64,000 bases of DNA from Octopus vulgaris (lineage: Eukaryota). Location of the stretch: the NCBI GenBank assembly GCA_951406725.2, contig OX597827.1, positions 53,692,001-53,756,000 on the forward strand. Reading direction: 5' to 3'. Below the pieces are notes generated by a model. The model did not search any database. It was not told where the DNA came from and saw only the letters and a list, made by a program, of their open reading frames with translations. This document shows, in pieces, positions 1 to 64,000 of the stretch (positions within the stretch are counted from its first letter, which is position 1; each line of letters opens with the position of its first letter). A program made the position numbers and the translations under genes.

Positions 1-623
1 ACAGAAGATTCTCCCAGGAAAACAAAAGATTATATTGCCTCTGTGTGTGTGTGTGTGTGTGCTTATTGTCTATATGTGTATGAACTTCCATAATATAAAA
101 CCAACATGTAGTACTTTGTTTTCAACTCTTTTTTTTATTTGGCTTTTGAATATACATTATGAAATTAAATGAAAATACATTCTTCGCAATATTTACGGCG
201 AAAAAAATTGCTGTTTCATTTTGATCAAAATGGCTACTCCAGCATTTTGCCAAAACCTCTCACTACAGCGCGCTGTAACTACAATTCTCTCATTTTCCGT
301 CACCTATATTTAATCTCTCTGACTGCCATTCACTTTCTCTCTCCATCCATCCTTTTAGTTTGCCTCTATTTATGTGATCACGAACAAAATCACTTTACAA
401 ATTACTGTGATTATTTCCATCGAAAGAATAGTTTTATAAGAAGCAATTTCTTTTCTCGTGCGCCATTTTTGCCTGACTCGGAAAGAGAGATAATATTAAA
501 TATCACATTTATGACAGGAAAGATTTTCATGTCAGTATGTTTACGAAAAGATTCCGTAAGTTGCTTTTGTTTCTATCTTATTTTTCTTATTTTACTTTTA
601 ACAACAAAACTTTATTTTATTTA

Positions 624-1016
624 CTAGCAGTATCGCCCGGCGTTGCTCGGGTTTGTTTCGACCCTTTAGAATTGGAAGTTTTGACAAGTAAAAATTTTGC
701 ACTATGCAGTTTGTTATTCTCTTTAAGTGAACATTTTTCTGATTGAAATACACCGAAAGATGGCGACACAGCAGTAAAAAAATCGTAAACAATAGGGATT
801 TTCATAGAAAAAAAGGCACCTTTTTGATGTAAATAATTTTTGGTGTTAACATGGTCCGATTTGAATTTTGTCTTCTACGGAAGGAAGAGCAAGCCTTCTT
901 CTAACATACTCTCAATTTTGGTCAACTTGTGCCGCAGGGTCTCGGAGGAGATAGTGTTAGTTGAAGGCTACTAAACCTGCTACACACAGACAACTTCAGC
1001 TTTATATATAGAGAGA
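624..1016 (-). mobile_element. Non-autonomous Helitron
   Basis: Minus strand begins A|TCTCTCTATATATAAAGCTG and ends with the hairpin CCCGAGCAACGCCGGG followed by CGATACTGCTAG|T. This is the TC...CTAG structure with an A/T target and no TSD. The 3' terminus matches 39856-40240 and 49519-49874. Confidence 0.85.
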
Positions 1017-1265
1017 TTAATATAGCTCTAAAACCTGAGATTGTTAACGGCCAACTGGACAACTGACGCTGATAATATACTTCTTAAGCTATTATTGAAG
1101 CCCTGTTATATTTATGGCTAAGGTACACATCACTCGTGAACTCGAAGTATTTAAGTTCGTGACCTTACAAAGGCTTCGGATTTAACATAAGTGCTAAAAA
1201 AAAGAACACAGTTCTATGTCTAATGCTATCGAGAGCGCTATAGCATGGACCAGACGATTAAGACA

Positions 1266-1645
1266 TTTTCTTTTATTATTTCAGTCATTAGACTGCTGCC
1301 AAGCTGGGCCACCACCCTAAAATTTTTTTAGTCGATCGAATTAATCCCAGTACTTAGTTTTTATTTTTAAGCCTAGTGCTTATTCCATCGGTTTCTCTGC
1401 AGAACTGCTTAGTCACGAAGATGTAAACACACCAGCACCGGTTGTCAAGTGGTGATAGGGACAAACATATATACACACACATACACATATTTATATATAC
1501 GGCGAGATTCTTTCAGTTTCCGTCCACTAGGTTCCCTCACAAGGCTCTGAATGGCCTGGGACTAAATAGTAGAAGATACTTGCTCAAGGTGCCACACAGT
1601 GAGACTGAACTCTGAACCATGTGGTTGGGAAGCAAACTTTTTACC
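1266..1645 (-). mobile_element. tRNA-derived SINE family A, diverged copy
   Basis: Reverse complement of the family A head, CCTTGAGCAAGT body and TGACTGAAA tail. Confidence 0.8.
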
Positions 1646-1777
1646 ACACAACCATGCCAGCACCTGAAAATTTATGCTTTTACAGGTTTTATGTAAATTT
1701 ATGTAAATTTAAAACAGAGCTGTACACACCCTCTCTTAAGCAGAGACACATGTATAAGTAAATTAAGCGAATGGATC

Positions 1778-1945
1778 CTCCGTCGGTTTAGACAGTGTGT
1801 ATTCGACCTGTTCGAACAACAGGACTGCTTCCTCTTATTAACATGTAAGTGGTACGCCAAAGACACATGTAGAGTTAACGTAATTCTTAGGTAGATTCAG
1901 TGTGACATTCTGTGTGACTAGGCTACCAATTGAAATTATTGACAC
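1778..1945 (-). mobile_element. SINE family C 3' part, highly diverged
   Basis: Degenerate match to CTCCGTCGGTTACGAC...TTAACGTAGTTCTC...GTGTGACAAGGC seen at 7141-7310. Confidence 0.6.
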
Positions 1946-2159
1946 AAGTTATACGACAATTTCCATACAGTTTCCGTCTGCCCAGTTTTATTCTCAAGGC
2001 TTTGGTCGACTACAAGCTAGGGTAAACTACACGTACTTAGATGCAATAGGCGAAGGAAAGAACCTGGAAGCGAACCTGGAAACTTACCATCATGAAGTGA
2101 GTCTCATTACCTTGCGGTATATCAACACACAAGCAAGCACGCGCCGCGCACACATCATG

Positions 2160-2823
2160 CACCATACACACACATACATGCATGCATATATACATACATA
2201 CATGCATACATACATACATACATACACACACATCATACACACACACCATACACCATACACACATGCATACATACATACATACATACATACGTACATACGT
2301 ACATACGTACGTACATACATACATACATACATACGTACGTACACACATACCAACATACAAATACATTAACTTACATTAGCATGTGTATGTGTGTGCATGT
2401 ATATGTATGCATGCATAGGTGCATACATATATGCATACATAGATACATAAACATCGACTTACTTTAGCATATGCGTGTGTATTACATACATACATGCATG
2501 CATACATACATACATGCATAAATACATACATACACACATACATACACACATACACGCATACATACATACATACATAAATACATACATAAATACATGCATA
2601 CATACATACATAAATACATGCATACATACATACATACATACATACATACATACATACATACGTACATACATACATGCATACATACATACATACATACATA
2701 CATACATACATACATACATACATGCATACATGCATGCATGCATGCATACATACATACATACATACATACATACATACATACATACATACATACATACATA
2801 CATACATACATACATACATACAT
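2160..2823. repeat. Compound (TACA)n/(TGCA)n microsatellite
   Basis: Direct tandem repeats; source of the spurious YIHT/MYVC ORFs. Confidence 0.95.
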
Positions 2824-3150
2824 AGGCGTTCTGTTGTACGCGTATAATTCTAGCTTTCTCGCTTTTGTTTCTGTTCCGGTTTTCGTTCTTGTATACACTC
2901 GTTTGCCTTTCCCAGAGGCTTAATACTTTTAGCTTAAGATCCTGGTACCCACCGGATTCTAGAAGTATCGCTGATAAGGGGGCAAAACTACAATGACTTT
3001 CCAGACTCCGACTGATGAGCAAATCGACTGCGAATTTACACGAGTATCTTGTTTTTATCCTGTTTGCCATTTGTCGTATTATCGTCTATTTTTCTGCCTG
3101 TTGAGTTTTGCTGGTTTCCGTTTGTTGTGTTCTTTCTGTTCTACCTTTGA
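2824..3150 (+). mobile_element. Island between microsatellites with a degenerate hammerhead-like core (possible Penelope-like remnant)
   Basis: CTGATGA (3012-3018), then GCA-aatcgac-TGC and GAAT, flanked by ACTC.G/CGAGT. Confidence 0.4.
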
Positions 3151-3558
3151 TACATACATACATACATACATACATACATACATACATACATACATACATG
3201 CATGCAGGCATACCTACATGCATGCATGCATACATACATACATGCATGCATACATACATACATACATGCATGCATACATACATACACACACACGCACATA
3301 CATACATGCATACATACATACATACATACATACATACATACATACATGCATGCATGCATACATACATACATACATACATGCATGCATGCATGCATGCATA
3401 CATACATACATGCATGCATACCTACATACATACATACATACATACATACATACATACATACATACATGCATGCATACATGCATACATACATACATACATA
3501 CATACATACATACATACATACATACATACATACATACATACATACATACATACATACA
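3151..3558. repeat. (TACA)n microsatellite
   Basis: Direct tandem repeats. Confidence 0.95.
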
Positions 3559-3603
3559 AAAATACATAGGCGCCTTTTCAACAATTTCTTTTTTAACTCT
3601 TTA

Positions 3604-3971
3604 GGCTCAGGAGTGGCTGAGTGGCAAGTAGCTTGCTTACTAACCACATGGTTCCGGGTTCAGTTCCACTGCGTGGCACCTTGGGCAAGTGTCTTCTACT
3701 ATAGCCTCGGGCTGACCAAAGCCTTGTGAGTGGATTTGGTAGACGGAAACTTAAAGAAGCCTGTCGTATATATGTATATATATGTGTGTGTGTATATGTT
3801 TGTGTGTCTGCGTTTGTCCCTCCCCGCAACATCGCATGCTGGCGTGTTTACCGATAGAATAAGTACTTGGCTTACAAAGAATAAGTTCTGGGGGTCGATT
3901 TGCTCGACTAAAGGCGGTGCTCCTGCATGGCCACAGTTACATGACTGAAACAAGTAAAAGAGAGTAAAGAG
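3604..3971 (+). mobile_element. tRNA-derived SINE family A
   Basis: A-box-like GTGGCTGAGTGG, B-box-like GGTTCAGTTCC, CORE-like CCTTGGGCAAGT, internal (TA)(TG) tract, and tail CATGGCCACAG...TGACTGAAACAAGTAAAAGAG. Confidence 0.9.
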
Positions 3972-4065
3972 TATACATACATACATACATACATACATAC
4001 ATTCATACATACACACATACATACATACATACATACATACATACATACATACATACATACATACA

Positions 4066-4099
<34 letters not shown>

Positions 4100-4961
4100 C
4101 ATACATACATGCATGCATACATACATGCATACATGTATATATGTATGTATGTACGTGTACAGACATCATAAATTTTCATTAGGCAGTCGTTTCCTAATTA
4201 CCTTCCATCTCTTGGGTTGGGATAAGAAAATGGGATTTGTGAGGTTCATGCCTTTCCCACAAGCGTGACACACTTTAGTGAAGTGCAAGTGAATAGCTTC
4301 AACTGAGAATCAGAACGGTGTCACGGTCAAAACTCACTTTCTCAACGGCTTAGTTTCCACTCCTAAAATGCTTTGCTTTCTTCAGCTCACGGAATAAGCT
4401 ACCTTTAACGAGCATTCACTCCCATACGTGGCACACAAATAATTTACATGACGCTTAAGCGTAAAAGAAGAGTGGCGGTGGTGGTGGTGGTGGGGTGGGG
4501 GGCACTAAATTTACTTATTTCGTATATGGATTTCTTTGTCTCTGTCACATGATTCTTGACACTTAGAAGGAACAAGGAAGAAACAAAAAAGAAAAAAAAC
4601 TGGGGGGAAAAAATAAAAAGAACACAGAAAAATAAATAAATAGAGGAGAGAGATAAATGTTGGTTTGTGTCCAGTCCAACATTTTCTCTTTCTTTTTCTT
4701 TATAATATAATATACATTATATTTCGAAAAAAAAAAATAAATGAATAAAAAGAATCTTTCGCTTTGTTGTCTACTCAAGCAAAACAAGCTCCTCACAGCA
4801 AATCTTTTATAGCATAATTGTACTTTTTATTCAAGGGAACCATCTGTTCATGATCTTTGCGCGATGGGCAACCCTATAATCAGAAAAAAACACCCCCTAG
4901 GGTTAGAAGGTAGGGTGAGAACGACTGGATTAATGAATGAATGAATGAGTGAATATAGCGA

Positions 4962-5024
<63 letters not shown>

Positions 5025-5395
5025 ATAGATGAATAAATAAATATGAACCGTGCTGTATCATTCATCATTTCACAGATGTCGCATTCGTCGTTTCCTAAAT
5101 GGGGCATGCTGGTCTGGGACTACGGCACTGTGCGCGTGTCTGCCTTCGTTGTTGTGTGTAAATGTGTGCGTAAATGTGTGGATGTGTGCTGCGTTCGTTC
5201 ATTATTCTATGTGTGCGTGTCTGTGTGTTATATGTGTGCGCGTGCATGTGTGTATGTGTGTATTGTGTGTGTGTGTTTTAACCTTCTCTATGGTCATTCA
5301 ATTAATGTTATTGTTGCTGTCGACGGTGTTATTTTCATTGTTATATACTATAGTTCACACTGGGATACACCCTTCCACTCCATGCAATAAAAAGC

Positions 5396-5870
5396 ATGTG
5401 TGTGTGTTATATATATATGTATGCATGTATGTATGTATGTATGTATGTATGTATGTATGTATGTGTGTATGTATGTATGTGTGTATGTATGTATGTATGT
5501 ATGTATGTATGTATGTATGTATGTATGTATGTATGTGTGTGTGTATGTATGTATGTATGTATATGTGTATGTATGCATGTGTGTATGTGTGTATGTATGT
5601 ATGTGTGTATGTATGTATGTATGTGTGTGTATGTGTGTATGTATGTATGTATGTATGTGTGTATGTATGTATGTATGTATGTGTGTATGTATGTATGTGT
5701 GTATGTATGTGTGTATGTAAATATGTATGTATGTGTGTATGTATGTATGTATGTGTGTGTATGTGTGTATGCATGTATGTATATATGTATGTATGTATGT
5801 ATTTATGTATTTATGTATGTATGTATGTATGTATATATATATATAGTTTGTATGTATGTATGTGTGTGTG
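5396..5870. repeat. (TATG)n/(TG)n microsatellite
   Basis: Direct tandem repeats. Confidence 0.95.
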
Positions 5871-5900
5871 TATTTTTGCACGTATGTATTTATGTGTGCA

Positions 5901-6390
5901 TCTTACTATAATGAGTGTTATGTCCGTCTGTCTGTTTGTCTGTTCCCTTTTCACGGTCAAACGGCTGGACCAACGGTCACGATGTTTTTCGGAATTACGA
6001 AGGAAGGTTTACATCGAAAAAAGAAAAAAGTGAAAAAGTATGATTTTTTAGTGGATATTGAGTTTTGTATTAATAAATTACTTCGGCGACGAGGATTAAC
6101 TCTGGATTTCCCGCTCCCACCCCGTGTAGTTCGTCAATTTAGAGGGTTTAGATTTGCGATACTATCCCTTTATTTCCCATCGTAGATGAGCAAATTCCTA
6201 AAGATTCCGCTCGCGCATTCATAGCAAACAAGGTACAGGGCCAGGCTTTAGATCGTGTAGGTGTATTTTTACCCACTCCGATGTTTACACACAGTTAGTT
6301 ATTAGTCGCTATGAGTAGAGCAACGGACTCCAGTAATCTGAAAATTAGAGTCAACCAAACAGAAAATATAGTCTGCAAAGAAGTTTTGTT
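5901..6390 (+). mobile_element. Internally deleted Helitron retaining the PIF1-family helicase C-terminus
   Basis: 5' end A|TCTTACTATAATGAGTGTTATGTCCGTCTGTCTG. 6191-6390 translates as QIPKDSARAFIANKVQGQALDRVGVFLPTPMFTHS*LLVAMSRATDSSNLKIRVNQTENIVCKEVLL, matching the Helitron/PIF1 motif TINKSQGQTL..VG..L..PVF.HGQLYVA.SR...NIVYKEVL. Confidence 0.8.
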
Positions 6391-6827
6391 ATCAAGAAGC
6401 TTGGCGATCTTTCGTCTCTAGTAGATCTTTCCGTCGATTTCCTTTTTTTTACATATGGGCTTGCGGGAACTTTTGAAGTAATATACATATATATACACAT
6501 ACACCGAGTAAAAAATTTCAGTTATCTCTTTCTTTCACACATTACTCTGTCTCTTCACACACACTAACAGAAGCACTTCACTTACACAACATACTGTCTG
6601 TCTCCCACACCCCATCAAACACACACACACACACACATGTACATCAATGCTCCCATGCACGGTAACTTCAAAAGAACTTCCCTCGTCATAAAATCGCTTT
6701 CTCTTAGTCTCTTTCGCTCTCATTACTTCAAAAGTTCCCGCAAGCCCATATGTAAGAAAAAAAAATTTTTTTACGGAAATCGACGGAAAGGTCTACTAGA
6801 GACGAAAGATTGCCAGAAGCTTTGATA
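6390..6827. mobile_element. Element with long inverted repeats of about 90-105 bp (MITE/foldback-like)
   Basis: 6390-6482 is the reverse complement of 6722-6827 (GATCTTTCGTCTCTAGTAGA...ACATATGGGCTTGCGGGAACTTTTGAAGTAAT). Confidence 0.7.
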
Positions 6828-7126
6828 TTATCGAATTTGTGAAGTTTGAATGTATAAGAGTAATAGACCTAAATAAATTTAACTTGTACGTTAAAAGATA
6901 TTCTTTAGGACAACATGAAATAGAATAAAGTAAAATATACCTATGCATAAAAGGTGCGTAGATTATGAATTTTGATTGAAAGGATGGGACCTCAAAACAA
7001 AAAGTTGTAGGGGGCCTCTAAAACCACGTGATGGAGCTGGACATAGTATTTAACTTTGTAATCAATATGTACGTGTGCGCGCGCATGTGTGTCTGTATAC
7101 ATATGTTAGTATGTATGTATGAATGT

Positions 7127-7516
7127 GGAGTGGTGGAAGCACTCCGTCGGTTACGACGACGAGGGTTCCGGTTGATCCGATCAACGGAACAGCCTGCTCG
7201 TGAAATTAACGTGTAAGTGGCTGAGCATTCCACAGACACGTGTACCCTTAACGTAGTTCTCGGGGATATTCAGCGTGACACAGAGAGTGACAAGGCCGGC
7301 CCTTTGAAATACAGGTACAACAGAAACAGGAAGTAAGAGTGAGAGAAAGTTGTGGTGAAAGAGTACAGCAGGGATCACCACCATCCCTGCCGGAGCCTCA
7401 TGGAGCTTTAGGTGTTTTCGCTCAATAAACACTCACAACGCCCGGTCTGGGAATCGAAACCGCAATCCTATGACCGCGAGTCCGCTGCCCTAACCACTGG
7501 GCCATTGCGCCTCCAC
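7127..7516 (-). mobile_element. tRNA-derived SINE family C, full length
   Basis: tRNA-like head GGCGCAATGGCCCAGTGGTTAGGGCAGCGGACTCGCGG...GGTTTCGATTCCC. TSD GTATGAATGT at 7117-7126 and 7517-7526. Near-identical to 47067-47450. Confidence 0.9.
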
Positions 7517-7556
7517 GTATGAATGTATGTGTGTTTAGCGACTTTTATTATAGATA

Positions 7557-7755
7557 CAGGCGTGGTTGTATGGCAAGAAGCTTGCTTCTTAGCCATATGG
7601 TTCCGGGTTCAGTCCTTGGGCAAGTATCTTCTACTTTAGTCTCGGGCCAACCAAAGCTTTGTAAGTGAATTTGGTAGATGGAAAGAAGCCCATTGATGTT
7701 AGCGTATTTACACCACCGTAATGTAGCGGTTCGGCAAAAAGAAGCGATAGAATAA
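7557..7755 (+). mobile_element. SINE family A, diverged and 3'-truncated
   Basis: Family A head and body; stops abruptly at the Penelope RT fragment. Confidence 0.75.
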
Positions 7756-9900
7756 ATCTTCTATGTTTCTCTACCCAGTGTTTGACTGCTTCTAGGTCTA
7801 AAGCGTGAGGTATATTGGTATAAAGATTGGTGACATCAAAACTTGTAAGTATAGTACCTTCTTGGACAGTGGGTGGGATGTGCTGGATGAAATCCATGCC
7901 ATCCCGTATATAACTGGGTATTAACGGACACAAAGGTTTTAGGAGTATATCTAAAAAATGACTCAGTTGTTGTGTTGGTGCTTGAGGTACAAATTATTGG
8001 TCTTAATTTGAGGTCAGAAGGCCTTGGTATTTTTATGTCTTGGTTCTTCTGCTTATTTATGGCACTTTGTATTTCGGATCTTTTGTGGATTTGGGGCAAT
8101 CCGTAGAAATTGCTCTCTTTGATTACTAAGTCGCATATATAATCTTTCTTCTTGTCTGTGAAGGAATCTTGGTATTCATTGATAAGTGTTTTCATTTTAT
8201 TCATTATTGTTTTTTCTGGGTATCTTGGTTCTTCCTTGTAGTAGGTTTGGCTTGTTAAAATTTTCAATATTTTATCTTTATAGTAGTCTTTGTCCATGAT
8301 TACTATCGCCCCCCCCCCCTTATCGGCTTCTTCAGTGTTAGTAGAGCTTCTTTTTCTTCTTCACGAAGGCTTTGTTTGCACCTGTAGGTATTTAGGGGAA
8401 ATTTTGAAATTGTATCTATATACGCGTCTAAATATTTGTCATTTCCCTTGTAGGAGGTGAAGTGGGATTTATTTCTGACTATTGATTCCTCATTTGTATC
8501 CTTATTGCCGAAGAATTCTATAAGTCGAAGGTGGTGGTTGAAATGCTTACTATCAGATTTCTGTTCGATGAGATTAGGTTTGAGTGTTGGGGTAAACTTG
8601 AAACCTTTTAATACGAGGTTCATCTCATTCTTGTTGAGGTTTATATTTGATAAATTTATTATCTTCGTGTCTATATATTTTGTGTGCTTATCAGAATTTT
8701 GTGTTGTGTCGAGTTTGGTGCGTGATTGTGGTATTTTCTCCCTAAAAAAGGAATTGTGTTATCGTGTCTCCATTTTCTGATTTCGGGGTTCTAGTTCCCA
8801 TGTAGGCGCGGGGGTGGGGAATGGTTCATGTTCTTTGTACGAATTCCGTTGTTCAAACGTTCTGTTTTCTTCGCATCTTCCATGTATGGGATTTTTGGAC
8901 GTAAATCGAGGGTTTCTTGAGTTATCATGGTGATTATTCATATTATGGTTTCTGTGTTGTCCGTATTTTATATAGGGTACATGGTATTACGGGTTGGTGG
9001 CTGTCTGTATGTTATTTGTCTTTTAGGTCTCTTTTTGTCCCCATGTATTTATCCATCTAGGGCGTTTGATATTATGGGTTGATGGTTGTCTTCTATATTT
9101 CATGTGTTGGGTTATTGCAGTGTTATGTGTTGCAGAATATGGGCTTCTAGTCTGTACTTGGAGTGAGATGAAGGTCATTTCCGCATATGTTCTTGGGTTA
9201 CTAGAGATTCGATATCTTAGTCCGGTTCCTCTGGGGTTGGTGTCTATGTTTGTTTTCGATTTCCTCGTATTTTTTTTTTCTGTTCTTGTGGTTTCGTTTT
9301 CATAATTTTTCATAGTTAGTGAACCACTTGTTGTTTCTCCCACATTTTTATGGACTTTTCTTCTTCCCGCTTTGTGTCTTCTTTCCATAGATGTTGCAAT
9401 TTTTCATGACAGTGATTGTCACCCCGTTCCGCGATTTCAGCAAACATAACTGCATCAATTGCTTTTACTTTCTCTTCGTGTCGTATTTTTTGTGATTGAA
9501 GAAGAGAGATTTCTGCTTCTAGTCGGCATAAAGCTAAGTTTGCACGTATCGTTGTCTCTTCCAGTGATTCACTTCTTATTTCTTTAATAAGTAATTTTCT
9601 GGGAAGGATTGGGTTTTCTTTGCTTCGCCAATCCTGGTAGGTGTTGGCTATATTGTTACATCGATTCCAGAGTTGTGGTTTCAAGTGATTTTGTTGTATA
9701 TTAATTGTTGCTATTTTCTTGTTGTTTGTTTCTGTTGTTAGAACACTTGCGTATGAGTATTATTCACAGTTTTATCTGCATTGGTGAAGATTGTGTTAAG
9801 TTTTCATATTAGTAAATTTAACTCATTAGATATTTCTGTGAGGAGTTCTTCTGTGCTTTTGGTGTCTCTCGACAGCGAGCTTGATTCTGATCTATTCATT
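7756..9900 (-). pseudogene. Penelope-like retroelement: N-terminal region and first half of RT, frameshifted
   Basis: ORF pieces NEMNLVLKGFKFTPT, ADKGG..IVIMDKDYYKDKI, NFYGLPQIHK, LKLRPII and LTSFDVTNLYTNIPH are typical Penelope RT motifs. YxDD and GIY-YIG are absent (truncated). Confidence 0.85.
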
Positions 9901-9928
9901 CTGACGTCTTGTACATTCAAGTAGATAT

Positions 9929-10262
9929 TTATAGAGTGTTAGAAGTGGTGTACATTAGTGAAACGCATTGTCGAGCATTGTCATGAAGAATGATTGGCCC
10001 TCTTCTCTTGACCAGTCTTGGACGGAGGAGTAGCAATTCTTCGTTCATTTTGGCAATTTCATGGCAATATGTTTCTGCAGTGATGGTTTTTCCGGGTTTT
10101 AAGAAGTTATAGTGGATGAGTCCAGCAGTACACCACCAAACAGTCACCATAACCTTCTTTTTTAAGAGTTCGGGCTTAGGGAAGATTTTCGGTGCTTTAT
10201 TTTGGTCCAACCATGGCGAAGAACGTTTTTTATTATTGTACAGAATCCACTTTTCATTTTGC
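9929..10262 (-). pseudogene. Mariner transposase catalytic-domain fragment
   Basis: NEKWILYNN..WLDQNKAPK..KKVMVTVWWCTAGLIHYNFLKPGKTITAETYC..PIILHDNAR, resembling the DD34D core of Hsmar1-type mariners. Confidence 0.9.
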
Positions 10263-10264
10263 TT

Positions 10265-11690
10265 CTTCTACCGAAGACATATTTTTTTAAACAAATATTT
10301 TAACAAAAATGTTCCAACGCATTCGTACAAAAGTGTGTGTAATTACGCCCTATATTTGTAATTGTTCTGTGTTTCTTGTGTGTCTGCTTGAGTGCCTGCT
10401 TGAGTGCCTGCTTGTGTGTTTTCAACTGGAGAATCTGTATTGTCTGTGTTTGTTTGTGTATACCTACCTGAAGTTTCTGGACCGTCTATGAGTGCTTGTG
10501 AATATTTTACTGGAGTTATTGGGCTGTATGTGCGTGGTTGTGCATATTTAGTTGGGGATTCCAGGCTGACTGCTGTTGTAATGTGAAATGCTGTGTAGGT
10601 GTTTGTATGTTATTTAGTTCTTTCTTTTTCTTCCTTTTATTTTGAGTTATTCGAGGGTGGGGAGTTTTTGATGTCTTCCCTCTTTCTGTTTTGTATTTCT
10701 CGTCCTTGCTACTTTCCTCTTGTCTCACCTCCATTGATGTTTGGTTGTTAAGAAGGGCACAATTTGCCTTAATATGGCCCTTTTCTCTGCAGTGGTAGTA
10801 TGTGGGAGGTCTTTCCTCCACTACCACACACAGCCTCACCTCTTCTGGCAACTCTATTTCTTCTGTTATTTCTTGTAGGTCTAGTGAGGTGGCCTGGATT
10901 ATGACTTCTAGGCCATATCCCCATCAGTTCAGTTGTTTAGTTCGGCTTACCTGCAGCACTTGTGGGTCGTCTTTTGTGTCTATTAAGATTGCTGCAAGCA
11001 GCCACATCTCATTGATTTCTGGGGGCACCCTGCCACTCTCGCTACAGGTTTCCCGAGGTATGTTGGCAGGAGCACCCATTTTTCCGCTTTCAAGGTTACA
11101 GTGGAGTACTTTGCTGTCTCCCCCAAAGCAGGGAAGCGCACCTCCACAGTACCAAACTTTCTGCCTCTGCAGTAGTATTCGATGTTGCTTCTTATCTCTT
11201 TCAAGCATTCTTCTAAATCTTCCTCGTTTACCATTTCTATTTTCTTACTTGCTTGTGAAAGGGTTCTGTAAATCAACGTTTTTTTTCATTTTTGCTTCTT
11301 GTTATCTCTTCCGGCGGCGTCAATTTTAATCTTCACCCTTCTCTTTGTATTAGTTTTTTTTTTGTTGTTTTTTTTTTGTTTTTGTTTAGTATTAATTTTT
11401 TTTACTGTTTTACACCATTTCGAAGTCTCCAAGCACCTCCTTGACTTCCCGTTGTCTCACAGTCGCTGCAATAGTTTCTCGGCCTGCTACTGAAGCGTAG
11501 CTCCCGGTACGCGCTTACAATTCCTCCATTGCTCACTGCAATTTTCGCTCCCATCGGGGAGAAAACACAACAAAAGCAAACAATACAACAAGTTAAACAA
11601 TTACGAACAACAGGTGACCCCGCTAGGGAGGACCTTAAACCAAGGACACAACTATCCGCAACGATACAAAATCAACTGTGAACGATATAA
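10265..11690 (-). pseudogene. L1/Tx1-like LINE 5'UTR and ORF1 only, decayed
   Basis: RGRKFGTVEVRF..LLPTYLG matches RGKKFGTIKVRL..LIPVYMG in ORF1 at 59814-60050. Zinc-knuckle remnant YYHCREKGHIKANC; candidate ATG at 11529; no ORF2 follows. Confidence 0.75.
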
Positions 11691-11880
11691 TCTCTTCGAA
11701 AAGATGATTGGCACAACGGTCATAAAAATATCGGTGTTCATTTATTGATGCATTCGGGCTAGTTTATGTCTGTATTATCAGACAATTGCAAAAGAATGTT
11801 TAAAAAAATTCAGAACTCAGCAAAAATCCAGTACAAATTCTTCATGGTTCAAAACGTTGCTTACTTTTTACTCAACCGGT

Positions 11881-12127
11881 ATATACATACATACATACAT
11901 ACATACATACATACATACATACATACATACATACATACATGCATGCATGCATGCATGCATACATACATACATACATACATACATACATACATACATACAT
12001 ACATACATACATACATGCATGCATGCATGCATGCATACATACATACATACATACATACATACATACATACATACATACATGCATACATACATACATACAT
12101 ACATACATGCATAAATACATGCATACA

Positions 12128-12158
<31 letters not shown>
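11881..12158. repeat. (TACA)n/(TGCA)n microsatellite
   Basis: Direct tandem repeats. Confidence 0.95.
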
Positions 12159-12161
<3 letters not shown>

Positions 12162-12250
12162 ATATATTCGTTATCCTTTTAATGGTTTCAGTCGTTGGAG
12201 TGTGGCCATTCTGGAGCACTGCCTTAAACTATGAGAATATATATGAGTAC

Positions 12251-12291
<41 letters not shown>

Positions 12292-12346
12292 TATCTATAT
12301 GTATGTATGTATGTATGTGTAAATATATATATATATACATATATCT

Positions 12347-12383
<37 letters not shown>

Positions 12384-12385
<2 letters not shown>

Positions 12386-12787
12386 GAGTGGCTGTGTGGT
12401 AAGTAGCTTGCTAACCAACCACATGGTTCCGGGTTCAGTCCCACTGCGTGGCATCTTGGGCAAGTGTCTTCTGCTATAGCCCCGGGCCGACCAATGCCTT
12501 GTGAGTGGATTTGGTAGACGGAAACTGAAAGAAGCCTGTCGTATATATGTATATATATATATATATGTGTGTGTTTGTGTGTCTGTGTTTGTCCCCCTAG
12601 CATCGCTTGACAACCGATGCTGGTGTGTTTACGTCCCCGTCACTTAGCGGTTCGGCAAAAACGAGACCGATAGAATAAGTACTGGGCTTACAAAGAATAA
12701 GTCCCGGGGTCGAGTTGCTCGATTAAAGGCGGTGCTCCAGCATGGCCGCAGTCAAATGACTGAAACAAGTAAAAAAAGAAAAAAAAG
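12384..12787 (+). mobile_element. SINE family A, young copy
   Basis: Near-identical to copies at 24963 and 51738. Confidence 0.92.
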
Positions 12788-12855
12788 AGAGATATATATA
12801 TATAACGTTAAAAAGAATGTAGCAGGTGGTTACGTCCCTTTACATTATCTAAGTA

Positions 12856-13081
12856 CAGTAATCCTTCGACTATCGCGGGTGTTACGTTCCAAAATCCCAT
12901 CGCGATAGGTGAAAATCCGCGAAGTAAGAAACAGTACGGTGTACTGTATATTCTTTTTTATTATTTTAGTATTTACATGCATTTATTTTATTATAAATGC
13001 AAAACAACACCACGAAGGACTCGACGTAAGCTTAAACAATAAACTACGATAGATGAACCGCGATATGGCGAGAGATTACTG
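12856..13081. mobile_element. pogo/Tigger-like MITE
   Basis: TA|CAGTAATCCTTCGACTATCGCGG ... CCGCGATATGGCGAGAGATTACTG|TA: TIRs with a TA TSD. Confidence 0.8.
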
Positions 13082-13689
13082 TATACAGATACACACATAC
13101 ATACATACACACATACATACATACATACATACATACATACATACATACATACATACATACATACATACATACATACATGCATACATACTTATAATTTAAG
13201 CATTCCATCGATTTTAATTCAATAAATTTACAAAATATTTCCATATTTTCTTATCCTCCCGTCTTTGTTTTTTGGGGGTTTTTTTTGTTCCCATATTGTT
13301 TTTTTTTCTTTTTTGTGAAGACGTTGATGAATTTTTAATAAAATGTCACTCGGTGCAAAAACATTTCGAGCGAAGAAGACAATGGACTTCCTTTGTGTGA
13401 AATAGTGGTATCTGCTGTCGCTTGATTGCCTTTACTGTTTTGCAGTTGCGAATGTGCTTGTCTTATTATATCAGACTGCATGTAGAGTGAACTCCATTAT
13501 TGGTAGAAAGTCAGCTCTTGTCGAGACTGAATTCGTAGCCTCCCTTTATTTATTTCTGCTAATAATGCCATTCCGAACGTCATGGATATCACAGTATCCC
13601 GTTTTCCTTACTACACGCACACATGTAGTATTGTGTGGGTGAGTGTTCATACAAACGTACATTCATTCATACACACATTAACGCAAATA

Positions 13690-13714
13690 TATAGATAGAT
13701 AGATAGATAAATAA

Positions 13715-13779
<65 letters not shown>

Positions 13780-13806
13780 CAGACTGACTGATAGATAGAT
13801 AGATAT

Positions 13807-13878
<72 letters not shown>

Positions 13879-14093
13879 AAACTTATGTGTTTACACACAC
13901 TATATTTATATATAAATATATATGTATATTTATATATATATTTATTTATATATAAATATATATGTATATAAATATATATTTATATTTATATATAAATATA
14001 TATTTATATATAAATATATATGTATATTTAGTACGTTTAAATATTTGTTGTGCAAGATTTTATATATATTTTATATATATTTATATATATATT

Positions 14094-14184
<91 letters not shown>

Positions 14185-14190
14185 ATATAT

Positions 14191-14222
<32 letters not shown>

Positions 14223-14267
14223 AATATGTTTATATATTTATATAAATATATATACATATATATATAC

Positions 14268-14345
<78 letters not shown>
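13690..14345. repeat. (GATA)n followed by degenerate (TA)n low-complexity tract
   Basis: Direct tandem repeats. Confidence 0.95.
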
Positions 14346-14348
<3 letters not shown>

Positions 14349-15031
14349 TGATTGATTGATTCTAGTTTCAGCTTATGAGCTGTGGCCATGCTGGGGCACC
14401 GCCATTTATGTATATGTATGTATATGTATGTATATGTATATGTATGTATATGTATATATATGTGTGTATGTATAGATGTATGTACGCATGCATTATGTAT
14501 GTGTGTACGTACGTATATATGTACGTATATACGTATGTATCTATGTACGTATGCGTATATGTACGTACGTGCGAACGAACGTAGATACGTATGTATGTAT
14601 TTATGTATGTACGTGTGAATGGATTGGTTTTCGCGCATGGGGGGAAAGAATATTATTTTTTCAAGTTCCCCAAATTAAATTCGAGATCAAATATCATTAA
14701 CGTGGTTAATTATTACCGACTCATTAAATGAATAAATTGTTAACTAATTAGTAAATAAATTAACTCCTAAATATTTAATTTCTCCATTCCGGTAATTTAA
14801 AATTCTTTCTATTTATGAGGAAAAAAATCTATACTTTTGCATATCTCATACATTATTTTCTTGTACCTGTCCGCAATTACAATGTTTTAAGAAGCTAAGA
14901 AAATGCTAAGTCGAAGTGTCCGTAGCTTTGTGAATGCAATCGATGACAAATTAACAACAATTTCTTTAATATGGTGTCGATGTAATATTGACGTGTAGTT
15001 ATGTGTGAATAGCTTACCTTTTGTTCTCTGG

Positions 15032-15070
<39 letters not shown>

Positions 15071-15376
15071 CGTGCGTATGTATATGTGTTTGTGTGTATT
15101 CATATATGCATGCGGTTATGCATGCAAGTATGTGTTTATGTATACCTATATGTATAGAAAGATACATAGACACATAGAAGTATGGATGTGTGTGAGCATA
15201 CACACACACACACACACACACAGACGCACATATAATATATACATACATATCTATATATATATACTTGTGTGTGTGTCTTTGTGTATGTATGGATGGATAT
15301 ATACATATGTATATATGCATGTATGTATGGATATATGCGGATATATACGTATACGTAATTTATAAAATATGTATGA

Positions 15377-15593
<217 letters not shown>

Positions 15594-16075
15594 AAAGTGC
15601 TTTCGATTCCTAGCTAAATCTATGTCCCTTTTATGCATGACAAACGCAAGCATTATAACTTCTTATTTTCCCTTTCTCAGTTTCGCAAAAGGGTTATGTT
15701 TTATAGAGGCAGTAGGGGTTCCCATGCTTCCCACTATTTAATGTCTCACTACCCAGATTTCAAATAACCAGAGGGTTGACTTTGCTTTTCATCCTTCCAA
15801 AGATAATATTTATTTATCAATTAAGGTTTAAAGTGAAGTAATGTTTTAGGGACAGCTAACCAACTAAATTAACAGATTGGTCTTCTCTGTAATAAGTACT
15901 CTATACACTATATGTCTTATTGATTTCTTATACGAATACAGGGGAAGAAGAAAGTCGGTAATGTCCATGCCTTTCTGTGGCGGAGGAAAGTATTAAGAGC
16001 GTAAGCAAAATGGAGTGATTTCAACAGCGACTTCAATTCAGACAATAGGAATATTTAAGGAGATATTTTATACAA

Positions 16076-16110
<35 letters not shown>

Positions 16111-16140
16111 TGTGTGTGTGTGTATTTGTATAAAATATGC

Positions 16141-16205
<65 letters not shown>

Positions 16206-16268
16206 CAGAGACAGACAGACAGACAGACAGACAGGCAGAGAGAGAGACAGACAGACAGACAGAGAGGC

Positions 16269-16349
<81 letters not shown>

Positions 16350-16360
16350 TAGATAGATAT

Positions 16361-16710
16361 GTTTCTTTATTAGCCACACAGGGCTGAACACAGACGGGAC
16401 AAATTACAAAGTAGAGCTTTTCTTTTTGGAGAGAGAAAAAAAAGTGGGGTAGGTTTTCGATCAAAAGGGATCGTAAAAAGGAAAGAAAAAACGATCAATA
16501 GGGATCGTGTATCACAGAAATGTCATGATGTAAAGTGTAAAGGGGGAAACAGATAAGGTTTATCCATGGAAAGAAAAGCCTACGGAAAAGACCACGGTAA
16601 CCTCGGTCAATAATGTCACATGTTAACACATTTATTTGCAAGTAAGTAACTCTGTTTTAAATTTTTCCGGGTTCATAGGATCATAATCAAGGTGGCTTCG
16701 TCATTCATAC
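16361..16710 (-). mobile_element. 5'-truncated LINE 3' end (ORF end and 3'UTR) inserted in a (GATA/GACA)n tract
   Basis: Minus strand: short ORF end MNDEATLIMIL*, T-rich UTR, terminal stem-loop and AATAAAGAAA. The last 42 nt match the SINE B tail at 37/42. Confidence 0.6.
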
Positions 16711-16756
<46 letters not shown>

Positions 16757-16761
16757 GATAG

Positions 16762-16819
<58 letters not shown>

Positions 16820-16903
16820 ACACACACACACACACATACATATACAGGATGTGCCAAAAGTCGCGCATCAAAACATTTGGACATTTTATTTATAGTGTTA
16901 TTA

Positions 16904-16984
16904 CAGTAATCCCTCGTCTATCGCGGGTGTTACGTTCCAAATCTCACCGCGATAGGTGAACCGCGATATGGCGAGAGATTGCTG
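16904..16984. mobile_element. 81-bp deletion derivative of the pogo-like MITE at 12856
   Basis: Same TIRs and TA TSD; left and right ends fused at GATAGGTGAA. Confidence 0.8.
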
Positions 16985-17629
16985 TATTAATATTATTCAT
17001 TTATATTCATGTAAATATATGTGTGCGCGCGTGTGTGTATTTCACTTAAGCATTTCTTATTTCGTGTCAAAATTTTCATCTCACCAATTGAAGATTGAAA
17101 CCTGGTCACTGACACTCATTGGGACGGGTGGGGGGTAATTAAGTTGTTTTTTGTGCTGAATTCAAGTAACAAGGCTTTTTTGTTTATGTCAAAATAGCTT
17201 TTGGAGTTTGTCAACGTATGAATGAGCGGCTGCACATATGTTTGTGCGTATGTAGATAAACTTGCAATAAAGTGCATATACGTCTCATTTTAGTACACAA
17301 GTATGGGTGTATTTCATCATTGATTATGCGTCCGTGCCTAAGTATGCCATATGCACATATCACTGTGTGATTATACTCAATCCAGGATTTTCAACGGGAG
17401 AATCCTGACAATTCATTTTCACTGTGCCACCAATTAATTGTATATAAATCAGTTTGATTTGCTCTTTGCTTTGGACACCCTAGCATTTCTAGGCTCTTTG
17501 ACGTAGGCCCAATGCACCTATGATAACACTGTGTAACACAATTGTGGTCCTAAGGGAGCAACCGTTATTTCCTATTTGCTTTTCTCTAGAAAGTATGAAA
17601 AATAGCTAATATTTTCTTCAAACTTTGCT

Positions 17630-17800
17630 TTATTCAAACCTCAAAGAATCCCTCTCAACACATGGCTATGATGCTCCCCACTACTCCTACTCATGATCAG
17701 AGGTGCACATATTGCCAGTCATTAAGAGACATGCTCAAGTGGTTAAGGTAAAGCAACTGACAAGTACATCTGTGGTATTGAGCAATATATTTGCTATAAT
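17630..17800. repeat. Diverged partial copy of the element at 19721-20277
   Basis: AAAGAATCCCTCTCAACACATGGCTATGATGCTCCCC...CTGTGGTATTGAGCA shared with 20005-20175. Confidence 0.8.
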
Positions 17801-17960
17801 GATATTTCTGCAACTCAGTCCTGAATCTGTCTGAAATGTAATGGAAAAGAGGTCAGTTTCAAAACATTGATGTCCAGGTCACAAAAGCAAAGTTTGATTT
17901 CTAGGCCCTTGATAAAATCAGAGAAGTACATAATTTCATTTAAATGGTATTTGGTACATT

Positions 17961-18157
17961 CTGCCGTTACGTTCTGAGTTCGTCTGCCGTTACGTTCTGA
18001 GTTCAAATTCCGCCGAGGTCGACTTTGCCTTTCATCCTTTCGGGGTCGATAAATTAAGTACCAGTTACGCACTGGGGTCGGTGTCATCGACTTAATCCGT
18101 TTGTCTGTCCTTGTTTGTCATCTCTGTGTTTAGCCCCTTGTGGGTAGTAAAGAAATA
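17961..18157 (+). mobile_element. SINE family B (tail type 1), 5'-truncated
   Basis: B-box GAGTTCAAATTCC, body GTCGACTTTGCCTTTCATCCTTTCGGGGTCGATAAA, and 15-bp TSD GGTATTTGGTACATT (17946-17960, 18158-18172). Confidence 0.9.
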
Positions 18158-18264
18158 GGTATTTGGTACATTTGAGAGTACAGGTAAACTTTCAGGCAGC
18201 TGAATTCGATGTCTATTGAATTCGATGTCGCCATTGAAATTACTTTATTTTCTTCACGCCCTGA

Positions 18265-18430
18265 GATAGCAGACTCATTAACACGCCGGACAAAATGCTT
18301 AGCGGCATTTCTTTCGGCTTTACGTTTCGAATTCAAATTCTGCCGAGACTGACTTTGCCTTTCATATTTTCGGGGTCGATAAAATAAGCACCAGTAATAA
18401 TGGACTTGCACCCTCAAAGTTTCAGGCTCT
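18265..18430 (+). mobile_element. SINE family B, diverged
   Basis: Degenerate family B head and body. Confidence 0.7.
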
Positions 18431-18449
18431 CACTCTCTCTCTCCCCCCT

Positions 18450-18495
<46 letters not shown>

Positions 18496-18772
18496 GACGC
18501 ATGGACAGTTACGTGATTTGATTTGAAAACAGCATGTATCACAAAAGTGAACCGTTATCAAAATTTATAGACACTGGTCTTCAGTTTGGTCAATACGGAT
18601 CACTGCTCAGTGCTGCTTTGTACGTGTATTATTAAATGTTATCCTGTGACCGAAGATTTGGTCCAAATGTTTGCCTCGGAATGGTTTTTGCTAAATGCAT
18701 CCAGTAAAAGCATTCAGGAGACAGAGATTGGAGTTAAACTAGGTGACTGTTTCATACCACCACCACCACATT

Positions 18773-18938
18773 CAGGGTCGGCTCAAGGTACCGGCAACTC
18801 GGGCAATCTCCCGGGGCGCTATGTGCTAGGAGGTGCCAAGGAGGACATAACAAAGACATGGGGATTTCCGCAACCGTCAGCTTGTACGCTCCGAAGTTCA
18901 GCTTGCCCGGGGCTCCAGCAACCCTAGGACCGGCCCTG
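18773..18938. mobile_element. hAT-like MITE
   Basis: TIRs CAGGGTCGG / CCGGCCCTG; imperfect 8-bp TSD ACCACATT/ACCAGATC. Confidence 0.7.
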
Positions 18939-19640
18939 ACCAGATCCACCTGATTTTGTTTCACTTTCTCTTTTTTTTTCTAACGAGACCGATGAGAATA
19001 ATCCCTAGATATAGAGAGGAACTGAGTTCAGCATTCATTGTCTCCCATCTCTTCGTGCTTAAGTAAACGGAATTCTATTATTTTTAACAAAAGCCCTTGA
19101 ACATTTGAAAGGAATCAATATTATTGAAACAGTGGTCTCATAATAGATGTATATTGCTTTTGTAAGGTAATCATATAAAGCTAGACTTCATCAAAACTAA
19201 ACAAACATGAATAATGTCGTTGTATGCACTATTTTGTGCATAATCTATGTATTAATCAACCGAACAGTCAGAAACTCATCCTCACCCTCTTTCTCTCTGG
19301 TTCTCCTGGTTCTCTTATATATACAATTGCAATCATATATAGGCGTATAGTTATATTTAATTAATTATACCATTAAATCTCTACTATGGTTTCCCATCGA
19401 TATCCAGGTGGTTATTACCTACTTAAGAATACACGAGAAATATAACGTTACGACACATCACATGATCTCATGACTGGTTACAAAGTATACATTTTCCGCT
19501 AAGTGTGTAATATATACACGCTCCGATGATGGCTTATAAGCTGGCCGAAACTTTGAATTCACTGTCAACTTTTCTTGTTAAAGAATAATAAATTTGTACT
19601 CGACCAAAAGTATTAAGTAATCCTTCAGTTTAACGTAAAA

Positions 19641-19720
<80 letters not shown>

Positions 19721-20274
19721 GAGTGAGAGAGCAGTTCATGCCATCAAAGTGACACTGGGGTAAAATATACGAAGCCCAATATACCCATCATGACTACCCG
19801 TCTGATAAGGGTACACCAGGCACATGCATCACAACCATATGTGCGCGACATGGTGATCTCATAACAAGATAAACAGCACATGACCTTGCAGGTGGGGCCC
19901 AGTTAGAAATTTCTTCAGGTCGAGTAGCCAATCCTGCTCAAAAGGTCCCTGAATAAGGATTGTTTAAGGATGTTGAAAGAACCACCCATGTTTCCAGAGG
20001 TGAATTATTCAAACCCCAAAGAATCCCTCTCAACACATGGCTATGATGCTCCCCCACTACTTCTGCTCGTGATCAGAGATGCACATATCGTCAGCCACTA
20101 AGGGACATGCTCAACTGGTTACGGTCAAACAACTGACAAGCAAATCTGTGGTATTGAGCAGAATATTTGCTGTAGCCCATCTTTTATACCAAGACAAAAC
20201 AATGTACATGATAACACTTCCAATCAAATAAGATCAGAAGCCATGAGAGCCACTGCCTGGTACTGCATCAGGGC

Positions 20275-20277
<3 letters not shown>
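19721..20277. mobile_element. About 560-bp non-coding interspersed element inserted within a (TAT)n microsatellite
   Basis: Flanked on both sides by pure (TAT)n (19643-19720, 20278-20322); a second partial copy lies at 17630. Confidence 0.7.
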
Positions 20278-20323
<46 letters not shown>

Positions 20324-20350
20324 ACATAAAAACAATTATTTATATATAAA

Positions 20351-20560
20351 AGATGGTGAGCTAGCAGAACTGTTAGCACGCCGGGCAAAATGGTAAGCGG
20401 TATTTCGTCCGTCTTTACGTTCTGAGTTCAAATTCTGTCGAGGTCGACTTTACTTTTCGTCCTTTCTGGGCTTAAAGTAAGTACCAGTTGAGTACTGAGA
20501 TCTATGTAATTGACTTATTCCTACCCCGAAATTGCTAGCCTTGTGCCAAAATTTGAACCC
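20351..20560 (+). mobile_element. SINE family B, tail type 2
   Basis: Family B head and body ending CCCCGAAATTGCTAGCCTTGTGCCAAAATTTGAA. Confidence 0.8.
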
Positions 20561-21307
20561 ATACATACATACATACATACATACATACAAACAAAAATAC
20601 ATACATACACACGCACACATGTATGTATGTATTATACACACATACGTGCGTGTATGTGTGTGTGTATGTATGTGTGTGCGCGCGTGTATGTGTCATTCCC
20701 ACCGATCTTGTTACAAAATGGAAAGAGAATTAAACAAAACCGGTTGGTGGTATGAAATCGTCACTTGGATTAGCACCACCCGCTCACTCCCGGATACTTT
20801 TAGTGAAAAAACATTCTGTGGCAATCATCTGGACCAAGTTTCCGGTGTCAGAATAACTTGATTTCTTGATGCACTTCCTTCTACTGCAGTGACTCATGAG
20901 TTGTGGTTTCTCCCTCCCTGCTTCAAGATCAGTCTTGGGCATCCTGTAAGGATCAGAAGCAGTCCCCTTTTTTTTCTCTGGTTAAGTAATAAAAAGAACA
21001 AAAACCTCAGTGATTATAAAGAGGTGTACCTCTTTTTTTTATTTTCATTTCATCTGCTTTGCTTTCTTATTAACCACATCACCGACTTTTGCAAGGAAGT
21101 GTGTATAGTCTTATATTTATTTTGTTACTCTTTCCTATGATTGGAAGATAAGTCCACGTAGGCGAATGCGCACGACGAAGCCAAACTACGGCTTTAAAAA
21201 GAGACGAAGCCAAACTACGGCATTTAGTCCGGGTTAGTATGCAGTTTACGAGGAAAAAATGGAAGTAAACTAGCCTAATGCTGTAAAAGTGAATTACAAC
21301 AGAAACC

Positions 21308-21538
21308 TATTTCTTTATTACCCACAAGGGGCTAAACACAGAGGGGACAAACAAGGACAGACATAGGTATTAAGTCGATTACATCGACCCAGTGCGTAAC
21401 TGGTACTTAATTTATCGACCCCGAAAGGATGAAAGGCAAAGTCGACCTCGGCGGAATTTGAACTCAGAACGTAACGACAGACGAAATACGGCTACGCATT
21501 TCGCCCGGCGTGCTAACGTTTCTGCCAGCTCGCCGCCT
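21308..21538 (-). mobile_element. SINE family B (tail type 1), full length
   Basis: 14-bp TSD TTACAACAGAAACC at 21294-21307 and 21539-21552. Confidence 0.92.
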
Positions 21539-21939
21539 TTACAACAGAAACCGGGAGGGATGCCATTGACAGCTTAAAATTTCATAAAGAGAACAAAGAA
21601 CTCCCTCATTGTGCCTCGTCCACAAGCACCTACATGTGTAGTACCTTCTAGTGGTATGTTGAATATTTCAGAAAAAGCACCTGAAGTACACCGTTCGTAT
21701 TATATACCAAACAACGAACAATACTGAGAGGTGTGGTTCATTTCATCGTATATTAAATATATGTACGATTTTCATTGGCTCGTCCGGAGATACGGATATA
21801 GTGCCTGTAGAGCGCTATATTAAATATATGTACACTTTATGCATTGGTTATGTCACATTCTTTACATGAAATTACGGGGTGTCACTGTCGTCACTTCCGG
21901 TTTCTATCAATTTATTTTTCAATATTTTTAGGACCGCTA

Positions 21940-22115
21940 AGGCGGGGAGCTGGCAGAATTGTTAGCATGCCAGGCAAAATGCTTTGGGGCATTTCGTTCG
22001 ACTGAGTTTAAATTTCGAGCGAAGTCGACTTTGCCTTTCATCCTTTCTGGGGTCGATGTAATCGACTTACTCCCTTCCTCAAAATTACTGGCCTTGTATC
22101 AAACTTTGAAACCAG
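21940..22115 (+). mobile_element. SINE family B, tail type 2, diverged
   Basis: GGCGGGGAGCTGGCAGAATTGTTAGC head with the family B body. Confidence 0.75.
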
Positions 22116-22215
22116 GACAATTTACTTCCATTTTTTTCTTACAACTGTAAACTCTTAATCCTAGTCCGTGCTTGATCATTTTTGCCAATTCCTACCCAGA
22201 TCACTGCTAAATATT

Positions 22216-22797
22216 CTTTTCTGCACTAGGCATAAGGCCCGAAATTTTGGGGGAGGAGGCCAGTCGATTAGATCGCACCCAGTATGCAACTGGTACTTAA
22301 TTTATCGACCCCGAAAGGATGAACGGCAAAGTCGACCTCGGCTGAATTTGAACTCAGAACGTAACGGTAGACGAAATACCTATTTCTTTATTACCCACAA
22401 GGGGCTAAACACAGAGGGGACAAACAAGGACAGACACACGGATTAAGTCGATTACATCGACCCCAGTGTGTAACTGGTACTTAATTTATCGACCCCGAAA
22501 GGGAAAAAGGCAAAGTCGACCTCGGCGGAATTTGAACTCAGAACGTAGCGGCAGACGAAATACCTATTTCTTTACTACCCACAAGGGGCTAAACACAGAG
22601 GGGACAAACAAGGGCAGACACGCGGATTAAGTCGATTACATCGACTCCAGTGTGTAACTGGTACTTAATTTATCGACCCCGAAAGGATGAAAGGCAAAGT
22701 CGACCTCTGCGGAATTTGAACTCAGAACGTAACGGCAGACGAAGTACGGCTACGCATTTCGCCCGGCGTGCTAACGTTTCTGCCAGCTCGCCGCCTT
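22216..22797 (-). mobile_element. Head-to-tail SINE B trimer within one TSD pair
   Basis: 184-bp unit with junctions at 22380/22381 and 22564/22565; TSD AGATC(A/G)CTGCTAAATATT at 22198-22215 and 22798-22815. Confidence 0.9.
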
Positions 22798-23410
22798 AGA
22801 TCGCTGCTAAATATTGATGGAACTGATAAAAAGCAGAATCCGACAGACTAACAAACTCAAAGTGCATATTATAACATTTCTAAACTTGTTAGCGCACACA
22901 CATAGACACAAACGCAAAACAGCAAGGAACATTGATTCTTATTGATCAAATTAAGCAGTGTCAATCAATTTTGATGACGTTTCGGTTCTGTGATACAAGT
23001 TAACTATTTTCAGACTGCGAAACATATCTAAGACAACTGAATAAAATTTAATGAGATATATATATATATATATATATTTTTGTTTCTACTTTTATGTAAT
23101 CCGTTGTGTGTATTATTTTTCCACTAAAAATTTAATGACAGCGAGGCAATTAACAAAGAAAATAAATACGCCATCAAAGAGAACTGTCAGAAAGCGAGCA
23201 AGGGAGCTAATAATGGAGAGAGGAAATGCATAAAGACGGAGAAAGCGGGGTGGTGAGATATGTCATGTGACAAGGGAGGTATCGAAAATTGGCGACAAGG
23301 GAATGGGAAAACAATGTTAAAGAACTGGGCAGCGAGAAATATGAAAAGAGAGCGTGGAAAACTAAGCAAATGAATGATAGAAAGCATGCAAAGAGAAAAT
23401 ACAATTGACA

Positions 23411-23413
<3 letters not shown>

Positions 23414-23465
<52 letters not shown>

Positions 23466-23860
23466 TGTGTCTGTGTGTGTGTCTGTGTCTGTGGGTGTAT
23501 GGGTGTGTGTGTGTATGGGTGTGTGTGTGTCTGTGTGTCAGTGTGTGTGTGTGTGTGTGTATGGGTGTGTGTATGGTGTGTGTATGTATAGGTGTGTGTG
23601 TATGGGTGTGTGGGTGTGTGTGGGTGTATGGGTGTGTGTGTCTGTGTGTCAGTGTGTGTGTATGTGTATGGGTGTGTGTATGGTGTGTGTGTATAGGTGT
23701 GTGTGTATGGGTGTGTGTGTATAGGTGTGTGTATGGGTGTGTGTGTGTGTATGGGTGTGTGTGTGTATGGGTGTGTGTGTGTATGGTGTGTGTGTATGTG
23801 TGTGTATGTATGGGTGTGTGTGTATGTGTATGTGTGTGTGTGTGTGTGCGCGTGTGTGTG
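23414..23860. repeat. (TG)n with TATGGG interruptions
   Basis: Direct tandem repeats. Confidence 0.95.
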
Positions 23861-24425
23861 CCTGTGCTTGCGATAGTAATGCTAGGAGAAAGCAGAAAGG
23901 GAATAGTGACTAGAATTATTGGTCCTACTTATTGAAGACGGCTCATCTATTGTGGAAGAAAACGGAAAGAAAGTTCACCTAGTATACGCTTTTATTTTTA
24001 TCTATTTATTTTTACTGAAGAAGAATGAGTCACAGAAATGGCCTAACAGAGAGCATGAAAATGGCTTTAGCTTCTTCCCAGCTACGCAAGGCATTATAAT
24101 ATATTAGTGGCTTCGTCATATTGACTGGCATGCGGTTACAATATAAACTGACTTCTTTCCTCTCTCTATGTCCTCCTCGACCTGATTCGCTTTCTTTTTC
24201 ATTTTAGCTAGTATATATTTTCGTATCTCAAAGCAGACGTTTTCGTAATTAAAGGTAGCTACTTTCACAATAATTATTGGGATTAAATTACGTTACAAAA
24301 ATTAATTTATAGCGAAACTAACAACACTAAATCTGTTGTGGAAGCATTTTGAAAGACTCTAAAGTACTTGATGTAATTGTCGTCTATTCTAGGCGCAGTC
24401 GAATTCTTGTCTGTATATCAATATA

Positions 24426-24656
24426 TATTTCTTTATTGCCCACAAGGGGATAAACATAGAGAGGACAAACAAGAACAGACAAACGGATTAAGTCGATTAC
24501 ATCCACCCCAGTGCGTAACTGGTACTTTATTTATCGACCCCGAAAGGATGAAAGGCAAAGTCGACCTCGGCGGAATTTGAACTCAGAACGTAACGGCAGA
24601 CGAAACACCGCTAAGCATCTCGCCTAGCGTGCTAACGTTTCTGCCAGCTCGCCGCC
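24426..24656 (-). mobile_element. SINE family B (tail type 1), full length
   Basis: Complete head, body and tail; imperfect TSD GTCTGTATAT(C/T)AATATA. Confidence 0.9.
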
Positions 24657-24962
24657 TTGTTGCCGTCTGTATATTAATATAACTAATATCAACCTCCTTC
24701 TTCAGACTTCAGCGTGCATTGAACCAAAAACTTTAAGGCAAAGATTTATTATACCACTTACTGTATTATTGTCGGATAATGATTTCTCCCATGGATACAA
24801 AGCTACAATATGTGTAAAGAGAGTAAATCGATTAAAATCAATTAGAATACTACTAGTATTACTGCTACTTTATCATGCCCGTGGTGAGTGAAAGCAAAAA
24901 TCGCTTTCTGCGAAGCTTGAACGAAAAACAAAGAAACAAAGAAACAAAGAAATATTGATTAA

Positions 24963-25287
24963 TGCTATAGCCCCGGGCCGACCAATGCCTTGTGGGTGGA
25001 TTTGGTAGACGGAAACTGAAAGAAGCCTGTCGTATATATGTATATGTATATATATTTATGTGTGTGTGTGTGAGTTTGTGTGTCTGTGTTTGTCCCCCTA
25101 GCATTGCTTGACAACCGATGCTGGTGTGTTTACGTCCCCGTCACTTAGCGGTTCGGCAAAAGAGACCGATAGAATAAGTACTCGGCTTACAAAGAATAAG
25201 TCCCGGGGTCGATTTGCTCGACTAAAGGCGGTGCTCCAGCATGGCCGCAGTCACATGACTGAAACAAGTAAAAGAGTAAAAGAGTAA
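24963..25287 (+). mobile_element. SINE family A, 5'-truncated
   Basis: Starts at TGCTATAGCCCCGGGCCG and ends (AAAGAGTA)n. Confidence 0.9.
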
Positions 25288-25615
25288 TGTCTTTGGCACA
25301 ATTTCTCGGGAAATTACCGATTTAATCAACTTCAGTACTCGACTGCGTCTTGTCTGATAGGCGCCTTCCGGTCAGATGATAGGTAAAGTCAACTCGGTAA
25401 TATTTAAACACGGCACGCAAAATGAAACTTAAAAGTTTATATTATTCATGGGACCAAATTGATTCACAAGGCCACTTACAGTGGAAGAGTTTCACTGGTT
25501 GATTTGATTCCAGTACATTACCATCCCAACAAGTACGAAAGCCTAAATCAGAGATTTGAATTTAGAACATAAAGAGGTGTTAATAAATAATGTCCTTGAA
25601 TAACGGAGTATATAT

Positions 25616-25687
<72 letters not shown>

Positions 25688-25688
<1 letters not shown>

Positions 25689-25988
25689 AGCACGCTGTCG
25701 ATTGCGACGACAAAGGTGCCAGATGATACGATCAACAGAACAGCTTACGCGTGAAATTAATGATCAAGTAACTGAGCACTTCACAGACACGTGTACCCAT
25801 AACGTAGTTCTTAGTGGGATTCACCGTGACACAGAGTGTGACAAGGCTGGCCTTTTGAAATACAGGAACTACTCATTTTTGCCACCTGAGTGGAGTGGAG
25901 CAACGTGAAATAAAGTGTCTTGCTCAAGGACATAACGCGTCGGCGGGATTTGAACTCACGACCTTACGACTAAGCCATTCGCCTTCAC
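25688..25988 (-). mobile_element. SINE with CORE-like body and family C tail
   Basis: Minus strand: GAGTTCAAATCC B-box and CCTTGAGCAAGACACTTTATTTCAC, then the family C 3' half. Confidence 0.75.
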
Positions 25989-25999
25989 ATAATTATATA

Positions 26000-26820
26000 T
26001 ATATTATAAAAGTCAATGTGTGTTCGTGTGTTACTTATAGACTCGAAAACTACTGGGCCGATCCTAATGAAATTTGGAACGCAAAATCCAAACATAGGGA
26101 AAAGGTAACGCCGTATGTCCCATACAATTTTGAGGGGGTATAAAGGCGGGGCAGAAGCCCCTGTGAAAATTCATATGCTTCGGATTTTGATGAGATTTTT
26201 TAAATATCCATTTCTTTGGATGATTCTAAGACCCCTTAATGGGGGCTTAACCCCCAAATTTTAGTCATTTTTCATGGACGAAAATTATTGAATGGATCCT
26301 TACGATATTTGGAACTTAGATTCAATGCATAAAGCTGGGCATAATGCAGTATTTTCTGTTTGAATTTGAGGGGGCTTAAAGGGAGCAGAACCCCCCCACC
26401 CCGCCCCTATGAAAATTCAGAAATTTCCTATGTTGATGGAATTTCAAAAATAGGTAATTGACACACATCAAAATGTATTACCCAAAATTCCGCTTTTTTC
26501 GTGAGGTTTCTAAGATCCCCTAACTCCCAAATTTTAGTAATTTTTTATGATTCAAAACAAGGTCAAAAATACGGAATGGAGGGTTAAGAAATTTGAAAAT
26601 TATATTCTATGCATAAGGGCGGATGTAATACAGTATATATTTGAAAGTGATGGGGCATAAATGAGGCTATAATCCCCATGAAAATTCATGTTTTTGCTGT
26701 TGATGAAATTTTTAACCATAGATATTAGACACAAATGAATATTCTTAAAATCTCAACTTCTTAGGAGGTTAGTAAGAACTTTTAATGGAGGCTTAACCCC
26801 TACAATTTAGTCATTTTCCC
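26000..26820 (+). mobile_element. Helitron/Helentron-like element with three diverged internal repeats of about 250-280 bp
   Basis: 5' TATTATAAAAGTCAATGTGTGTTCG...ACTACTGGGCCGATCCTAATGAAATTTGG resembles the other Helitron 5' ends here. CCCC..TGAAAATTCA recurs near 26158, 26405 and 26674. Confidence 0.5.
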
Positions 26821-27270
26821 TAAGCAACGACGAATATAATTGTAGTTTTGGAAGCTGTAGGGTCATCCGAGGATACGAGATGAGCGTTATTTGTAATTAA
26901 ATGATACAAAAGCGTAAGAGTTTGCTTTGAGATATACTTAGACTGATTTCTACAATGTGGTGCATAAATTGTCAAGTAAAGGAGAGGCATCTTTATCCCC
27001 ATTAATTCAGCTGCGAATTGTTATTTTGAGAAATTTTTATAGTGTAGATATTTATCTGGTTGTTGTTTAAGTTATTTGGCACTCGTCAAATATGATAAAA
27101 TGTACAGTGGTCAGTTATATTAACGTATACTAATTGTTGAATTTTGAAACTTAACAGCAGTAGTAAAATAAACAATTTGCCTTGAAAAAACATTTTTGAA
27201 AAAATTCGATAAATGCGTTATTAGTAAATGCTCTTATTTTGTGAAAATTACTTCGAAATATTGAATCTGT

Positions 27271-27678
27271 TTACTCTTTTACTCTTTTACTTGTTTCAGT
27301 CATTTGACTGTGGCCATGCTGGAGCACCGCCTTTTGTCGAGCAAATCTACCCCAGGACTTATTCTTTGTAAGCCTAGTACTTATTCTATCGGTCTCTTTT
27401 GCCGAACCGCTATGTTACGGGGACGTAAACACACCAGCATCGGTTGTCAAACGATGTTGCGGGGGGGGGGGGGGGGGGAACAGACAGACACACACACACA
27501 TATATATATATACATATATACGACGAGCTTCTTTCAGTTTCCGTCTACCAAATCCACTCACAAGGCTTTGGTCGGCTCGAGGCTATAGTAGAAGACACTT
27601 GCCCAAAGTGCCACGCAGTGGGACTGAACCCGAAACCATGGGGTTCGTAAGCAAGCTACTTACCACACAGCCACTCCT
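27271..27678 (-). mobile_element. SINE family A
   Basis: Nearly complete copy with an expanded internal G run at 27461-27478. Confidence 0.9.
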
Positions 27679-28269
27679 TTTTTTGTTTGTTTTTTTTTAT
27701 CAAAGAATCAATTGAAAGTTGAAATAAGTAGGATATAGAATAGTTTAACATAGGAAATAATAAAAACTGTCATTAATAGCTTACACAAATATGCAACAAA
27801 CTGTTTATAAAGTAGATGAAAAACATACGAAAAACTGAAATTTTTAATAGACATTTATTTTATAAAATCAGCTTTAACATTAGGTTTTTCTTTTAAGAAT
27901 AATATTAAATTGCAAAATTTAAAGAATTTATATATTTACCTACTAAAATACTGATACTTAACTCGTAAGTTCATTATTCCTCATTTAATTACTTACTTAA
28001 AAGTCACATTTTTGTAAAGTAGTGTGAATGTGTATGTGTGCGTATGTGTGTATGCGCGTGCGTATACATATATATATACACACATATATATATACACATA
28101 TATATACACATATATATACACATATATATACATATATATACGCACGGACGCACACGCACGCACACACTTGCACACACACGCGCACACATACACTCGCACA
28201 CACACACACGCACACATACACTCGTACACACACGCACACACACACACACACATATATTATATATATATA

Positions 28270-28500
28270 GGCGGTGAGCTGCCAGGAACGTTAGCACACC
28301 GGGCGAAATGTTTAGCGGTATTTCGTCTGCCGCAACGTTCTGAGTTCAAATTGCGCCGAGGTCGACTTTACCTTTCATCCATTCGGGGTCGATAAATTAA
28401 GTACCAGTTACGCACTGGCGTAGATGTAATCGACTTAACCTCTTTGTTTGTCCTTGTTTGTCCTCTCTATGTTTAGTCTCTTGTGGGCAATAAAGAAATA
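28270..28500 (+). mobile_element. SINE family B (tail type 1) in a (TA)n tract
   Basis: Complete head, body and tail. Confidence 0.9.
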
Positions 28501-28548
<48 letters not shown>

Positions 28549-29083
28549 GTGGTGGTGTAATGAATCGTGCAGGCATGAAGAGGATTCGATTCTAGTCAAA
28601 TTCAAATTAATACTGCAACAGAACTTTTCTCACGGTGGAACAATAGCTTTTCTCTGGCAGCAGTTTACATTTGCCACACCCTTTAGCTAGGCCGAAACAA
28701 TGTCTTCACCATTTGACCCTTCTAACTTCTTCTATTTCACCAAAAGCTAGAATTAAGATATCACTGTACCACCAACGAAGTCCATTGTTCTCAACGATAT
28801 GTCTATCCCTCTGGATAGTTATAAAAACAAGAACCCCCAAGCAAAAGTTAATTAGTCAGTTGCTGACAACTCGTGAGTTGAGAGAGAGCTAACATCACTT
28901 AGAGAACCGACCATTAGAATCATGGCTACAAGCAGACAGCCAAACAGCCAGAGGAAAAAAGAAAGAAGTTTACAATCAGAGACTATACGAAACAACTTCC
29001 CACACTTTCTCACTTATTTTCTCTTACAACATCATTCTATCTCTATTCGCGGATTACTAAGTAAGAAAACGTGTACACGCACA

Positions 29084-29170
<87 letters not shown>

Positions 29171-29373
29171 TACCACTTGATAAAATTACACTAACTATAC
29201 ACCTATCTCTTACTTTGCATGCTTTACGATTTTATCACCTGCCCGTCGAGGCAAGGTATTGTATAATGTAACGGTAAAGTAAATATTTTTTCACGACTTC
29301 AATCACTATTCTTTCATCTTTACATAATGAAAAATCTCATCCTTCAAACAAGTCTTCAATCGTTACATATATA

Positions 29374-29411
<38 letters not shown>

Positions 29412-29577
29412 TTTACTCACAAGGTATTGGAATCTTAAATTGTATACTATTCTGCCTAAATAATGGATCTACAAATGCAATATCCCTGCATATTTCACAT
29501 CTATTTTCATTCCTCTACTTCACCTTCTATTTCTTATCTTATCTAAATTAACTATTGCTAAATCATTCTTTCACACC

Positions 29578-29625
29578 GTCTCCGATGAAGGGATATACTA
29601 AATATCCTGGAAACAGCTGTGAGAC
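29578..29625 (+). ncRNA. Degenerate minimal type I hammerhead-like motif (Penelope-associated type)
   Basis: GTCT-CCGATGA-A-GGGATAT/actaa/ATATCCT-G-GAAAC-AGCT-GT-G-AGAC: stems I and II plus palindromic stem III. The U4C change and GUG triplet suggest it is inactive. Confidence 0.55.
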
Positions 29626-30139
29626 CTATTTATAAATGTTCTAAAATCTTCACAGCCTTGGGTTTTTATCACATTCTCAAAAAAAAATTATATATATATG
29701 TCTCTCTAAAGGAGACTACAGCAGCGGTACTGGATATTAAAAGTTATCGCCAGGCTAACATGGCAGTCCAGAAAAATAAGACGAATACTGCCGTTGATTA
29801 GCTCCAAGAGGCCATCGCCTCTAGCTAGCTATGTGACACACGAACCTGTGTCCATTATAACCTTTGAACAGGGGAGGTCAGCCGCTTCCCCTTGCTGGTT
29901 TCGCATCTACAGACAGGATAGATTTGAAATTTGTAGGGATACAGACAGACCACATGTTGAAAATTTTCAATAAAGTTTTAACGCAAGGTTTATAAATCTA
30001 TTTTAGAATCATAATTAAGCAATAAACATAAACTTCTGTCGGTTTATTTCCTTAATTTGCCCAATTTCATTAAAATAGTTCTGTAACACCCTGTATGAAA
30101 GTATACGTCATTCTCTGAGAGAGAGAGAGCTGTATAATT

Positions 30140-31350
30140 ATTTAACTGCAGTGGTCAGAGCTATGATAAAGTTTCACATAAGAAAGGAAGGGAGGAAGGG
30201 TTCAGGAGCGGATCTAGAACGGTGTTTTATATGCTGTGTAGATACCATATCCTTAACTTGGTGATTGATAACAGTGCTACAAGCACTTGGGTATCCACTG
30301 ATATTTTTCTATTTTATTTTATTTTTTATGTTAATGGTAGTGGTGTTTGGTCAGCGCTTATACGTGTTGTTTTCTGCATCTTCTGGGCGCTGGCATGTAC
30401 TAAAAAACATATTAAGTGCCTCGCTGCAAAACCTTTGCACGAAACCAGATGTAAGAGCAAATTTGAATGTGTGAAAGCCATTATATGGAATTATACGGAA
30501 ACTGAGAATCCCTTTATGATCCTGCAATGCGACAGGAATCAGAGATTCTTGTATCAAAAAAAAAAAAAAAAAAGGTTACTGTTTTCTATTACTGATTAAT
30601 TTCTGGTATGATGTTTTAAGCAAAGTAAATGCTGTCAGCTGGACTATGCAGAACTCCTCAGTGGAACAGTCTAACACAGTTTCATTAATGAATAGTGCCA
30701 CTAATTACGGAATTGATTATCATGCAAATGGATATGAAAAGCACTAACATCAGTAAAAGAATTAGATACAAATTAGATGCATGTCCTATTTTTTAAAAAA
30801 TATTATTATTATTGTAACAGAATATACCGATAAAATGGTAGTTTGAATATGGATGCTTGACTAGGTTACAAAATACAGATAACCTAGGAAGAAGATTGAA
30901 AAAAGCATGTATTCAACGCCATATTCGATAAAGCTATCACTTCTTTATCAGAAAGATTTGAGCAGTTACTAAGTTTTAGTTGCATACAGGGATTTTTAAA
31001 CAAAAACGAATTGCCAGATGAAAATAAATTGAGATAAGTTAAGGTACCAATAGTGATAGTAATGGATATGATCTCTTGGTTGAACTTGATATCTCAAAAG
31101 AATTGTTTTTAGGAGACGTAAAGCTTGTAATAGAAGCCGTTATATACATTAGCAGTGATAAGTGACAGTATATCATGTCAAACTTGAAGATTGCGTTAAT
31201 GATAATGTTGACGATACTCCATAATTACAGCTACAGGAAGGAGAAACATTAGACAATTAAATTCTTTGGAAATATTGTAAATAGAAAATTGTATTGTAAA
31301 ATATATTAGGTACATAAAGTGCAGTGAAAGCATTTGCCGAATTAAAATTA
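30140..31350 (+). pseudogene. hAT transposase relic (Tip100-like)
   Basis: Frameshifted motifs in order: GQSYD..KG...GVQERI, FYMLCRYHILNLVI (CxxHxLNL), QRLYVLFSASSGRW, KPLHETR..KFECVKAI, FWYDVLSKVNAVS, then dimerisation-domain-like NLKIALMIMLTI..AVKAFAELK. Confidence 0.8.
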
Positions 31351-31396
31351 ATAAAAAAAAATAGTTTACATGGGGTAATGTATGTTTGTCAACAGC

Positions 31397-31575
31397 TATT
31401 CTTTTATTCTTTTACTTGTTTCAATCATTTGATTGTGGCCATACTGGAGCACCGCCTTTAGGCGAAAAAATCGACCCCAGGTCTTATTCTTTGTAAGCCT
31501 AGTACTTATTCTATCGGTTTCTTTTGCCGAACCACTAAGTTTCGGGGGCGTGAACACACACATACACACACACAA

Positions 31576-31644
<69 letters not shown>

Positions 31645-31946
31645 TGTGTGTGTATATATATATATATAACTAATGTAGGATAACATTTTTTTCGAAAAAA
31701 ATTTTATCAATGGCCAGCATATCAAAAAATACCTTTAAAGGTTAAATTTATAAACAACTTATAAAATAAGGGCAAAAGAAAAATTCTAATGCCAAATAAG
31801 CCGAAAAAAAGACAAAATTGTCAATAACCATTATAATTTATGCGTCTTGAAACATGCCGGTAGAAATTTCTAAAAAATTCCGTTATTTTGTCTTTTTTTC
31901 GGCATATTTGGCATTAGAATTTTTCTTTTGCCCTTATTTTATAAGT

Positions 31947-32005
<59 letters not shown>

Positions 32006-32160
32006 GACGGGCTTTTTTTCAGTTTCCGCTTACCAAATCCATTTACAAAGCTTTGGTCGGCCTGAAGCCATAGTAGAAGACACTTGCCCAAGGTACCACG
32101 CCGTGGGACTGAACCCAGAACTATGTGGTTGGAAGCAAGCTTCTTACCACATTGTCACTC
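31397..32160 (-). mobile_element. SINE family A split by an insertion in its internal microsatellite
   Basis: Tail at 31397-31560 and head/body at 32003-32160. Confidence 0.8.
31754..31949. repeat. 65-bp inverted repeat (1 mismatch) with a 66-nt spacer
   Basis: 31754-31818 versus the reverse complement of 31885-31949. Confidence 0.95.
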
Positions 32161-32798
32161 CCGAGAAGAAAATTTGCTACGTCAACGGCAGCTCACGGAC
32201 TTTCTTATCCCTAAGTTGTTCGACAAAAATGTGTCGAAATTATTGTCAGTAATGTGAATTCTGATTAAATACAAGCCCAGCAATTTTGAGAGAATTTTAA
32301 GCGCTGCTTAAGTGGAAGATTATTTTATCAACCCCGGAAGGATGAGAAGGGATGGGTTACTATTCATATATATTTAAACGGTGCCTACATAATTTGGTCA
32401 CCGATTCTGTGGGTTCACATTCATACTCATACTCATGAGTTCTCTTAACTTCTTATAGAATCCTTTATTAGTAACTCAGAAATGCTGATTTTTCTCAGAA
32501 ATATAATACAAAAGACTAACTCTGTCCTGTATGATTTGTCATTATACTTCAGTCACTGGACCAGTGAAAATACGTTCAAAGAAAATTCTTATATGATCTA
32601 TTTAAAAACGCTTTAGGAACTTAAACATTTGTGTAGATAGAAAAGACACACTCGTACATATGAACAAAAGTGGTTGGCATCATCAAAAAGCCTCAACACT
32701 TTTTTACCGATTGATTTTTTTTTATATGTAGCAGTTGTTTTAGTCAAAGCTCAGCACTTATCGAGCAGACAGCATTTCAGATGGAACTACTCCCGTTT

Positions 32799-32889
<91 letters not shown>

Positions 32890-33123
32890 CTCTATCTATC
32901 TATCTATCTATCTCTCCTTTTATTTCTTTTAAGTAAAATGCATCCAAGACGTGTTATTAAGACTAGTTTATCAATATCTTCTTTTCAAGATGGTCGAGTA
33001 CCATTTGATACAAAGAAAGTGAGAGAGAGAGAGGGAGAGAGAGAGAGAGAAATGAAGTCAACTCTGATTTTATTATGGTACTTTATCAGTTCAGTTCACA
33101 ATACTGCCAGAATTTTATAGGGG

Positions 33124-33300
33124 CAAGAGTGGCTGAGTGGTAGTCCCCGTAACTTAGCGGTTCGGCAAAAGGCACTGATAGAATAAGTACTAGGCTTACG
33201 AAGAATAAGTCCTGGAGACGATTTCTTCGACTAAAACCCCTTATGGTGCTGCTTCAGCATGGCCGCAGTCAGCTGACTGAAACAAGTAAAAAAATAAAAT
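33124..33300 (+). mobile_element. SINE family A with internal deletion
   Basis: GTGGCTGAGTGGTAG head fused directly to the TCCCCGTAACTTAGCGG tail. Confidence 0.8.
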
Positions 33301-33324
33301 AATATATATATATATATTTATATA

Positions 33325-34579
33325 TTGGGTCGGCAACTAAGTTCCCGCCGTTTTTTAAATTTTGGAATCTATTTTTTTCGGAAATTCTATTTTTGAATCA
33401 TTTTGGAATCTTTTTTTTTTCTAGTTAATTTTAGTTAATTTTTGTTCATTTCCAGATAATTAAAATGGAATGTTAAGTTAAGAAAAATGAGCATTTTCGA
33501 CACCTCCTTCATTTTGCTTTTAATCAAGGTTCTAAGGCCGCAAAAGCTGCTCGCGACAGCGACATTTGTGTTGTGTATGGAGAGAGTGCTATAGCTGAAA
33601 GAACCGCTCGTGATTCGTATGCCAAGTTCAAAAATGGAAATTTTGACCTCAAAGACGCGCCTCGTTCAGGACGTCCAGTTGAATTCGATGAAGAGCGATT
33701 AAACCAACTTTTGCACAAAAATTCTCGTCAAACGACAAGGGAACTGGCAGAGAAAATTGAATGCTCCCGCACTGCTATAGAGAAGCATCTTCACTCGATG
33801 GGAAAAGTTCAGAAGCATGGGTTTCGCATGCTTTAAGTGACAACAACAAAAATCAACGAGCCACAATCTCCGCTGATTTGCTTGCTCTTCACCGCACAAC
33901 TCACGAACACAAGCAACGATTACTTTACCGAATCGCTACTGGCGACGAAAAATGGTGCCTGTATATCAATATGAAGCAGCGTAAGGAATGGCTTAGCCCC
34001 GGTAAACAAGCGACATCACGCGTGAATCAAGATCTTCATTCACGTAAAACGATGTTGTGCGTATGGTGGGACTGGGAAGGGATTATCCATTGCGAATTGC
34101 TTGAACGGAACCAAACGGTCAACGCGGAACTCTGTTTAACAGATGGAACGACTCAATACGGCTATTCAAGAGAAGACCTAATCGGCAGCATGGCGTTCTA
34201 CTACACGACAACGCCCGATTTCATATCGCTAATAAGACCAAGGAAGGCATTCAAACGCATGGCTGGGAAGTGCTGCCACACCCGCCATACTCTCCTGATT
34301 TGGTACCAACAGATTTCCACCTCTTTCGATCTCTTTCAAATGTTATGCGCGGAGTTTCGTTCAATACTGATGCAGAATTGAGAGCTTGGTTAGATCAATT
34401 TTTCGAGTCGAAATCGGGTGATTTCTACCAATGAGGTATTGGAAATCTTGTTGAACGTTGGGAAGAAGTTCTAAACAACAAGAGTGAATGCATTATTGAG
34501 TAATTAGTTGTTATTTTTTATTAAACCTTTTAAAACATTTCAATTTAAAAAAACAGCGGGAACTTAGTTCCCAACCCAA
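33325..34579 (+). mobile_element. Full-length inactive mariner (DD34D, mellifera-subfamily-like)
   Basis: TA|TTGGGTCGGCAACTAAGTTCCCGCCGTTTT ... AAAACAGCGGGAACTTAGTTCCCAACCCAA|TA; 1255 bp. Confidence 0.95.
33465..34503 (+). pseudogene. Mariner transposase pseudogene
   Basis: EHFRHLL, DAPRSGRP, WVSHALS, IATGDEKW, LCVWWD, LHDNAR and YSPDLVPTDFHLF motifs, broken by stops and frameshifts. Confidence 0.95.
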
Positions 34580-34619
34580 TATATATATAATACTGGAGTG
34601 AACGAGGAAGGCTCTACAG

Positions 34620-34800
34620 AGTTGCTTTACTTGCTTGAAAGAACTGCAAAATCTCGCACATAAAACACTGTACTAACTGCTTTAGAAAAAGGACACATCA
34701 AATATCCTACGACTGATAATAAAGATGGAATGGTCATGACTGGAATGCCTTTGATCATAAATCTACTAGATTAACGTTGATCTGTAGCTATATTAACATC
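34620..34800 (+). repeat. Old dispersed repeat family D (probable retroposon 3' end)
   Basis: Diverged homology to 35160-35340 and 36965-37150 (AAAGGACACAT...AAAGATG..ATGGTCA...CTGGAA). Confidence 0.5.
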
Positions 34801-34867
34801 CAAATATTAATATAAGTGAAAAATATATACAAACCATAAGTATACTATATCTTAAATATTACATACT

Positions 34868-35081
34868 TATTTCTTTATTGCCCACGGGGAGCATAGAGGA
34901 GACAAACAAGGACAAAGGGATTAAGTCGATTACATTGACCCCAGTGCATAACTGGTATTTATTTAGTCAACCCCGAAAGAATGAAAGGCAAAATCGACCG
35001 CGGCGGAATTTGAACTCAGACGTAACGGCAGACGAAATACTGCTAAGCATTTCATCCGGCGTGCTAACGATTCTGCCAGCT
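34868..35081 (-). mobile_element. SINE family B (tail type 1)
   Basis: Family B body and tail; probable TSD AATATTACATA. Confidence 0.85.
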
Positions 35082-35159
35082 AATATTACATATTATACGA
35101 ATATATAATGATACGAGTATACACATATAAGACACAATATTGACAGTGTTCACGGGTCG

Positions 35160-35340
35160 TTCAACTAATTAGAAATAGTTATTAAATTTCCTCATATACC
35201 ATACCTTCAGTGTTAAAATAAAAGGGAAGAGAAACAATGGAAATTGTAGTCATAGATAGCCCTAAAGAGATGTGATGGCCAAGGGTGGAAAGTCCTTAAC
35301 CATGGACCCGCTTAGTTTGGGCTGACCTGGAACCAACAAC
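35160..35340 (+). repeat. Old dispersed repeat family D
   Basis: Homology to 34620-34800 and 36965-37150. Confidence 0.45.
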
Positions 35341-36239
35341 GTCAGGGCACATGTGCATGTGTAAATATTATACATTAATGTATATGTGTATGTATTAAAG
35401 TAAGTCTATATGGAAGAACATTATATGTGTCTAAGTATAACCAAAACTGTTGTCTAAATAACAATGTTGTAAAAAGTCAAGAGTAAAAAAGAATAGTGGC
35501 CAAATGAGTCATAATGAGATATATTTACAGAGATAAAGAAGGGAAAAATGTATATGGAAGATTATAACATGATTTGAACAATCTCCAGTCGAAATGCTAG
35601 GCATTAGTTAATGAACACGACTAAAACAAAGATAAGGAAAAGAAATACTAATTTTTTTTCCCCAAACATCAACATTAATCATATTATTCTTCGAAGTATG
35701 TTATGAAGAAATTTATGAAGAAATTTAGCAAATCATATAGACGTTTAATCAATCATTCAATCAATATTGAGCCTGTAAAAAGAAGTTGATGGTGAGGCAA
35801 AAATAGCAGTATTGCAAACAGTATTTAGTTCTTGTTCCTATATCCAATGCTTTCTGAGTTCAAATCCCACTGGGGTCGACTTTGCCTTTTATCCTTTCGT
35901 AGTCGATAAAATAAATATCAAGCATGAGCGGATGTAATCGATTATAGCATGGGCCTTATATCAATTTCAGAAATTAATATATATTTTGAGTTACCAAAAA
36001 CTTTGGAGCACCAGAATAAACGCCTTTCAGTTTTGTTATGTAAACTGAGTTCAAGTCACACTTGGGTCAACTTCACTTTTCATTTCCCCGGAGTTAATAA
36101 AATACATATCCTGGAAGCAATTCCATCATCTATCTGTTTCTCCTATATAAATTAACATAACTCTAACAAGAAGAAATCAAAATACTAAATTGTGTCAATT
36201 ATTTGTACATTTCTAATAAAATACCATACTTCCCTTCAC

Positions 36240-36680
36240 ATAACTGAAGTTTCCATGCTATTCGCCCTGCGTGCCAATCTTTTCAATAGCATCGTTCTAC
36301 CTACGATCTTATGTACAAGTAAGGTGTAGGTTACTAGGAAGAAAGAACAGCGACTGGCTTCGACACAGGTCTGTGGAAAGATCTAAACATGGAATATCAC
36401 CTCGGGGGCATATCCGGAAAGAAGTACATCGAGATCAGAATAAAGTGAACGATGTGGACGTAGAATACTGAAAGTACATGTTATACTATTCTGTCGGACA
36501 TGTCGCAAGGGTCACAAGCTCCAGGTGGGTCTGAGCAGTTGTCGACTAGTACCCAAAAGATCAGAAGACCTCCAAAATGATGGGAAGACGACGTATTCAA
36601 AAGTTCAGATCCAAACGGAAGAAACAGGTTCAATCAAGGGATGAATGGAGGCGCACTATGACCAGCTATGTATTAGGATA
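36240..36680 (+). pseudogene. RTE-like LINE C-terminal fragment, heavily decayed
   Basis: Remnant motifs GHVAR...RWV*AVVD*YPKDQK..PPK*WEDD..QSRDEWR, typical of RTE ORF ends. Confidence 0.6.
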
Positions 36681-36964
36681 TCTGATAATCTAGAAAAATC
36701 TAGTAAAAACAAATGAATAAAAATTTGACCAGACCTTTATTTTGTCCGTCTCATTGAAGAGATAAACTACGCGAGTTGAGTTCGTTATTTGATTCCAATA
36801 TCTGTTCGAAAGTCGTTTTAATTCAGACAAATTTCGTAGGGAAATACATATATATTACAACCTAAAATACTGGGTTGGCTGCATAGTCACAACAGCTACA
36901 TTGTGTTCCATACCTGCTTCTTACGATGGAGAGTTGTACTCTTTTTTTGTCCACAAGCAAACTG

Positions 36965-37150
36965 TAGAACTTTTGCTAGAAATAGTAGTCAAATCCTTCT
37001 CAGATTGTACCCTCCGGCTTTAAAAGGGGGAAGGACACATTATATAATACAATCCTAGATACTCCTAAAAAGATGAGATAACCACGACCAGAATACATTT
37101 AATTATAGATGTGCACGATCAGAGTTGGCCTGGAGTTAACAACGAAAACA
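36965..37150 (+). repeat. Old dispersed repeat family D
   Basis: Homology to 34620-34800 and 35160-35340. Confidence 0.5.
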
Positions 37151-37794
37151 TCCAGTTGAATAGTTATTTACAGTTATTTTCACGCAAAAGTACTTTCTCA
37201 GTCATTGAAAGATCTGTTGAATAAGACAATACTTCGCTGCTGATTTTGTAATAAGGCAAAAACCTAACCATAGTTGTCACCGTAGTTCCAAACAAGAGAC
37301 TCACTCCATACTACATGACGGAGTTTCAGAGTTATCTCCCATCCCTTTCTTAACAAGATTTATTTAAACTGTGGGTTTTCTCTTCATTGCCAGTGAAATT
37401 GAAACTAATTGAAAAATAAAAATTGAGAACTCACTACATGAAATATTTGTTCTTCATGCATAAAACGTCCTTTGGGAATTATCTGCAGGTTAGTTGACTC
37501 AGCAACAGTTAATTAAACTTGGCCAACTTTTGGTAACGGAATACGAGCCACTGATTCTTCAGTCAGCCGTCCAACAGTCTATCGACTCGGCTGACAGCAA
37601 CAGTACTGCCCTATGAAATTAGAAAACACATTGATCAGATCTTTACCTATTACCATGTCTCTCTGTATGATGGCTCGTCACGTGATTTCTATATGCAAAA
37701 AGATAGATAAAAGAGAGAGACAGAGACAGAGAGAGCCAAAGTAAATAGAGATAAGCAAAAGTAGTGGTGATGATGATGATGCTAACAGCTACAA

Positions 37795-37900
<106 letters not shown>

Positions 37901-38430
37901 GAATGAATGAATATATAAAATATAAACGAAAGAAATAAAATAAATACATGAATAACTGAATAACATAATGAAATAACGAAATGAACACATAAATAAATAA
38001 AATATCAATAATGAAAAGGTTTCGGAATTTATATTATTCCGATGACTAACTCAAGTGGACTGTGGTGTATTTGGCGTGTCGGAGAGAACGAACATACACC
38101 ATTCAGTCAGAAACATAATATGGTATACAAAATGAACTATTGATTGCACTGCCAAATCTTACCAGTATTTTCATGTGCATATTTTTACTTTTACCAACGT
38201 AAATAGACCGATGATATAGCTTTGATGTGAGATCCCTTGGACGTAGACAACTCATGTGAATTCTTATGGGTCGTATAGGGTTGCAGACTTGACCCAGTGA
38301 AAATAAAAAATCAGGCTCCTCTGGACGTACGTATTTAGCATTCAGCTAAGAAAAAGGTATCATATGTGATTTTAAAAAGATCCAATCTGTTTATTTCTCG
38401 TTCTATCTGCCCCTCGTTCCACCACACACA

Positions 38431-38483
<53 letters not shown>

Positions 38484-38620
38484 CATATATATATAAATAT
38501 ATATATACATACATACATATCTGCTTGTCAATTTATCTGTCAATCAATCCATCCATCCATCCATCCATCAACCTACATACCTATCTATCTGCGTATCTGT
38601 CAACCAAATTCCATTGCCCT

Positions 38621-38663
<43 letters not shown>

Positions 38664-38687
38664 GTGTGTATATATATATATATATCG

Positions 38688-38915
38688 TGGCACTCCGTCA
38701 GTTACGACGACGAGGGTTTCAGTTGATCGGATCAACGGAACAGACTGCTCGTGAAATTAACGTGCAAGTGGTTGAGCACTACACAGACACGTGTACCCAT
38801 AACGTAGTTCTCAGGGATATTCAGCGTGACACAGTGTGACATGGCTGGCCCTTTGAAATACAGGTACAACAGAAACAGGAAGAAAGAGTGAGAGAAAGTT
38901 GTGGTGAAAGACCAC
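38688..38915 (-). mobile_element. SINE family C 3' half
   Basis: Matches 7141-7360. Confidence 0.85.
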
Positions 38916-38941
38916 ACAATATGTGTATGTGGGTGTATATA

Positions 38942-39165
38942 TCTATATATATAAAACTGAGAATGTGTGTCTGTCTGTGTGAATCCCTAAAACTTGAGAA
39001 CTACACAACCAATTTCATTCAAATTTTACACATGCCTTACTTAGGGTCCATGTAGTGTCATGAGCAAAAATATATTTAACATCTTGTCTAGGGCGGGCTC
39101 GCAGCAATATCATATCTTCTCCACTATTTCAGTATTACGTGTTAAAGGTGAAATAAAAATATCTC
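38942..39165 (+). mobile_element. Helitron 5' fragment
   Basis: A|TCTATATATATAAAACTGAGAATGTGTGTCTGTCTGTG...ACTACACAACCAATTTCATTCAAATTT; no 3' CTAG terminus found. Confidence 0.6.
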
Positions 39166-39186
39166 TCTATTGTATGTATATGGATG

Positions 39187-39269
<83 letters not shown>

Positions 39270-39420
39270 ATATACATGTATATGTATACATGCATATGTA
39301 TACATGTAAGTCTAGATGTATATATATAGATGTACATGTAATATATGTACATATATACATGCATACATATATACACCCATACACACACCTCCACCCACCC
39401 ACCCACACACACACATACAT

Positions 39421-39735
39421 AGGTGCAGGTTTGGCTGTGTGGTAACAAACTTGGTTCCAAAACACATGGTCCTCAGTTCAGTTCCACTGTGTGGTAACTT
39501 GACATGTGTCTTCTGCTATAGCCTCAGACCAACCAAAGCCTTGTCAGTGGATTTTGTAGGCAGAAACTGAAAGAAATCAATTGTATGTGTATGTATATAT
39601 GTAAGTCTATGTGTGTGTCTTTGTGTTTCTCCCTCATCACTGCTTCACAACTGCTGTTCGTTTATTTACATCCCCATAACTTACTGGTTTCACAAGAAGA
39701 AACTGATAGAATAAGTACCAGGCTTATCAAAATAT
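39421..39735 (+). mobile_element. SINE family A, diverged
   Basis: Degenerate head, body and partial tail. Confidence 0.8.
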
Positions 39736-39801
39736 AAAAAAGCACTACGCAGTGTCTCATATTTTTGTTTGCCCACTCAGTTGTATCTATCAATTTATCT
39801 T

Positions 39802-39852
<51 letters not shown>

Positions 39853-39855
39853 ATA

Positions 39856-40240
39856 TCTCTCTATATATAAACGGCAGTTTGTCTGTGCGTGTTTCTGTGT
39901 GTCTGTTTGCTTGTACCCTCCCCCTGACCACGGCTTTCAACCGATTCTGATGAAACTTGACACACACATAGCCCAATATCATAATTCAAAACTGACGCAG
40001 CGAAAATTTTGAAAAGTTCCCCCAGTTCTGAAAAAAATCGATAAATTCGACATGGGGTCGAGAATCAGAAACACAAACCATAAACTGTCTAGGGGACGCA
40101 ACTCCACCTTTTTTAAATCTCAAAAACAAATTTACCATCATTTTTTTCCATTTTTTTGCTATTTTTTGGCTATAACTCTCTAAAAATGCTTTATAGTTAT
40201 TTCCCTTACAAACCTGAGCAACGCCGGGCGATACTGCTAG
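39856..40240 (+). mobile_element. Non-autonomous Helitron
   Basis: A|TC start, subterminal hairpin and CTAG|T end; near-identical to 49519-49874. Confidence 0.9.
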
Positions 40241-40271
<31 letters not shown>

Positions 40272-40334
40272 ATATCGTAGACAGGAACTGAAACAAATCA
40301 CTCGTATATATATGTATGTATATATGTAAGTGTA

Positions 40335-41510
40335 TGTGTTTTGATATTGGCAACATGAATGACAATGGTCGTAGACTACTTGAATTTTGCACATACCATA
40401 ACCCGTGCATCACCAACACACTCTTTGCCAACAAGACATCCCACAAGGCATCTTGGAGACATCCAAGATCTCACCACTAGCATCAGCTGGATCTCATCAT
40501 TAAACGAAGATCCTTTTTGAATTCTGTTCAACTGACCCGTAGTTACCACAGTGCGGATTGTGACACATATCATTCACTAATAAGAAGCAGAGTGAGGATT
40601 CTGCCTAAAAAAGTCCATCTCTCCAAGAAAATGGGCCGACCACGCATTAACACTGCCAGAACCTCGGACCCTACACTGCGAAAATGTTTTGCTGTTTCTA
40701 TCAAGGTTGCTCTCAGTAGCTGCCCAACCTCCTCTGCTGAAAGTAGGTGGAATTATATCAGGGAAGCTTTGTATACCACATCAATAGCTACTTTCGGCAT
40801 GAGAGAAAGGCAAAACCCAGATTGGTTCAGTGCTGGGCTCTCAGAGCTGGAAACAGTTTTCGAAGCAAAGCGTGCAGCTCTGATGCAATACAGGAGTGAT
40901 TCTTCTACAAAGTCACTCGAAGAACTCAGAAAGGCAAGGAATAAAACTCAACTGACTGCCAGACGCTGTGCAAATAGGTATTGGCAGGAAATCTGTCAGA
41001 GTATTCAGTCAGCTGCTGACAGTGGCGACACCCATGGGATGTATACCGGTTTGAAGAAGACCCTCGGTCCATCCGCAACCAACTCAGCCCCACTGAAATC
41101 AACTACTGGAGATCTCATCAAGGACCAAAGCAAGAAAATGGATAGATGGCTGGAGTACTACCAGGATCTCTACTCACGGGAGACCACGGTAGCTGAGGCT
41201 GTAATCGAGGGTGTCAAGACCTTGCCAGTCATGTGTGAACTGGACAGTCTGCCATCTATAGCAGAGCAACAAGGCTCCGGGAAAAGATGTCATCCCCTTA
41301 GATATCATCAAAACCGGCAAAAACACTATCCTGCTTCGGCACCTTCATGAGCTTCTGTGTCAGTGCTGGGGAGAGGGTACGGCCCCTCAGGATATGCGGG
41401 ATGCTAACATTACGCTTTGCAAAAACAAAGATGAACGTGGTGATTGTAACAATAACCGTGGAATATCTCTTCTAAGCACTGTTGGAAAGGCCTTTGCTCG
41501 CGTTATGCAC
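40335..41510 (+). pseudogene. RTE-clade (BovB-like) LINE fragment: endonuclease C-terminus to start of RT
   Basis: MNDNGRRLLEFC..ITNTLF..SWRHPRS..HQLDLII..ADCDTYHSLI..RWLEYYQDLYS..CNNNRGISLLSTVGKAFARV. Confidence 0.9.
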
Positions 41511-41691
41511 TTGTAGAAGAGAACGCCATCTTTAGGACATAATTTTCAGACAATAATACTTTGGATTATTGATTATTAAAAACCAAGTTGTTTTCTTTCT
41601 GTCAATAAAATTTTCTGTTGGATTTGGATTTTTCTTATTTTTACTGGGTATTTCAAAAGTTCCATTTGGGTGGAGGGGGGCACCCTGTATG

Positions 41692-41781
<90 letters not shown>

Positions 41782-41829
41782 TATATATATATATATATAT
41801 ATATACATACAGAGACACATATATGTGTC

Positions 41830-41876
<47 letters not shown>

Positions 41877-41963
41877 GTATACGTATGTGCATCGAGATAC
41901 GTGTGTGTGTATATATATATATATATAATTTTAAAATATAAAGATATATGTAAAAGGGAAAAC

Positions 41964-42024
<61 letters not shown>

Positions 42025-42063
42025 GAAAATATATAAAACAATATATTCATATTTACACATTTA

Positions 42064-42610
42064 TTGGAAACCGTTGACTACTCACGAGTTTCTCCGTTCT
42101 TTGACGGGTCTTATTTTTCGTCCTTTAGAGGGATCCAACAAGGCTGGTGGTGTTGCCAGTTTGGTCACCAACGATCCGACTACGCATCAGGTTGTACTGG
42201 GTTATATGTTACCAGTAGCACTCAAAAGAAATTTAAAGAAAAATGCCACGATCAAAAAGAAAATGAATCCCTTTTTTGTGTGCAGTTCGTGACAGACTAT
42301 ACCTTTCTTTTGCTGGACTCAAATCTCATTTGCGGACCCATGAAATCGAACCTCCACCAAATACTCTGCCTATCTGCTGCATACTTGTCAATGACATGTA
42401 TGCCCATAAGGTCTGCAAACCTAACGGAGGCCTCAAAAGACATTTTAAAATCCACAAAAATCAGAACTTAACTGCAACTCTTGGTTGTCCAAAGCGGATA
42501 TGCAATTTACGTGGGAGTCTTTAAACGTTGTATTGTTTAAAAAGCCACATCAGACGCCATGATAGATCTAAGGAATAAGTACAAGAGGTAATCAGTCTCT
42601 GCATAACGAG
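42064..42610 (+). pseudogene. Probable LINE 3' end with degenerate C2H2-like zinc fingers
   Basis: CAVRDRLYLSFAGLKSHLRTH, VCKPNGGLKRHFKIH and a third decayed KSHIRRH repeat in shifting frames. Confidence 0.55.
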
Positions 42611-43131
42611 TAGACAACCACCATGTGTGCGTGTGCGTGTGCGTGTGCGTGTGCGTGTGCGTGTGTGTATGTGTGTGTACGTGTGTGTGTGTGTATACAT
42701 ACACGTCATACATCATAATGGTGGGAAGCTTATCCTCGTTGTTGACGTCATAGTAGTTGTACTGGTATAAGTTGTTGCGATGAAAAATAAAGAAAAAAGA
42801 CGGAAAATAGTTATAAAGAAAAGGAAAAGCTTTCACAATGTGATTGTCTTATAGAAATAATCAAGTTTTACAATTGCACCGAAACTAACTGCTGAATTGC
42901 CCGTTGACTTGCAAGGTTAACTGAAACTTTGCATGTGTTAAAATGTTAAGCCGTAAAATATGTTTAACAGTACAATCAATTTTATTAAGTTTCTAATGCT
43001 GAGTTCAGAAGCAGTTAAGAACAGGACGAACATATTACAAAGAAGCAACGTTAGGCGTGAGATAATTATTTATCGCTCATTGATTACCAACCCTTGTTTA
43101 AAGAAACATCTTAGCGAGTAGCTCCAACATC

Positions 43132-43587
43132 GGATCTTTTCGGTTTGACCGGCAGTTTTTTAAAATAATTTCCACGAAACTAAACACTTTTAAACTCCGT
43201 ATACTGGTAGAATGTGTTTATAAAACATGTTTATAAAACATCTTGGCTTTATTGAGAAAATTCTATAGTTTGTAAGACATTTGTTGTTGTTTTTTCTTCA
43301 ATTTCTGAAATTTCAACCAATCAATGACGTCTATTGAGGTGAAAACATTTTGTGCCGTATGACTATGTCCCTCGTTTAAGAAACAGATTGGGTTTATTTA
43401 CATTTCTGAAGAAAAAAAGTAACCTTTCCCCCAACACCCTAACCCTAACTAACCCTAACTAACGCTAACTCTAACCCTAACCCTAAAACAGATTGAAATG
43501 CAATAGATCGATACTAGGGTCATAATTATGGGTGACAATTTCATATGACACCGCTAGAAAAAACTGCCGTTCAAGCCGAAAAGATCC
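43132..43587. mobile_element. Non-autonomous DNA transposon with GG termini and 8-bp TSD (Merlin-like), carrying (CCCTAA)n
   Basis: TIR GGATCTTTTCGGTTTGACCGGCAGTTTTT / AAAAACTGCCGTTCAAGCCGAAAAGATCC; TSD CCAACATC/CCAATATC. Confidence 0.8.
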
Positions 43588-43952
43588 CCAATATCTTATC
43601 GTGCCTTTCTTCAAAAACCAACTGAACCCAGGTTAACCCAGGTTAGCCCTGTCGAAATTTTGAAGATAGTTATATAAAGAGGGATAACAAACATATAGAA
43701 GCTTCCAGTTAACCTTTATTGCAGTAAATAAATCAAATACACTGGTTAAATAAATACAAGCACTATTTTGCGTCTAGTTAACCTTTATCGCAGTAAACAA
43801 ACCAAATACAACTGTCCTCAAACGAGGACAGTGGGTTAAAATCAACTTAATGTCGCTGCCTCATAGCAGGTTAAAGGGAATTAGTGTGAATACTAGAAAG
43901 GGACAGAAGGGTGCAAATATTGATTTTTCTGAATTCACAAAAGAAAAATTCT

Positions 43953-44433
43953 TACTATTCTTTTACTTGTTTCAGTCATTAAATTGCGACCATGCTGGGG
44001 CACTGCCTTGAAGAATTTTTAGTCGAAAAATCGACACCAGTTCTTATTCTACAGGGCTCTTTTGCCGAACTGCTAGGTTACGACGACATAAACACACCAC
44101 ACACGTTCTCAAGTGTTAGTGGAGGGGGGGTCAAACACAGACACACAAATACATACATACATACACACGCACACACGCACACACATTATTCTATCGATTT
44201 CTTTTTGCTGAACCGTTAAGTTACGGGGATGTAAATACACGATAACTGGTTGTCAAGCAGTGGCGGTGGGGACAAACACAGACATAAAGACACACACATA
44301 CACATATACGACGGACGTCTTTCAGTTTTCGTCTGCTAAATTCACTCACAAGGCTTCGGTCGGTGCCACGCAGTGGGACTGAACCCGGAACCATGTGGCT
44401 GGGAGGTAAACTTCTAATCACACAGCCACGCCT
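43953..44433 (-). mobile_element. SINE family A, rearranged (tail segment duplicated)
   Basis: Two copies of the GCCGAAC..GTTACG..ACACC segment (44060 and 44200) precede one head. Confidence 0.75.
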
Positions 44434-45701
44434 GTAAAAGTAATTTTGATTGAATCGACCCACCCAGTGTCCTGTACTTAATTTATCGACCCAGTGAATG
44501 CCTTAGTACTTGATTTATCAATACCGGTTGAATGAATGACAATGAAGGCTCGATGCTACCGCAAATATTGACAATGCAATGGCTGGCGTGCGCCGAAGAT
44601 CGGTAAACACAAAATTACGCCTTGGTCATAATTTCCAGTTGCATAACACCCTAATGTCACATCTTGATTCCTTCTCGACTCTTAAGAACAGGGATTGTGT
44701 AGGTAACCAAAAGAAACCTACGTTAGTGTTATGTCGACAATGAGTATTATCAGAGATCCTGGAAAAGTATTTCGGTTAATATAGAATATCGTGCAAATAT
44801 ATGTATCATTTTCAGCATCAATAATCCTTTAAAATTCAATACATACAGCTTTTATAAATTTCTAAAGCTGAAAGAAAACAGCTGATTTGGTCTCCCACAT
44901 AGTAACGCATTTATATCATTTATTATTCTAATTACGTTGAATTCGAATATCATTCAACTGGAATTGTAACCATGTTAGAGTTTCACATAGCAACTGAGAA
45001 AAATTGTGGGGGGATCTGAGCGTAGTATGTATCAAATGTGTTTAATATATTATGTAAAGTAAACCTGCTTCGATGAGACAAACAAATTCATAATCTTGCC
45101 GTCTGTTAAATGTAGATTTGCTTTCACCGCAGTGCATCGAGTTGTAGGTCTTATAATAATATAGCGTCTTTCAAGTATAATGACAAATGTAGATGTAATT
45201 ACGGTATTTATTAGTTTAATTCATATCAACGACTTCACTTTTCAGCGTGCACCTATATACTGTTGTGTATGTGTGTGTGCGCGCGTGTATGTACTGGTTG
45301 TACGTATAAATAAATACAGCTAAAACTCACAATACATACGGCTTTCAAGTTACAGTTGGCAACCATCTTACCTAGGTTGTATATAGTAAAATTATTGGAA
45401 AATTAGTACAATAGATTATATCAATATTATAATTGAATTCATTGTTGTGTACAAGGTCATTGTCTTCTATTGACGGTTAAGTTGAATATGAAAATAAAAA
45501 AGATATAGAAGCTTTTATAACTCTCCCACTATAGCTCATATCTAATCTATGCCAGACTGACTGGCTGTCTGACTGTCTGACTGTTCGTCCGTTCGACTGC
45601 CAATTGCATTTCACTCTTTGCCTGACCTCTCTTCAAACCTAATAATACATTTCCTCTCCCCACTTTTTCGATCTCTCCCTCCCTCATCCTCACTCTCTCA
45701 C

Positions 45702-45766
<65 letters not shown>

Positions 45767-45809
45767 CATATATATGCATATGTATATACTAATATAAATA
45801 TTATATATA

Positions 45810-45853
<44 letters not shown>

Positions 45854-45863
45854 TAAATATTAC

Positions 45864-45918
<55 letters not shown>

Positions 45919-45921
<3 letters not shown>

Positions 45922-46250
45922 TCCTCCTTTACTCTCTCTCTCTCGTTGCTCAGACGTGACCTTCGTCCATCTTTCCTTTTCTCACGTGATCGTCTTGCTT
46001 TTTATTCAGTCTGTCGCGCAGTCCGGACGCATTCTTATCTGTCTCCTCTCCTATCTTTTCTCTTATCAAAGAATCTTCCTCCAGCGTTTGCTATCTTACC
46101 CCATCTTCGTTTCGTTTCGTTTGTTGTATGCCTTGTTTATGTTTCATGTCTTGTTTTCCATTTTTTTCTCTCGTTCTTTCCGTAACCCAACTTTATTTTC
46201 GTATTTCATATTGTTTACGTTTTATGATGTCTTGTACCCATATATGCGTA
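45919..46250 (+). repeat. Pyrimidine-rich repeat, copy 1 (possible Penelope-like terminal repeat remnant)
   Basis: Homologous to 46390-46930 (direct) and 48310-48800 (inverted). Confidence 0.75.
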
Positions 46251-46308
46251 CCTATATACTTATGTATGTATGTATGTATGTATGTATGTATGTATGTATG
46301 TATGTATG

Positions 46309-46349
<41 letters not shown>

Positions 46350-46389
46350 TATTTATATGTATACTATTTATATTATTATTTGATTGAAC

Positions 46390-46930
46390 GCCACGCATCC
46401 ATTTCCAAATAAGTTTGTCTTAATATATCTGATGCGACTCTATCCTTTACTATTTTCTCTCTCCCTCTTCCTCTCTCTCTATATATCTCTCTCACGCTCA
46501 CTGCCCTTCACAGTTTTCTATCTGTCTCTCTTTTGTTGCTCACACGTGACCTTCATCCATTTTTCCTTTCCTCACGCGATCATCTTTTTCTCCAGTCTGT
46601 CGCGCAGTCCACACGCATTCTTATCTGTCTCCTCTCCAATCTTTTCTCTTATCAAAAAATCCTCTTCCAGCGTTCGCTACCTTACCTCGTCTTCGCCAAA
46701 AGGCCCTCCTTGTTTGCCTTCTTCTCGTCTGGTTTGTCGTATGTCCTGTTGTTGTTACCAACTTTGAGCCTCAGCAAATCCCAAATTTGCTGAGGCTCAA
46801 AGTCTTATATTGTCGTTCATTGCCCGAAATAAGGAGTAGAAGGACAGCCGACAACAGATGAAGGGTCGTTTTTTATCTTACTTCTCTTGTTTTCCATTTG
46901 TTTCTCTCGTTCTTTCCGTAAACAACTTTA
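46390..46930 (+). repeat. Pyrimidine-rich repeat, copy 2
   Basis: GTTGCTCACACGTGACC...CAGCCGACAACAGATGAAGGGTCG shared with the sister copies. Confidence 0.75.
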
Positions 46931-47024
46931 CAACGGCGGTGCATCAGCATGATAGCAGCACTGAGCTGAAACTACAGAAAAAAATATGAGCGTAGTGATG
47001 CGTGCATTGGTATATATGCGTGTA

Positions 47025-47059
<35 letters not shown>

Positions 47060-47066
47060 GTATGTT

Positions 47067-47763
<697 letters not shown>

Positions 47764-48254
47764 CCCAAATCACGGCGGTTTGGTATGTATAACTATTAAA
47801 TCGAAAATTATGCGAGGTGAAAAGAGTTAATTCCGGTCGGTATGTGTGTACACGATCTCGTAGTAGTAGATATAGAGAGATATGGTAATGTTACAGAGAA
47901 AAGAAAGTGAGTTAGTGAAAGTGGGAGTGGTGGAACGAGACAGCATTTCGCTTGAGCCGATCAACCGCTTCACTAACTGACTTTGGCTTACAGAGTTCTT
48001 GTTTTTATAACTATTCAAAACCAGCCGGAAGGATAGTCCTATTGTTGAGACAATAGATTTCGTTGGCGGTCTGTTATCTTTATTCTAACTTTTGGTGGAT
48101 TAGAAGAGGTTAGAAGGGTCAAGTGGTTAAGACATTATTCCGGCAAATGTATTATTGTGGTAAATGTAACTCCTGTCACTCACAGAAAAACTATTGTTTT
48201 ACCGTAAGAAAAGTGCTTTTGAACTGTTAAGTGAAATTTGCCTGCATAAAGCCG

Positions 48255-48309
<55 letters not shown>

Positions 48310-48310
<1 letters not shown>

Positions 48311-48800
48311 GACGTCACCAACAGTAAACATGAAATACGAAAACAAATGAGCTCAATACACAAACGAGAGAAACAAATGGAAACAGGACAAGTAACATAA
48401 AGAACGACCCTTCGTCAGTTGTCGGCTGTCTATCTCCTCCTCACTGCGAGCATTGAACGACAATATCAGTCTTCGAAATTTGGGATTTGTGGCGGGTCAA
48501 TGTTGAGAACAAGAACAGGACAGTGGAGACATACAAGGAAACTGAATGAAAACAAACATAGAGGGTCGTTAGACCAGAACGAGGGTAAAATAGCGAATAC
48601 CGGAGAAATATTTTCTTTGACAAAAGAAAAAATAGTAGAAAGAGATAGGATTGTCCGTTCCTTAGGACAGTCCTGAAAGAAAAGAAAGATGATCACGTGA
48701 GGAAAAGAAAGAAGGATGATGGTCACGTGTGAGCAACGAGAGAGAGAATGAGAGAGAAAACGATGGGGAGAAAAACAGTATAGAGTAGAGTCACATCATA
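48310..48800 (-). repeat. Pyrimidine-rich repeat, copy 3 (inverted)
   Basis: Reverse complement aligns to 46430-46920; contains CCGACAA-CTGACGA-AGGG. Confidence 0.75.
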
Positions 48801-48850
48801 CACACACACACATATATACATATATATATTCACACACATACATATATATG

Positions 48851-48910
<60 letters not shown>

Positions 48911-49055
48911 TAGATCTGTCTATCTATATATATATCTACATACATATATGTATATGCGCGCGCGCGTGTGCGTGTATGCGAGCGCGCACGTATGTGTGTG
49001 TCTGCGTATACTTATATATGTGTGTACACACTGAAACATACACAAATGCATGTAG

Positions 49056-49089
<34 letters not shown>

Positions 49090-49518
49090 ACAATCATTGC
49101 ATCACACCCATTTATATATATTTCTTTATATATATATATCCCTCCAGCAAATTTGGTATTGATTTCGCAACTGACATTCAGGGAGCGAGAAAATAAAATC
49201 TACTCTCGATTATATTACACCTTACTTGCGCCTGAAGCCACGGATGTGGTGATATTTCATTTCCAGAAATGAGTAATAAACCTGTCCGCCGCAAAACATA
49301 GCTCGGCCGTTAGTGGCTCCAAGAATGCTCATTCGTAAGTAGTAATAAAGCCCATAAAGACAACGAAGTATGCAGGAATTCAAAAAAGTTGACAGTGACG
49401 CTGGGCGTCAGAAACCGCGACTGCTCATCGGTATATAACTCATGCCAAGCGCCACAAACTATGGAACTGGCGATGTTTCGCTGATGGAGATGTACATATC
49501 TATTATGCATGTGTCATA

Positions 49519-49874
49519 TCTCTCTCTATATAAACGGCAGTTTGTCTGTGTGTGTTTCTGACCACGGCTTTCAACCGATTCTGGTGAAACTTGACACACA
49601 CATAGCCCAATGTCATAATTCAAAACTAACGCAGCGAAAATTTTGAAAAGTTCCCCCAGTTCTAAAAAAATCGATAAATTCGACATGGGGTCGAGAATCA
49701 GAAACACAAACCACAGACTGTCTAGGGGACGCAACTCCACCTTTTTAACTCTCAAAAATAAATTTACCATAATTTTTTTTCCATTTTTTTGCTATTTTTT
49801 TGGCTATAACTCTCTAAAAATGCTTTATAGTTATTTCCCTTACAAACCCGAGCAACGCCGGGCGATACTGCTAG
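49519..49874 (+). mobile_element. Non-autonomous Helitron
   Basis: A|TC start, CCCGAGCAACGCCGGG hairpin and CTAG|T end. Confidence 0.9.
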
Positions 49875-50634
49875 TCCACTTATAAGCTAAACACTGATGT
49901 GAGCCAGGATGAAATTTTTTCTTTGGAAGTGAGAATATGATTGAGCGCCTATCCTTCGTTTTGATACAGTAAACTCTGAGACATAATGAAGTCAAGACCA
50001 CATGGCATATATGACAATATAGGACCTATTTAAAGTGGGTAAAGAGCTCTACAAACCTTGCAATACAATCTAACTTGCTATATACGGGACATAAGACATC
50101 ATATTATATATTTGCTCTGCCTCGTAATTTCTATCGCCGAATAAAGGTATCTTGTTGCATGCACCGGTTTTCTCCATTAGCCTGTTACTGGCAACATTGA
50201 AGATGGGGAAATGAAGTTTACTTAATGTATTCCATTCTTCATTTGAATGAAATGCGAACATACCTCTAAACATATACACACACATTCTTAATGTGCGAAT
50301 GTTTACGTTATTGGATGGCCATCGACTTTTGTGATTTCATCTACCTTTTGATAGTTCTTGTTTCTCGTCCTGCAAGGTGTCTAAAATCAGCCTCCTCACA
50401 AAGCAAGTTTGGTGGGGTTGCTGGTTTAGTCGCCATTGACTTAAACACGCAATGAGTTGTGTTGATTACATGGTACGAGTTGCAGTCTTATATGTCCTCA
50501 TTGTACATACATGTGACACGTGCGTGTGTATGAACTATATGAGTTTGTATGAACTATATGAGTGTGTATGAACTATATGTGTATCTCCTCTCTCTCTCTC
50601 TCTCACACACACGCTGGCGCGCGCACACACACAA

Positions 50635-50687
<53 letters not shown>

Positions 50688-51737
50688 AACATTCACAGAC
50701 ACGAAGACACACGTATGGGAAATCTTTATTATGATCAAACTGATCCTACATAGAAAAGGACATTACAAGACAAACAAATACAAGACAAACAAATACAAAG
50801 ATGAGTTCGAATGAGCATTATGTGAAAAATTTACTTTAAAAAATTTTATATAACGATTAACTATTTCTTTAACTAGAACTTTAAAAAAAGAAAAAAAGAA
50901 AACAAAGAAAAAAAAACGAATAAAAGTTCAAAAGATCGAACCCGGCAGCCTATAAGGCCCAGCAACTATCTTTTCCTTTCATCAATGGTTAAGCTGGGTT
51001 ACTAACACCTACCTTCCATCGTTTCTCGTATTCACTCGGTGGCAGGGTCTCCCTCTCCAACCCCATCTTGCTCTTCAGATGGTGTGTTTATGACGTCACA
51101 ATATTGGTGATATTTGTATGGAGCTTTGTGTGCGCGCGTATGCATGTCTATGTGTGTGTGCGTGTGTAAGTACCTACATAGGAAGATGAAAATAGTTGAT
51201 GGATTGAGGGAGATTTAGCTACTATTCCTATCATGTCTGTCTAAAATGTAGATGTACCCAAGTAAATTCATAGGTATTTCATGCATATACATAAGATTTG
51301 TGAGGGTGTGTGTAATAGACTCACACGAGAACATACAGAAAAATAGAAATAAAATGCATGTCTAGCAGGGGCGTGATAGAGAGACAAAGTGAGAAAACTA
51401 GAGACAGAAAGGTTAAGAGAACGAATGCGTAAAGGAGTCTGACAGATACTACATACTCAAACACATTCATACACAGGCCCAGATATATACTTGTTACCAA
51501 AGGCTATGTGCTCATGTGATTGCAACAATAGATATATGCAGTATATCGAACTATAGAATCAATTTTGCTTTATTATAGAAATACCTTGAAACGATGCTCA
51601 AATATAGAATACCAAATTTACAGTTATATTCTGTTGACATACAGACGACTAAACTTTGGTAATCAATATTTGGTTTTTCATCACTTTTATTGTTATTTAT
51701 TGCCATGTTTTCTTCACTGTCTATTTGAATGGACTGC

Positions 51738-52155
51738 GAGTGGCTGTGTGGTAAGTAGCTTGCTAACCAACCACATGGTTCCGGGTTCAGTCCCACTGCG
51801 TGGCATCTTGGGCAAGTGTCTTCTGCTATAGCCCCAGGCCGAACAATGCCTTGTGAGTGGATTTGGTAGACAGAAACTGAAAGAAGCCTGTCGTATATAT
51901 GTATATGTATATATATATGTATGTGTGTGTGTGAGTTTGTGTGTCTGTGTTTGTCCCCCTAGCATTGCTTGACAACCGATGCTGGTGTGTTTAGGTCCCC
52001 GTCACTTAACGGTTCGGCAAAAGAGACCGATAGAATAAGAACTGGGCTTCCAAAGAATAAGTACCGGGGTTGATTTACTCGACTAAAGGCGGTGCTCCAG
52101 CATGGCCGCACTCAAATGACTGAAACAAGTAAAAAGAAAAAAAAAGAAAAAGAAA
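51738..52155 (+). mobile_element. SINE family A, young copy
   Basis: Near-identical to 12384-12787. Confidence 0.92.
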
Positions 52156-52230
52156 GATATGCTTCTGATTGCAACCGCCAGTTTTCCTATCTTGAAAGTG
52201 CTTAGATAAGGACTTATACGGACACGGAAC

Positions 52231-53065
<835 letters not shown>

Positions 53066-53484
53066 CAAGGAATACTACTGCACACCTTGCAAACTATGTT
53101 ATGGTACCAACCAGCATGTTACTGCGGAGGATGTTTTTCTTTCTCAGAATTACACAAAACAACCCCACAAACACTAAAGTGAAGTTGAAGACGACGCTGA
53201 TTTCACACGAGTCTTTAGATGTTTGGGTGATCCCCATGGTCCCACACATAATCAAGTCTCTAATCATAGCAAAAGGTTGAAAGTGACTGAAAAAATATAG
53301 AACCAAAACTTCATACAAACGTCAGCGATATTGTGACGTCATTATCACAATATTGAAAAAAAAATTCTTTGAACGACGAAAGATGCATAAATGTCATTCT
53401 CGCATACAAATACACGCACAAACACACACACACATACATTCTCTCTCTCTCTCTCTCTCACATACATACACACCCAACCACACA

Positions 53485-53542
<58 letters not shown>

Positions 53543-53774
53543 CACACGAACACACACAGACACAAAGACTTATCTTCTTTCTGGTAGATAACTCATAATA
53601 GATCCCACTTTTCTTCACACCATGATATATGTAAACACAAGAGAGGATGATGTGATTTCAGCATAAACAGATTCGTGTAGGTAAAAGATTGTGCTAGAGA
53701 ATAGTGATCTAACTTTGTGGTTTAGACATATATGCAAGACACAAGATACGATTTTAACGGCTACTTCTATCCAC

Positions 53775-53848
53775 AGGACGTAATGGCAGACGAAATACGA
53801 CTACGCATTTCGCCCGGCGCGCTAACGTTTCTGCCAGCTCGCCGCCTT
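53775..53848 (-). mobile_element. SINE family B head fragment
   Basis: GGCGGCGAGCTGGCAGAAACGTTAGC...TATTTCGTCTGCC on the minus strand. Confidence 0.8.
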
Positions 53849-53916
53849 CAGACAGAAAGGTATTGAAAGAGAGAACGAGTGAAGGAAACCGACAAATACA
53901 CTTTTCACACACACAA

Positions 53917-53963
<47 letters not shown>

Positions 53964-53984
53964 AACAAACACACACACACACAC

Positions 53985-54420
53985 TGGCGACCAAAGGCGC
54001 ATGTGATTATGTGTTTACAACAATATATATATATATACACACACACACAGTTCATCGAACATCAAATGAAGAATCTATTTTGTTTCAATATAGAAATCTC
54101 TTGAAAAGATGCTCAAAAATTTTAATAGCAACGACCTCGTTTTTTTAAATACTCACCATATTTATAGCTATGTTCTCTTGATATACGTATGACTATGAGA
54201 TAAATAATCAATATTTTATGTTTATCATTTTTTTTATATACCATATTATCTTTACAGTCACACAATGGTTTACAAAAAACATTTTGCGTGGATTTAACGA
54301 AAGTAAAGTATGGTTCTTATTGGAAGCCCTCAGATTTCCTATCCTGAAAGTGCCTGGATAAGAACTCATACGACCACAAAACACAACCGTACATTTTGTA
54401 CAAGATCACTATGACGCTGA
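53985..54420 (+). repeat. Old segmental duplication, partial copy 2
   Basis: Aligns to 51490-51720 and 52155-52230. Confidence 0.75.
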
Positions 54421-54857
54421 CTTCATAGTGGTCTCCTTTTGTTACCATATTTCTGTTAATATACGCTACCTTTGTTTCAAGTGAAAATTTAGTAAAATAA
54501 CTTTAATACGCACAAACGTACAAACTCATATAAGTATGCATGTTCGCACTCCCAAACTCTCTGCCACTCTCCCCCTCTTTCTTTTTCTTTCTCTTTCTTT
54601 CTTTCTCAACATGTCTTTCACTTTCTTGTGCCAATCATAGGACTCCGACTATGTTGGGATAGCTCCTTGGGATCTAGTCGGTTTGGCTGCCAGCATCAAT
54701 TTCTGTTCAAATTGATTTCATATTCAGTGTAACGATACACTTTTATAGGCTAATGAATGACGTGAAAATCATTTTCACTATAAATCAATAAATAAAGAGT
54801 TATTAGTAATTAAAGTTTGAAAATTTTGGGTAATTTTAGCCAATCGTAAGCCACAAA

Positions 54858-55150
54858 CACAATGGCCCAGTGGTTAGGGCAGCGGACTCGCGGTCGGAGG
54901 ATCGCGGTTTCGATTCCCAGACCGGGCGTTGTGTGTGTTTATTGAGCGAAAACACCAAAAGCTCCACGAGGCTCCGGCAGGGGGTAGTGGCGACCCCTGT
55001 TGTACTCTTCCGCCCCTTCTTTCTCTCACTCTTTCTTCCTGTTTCTTGAGTAACGCTGCGATGAACTGGGGGAGGGGACACATACGCCATAGAAACCGGG
55101 AAACCGGGCCCATGAGCCTGGCTAGGCTTGAAAAGGGCGCATAAATAAAT
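54858..55150 (+). mobile_element. SINE with family C head and a different 3' tail
   Basis: First ~190 nt match family C, then GCGATGAACTGG...AGAAACCGGGAAACCGGGCCCATGAGCC...ATAAATAAAT. Confidence 0.85.
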
Positions 55151-55255
55151 AATATATATATATAGGGAGAGTTTACGAAAAAAAAACAAAGACGAAGGCA
55201 GGTGGTGTACAAGACAAACAGATGTATCTGTATAACACTCAGGAATATAAAAAGT

Positions 55256-55291
55256 CTTTTACGTTTCGAGCCTACGCTCTTCTACAGAAAG
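55256..55291 (-). ncRNA. Degenerate minimal hammerhead-like motif
   Basis: CTTT-CTGTAGA-A-GAGC/gtag/GCTC-GAAAC-GTA-AAAG: perfect stems I and II with one core mismatch. Confidence 0.55.
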
Positions 55292-55394
55292 GTACACAGA
55301 AAAAACAAGGAGAGAAACAAGGAGAGAAAAAAATGTGTGTAGTGGCTAACGATCTATCATATATATATGATATACACGCACGCACACAGAAAGT

Positions 55395-55439
<45 letters not shown>

Positions 55440-56159
55440 ATTTATATATTTTTCTTAATGAACAGTATCGATTGGCCAGATACTGCAGTATTCGTCCTCA
55501 GATAACGTCTCTTATGGACTTGCTATACCAGTAGCGGCCAGTGAAAGCACTAGGTTGTATTTCGGCGTTTGGGGTTCTTTTTATGGCGAGTATTCGTAGC
55601 CAACCAGTTACTCCAGACGAGAATTCGTTTTCTCTGATATAGACAAAAGTGAATTAAATATTCAAAGATGTTACGAATATCCACTTGGTTGATTAAAAAT
55701 TCCAGCACACGGAATTATGAGAATAGTTACTTAAAATAGCCACCTATATATCATGTTCAATGCATGCATATTGTAACTAGTTTAACGACAGTGTGTATAT
55801 ATTCATGCATGATACATAAATGGCTCTTTAAGTAATAAATATATATATACCGGCTATATATATATTTGTGTGTGTGTATGTGTATGTATTTTTATATGTA
55901 TGTATGTTTGTATGTATGCATGTAGGTGTATGTAAGCATGTATGTATGTACATGCATACATGTATACATACACACATTGCACGAACACACGCACACACAC
56001 ATATATATACATACACATATATATGCACGTGCGTGGGTTGGTAAATACGTATGGAGATGCGTGTACACGCATGCGCATTTGTTTGTGTGTATGCGTGTGT
56101 GTGTGCGTGTGTCCGTGCGCGTGCGAATATGTGTGTGTGCGCGCGTGTGTCTGTCTGTG

Positions 56160-56650
56160 TGAAATCGATTTAAGCTCTTTCGTCTTGTCTAAAATCTAAA
56201 AAAATTTTTAATGTTGTGATTATGACGTTATAATATCGATAACCGTTGCCCGTAGTTAGTTTGAAAAATATTCAGTCACCACTTTTCAACCTTTCGCATT
56301 GATTAGAGATTATGGTATGTACGGGTCAAGGTCTCACCCAAGAATCTAAAGACTAGTGTAAAGTCAGAGCCATATTCACTTTGTTTTTGCTGTTTGCGAG
56401 GTTGTTTTATGCACCTTTGAGTTATTAAACAACCTCTGTAACATGCTGGTTGGTACATCGTTAAAAATGTATCCAGTTGGCGTAGGAGTGGCTGTGTGGT
56501 AAGTAGATTGCTTACCAACCAATAGACATACATGGTTCCGGGTTCAGTCCCACTGCGTGGTACTTTGAGCAAGTGTCTTCTACTACAGCCTCAAGCCCAC
56601 CAAAGCCCTGTGGGTGGATTTGGTAGACGGAAACTGACAGAAGCCCGTCG

Positions 56651-56699
<49 letters not shown>

Positions 56700-57384
56700 T
56701 TGTGTGTCTGCGTTTGCCCCCCCCCCTCCACCCCCCTCCACCCCCCCTCCACCCCCCGACATCGCTTGACAACCGATACTGGTGTGTTTACGTAACTTAG
56801 CGGTTCGGCAAAAGAGACCGATAGAATAAAGTCCTGGGGTCGATTTGCTCGACTAAAGGCGGTGCTCCAGCATGGCCACAGTCAAATGACTGAAACAAAT
56901 AAAAAAAAGTAAAGAGTAAAAGAGTTGTATTCTGGGTCCGTATGAACTCTTAGACAAGTACTTTCAGATCGGAAATCCTGGGGCATCCAACCAGAAATAT
57001 ATACTTCACTCTCGATATTATTCACGCGGAACATTTTATTGTGAAACATTTTCATTGTGAAGAGAATAACGATAATCAGGATGGATACGAAATAATGATT
57101 ATTGAATGTATTGTCATATGTATGTCAAGATAATACAGCTATAAACATGGTGAGTATTTTAATAAAAATAGGTTTGTTATTAAAATGTTTCAGCGTCTTT
57201 TCAAGATATTCCTATGATAAAGCAAAAATTGATTCTTCATTAGATGTTCGATATCCAGCATATATATCTATTGTTGCAAACACATGACCACATACGCCTT
57301 CGGTTACAAGTATATATGTCTGGGCCTGTGTTTTTGCATGTTTGTATATTTATTGCAAACCGTATCTGTCGATCTTCTTCACTC

Positions 57385-57439
<55 letters not shown>

Positions 57440-57710
57440 CCCTCTGTTTCTGCGTTTCTCATTTTGTCTCTCTTTCTCTACCCTCCCAGACACGCGTTCT
57501 ATTTCTCCCTTTGTATATCTGTGTGTGCGCGCGTGTATGCGTGTGTGAGTATGTCTGCGTGTAGTTTGTAAGTAGTTGTGTGCATGTATGTGTATGCAAT
57601 AGACATACATTCGCACAAATCTTAAGTACACATAAAAATCTATGAATCTACGAGGTTTTATCTAGTTTGGATAGACTTAATAAGAGTAGAAGCTAAATTC
57701 TCCTTTAAAC
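56160..57710 (-). repeat. Old segmental duplication, copy 3 (inverted)
   Basis: Reverse complement aligns collinearly to 51200-53400. Confidence 0.8.
56479..56924 (+). mobile_element. SINE family A
   Basis: Complete copy with an expanded C-rich internal tract. Confidence 0.9.
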
Positions 57711-58969
57711 CACACGTTACACTCTTATCTTTATTTGTACAATTGATCCTCCCGGGAGATTCACAAGTTGGTAGAGAGATATGTTACAATTAACAGCCAA
57801 ATCTTCCTCAGACCGTCGAATACGTTTGTTGCAAGTAGCCATTTTGAAATAAGGCGCCAATTGGTGGTAGCTGGCAATATGACTTAATGTCGTATTGCCG
57901 AAGAATTATTATTATCGTTTTTTCCATTGGTTAATATAACTGCTCATATAAGGATTCTAAAAAGTTACATAAAGAATATATGTAATGGATTTCGATTCTT
58001 TTAAGTCAAGTTGAGCAGTTATAAAAACCCTGGATTTGGGGGGAAAACTTTAGTGTTTGCTGGGTGTAACTAAACTCCACGACACTCACTTCTTTGAGAC
58101 ATTGGTGATTTTCATGCCATGTCCAAAAGAAATCCGACAAGTCTTATTTGAATTGTTGTGATTCATTATTAGTTAGATTTATGAATTAGCTAGTGAAATA
58201 TATAGTTGTACTTCTACACGACGAAAATTATCTTTTCTTTCACATGTACATAATATAAAATGTTATATTTATATAATAAAACTAATTAAGAAAATGTTTT
58301 CTCTTCACGTTTTTCAACTGTGTATAAATAAATATGCATTTCTGTAATCATTAATAGCGGTTAAATGAACACGAAGATAATATTATGCATACATGACGCT
58401 AATATTCTTAGCGTTACATAAGTAGATTTCTCTATGGCGTTATATACTGTAGTTCGGATTTGCGTATAATGATAACATTTAAGTTATAAATGACGTTTTA
58501 ATCATTATATACACCCTTACTTAAAAAGCCAAATAAAATAATCTATTTCCCAATAGGAAACACAATAAATAGCATTACATTACTAGAGAATTTACTATAA
58601 TAATTACAAAACTAGAGAATTTACTATAATAATATAATAATATAACCTAAGAGAAAGCTCATGGTAGCCTAAAACCGCCTATACTTTCATTTTCATATGT
58701 GGTTACAGGAATCCCTCGCTTTACGAAAATAATAGTTCCTGAAAATCTGGTGGTAATGAAAAATTCCGTGATGCGAAATTGATATTACTCTTGATTTTCA
58801 TGTTATAAAGTGAGATTGCATTCCTACGGACTTTTTCAAAAAATATATATATAAACAAGAAAAAAAAAAAGGAAGCACAAGGAAACTACAGAGAACAAGC
58901 AACGCGATCAATTTATGTATGAAAATAACCTTTCCTAAACTTACGCAGTGTAATATAGATATATAAAAA

Positions 58970-59246
58970 GGCAGCGAGCTGGCAGAAACGTTAGCACGTC
59001 GGGCGAAATGCTTAGCGGTATTTCGTTTGCCGTTACGTTCTGAGTTCAAATTCCGCCGAGGTCGACTTTGTCTTTCATCCTTTCGGGGTCGATAAATTAC
59101 GTGCCAGTTACGCACTGGGGTCGATGTAATCGACATAGTCCCTTTGTATGTCCTTGTTTGTCCCCTCTATGTTTAGCCCCTTGTGGGCAATAAAGAAATA
59201 AGAAACGTTAACACGCCGGACGAAATGCTTTGAGGTATTTCGTCTG
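58970..59246 (+). mobile_element. SINE family B followed by a second partial B head
   Basis: Full copy to 59200, then AGAAACGTTAACACGCCGG...GGTATTTCGTCTG (59201-59246). Confidence 0.9.
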
Positions 59247-59434
59247 TGTGAGTTTGGATTTATTGGTAATTATTATTGGAGTGCGTCTGTATAGTAAGTG
59301 CAAGTTTTTATTGACTGTTTTTGTGACATTTCCAGTTATAATTATTGTTCTTGTTATAATTATTTGTGTGATAGTCTTCGTTCGAAAACTATCGTGTGTT
59401 TTCCCCTGTGGGGGAAACATTAATTGCTGGCAAG

Positions 59435-60809
59435 ATGTCGAAAAGTGTAAATTCGTCTGGCGAAGAGTCGTTAACCGACAGGAAGGCAACAAAGATAGAA
59501 AGTTTAATATTTGGCGATATTTCGGATTCTTCTGAAAGGGAATTTCACCAACCATCAATGTGTATTGTTGTAAAGAAGAATATTGACTTGAAAAGCCTTC
59601 AAACAGAAGAAAATAACCAAAAAAGAAGTTTTGCGTCGGCGGCTGGAGGTGGAACCTGCCAGCTGTCGACAGACAAAAATGACCTGATAAAGTACGAAGA
59701 TATGATAACAATTGAAGACGGTGTTGTGAAGGTTCAACCCCCGGAAGAACTATTAATGTTAGAAAAAATAAAAACAATTATTTTAAAATTTTACAGTCTA
59801 AAAGGAAAAAAAATTGTGCGAAGAGAAAGTTGAGAAATGCTTGAAACCCATCTGGCAGGATACCACATACCTAATCAGAGGGAAGAAGTTTGGTACTATC
59901 AAAGTACGACTAAAAGATATAGAAACTGCACAAATGCACTCAGTTAAATCTTTAGAAACGGAGGACGTTGTTTTAATTCCAGTATATATGGGAATGAGGA
60001 CGTCAAAGATACGTATACGAAAGGTTCCACCTCAAGTCGACCCTATGTGATTGATAATATAGGAAGATAATATAACAAAAAATATAAAAGAAAATATAAC
60101 ACAAAAAGTATAAAACGGAAGATAATATAACACTCATTCAGGCTACTGTCACAGAAAAGGCTTATTGGGCCGGTAAAACGGTTCACCTCCTAATACAAGC
60201 AGAACAGTCAATTTTGGAACAGTTACTGGAGAAAATAGAAATTGGGGAGGAATTCCTTAACGTATTCGTCGAGGGGCGTAAGCTCCGATGTTTCCAATGT
60301 GGCCAGCTGGGCTATATAAAAAAAACACTGTAGAGACGACGAGGAAGAATCCGATGGGGAGGAGGAGGAGGAGGAGGAGATAGGGAGAGAAACAGAAGAA
60401 AAGAAAGCAACTAACAACAAGAGAAAAATGGAAAGCTCAAATCAACCAAAACAGGTCGAACTAAGACCAAAAAAGGAATACTGCGAAAAGAGACAAACCA
60501 AAAATAGTAAGGAAGGAAGCAGAAGACAGAGGGATAGTCGCGTTATACAGCAAAAATGAAGATTTAATGAGAGAAATAAAAGCGAAAAGATCAGCCGCTA
60601 GGATTGCAGAACTTTCTGATAAATATAAGCACTATGAGTTCTACGAAATGGATGAAAAGACTCATAATGTATTACTTAACACGTATACTCGTAGAAAGTC
60701 GGTGTCGATGATGAGATTGGATTTAATCAATCCATTTTTCAAGACTTGCCACCTCCGAACCCTTCAAGAAAAGGTGGAGAGTCCCTTTCCGCAGGACACC
60801 CCGGATTAA
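59435..60809 (+). pseudogene. LINE ORF1 (nucleic-acid-binding, zinc knuckle), frameshifted
   Basis: ATG at 59435; RGKKFGTIKVRL motif; knuckle remnant CFQCGQLGYIKK.C near 60288-60332; acidic tract. Confidence 0.75.
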
Positions 60810-60811
60810 AT

Positions 60812-63800
60812 ATGCGTAAATGTTCATGGCCTGATGTCTAGCTGGAAGCAAGGGCGCTTCCTAAATGACATCAGGTCAAGAACATTGGTTGTAATTGTTG
60901 CAACGGAAACTCAGGTGAAGGAGCCAAGAGATCTGCTCCCCTTCCTGAACGGCTATGAGAAATACGTTTCTCTGAGTCGGGCGGGAGGTGTTGGTGGGGT
61001 TTTGGTTCTACTAAAAAGAAACCGGGTAGCCGAGAAAAAGTTGTTGGTTTTTTTCTGATCCAGAAGGCAGGTTGGTCGTTCTCGACCTGACATTCAATTG
61101 TGGCAAGATAATCAGGCTGGTTGCAATGTATGCACCCAATGTTATGGGCTCGGAAAGTGAATATTTTCGTGACCTGTGCAAGTTCCTGGCCACGTCGCAT
61201 TCGCTAGTATTGATAGGAGACTTTAATACAATCGATGACGCACACACAGATTGAGTTGGCTCGAACAGGAATAGAAAATGTAACCCTGGCTTACGGGATC
61301 TGCTAAGTCACTTTCAGCTGGCAGATCCATATAGGATAGAACACCCGAACACTCCACAGTGGACGTGGTCAAATAGTGACGGGTCTTCCATAACATATCT
61401 AGATAGGGTTTTAATTAGAAAAACAGATATGTCCATAGCCAAGTGTTCACAGTTTTATCTAGTCAGCTACAGTTGTCACAAGATGGTTACCTGTAAGCTG
61501 ACAGTAGATAAGTTGCAGACAGGGATCTGGCTACTGAAAACTCAATACGTCCCTTTTGGCGATTGAGGAGTACAAAAAGCAGATCGAGATGTTAATACAG
61601 AGGGCATTGACAGGTACCATCATTAATAACAAATGGTGGTACACCCTAAAAAGAGCCATAAAATATGAGTCTATTAGGTTTTGCATAAGTTAGATAAGAA
61701 TAAGAGATGGTCTAGTTAAGGAACTAGAAGAAGCCTGGAGGACTGGCAATGCGGACCAAGTGAAGGTGAAGAGACTGGAGCTGAACCAGCATCTTGAAAC
61801 CCAACACATGGGAAGTATTGCCAGAGCTAAGTTACGTGCGATGGGAAGTGAAGGAATTAAGGCTGCTGGATGGCCCCGAGTGGTGGAAGCTCGACAAGGA
61901 AATAGGTCTACTATTCGGTCTTTGACGAATCAAAATGGTGTCTTGGTAAACGAACCCGAGAAAATGTGTGAGGTACTTCGCCCAGCTGTTCGGGGGTGAT
62001 GGCGGTCCTGATGGTCCTCGAGGACTTTCTTGCCGAGCTGCGTGCCTCTCGGGGTCGGATACTGAGTCTTGCGAAGGGCCGATCACGCCTGTGGAGGTAA
62101 TGGAGGCTATGGCCGACTGTAAAGCGGGTAAGTCGCCGGGAATTGATGGTCTTCCGTACGAGCTGTATAAATGTATGCCAGACTTGTTCGGGCCCTACTG
62201 GATGATGTGCACGCGAACTGACAACAGAATGGGTTTATCCCCAGACCTGTGCGCCGAGGAGTAGTGACGTTGGTCAGAAAGGACCCGGACAAGAGGGACG
62301 TTTTAGATAACATCAGGCCCATCACTCTGTTAAACGCAGAAGTGAAGATTTAGGCCATGATCTTAGCAAAAAGGTTGGCGCGTGTCGCGAATTGTATAGT
62401 CGAGAAGGCACAGACATGTGCCATTGCAGACAGAACCATCCAGGATAATCTCTACCTTATTCACTATACCATAGAGAGGGTTGGTGATAAATCTGGCAAA
62501 GGTAGGGCATTGGTACATTTGGCCCAGTCTAAAGCTTTTGATAGGGTTGACCATCGATACCTGACGACTGTGCTTGCGCGGTTCGGCCTAGGTCTTGGCT
62601 TCCTCAGGTGGTTTATCACTTTGTATCACAAGATTGACTCGATAGTTCGGGTGAACGGTTTCCTTTCGAAGCCGTTCTGCATCAGGCGCTCGGTTCGTCA
62701 AGGATGTCCGCTCTCACCACTTTTGCATGTGGTGACTCTCGAAACCCTACTGCGAAGGTTGAGTGGCATCCCGAGAGAACTAGGTTTAGAGGAGTTTGTT
62801 ACAGCTTATGCGGACGATATCACTATCAGCGTAACCACACTAGCAAACCCACGTGAAGTGGGTAAAGCTATTGAGGTTTATGAGACGGTGGCAGGAGCAA
62901 AGATTAACCGGGAAAAGTCAGTCGGCTTGCAACTCGGCACCTGGGTTGGCAAGTTGATGCCTTCAGACAGTGTTGTTGGGCGCTGGACAGAGGGACCGGT
63001 TAACTTGCTGGGAGTCTGGTTTGGACCAGGCCTCCAGATAGAGAAGAAATGGACGGAGGTTTCGAACAGGGTGGCTGCAGTTGTCAAGACCTGGTATTGG
63101 CGGTGGCTATCCTTAAAAGGGAAGGAGGAGGTGGCCAATATGTTTATCGCATCGGTCATTACTTACCGCCTGACAGTCGTGCCCTTTCCGGATTCATGGT
63201 TGATCAAGTTGGAGAGACAGCTCTTTCGCTTTTTGTGGGAGGGCAGGTTGCGACTTGTGAAACGCTCCGTCTGTTGTCAAAAGCCGTTAAAGGGAGGTTT
63301 AGGGATACATTGGTTAATGATGCGCAGGCATGCGTTGAGGTTGAGATATCTCTGGATTCTCCTGGCTGGTGAACGGATGTGGTCTTCACTGGCCAAACAA
63401 AAGTTCCACGAGTTCAAAAATGTTTGCAAACAGGAAGCCTGGTGTTTTCGTAGACCGAGGTCGAGTGAATGACATAAAGAGTACCGTAAGGCCCTCCTGC
63501 TACTCCGGCGCTCGGGCAACGCCAGCGGTGGGGGCTCTACACGAATTTTAGATATTGGGTTGGTAGAGTCTGGATGTGACGATGGCCTGGAGGCGACTCT
63601 AGGTCTCGGGTTTATTCAACTGGATAGCCTGTTCCATTGTACATTCGGGTTGAGAACGTTGGACAACTTCCAAAAGTCTTTGACCTGGCGATGTTACAGA
63701 GGTGCCTTGCCCGTTTGGGATAAGACATGGTAAACGTCAGTCTCCGACCTGTCCAAGATGCGGGGGAGACAGGGAAACCGTCCCTCACGCTATTGTCCAG

Positions 63801-64000
63801 TGTCCGGAGATATCTGAAATGTGGGTTTAAGCTGAACACCTGTTGTCCGGCGAAGGAAGAGTACGGCTGTTGACTGAGTCAATTATAAAAATTGACCCAC
63901 CGGAAGTTTTAACAAGCGAAGGTAAGGATTATTTTCTCACGGTTGTAGCAATAGGGAAAGAGGCACTATGGAAGACTAGGATAAAAGGGATTGAGACAGA
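60812..64000 (+). pseudogene. LINE ORF2 (AP endonuclease and reverse transcriptase) with stops and frameshifts
   Basis: NVHGL..ATET, YAPN, LIGDFN, WTW..YLDRV, KSPGIDGLPYE, RPITLLN, KAFDRVDH, VRQGCPLSPLL, AYADD, GGLG and CPRCGGDRETVPHAIVQC. Confidence 0.95.

What the first reader, a model, noticed from the sequence alone, without database searches (positions are those of the whole stretch)
58970..59330. Tx1-like LINE begins exactly at the internal GGTATTTCGTCTG site of SINE B: candidate self-targeting SINE/LINE system
Seen: the 5'-complete LINE starts right after GGTATTTCGTCTG (59234-59246), which lies between the A and B boxes of a SINE B head. The same motif directly follows the tail at both junctions of the SINE B trimer (22380, 22564). 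Two solitary B copies with a GGGTA-type tail have TSDs that start similarly on the element strand (GGTATTTGGTACATT at 17946; GGTTTCTGTTGTAA at 21294). Established: Tx1-group LINEs are often sequence-specific, with targets including U2 snRNA, tRNA repeats, microsatellites and other transposons. Inference: one endonuclease favours GGTWT; the SINE it mobilises carries that target, so it spreads landing pads for both itself and its LINE. Caveat: B copies with a GGGCA/GGGGA-type tail (24426, 28270, 34868) do not show this target.
Basis: partly seen in the sequence, partly recalled or inferred. Interest (0 to 1): 0.85.

Follow-up and report, generated by a model that had tools for sequence, protein, structure and literature searches.

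The report
Octopus LINE targeting its own SINE
In this genome, likely an octopus's, a long jumping gene and a short passenger element land again and again at one fixed 13-letter spot inside the passenger's own head, and a younger version of the long element lands only on a one-letter variant of that spot, which likely offers a natural test of whether the cutting enzyme or the element's own RNA picks the landing site.

Summary
Real, and larger than reported. The window's LINE (called LINE-G here) has a 13-bp target-site duplication GGTATTTCGTCTG and splits a tRNA-type SINE: beyond 64000 it ends ...AATAAAGAAATT|GGTATTTCGTCTG plus SINE remainder. Of 30 LINE-G 3' ends, 28 run into SINE remainder and none starts with C. 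Most hosts are sister SINEs with other tails, not SINE B. GGGTA-tailed SINE B uses the same site: 29,352 of 52,328 exact tails are followed by GGTA, and 34 of 154 sampled SINE units are nested this way. A young, intact sister (LINE-C, copies 99% alike) sits in the head variant GCGTAGC|CGTATTTCG: 29 of 30 3' ends and 10 of 10 5' ends, although G and C heads are equally common (14,349 vs 13,552). Hosts are far more diverged than the LINE copies, so the insertions were independent. Likely mechanism: a loose endonuclease nick plus pairing of read-through RNA with the target; a pure endonuclease switch is the main rival. Nearest precedent is Tx1-Mar/SINEU-3, which target a third transposon. I found no report of a LINE/SINE pair targeting the SINE's own head.

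The parts
58952..58969 (+). 5' copy of the outer TSD of the whole host-SINE complex (3' copy at L031:1555-1572; 2 mismatches)
58970..59200 (+). Full SINE B with GGGCA-type tail, joined to a second site (AGAA) of the host head
59201..59233 (+). Host SINE head fragment (about head positions 15-47); holds the 5' arm of the head hairpin
59234..59246 (+). 5' copy of the 13-bp target-site duplication GGTATTTCGTCTG (3' copy at L031:1400-1412 = G000:C14:53756400-53756412); 3' arm of the head hairpin, between A and B boxes of an intact head
59247..64000 (+). LINE-G, Tx1-related, about 5.15 kb, running on to G000:C14:53756399; decayed copy with stops and frameshifts; ends ...GTGGGCAATAAAGAAATT with no poly(A)
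59435..60809 (+). ORF1 remnant (66% nt to the intact LINE-C ORF1, which has a CCHC zinc knuckle)
60810..64000 (+). ORF2 remnant: APE-type endonuclease, reverse transcriptase (RVT_1 in 62354-63469), zf-RVT
22213..22795 (-). SINE trimer: C-variant head + GGGTA-tail unit + GGGTA-tail unit + tail-C host remainder; sites at 22552-22564 and 22368-22380; outer TSD TTTAGCAGYGATCT
17946..18172 (+). 5'-truncated solitary GGGTA-type SINE B with TSD GGTATTTGGTACATT on both sides
21294..21552 (-). Solitary GGGTA-type SINE B (C-variant head) with TSD GGTTTCTGTTGTAA on both sides

Best explanation
A Tx1-related LINE family and the SINE subfamily that shares its tail insert again and again at one 13-bp site inside the tRNA-like head of the genome's abundant SINEs, and the site is likely chosen by a loosely specific endonuclease nick followed by pairing of the element's read-through RNA with the nicked target. 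Shown: the site, 13-bp host-derived TSDs, independent insertion into pre-existing hosts of several SINE families, a strict G-site (old LINE-G, SINE B) versus C-site (young LINE-C) split, and head-to-tail 184-bp SINE arrays. Inferred: (1) the bottom strand is nicked just 5' of the motif, opposite a pyrimidine; (2) LINE mRNA (AATAAA 6 nt before the end) and SINE RNA (no T4 terminator) run on into the TSD, so their RNA carries the target and primes best where it matches, with the G/C base being the very 3' end of the primer, which would make target choice heritable from a source copy's own flank; (3) an incoming SINE cDNA joins the host head by homology, so the head is not duplicated and the host gains a new body and tail; (4) long homogeneous arrays then grow by DNA-level amplification.
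For: 3' ends: LINE-G 28 of 30 into SINE remainder, first bases GGTA 24, AGTA 2, GGGA/GGTT/GATA/GGCA 1 each, CGTA 0; the query stopped at the first G, so the flank did not select the hits. LINE-C CGTA in 29 of 30 and C-variant head at 10 of 10 5' junctions, including a 5'-truncated copy; G and C heads equally common. LINE part versus host remainder pairwise identity 99.1% vs 88.3% (LINE-C, n=26) and 89.8% vs 83.7% (LINE-G, n=28). Private host mutations shared by both TSD copies in L224 and L083. Array first units are GGGTA-tailed in 20 of 22; last units have mixed tails, GGGTA in only 2 of 26. Site followed by a second full head seen once in all loci held. For RNA pairing: enrichment far above a 4-6-mer (72 of 6,330 GGTA and 38 of 713 GYGGTA sites are SINE sites); near-identical SINE tails sort into GGT, AGAA and TATA target classes that share a pyrimidine at -1 (9 of 11 and 6 of 7); the 1132-aa sister has almost the same endonuclease hairpin loop (SDGSSRS vs SDGSSRT) but a different target; no T4 run in SINE B. 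Precedents: R2Ol read-through annealing (PMC6530143, passages), SART1Bm and R1Bm (PMC7265360, passages).
Against: No RNA 3' ends and no biochemistry. LINE-C differs from LINE-G copies at several endonuclease positions (GDFN to GDSN, D to A six residues later, S to T in the hairpin, R to H after the first Asn in 4 of 7 G copies), so an enzyme change is possible. Kojima 2015 states that target choice is mainly set by the endonuclease. No clear case of RNA-templated extra bases at solitary 3' junctions among 33 TSDs found in 69 candidates. 281 exact SINE tail+CGTA junctions exist, 10 of 19 inspected loci with a C head, so the split is not absolute for SINEs. No intact LINE-G was found among 20 fetched, and SINE insertions outnumber LINE-G by far, so the partner assignment rests on tail, target and age.
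Confidence: 0.6

Rival explanations
1. Endonuclease specificity alone sets the site. Sister LINEs with different endonucleases (GGTA, CGTA, ATT, TATC, ACATGG and unseen AGAA and TATA types) each carry SINE B in trans; LINE-C changed its enzyme to use the unoccupied C-variant heads.
For: Fixed residue differences in the LINE-C endonuclease; at least five sister families with one tail design and distinct targets; GGT core present in both TSD copies at solitary sites; the site is the 3' arm of a 10-11-bp inverted repeat that could add structural recognition; Tx1L endonuclease specificity (title seen in a reference list; result recalled).
Against: A 4-6-bp preference predicts 1-5% SINE hits, not 28 of 30. 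Near-identical hairpin loops go with unrelated targets. No LINE with an AGAA or TATA target was met (not searched exhaustively). LINE-G's tail matches the SINE subtype that avoids the site.
Confidence: 0.33
2. Nested structures spread mainly as ready-made composites (SINE head + LINE or SINE + host remainder) or by unequal crossing-over, from few founding insertions.
For: A 10-unit array with near-identical units sharing private variants (L306); one duplicated LINE-C locus (L248/L255); SINE B has no Pol III terminator, so multimers could be transcribed; SINE tandem arrays elsewhere are ascribed to unequal recombination (PMC10702118, PMC11481361, passages).
Against: Hosts are much more diverged than the LINE copies, belong to at least four tail types and have their own varied outer TSDs; 5'-truncated LINEs and SINEs sit at the same site; solitary copies show the GGT core. 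It explains array length, not site choice.
Confidence: 0.05
3. Add-on reading of the C variant: it spread as an escape from G-site insertion and LINE-C followed it (a SINE-LINE chase). The alternative is that T>G plus G>C simply turned a U.G pair of the head hairpin into G-C in one master copy, or drifted.
For: After a SINE tail the site starts with G in 33 of 34 sampled junctions and 13,973 vs 281 exact genome counts (the patterns differ, the C pattern being the broader), while C heads are about half of exact heads. C-head SINEs are as old as G-head ones (pairwise 0.895 vs 0.907), LINE-C is far younger (0.991). 20 of 28 LINE-G 5' ends are preceded by a SINE tail, 0 of 10 LINE-C.
Against: The double change is compensatory in the predicted hairpin and may descend from one master; G heads are still plentiful, so LINE-G did not run out of sites; no test of selection was possible.
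Confidence: 0.3

Closest known systems
Tx1-Mar LINEs with SINEU-3 in crocodilians (Kojima 2015, PMC4494074; passages and sections 14, 15 read)
   Same: Tx1-type LINE and its SINE share a target inside another repeat; tandem SINE copies sandwich a TSD; truncated copies show independent insertion.
   Different: Their target is a third element (Mariner-N4_AMi). Here it lies in the head of the mobilised SINE itself, so each new SINE makes a new site; head homology gives fused 184-bp units; a one-base target switch between sister LINEs is visible.
Xenopus Tx1L in Tx1D; Keno (U2 snRNA), Kibi and Koshi (microsatellites) (as summarised in PMC4494074)
   Same: Two-ORF LINE with APE endonuclease, fixed TSD, multicopy target; sister families here also use microsatellites, (ATT)n and (TATC)n.
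   Different: Target is a tRNA-type SINE head between A and B boxes, present in over 100,000 copies, not a gene, microsatellite or DNA transposon.
R2Ol, R1Bm, SART1Bm (PMC6530143, PMC7265360; passages read)
   Same: Site-specific non-LTR elements whose read-through or target-like RNA anneals to the nicked target, the step inferred here.
   Different: Different clades, with rDNA or telomere targets; shown by experiment there, only inferred here.
SINE tandem arrays and SINE-derived satellites in squamates and bivalves (PMC10702118, PMC11481361; passages read)
   Same: Head-to-tail SINE multimers, some amplified locally.
   Different: Ascribed to unequal recombination, with no fixed internal target shared with a LINE; here 22% of sampled units are nested at one base position.
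Octopus SINEs OK, OR1, OR2 (Ohshima and Okada 1994; title only, in reference lists) and MetaSINEs (PMC4824008, passages)
   Same: tRNA-type head and shared central domain with variable tails; the SINE here may be one of these (resemblance recalled).
   Different: Identity could not be tested; no partner LINE or self-targeting is given in the passages read, which call the origin of different tails unknown.

Membership tests
Tx1 clade non-LTR retrotransposons | ORF2 with N-terminal APE-type endonuclease, RT and C-terminal zinc finger | tested here: met
   LINE-C ORF2 (P0121, 1134 aa): Exo_endo_phos, RVT_1, zf-RVT above cut-offs; window copy RVT_1 and collinear by tblastn; best solved structure human L1 ORF2p
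Tx1 clade non-LTR retrotransposons | Separate ORF1 with CCHC zinc knuckle | tested here: met
   zf-CCHC 23.1 bits (cut-off 20.8) in LINE-C ORF1; none in the one window ORF1 fragment tested
Tx1 clade non-LTR retrotransposons | RT groups with curated Tx1 references rather than L1 proper | tested here: inconclusive
   Quick tree of 43 rows: cephalopod group joins vertebrate proteins including one automatically named 'transposon TX1 149 kDa' (SH-aLRT 97); another so named lies outside; no curated Tx1L, Keno or L1 row was available
Tx1 clade non-LTR retrotransposons | Target specific by Kojima's rule (one repeat in over 20% of flanks) | tested here: met
   28 of 30 LINE-G and 28 of 30 LINE-C 3' flanks are SINE remainder
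tRNA-derived SINE with LINE-type tail | 3' tail shared with the partner LINE | tested here: met
   Alignment of 9 tails; same small stem-loop predicted in 4 of 6 tail-only folds, none significant (z 0.4 to -1.2)
tRNA-derived SINE with LINE-type tail | tRNA-derived head with A and B boxes | tested here: inconclusive
   Boxes recognised by eye (consensus recalled); head folds into two hairpins (z -2.87); ARAGORN 0 genes, no tRNA hit in Rfam
tRNA-derived SINE with LINE-type tail | Target-site duplications | tested here: met
   TSDs of mostly 14-17 bp in 33 of 69 candidates
tRNA-derived SINE with LINE-type tail | Pol III transcription and mobilisation in trans by this LINE | not testable with these tools
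   Needs RNA end mapping and a retrotransposition assay
MetaSINE / CORE-SINE (OR1, OR2, OK) | Conserved central domain | not testable with these tools
   Alignments are figures; supplement file 1 not searchable, 0 motif hits in the 2 files held
Tx1-Mar/SINEU-type system | Target inside a DNA transposon; snRNA-derived SINE head | tested here: not met
   Target is the SINE's own head; no snRNA hit. It works like that system but is not a member.

The most novel reading that the evidence does not exclude
A self-templating targeting loop: the SINE carries the landing pad, read-through RNA carries the address, so target choice is inherited from a source copy's flank without protein change. A SINE variant escaped by one base, a LINE lineage followed, and SINE-into-SINE insertion with homologous head fusion swaps bodies and tails between SINE families, a direct route to the unexplained modular evolution of SINE superfamilies, acting at tens of thousands of loci.
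Probability: 0.3. Interest if true: 0.88.

Novelty: new variant of a known kind. Interest (0 to 1): 0.74.

Why it matters
Site-specific LINEs are known, but their targets are host genes, microsatellites or third-party transposons. Here the target is made by the LINE's own passenger, so the supply of safe landing sites grows with SINE copy number. About a fifth of sampled SINE units are nested at this site (roughly 80,000 junctions if the 1.2-Mb sample is extrapolated), which bears on repeat annotation of these genomes: arrays and chimeras may inflate SINE family counts. The G/C pair, with intact natural LINE-C copies, separates endonuclease recognition from RNA-DNA priming, which are confounded in L1. 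A 5-kb element that inserts into an abundant repeat with a target possibly set by its RNA end is also of interest for gene insertion tools.

Tried and rejected
GGTATTTCGTCTG as the LINE's own 5' end: rejected, since it is on both sides, shares private host mutations, and is replaced by the C variant in C hosts. The 5'-end search had the site inside its query, so its 28 of 30 junctions are biased towards the site; the 3'-end searches are not. The first tail tallies used a regex mode that skips matches and were replaced by Hamming scans. Rfam on 6 loci gave only microsatellite miRNA noise. Expression: no RNA holder listed; contigs of four runs with four organism labels cover LINE-C at about 99% identity but do not bridge the head-LINE junction by 31 letters and show no RNA ends. 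AlphaFold of the endonuclease without alignment failed (pLDDT 39) and was not used. The careful tree did not finish. A pattern count of the exact LINE-G tail gave only 5, too strict for copy number. No LINE-G or LINE-C copy lay in the 1.2-Mb sample. Literature: ten searches found no SINE-targeting Tx1; an octopus repeat annotation (PMC13282606, part 1 of 3 read, term search of text and supplement) lists L1-Tx1 families but has no occurrence of 'target'. Repbase Reports, Dfam and most subscription papers (Kojima and Fujiwara 2004, Ohshima and Okada 1994) were not searchable, so prior description is not excluded (my estimate 25%). Earlier scan notes: none.

Full report
Setting. The window is G000:C14:53692001-53756000 in a 2.8-Gb genome of 227 contigs. 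The nearest named relative of the LINE protein is from Argonauta hians (53%); with the recalled look of the SINE this points to an octopus. Names used here (SINE B, tails C and D, LINE-G, LINE-C) are working labels.

The observation. GGTATTTCGTCTG is at 59234-59246, the LINE starts at 59247. The motif occurs 11 times with up to 2 mismatches against 1.34 expected, always in SINE copies. Trimer junctions and solitary TSDs are as reported. Beyond the window the LINE ends ...GTGGGCAATAAAGAAATT, followed by GGTATTTCGTCTG and the rest of a SINE: a 13-bp TSD around a 5.15-kb element with no poly(A). The host remainder ends in a different tail (C), and the whole complex has its own outer TSD. The host is thus a sister SINE with the same head and body.

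LINE-G across the genome. A 3'-end query that stopped at the first G returned 40 matches, 30 as loci, the window's copy among them. All 30 continue with the site or a decayed form (GGTA 24, AGTA 2, GGGA, GGTT, GATA, GGCA; no CGTA); 28 continue into SINE remainder, one into 17 nt of it, one into an N gap. Host tails: C-like 18, B 8, D 2, unknown 2. Of 30 loci from a 5'-end query, 28 have the junction, all behind the site, 20 after a SINE tail and 8 after a head; that query contained the site and is biased.

SINE B. Exact counts: GGGTAG-type tail 52,328; plus AGGTA 29,352; plus AGGTATTTCGTC 13,973. In 120 stretches of 10 kb taken at regular coordinates, 85 tails were found: of 55 GGGTA-type, 33 are nested at the site, 12 are solitary and start with GG, 5 TATA-like, 4 AGAA-like, 1 other; of 20 GGGCA-type, 2 nested, 1 GG, 11 AGAA-like, 5 TATA-like, 1 other; 8 belong to a sister LINE in (TATC)n; 2 fell between classes. 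Only 72 of 6,330 GGTA and 38 of 713 GYGGTA sites in the sample are SINE sites, so 33 of 45 junctions, or 26 of 38 loci, is far beyond a short-motif preference. Solitary TSDs carry GGT in both copies, so the core pre-existed (one of those 11 rows is a LINE-adjacent copy). Of 154 units holding the site, 34 follow a tail. Arrays begin with GGGTA-tailed units (20 of 22) and end in mixed, mostly older hosts. The incoming SINE almost never brings a second head: site plus full head was seen once in all loci held, L083, with the same private mutation in both TSD copies. I infer homology-guided 5' joining. One 10-unit array is homogeneous and was amplified locally.

LINE-C. A peptide search showed younger copies with open 1134-aa ORF2. 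They are 87% identical to the window LINE over ORF2 and 66% over ORF1. Their 3' ends are followed by CGTA in 29 of 30 (one after a tail deletion, one off-target with only CGTA, two loci duplicates; the exception reads TATA, a likely CpG decay). All 10 5' junctions examined lie in the head variant GCGTAGC|CGT, one being a 5'-truncated copy. Exact G and C heads number 14,349 and 13,552. LINE-C copies are 99.1% alike, their hosts 88.3%; LINE-G 89.8% and 83.7% (4 and 2 loci without usable remainder left out). Insertions were therefore independent. SINE tails meet the C site rarely: 281 exact, 10 of 19 inspected with a C head. C-head SINEs are as old as G-head SINE B and LINE-G; tails C and D are older; LINE-C is much younger.

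Sister families. The same tail design is used by a young 1145-aa family in (ATT)n (28 of 30), a 1132-aa family in another repeat and a (TATC)n family. This is the usual Tx1 pattern of quick target change.

Classification. Domains fit L1/Tx1. A quick tree places the group with automatically named TX1 proteins, without curated references: Tx1-related, membership likely, not proven.

Mechanism. Two models fit a short GGT/CGT core. For the enzyme: fixed endonuclease differences in LINE-C, literature on Tx1, and an inverted repeat at the site. For RNA pairing: specificity much longer than the core; AATAAA 6 nt before the LINE end and no T4 in SINE B, so transcripts should include the target; the G/C base is the predicted primer terminus; near-identical SINE tails sort into three target classes; a sister with nearly the same hairpin loop has an unrelated target; precedents in R2Ol, R1Bm and SART1Bm. 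I favour nick plus RNA pairing (0.6) over enzyme alone (0.33). The C variant may be an escape or only a hairpin-stabilising change (U.G to G-C).

Novelty. The closest case, Tx1-Mar with SINEU-3, targets a third transposon. Ten library searches found no LINE/SINE pair that targets the SINE's own head; Repbase and several key papers were out of reach. Verdict: new variant of a known kind, interest 0.74.

Noticed in passing
window 16362-16660, minus strand: 3' fragment of a sister LINE with the related tail ...GTTCAGCCCTGTGTGGCTAATAAAGAAAC inserted in (TATC)n; 8 of 8 such tails in the 1.2-Mb sample are followed by TATC- or TATG-type repeats.
   Followed up: partly
L182-L211 (e.g. G000:C4:93804498-93834472, contigs C47 and C50): Very young Tx1-like family with intact 1145-aa ORF2, targeting (ATT)n and stacked head-to-tail at about 5.87-kb period; two small contigs hold long runs of it.
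   Followed up: partly
L227-L236, 3' flanks: Young 1132-aa family inserts at ACATGGAGGAAAG in a repeat that looks like a decayed ORF1 start of a related LINE; at least three sister families with different tails stack at that one site, a LINE-targets-LINE analogue.
   Followed up: partly
window 59200-59201; L002, L030, L088, L103, L135: A second recurrent junction: SINE tails joined to the head at GC|AGAAACGTTAGC (about position 15), mostly by GGGCA-type SINE B and also by tail-C SINEs.
   Followed up: partly
L001-L030 5' junctions: 20 of 28 LINE-G 5' ends are preceded by a SINE tail, about twice the share of tail-preceded G sites in the random sample (33 of 94); unexplained.
   Followed up: no
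L006/L056, L007/L035, L016/L051, L002/L057: Several LINE-G copies keep both ends but are only 1.1-3.6 kb long (internal deletions); possible non-autonomous derivatives.
   Followed up: no
L060/L269 (G000:C2:129816550): One LINE-G copy ends with the SINE-type tail GGGTAGTAAAGAAATT, hinting at tail exchange between LINE and SINE or at the true partner subfamily.
   Followed up: no
L217-L225 ORF2 residue 143: All 9 LINE-C copies read GDSN where L1-type endonucleases have GDFN, next to the catalytic Asp.
   Followed up: no
L031:3780-3990 and L050 3' flank: Another abundant short repeat (...CACTTGCCCAAGGTGCCACGCAGTGGGACTGAACC...) often lies beside these SINEs; not examined.
   Followed up: no
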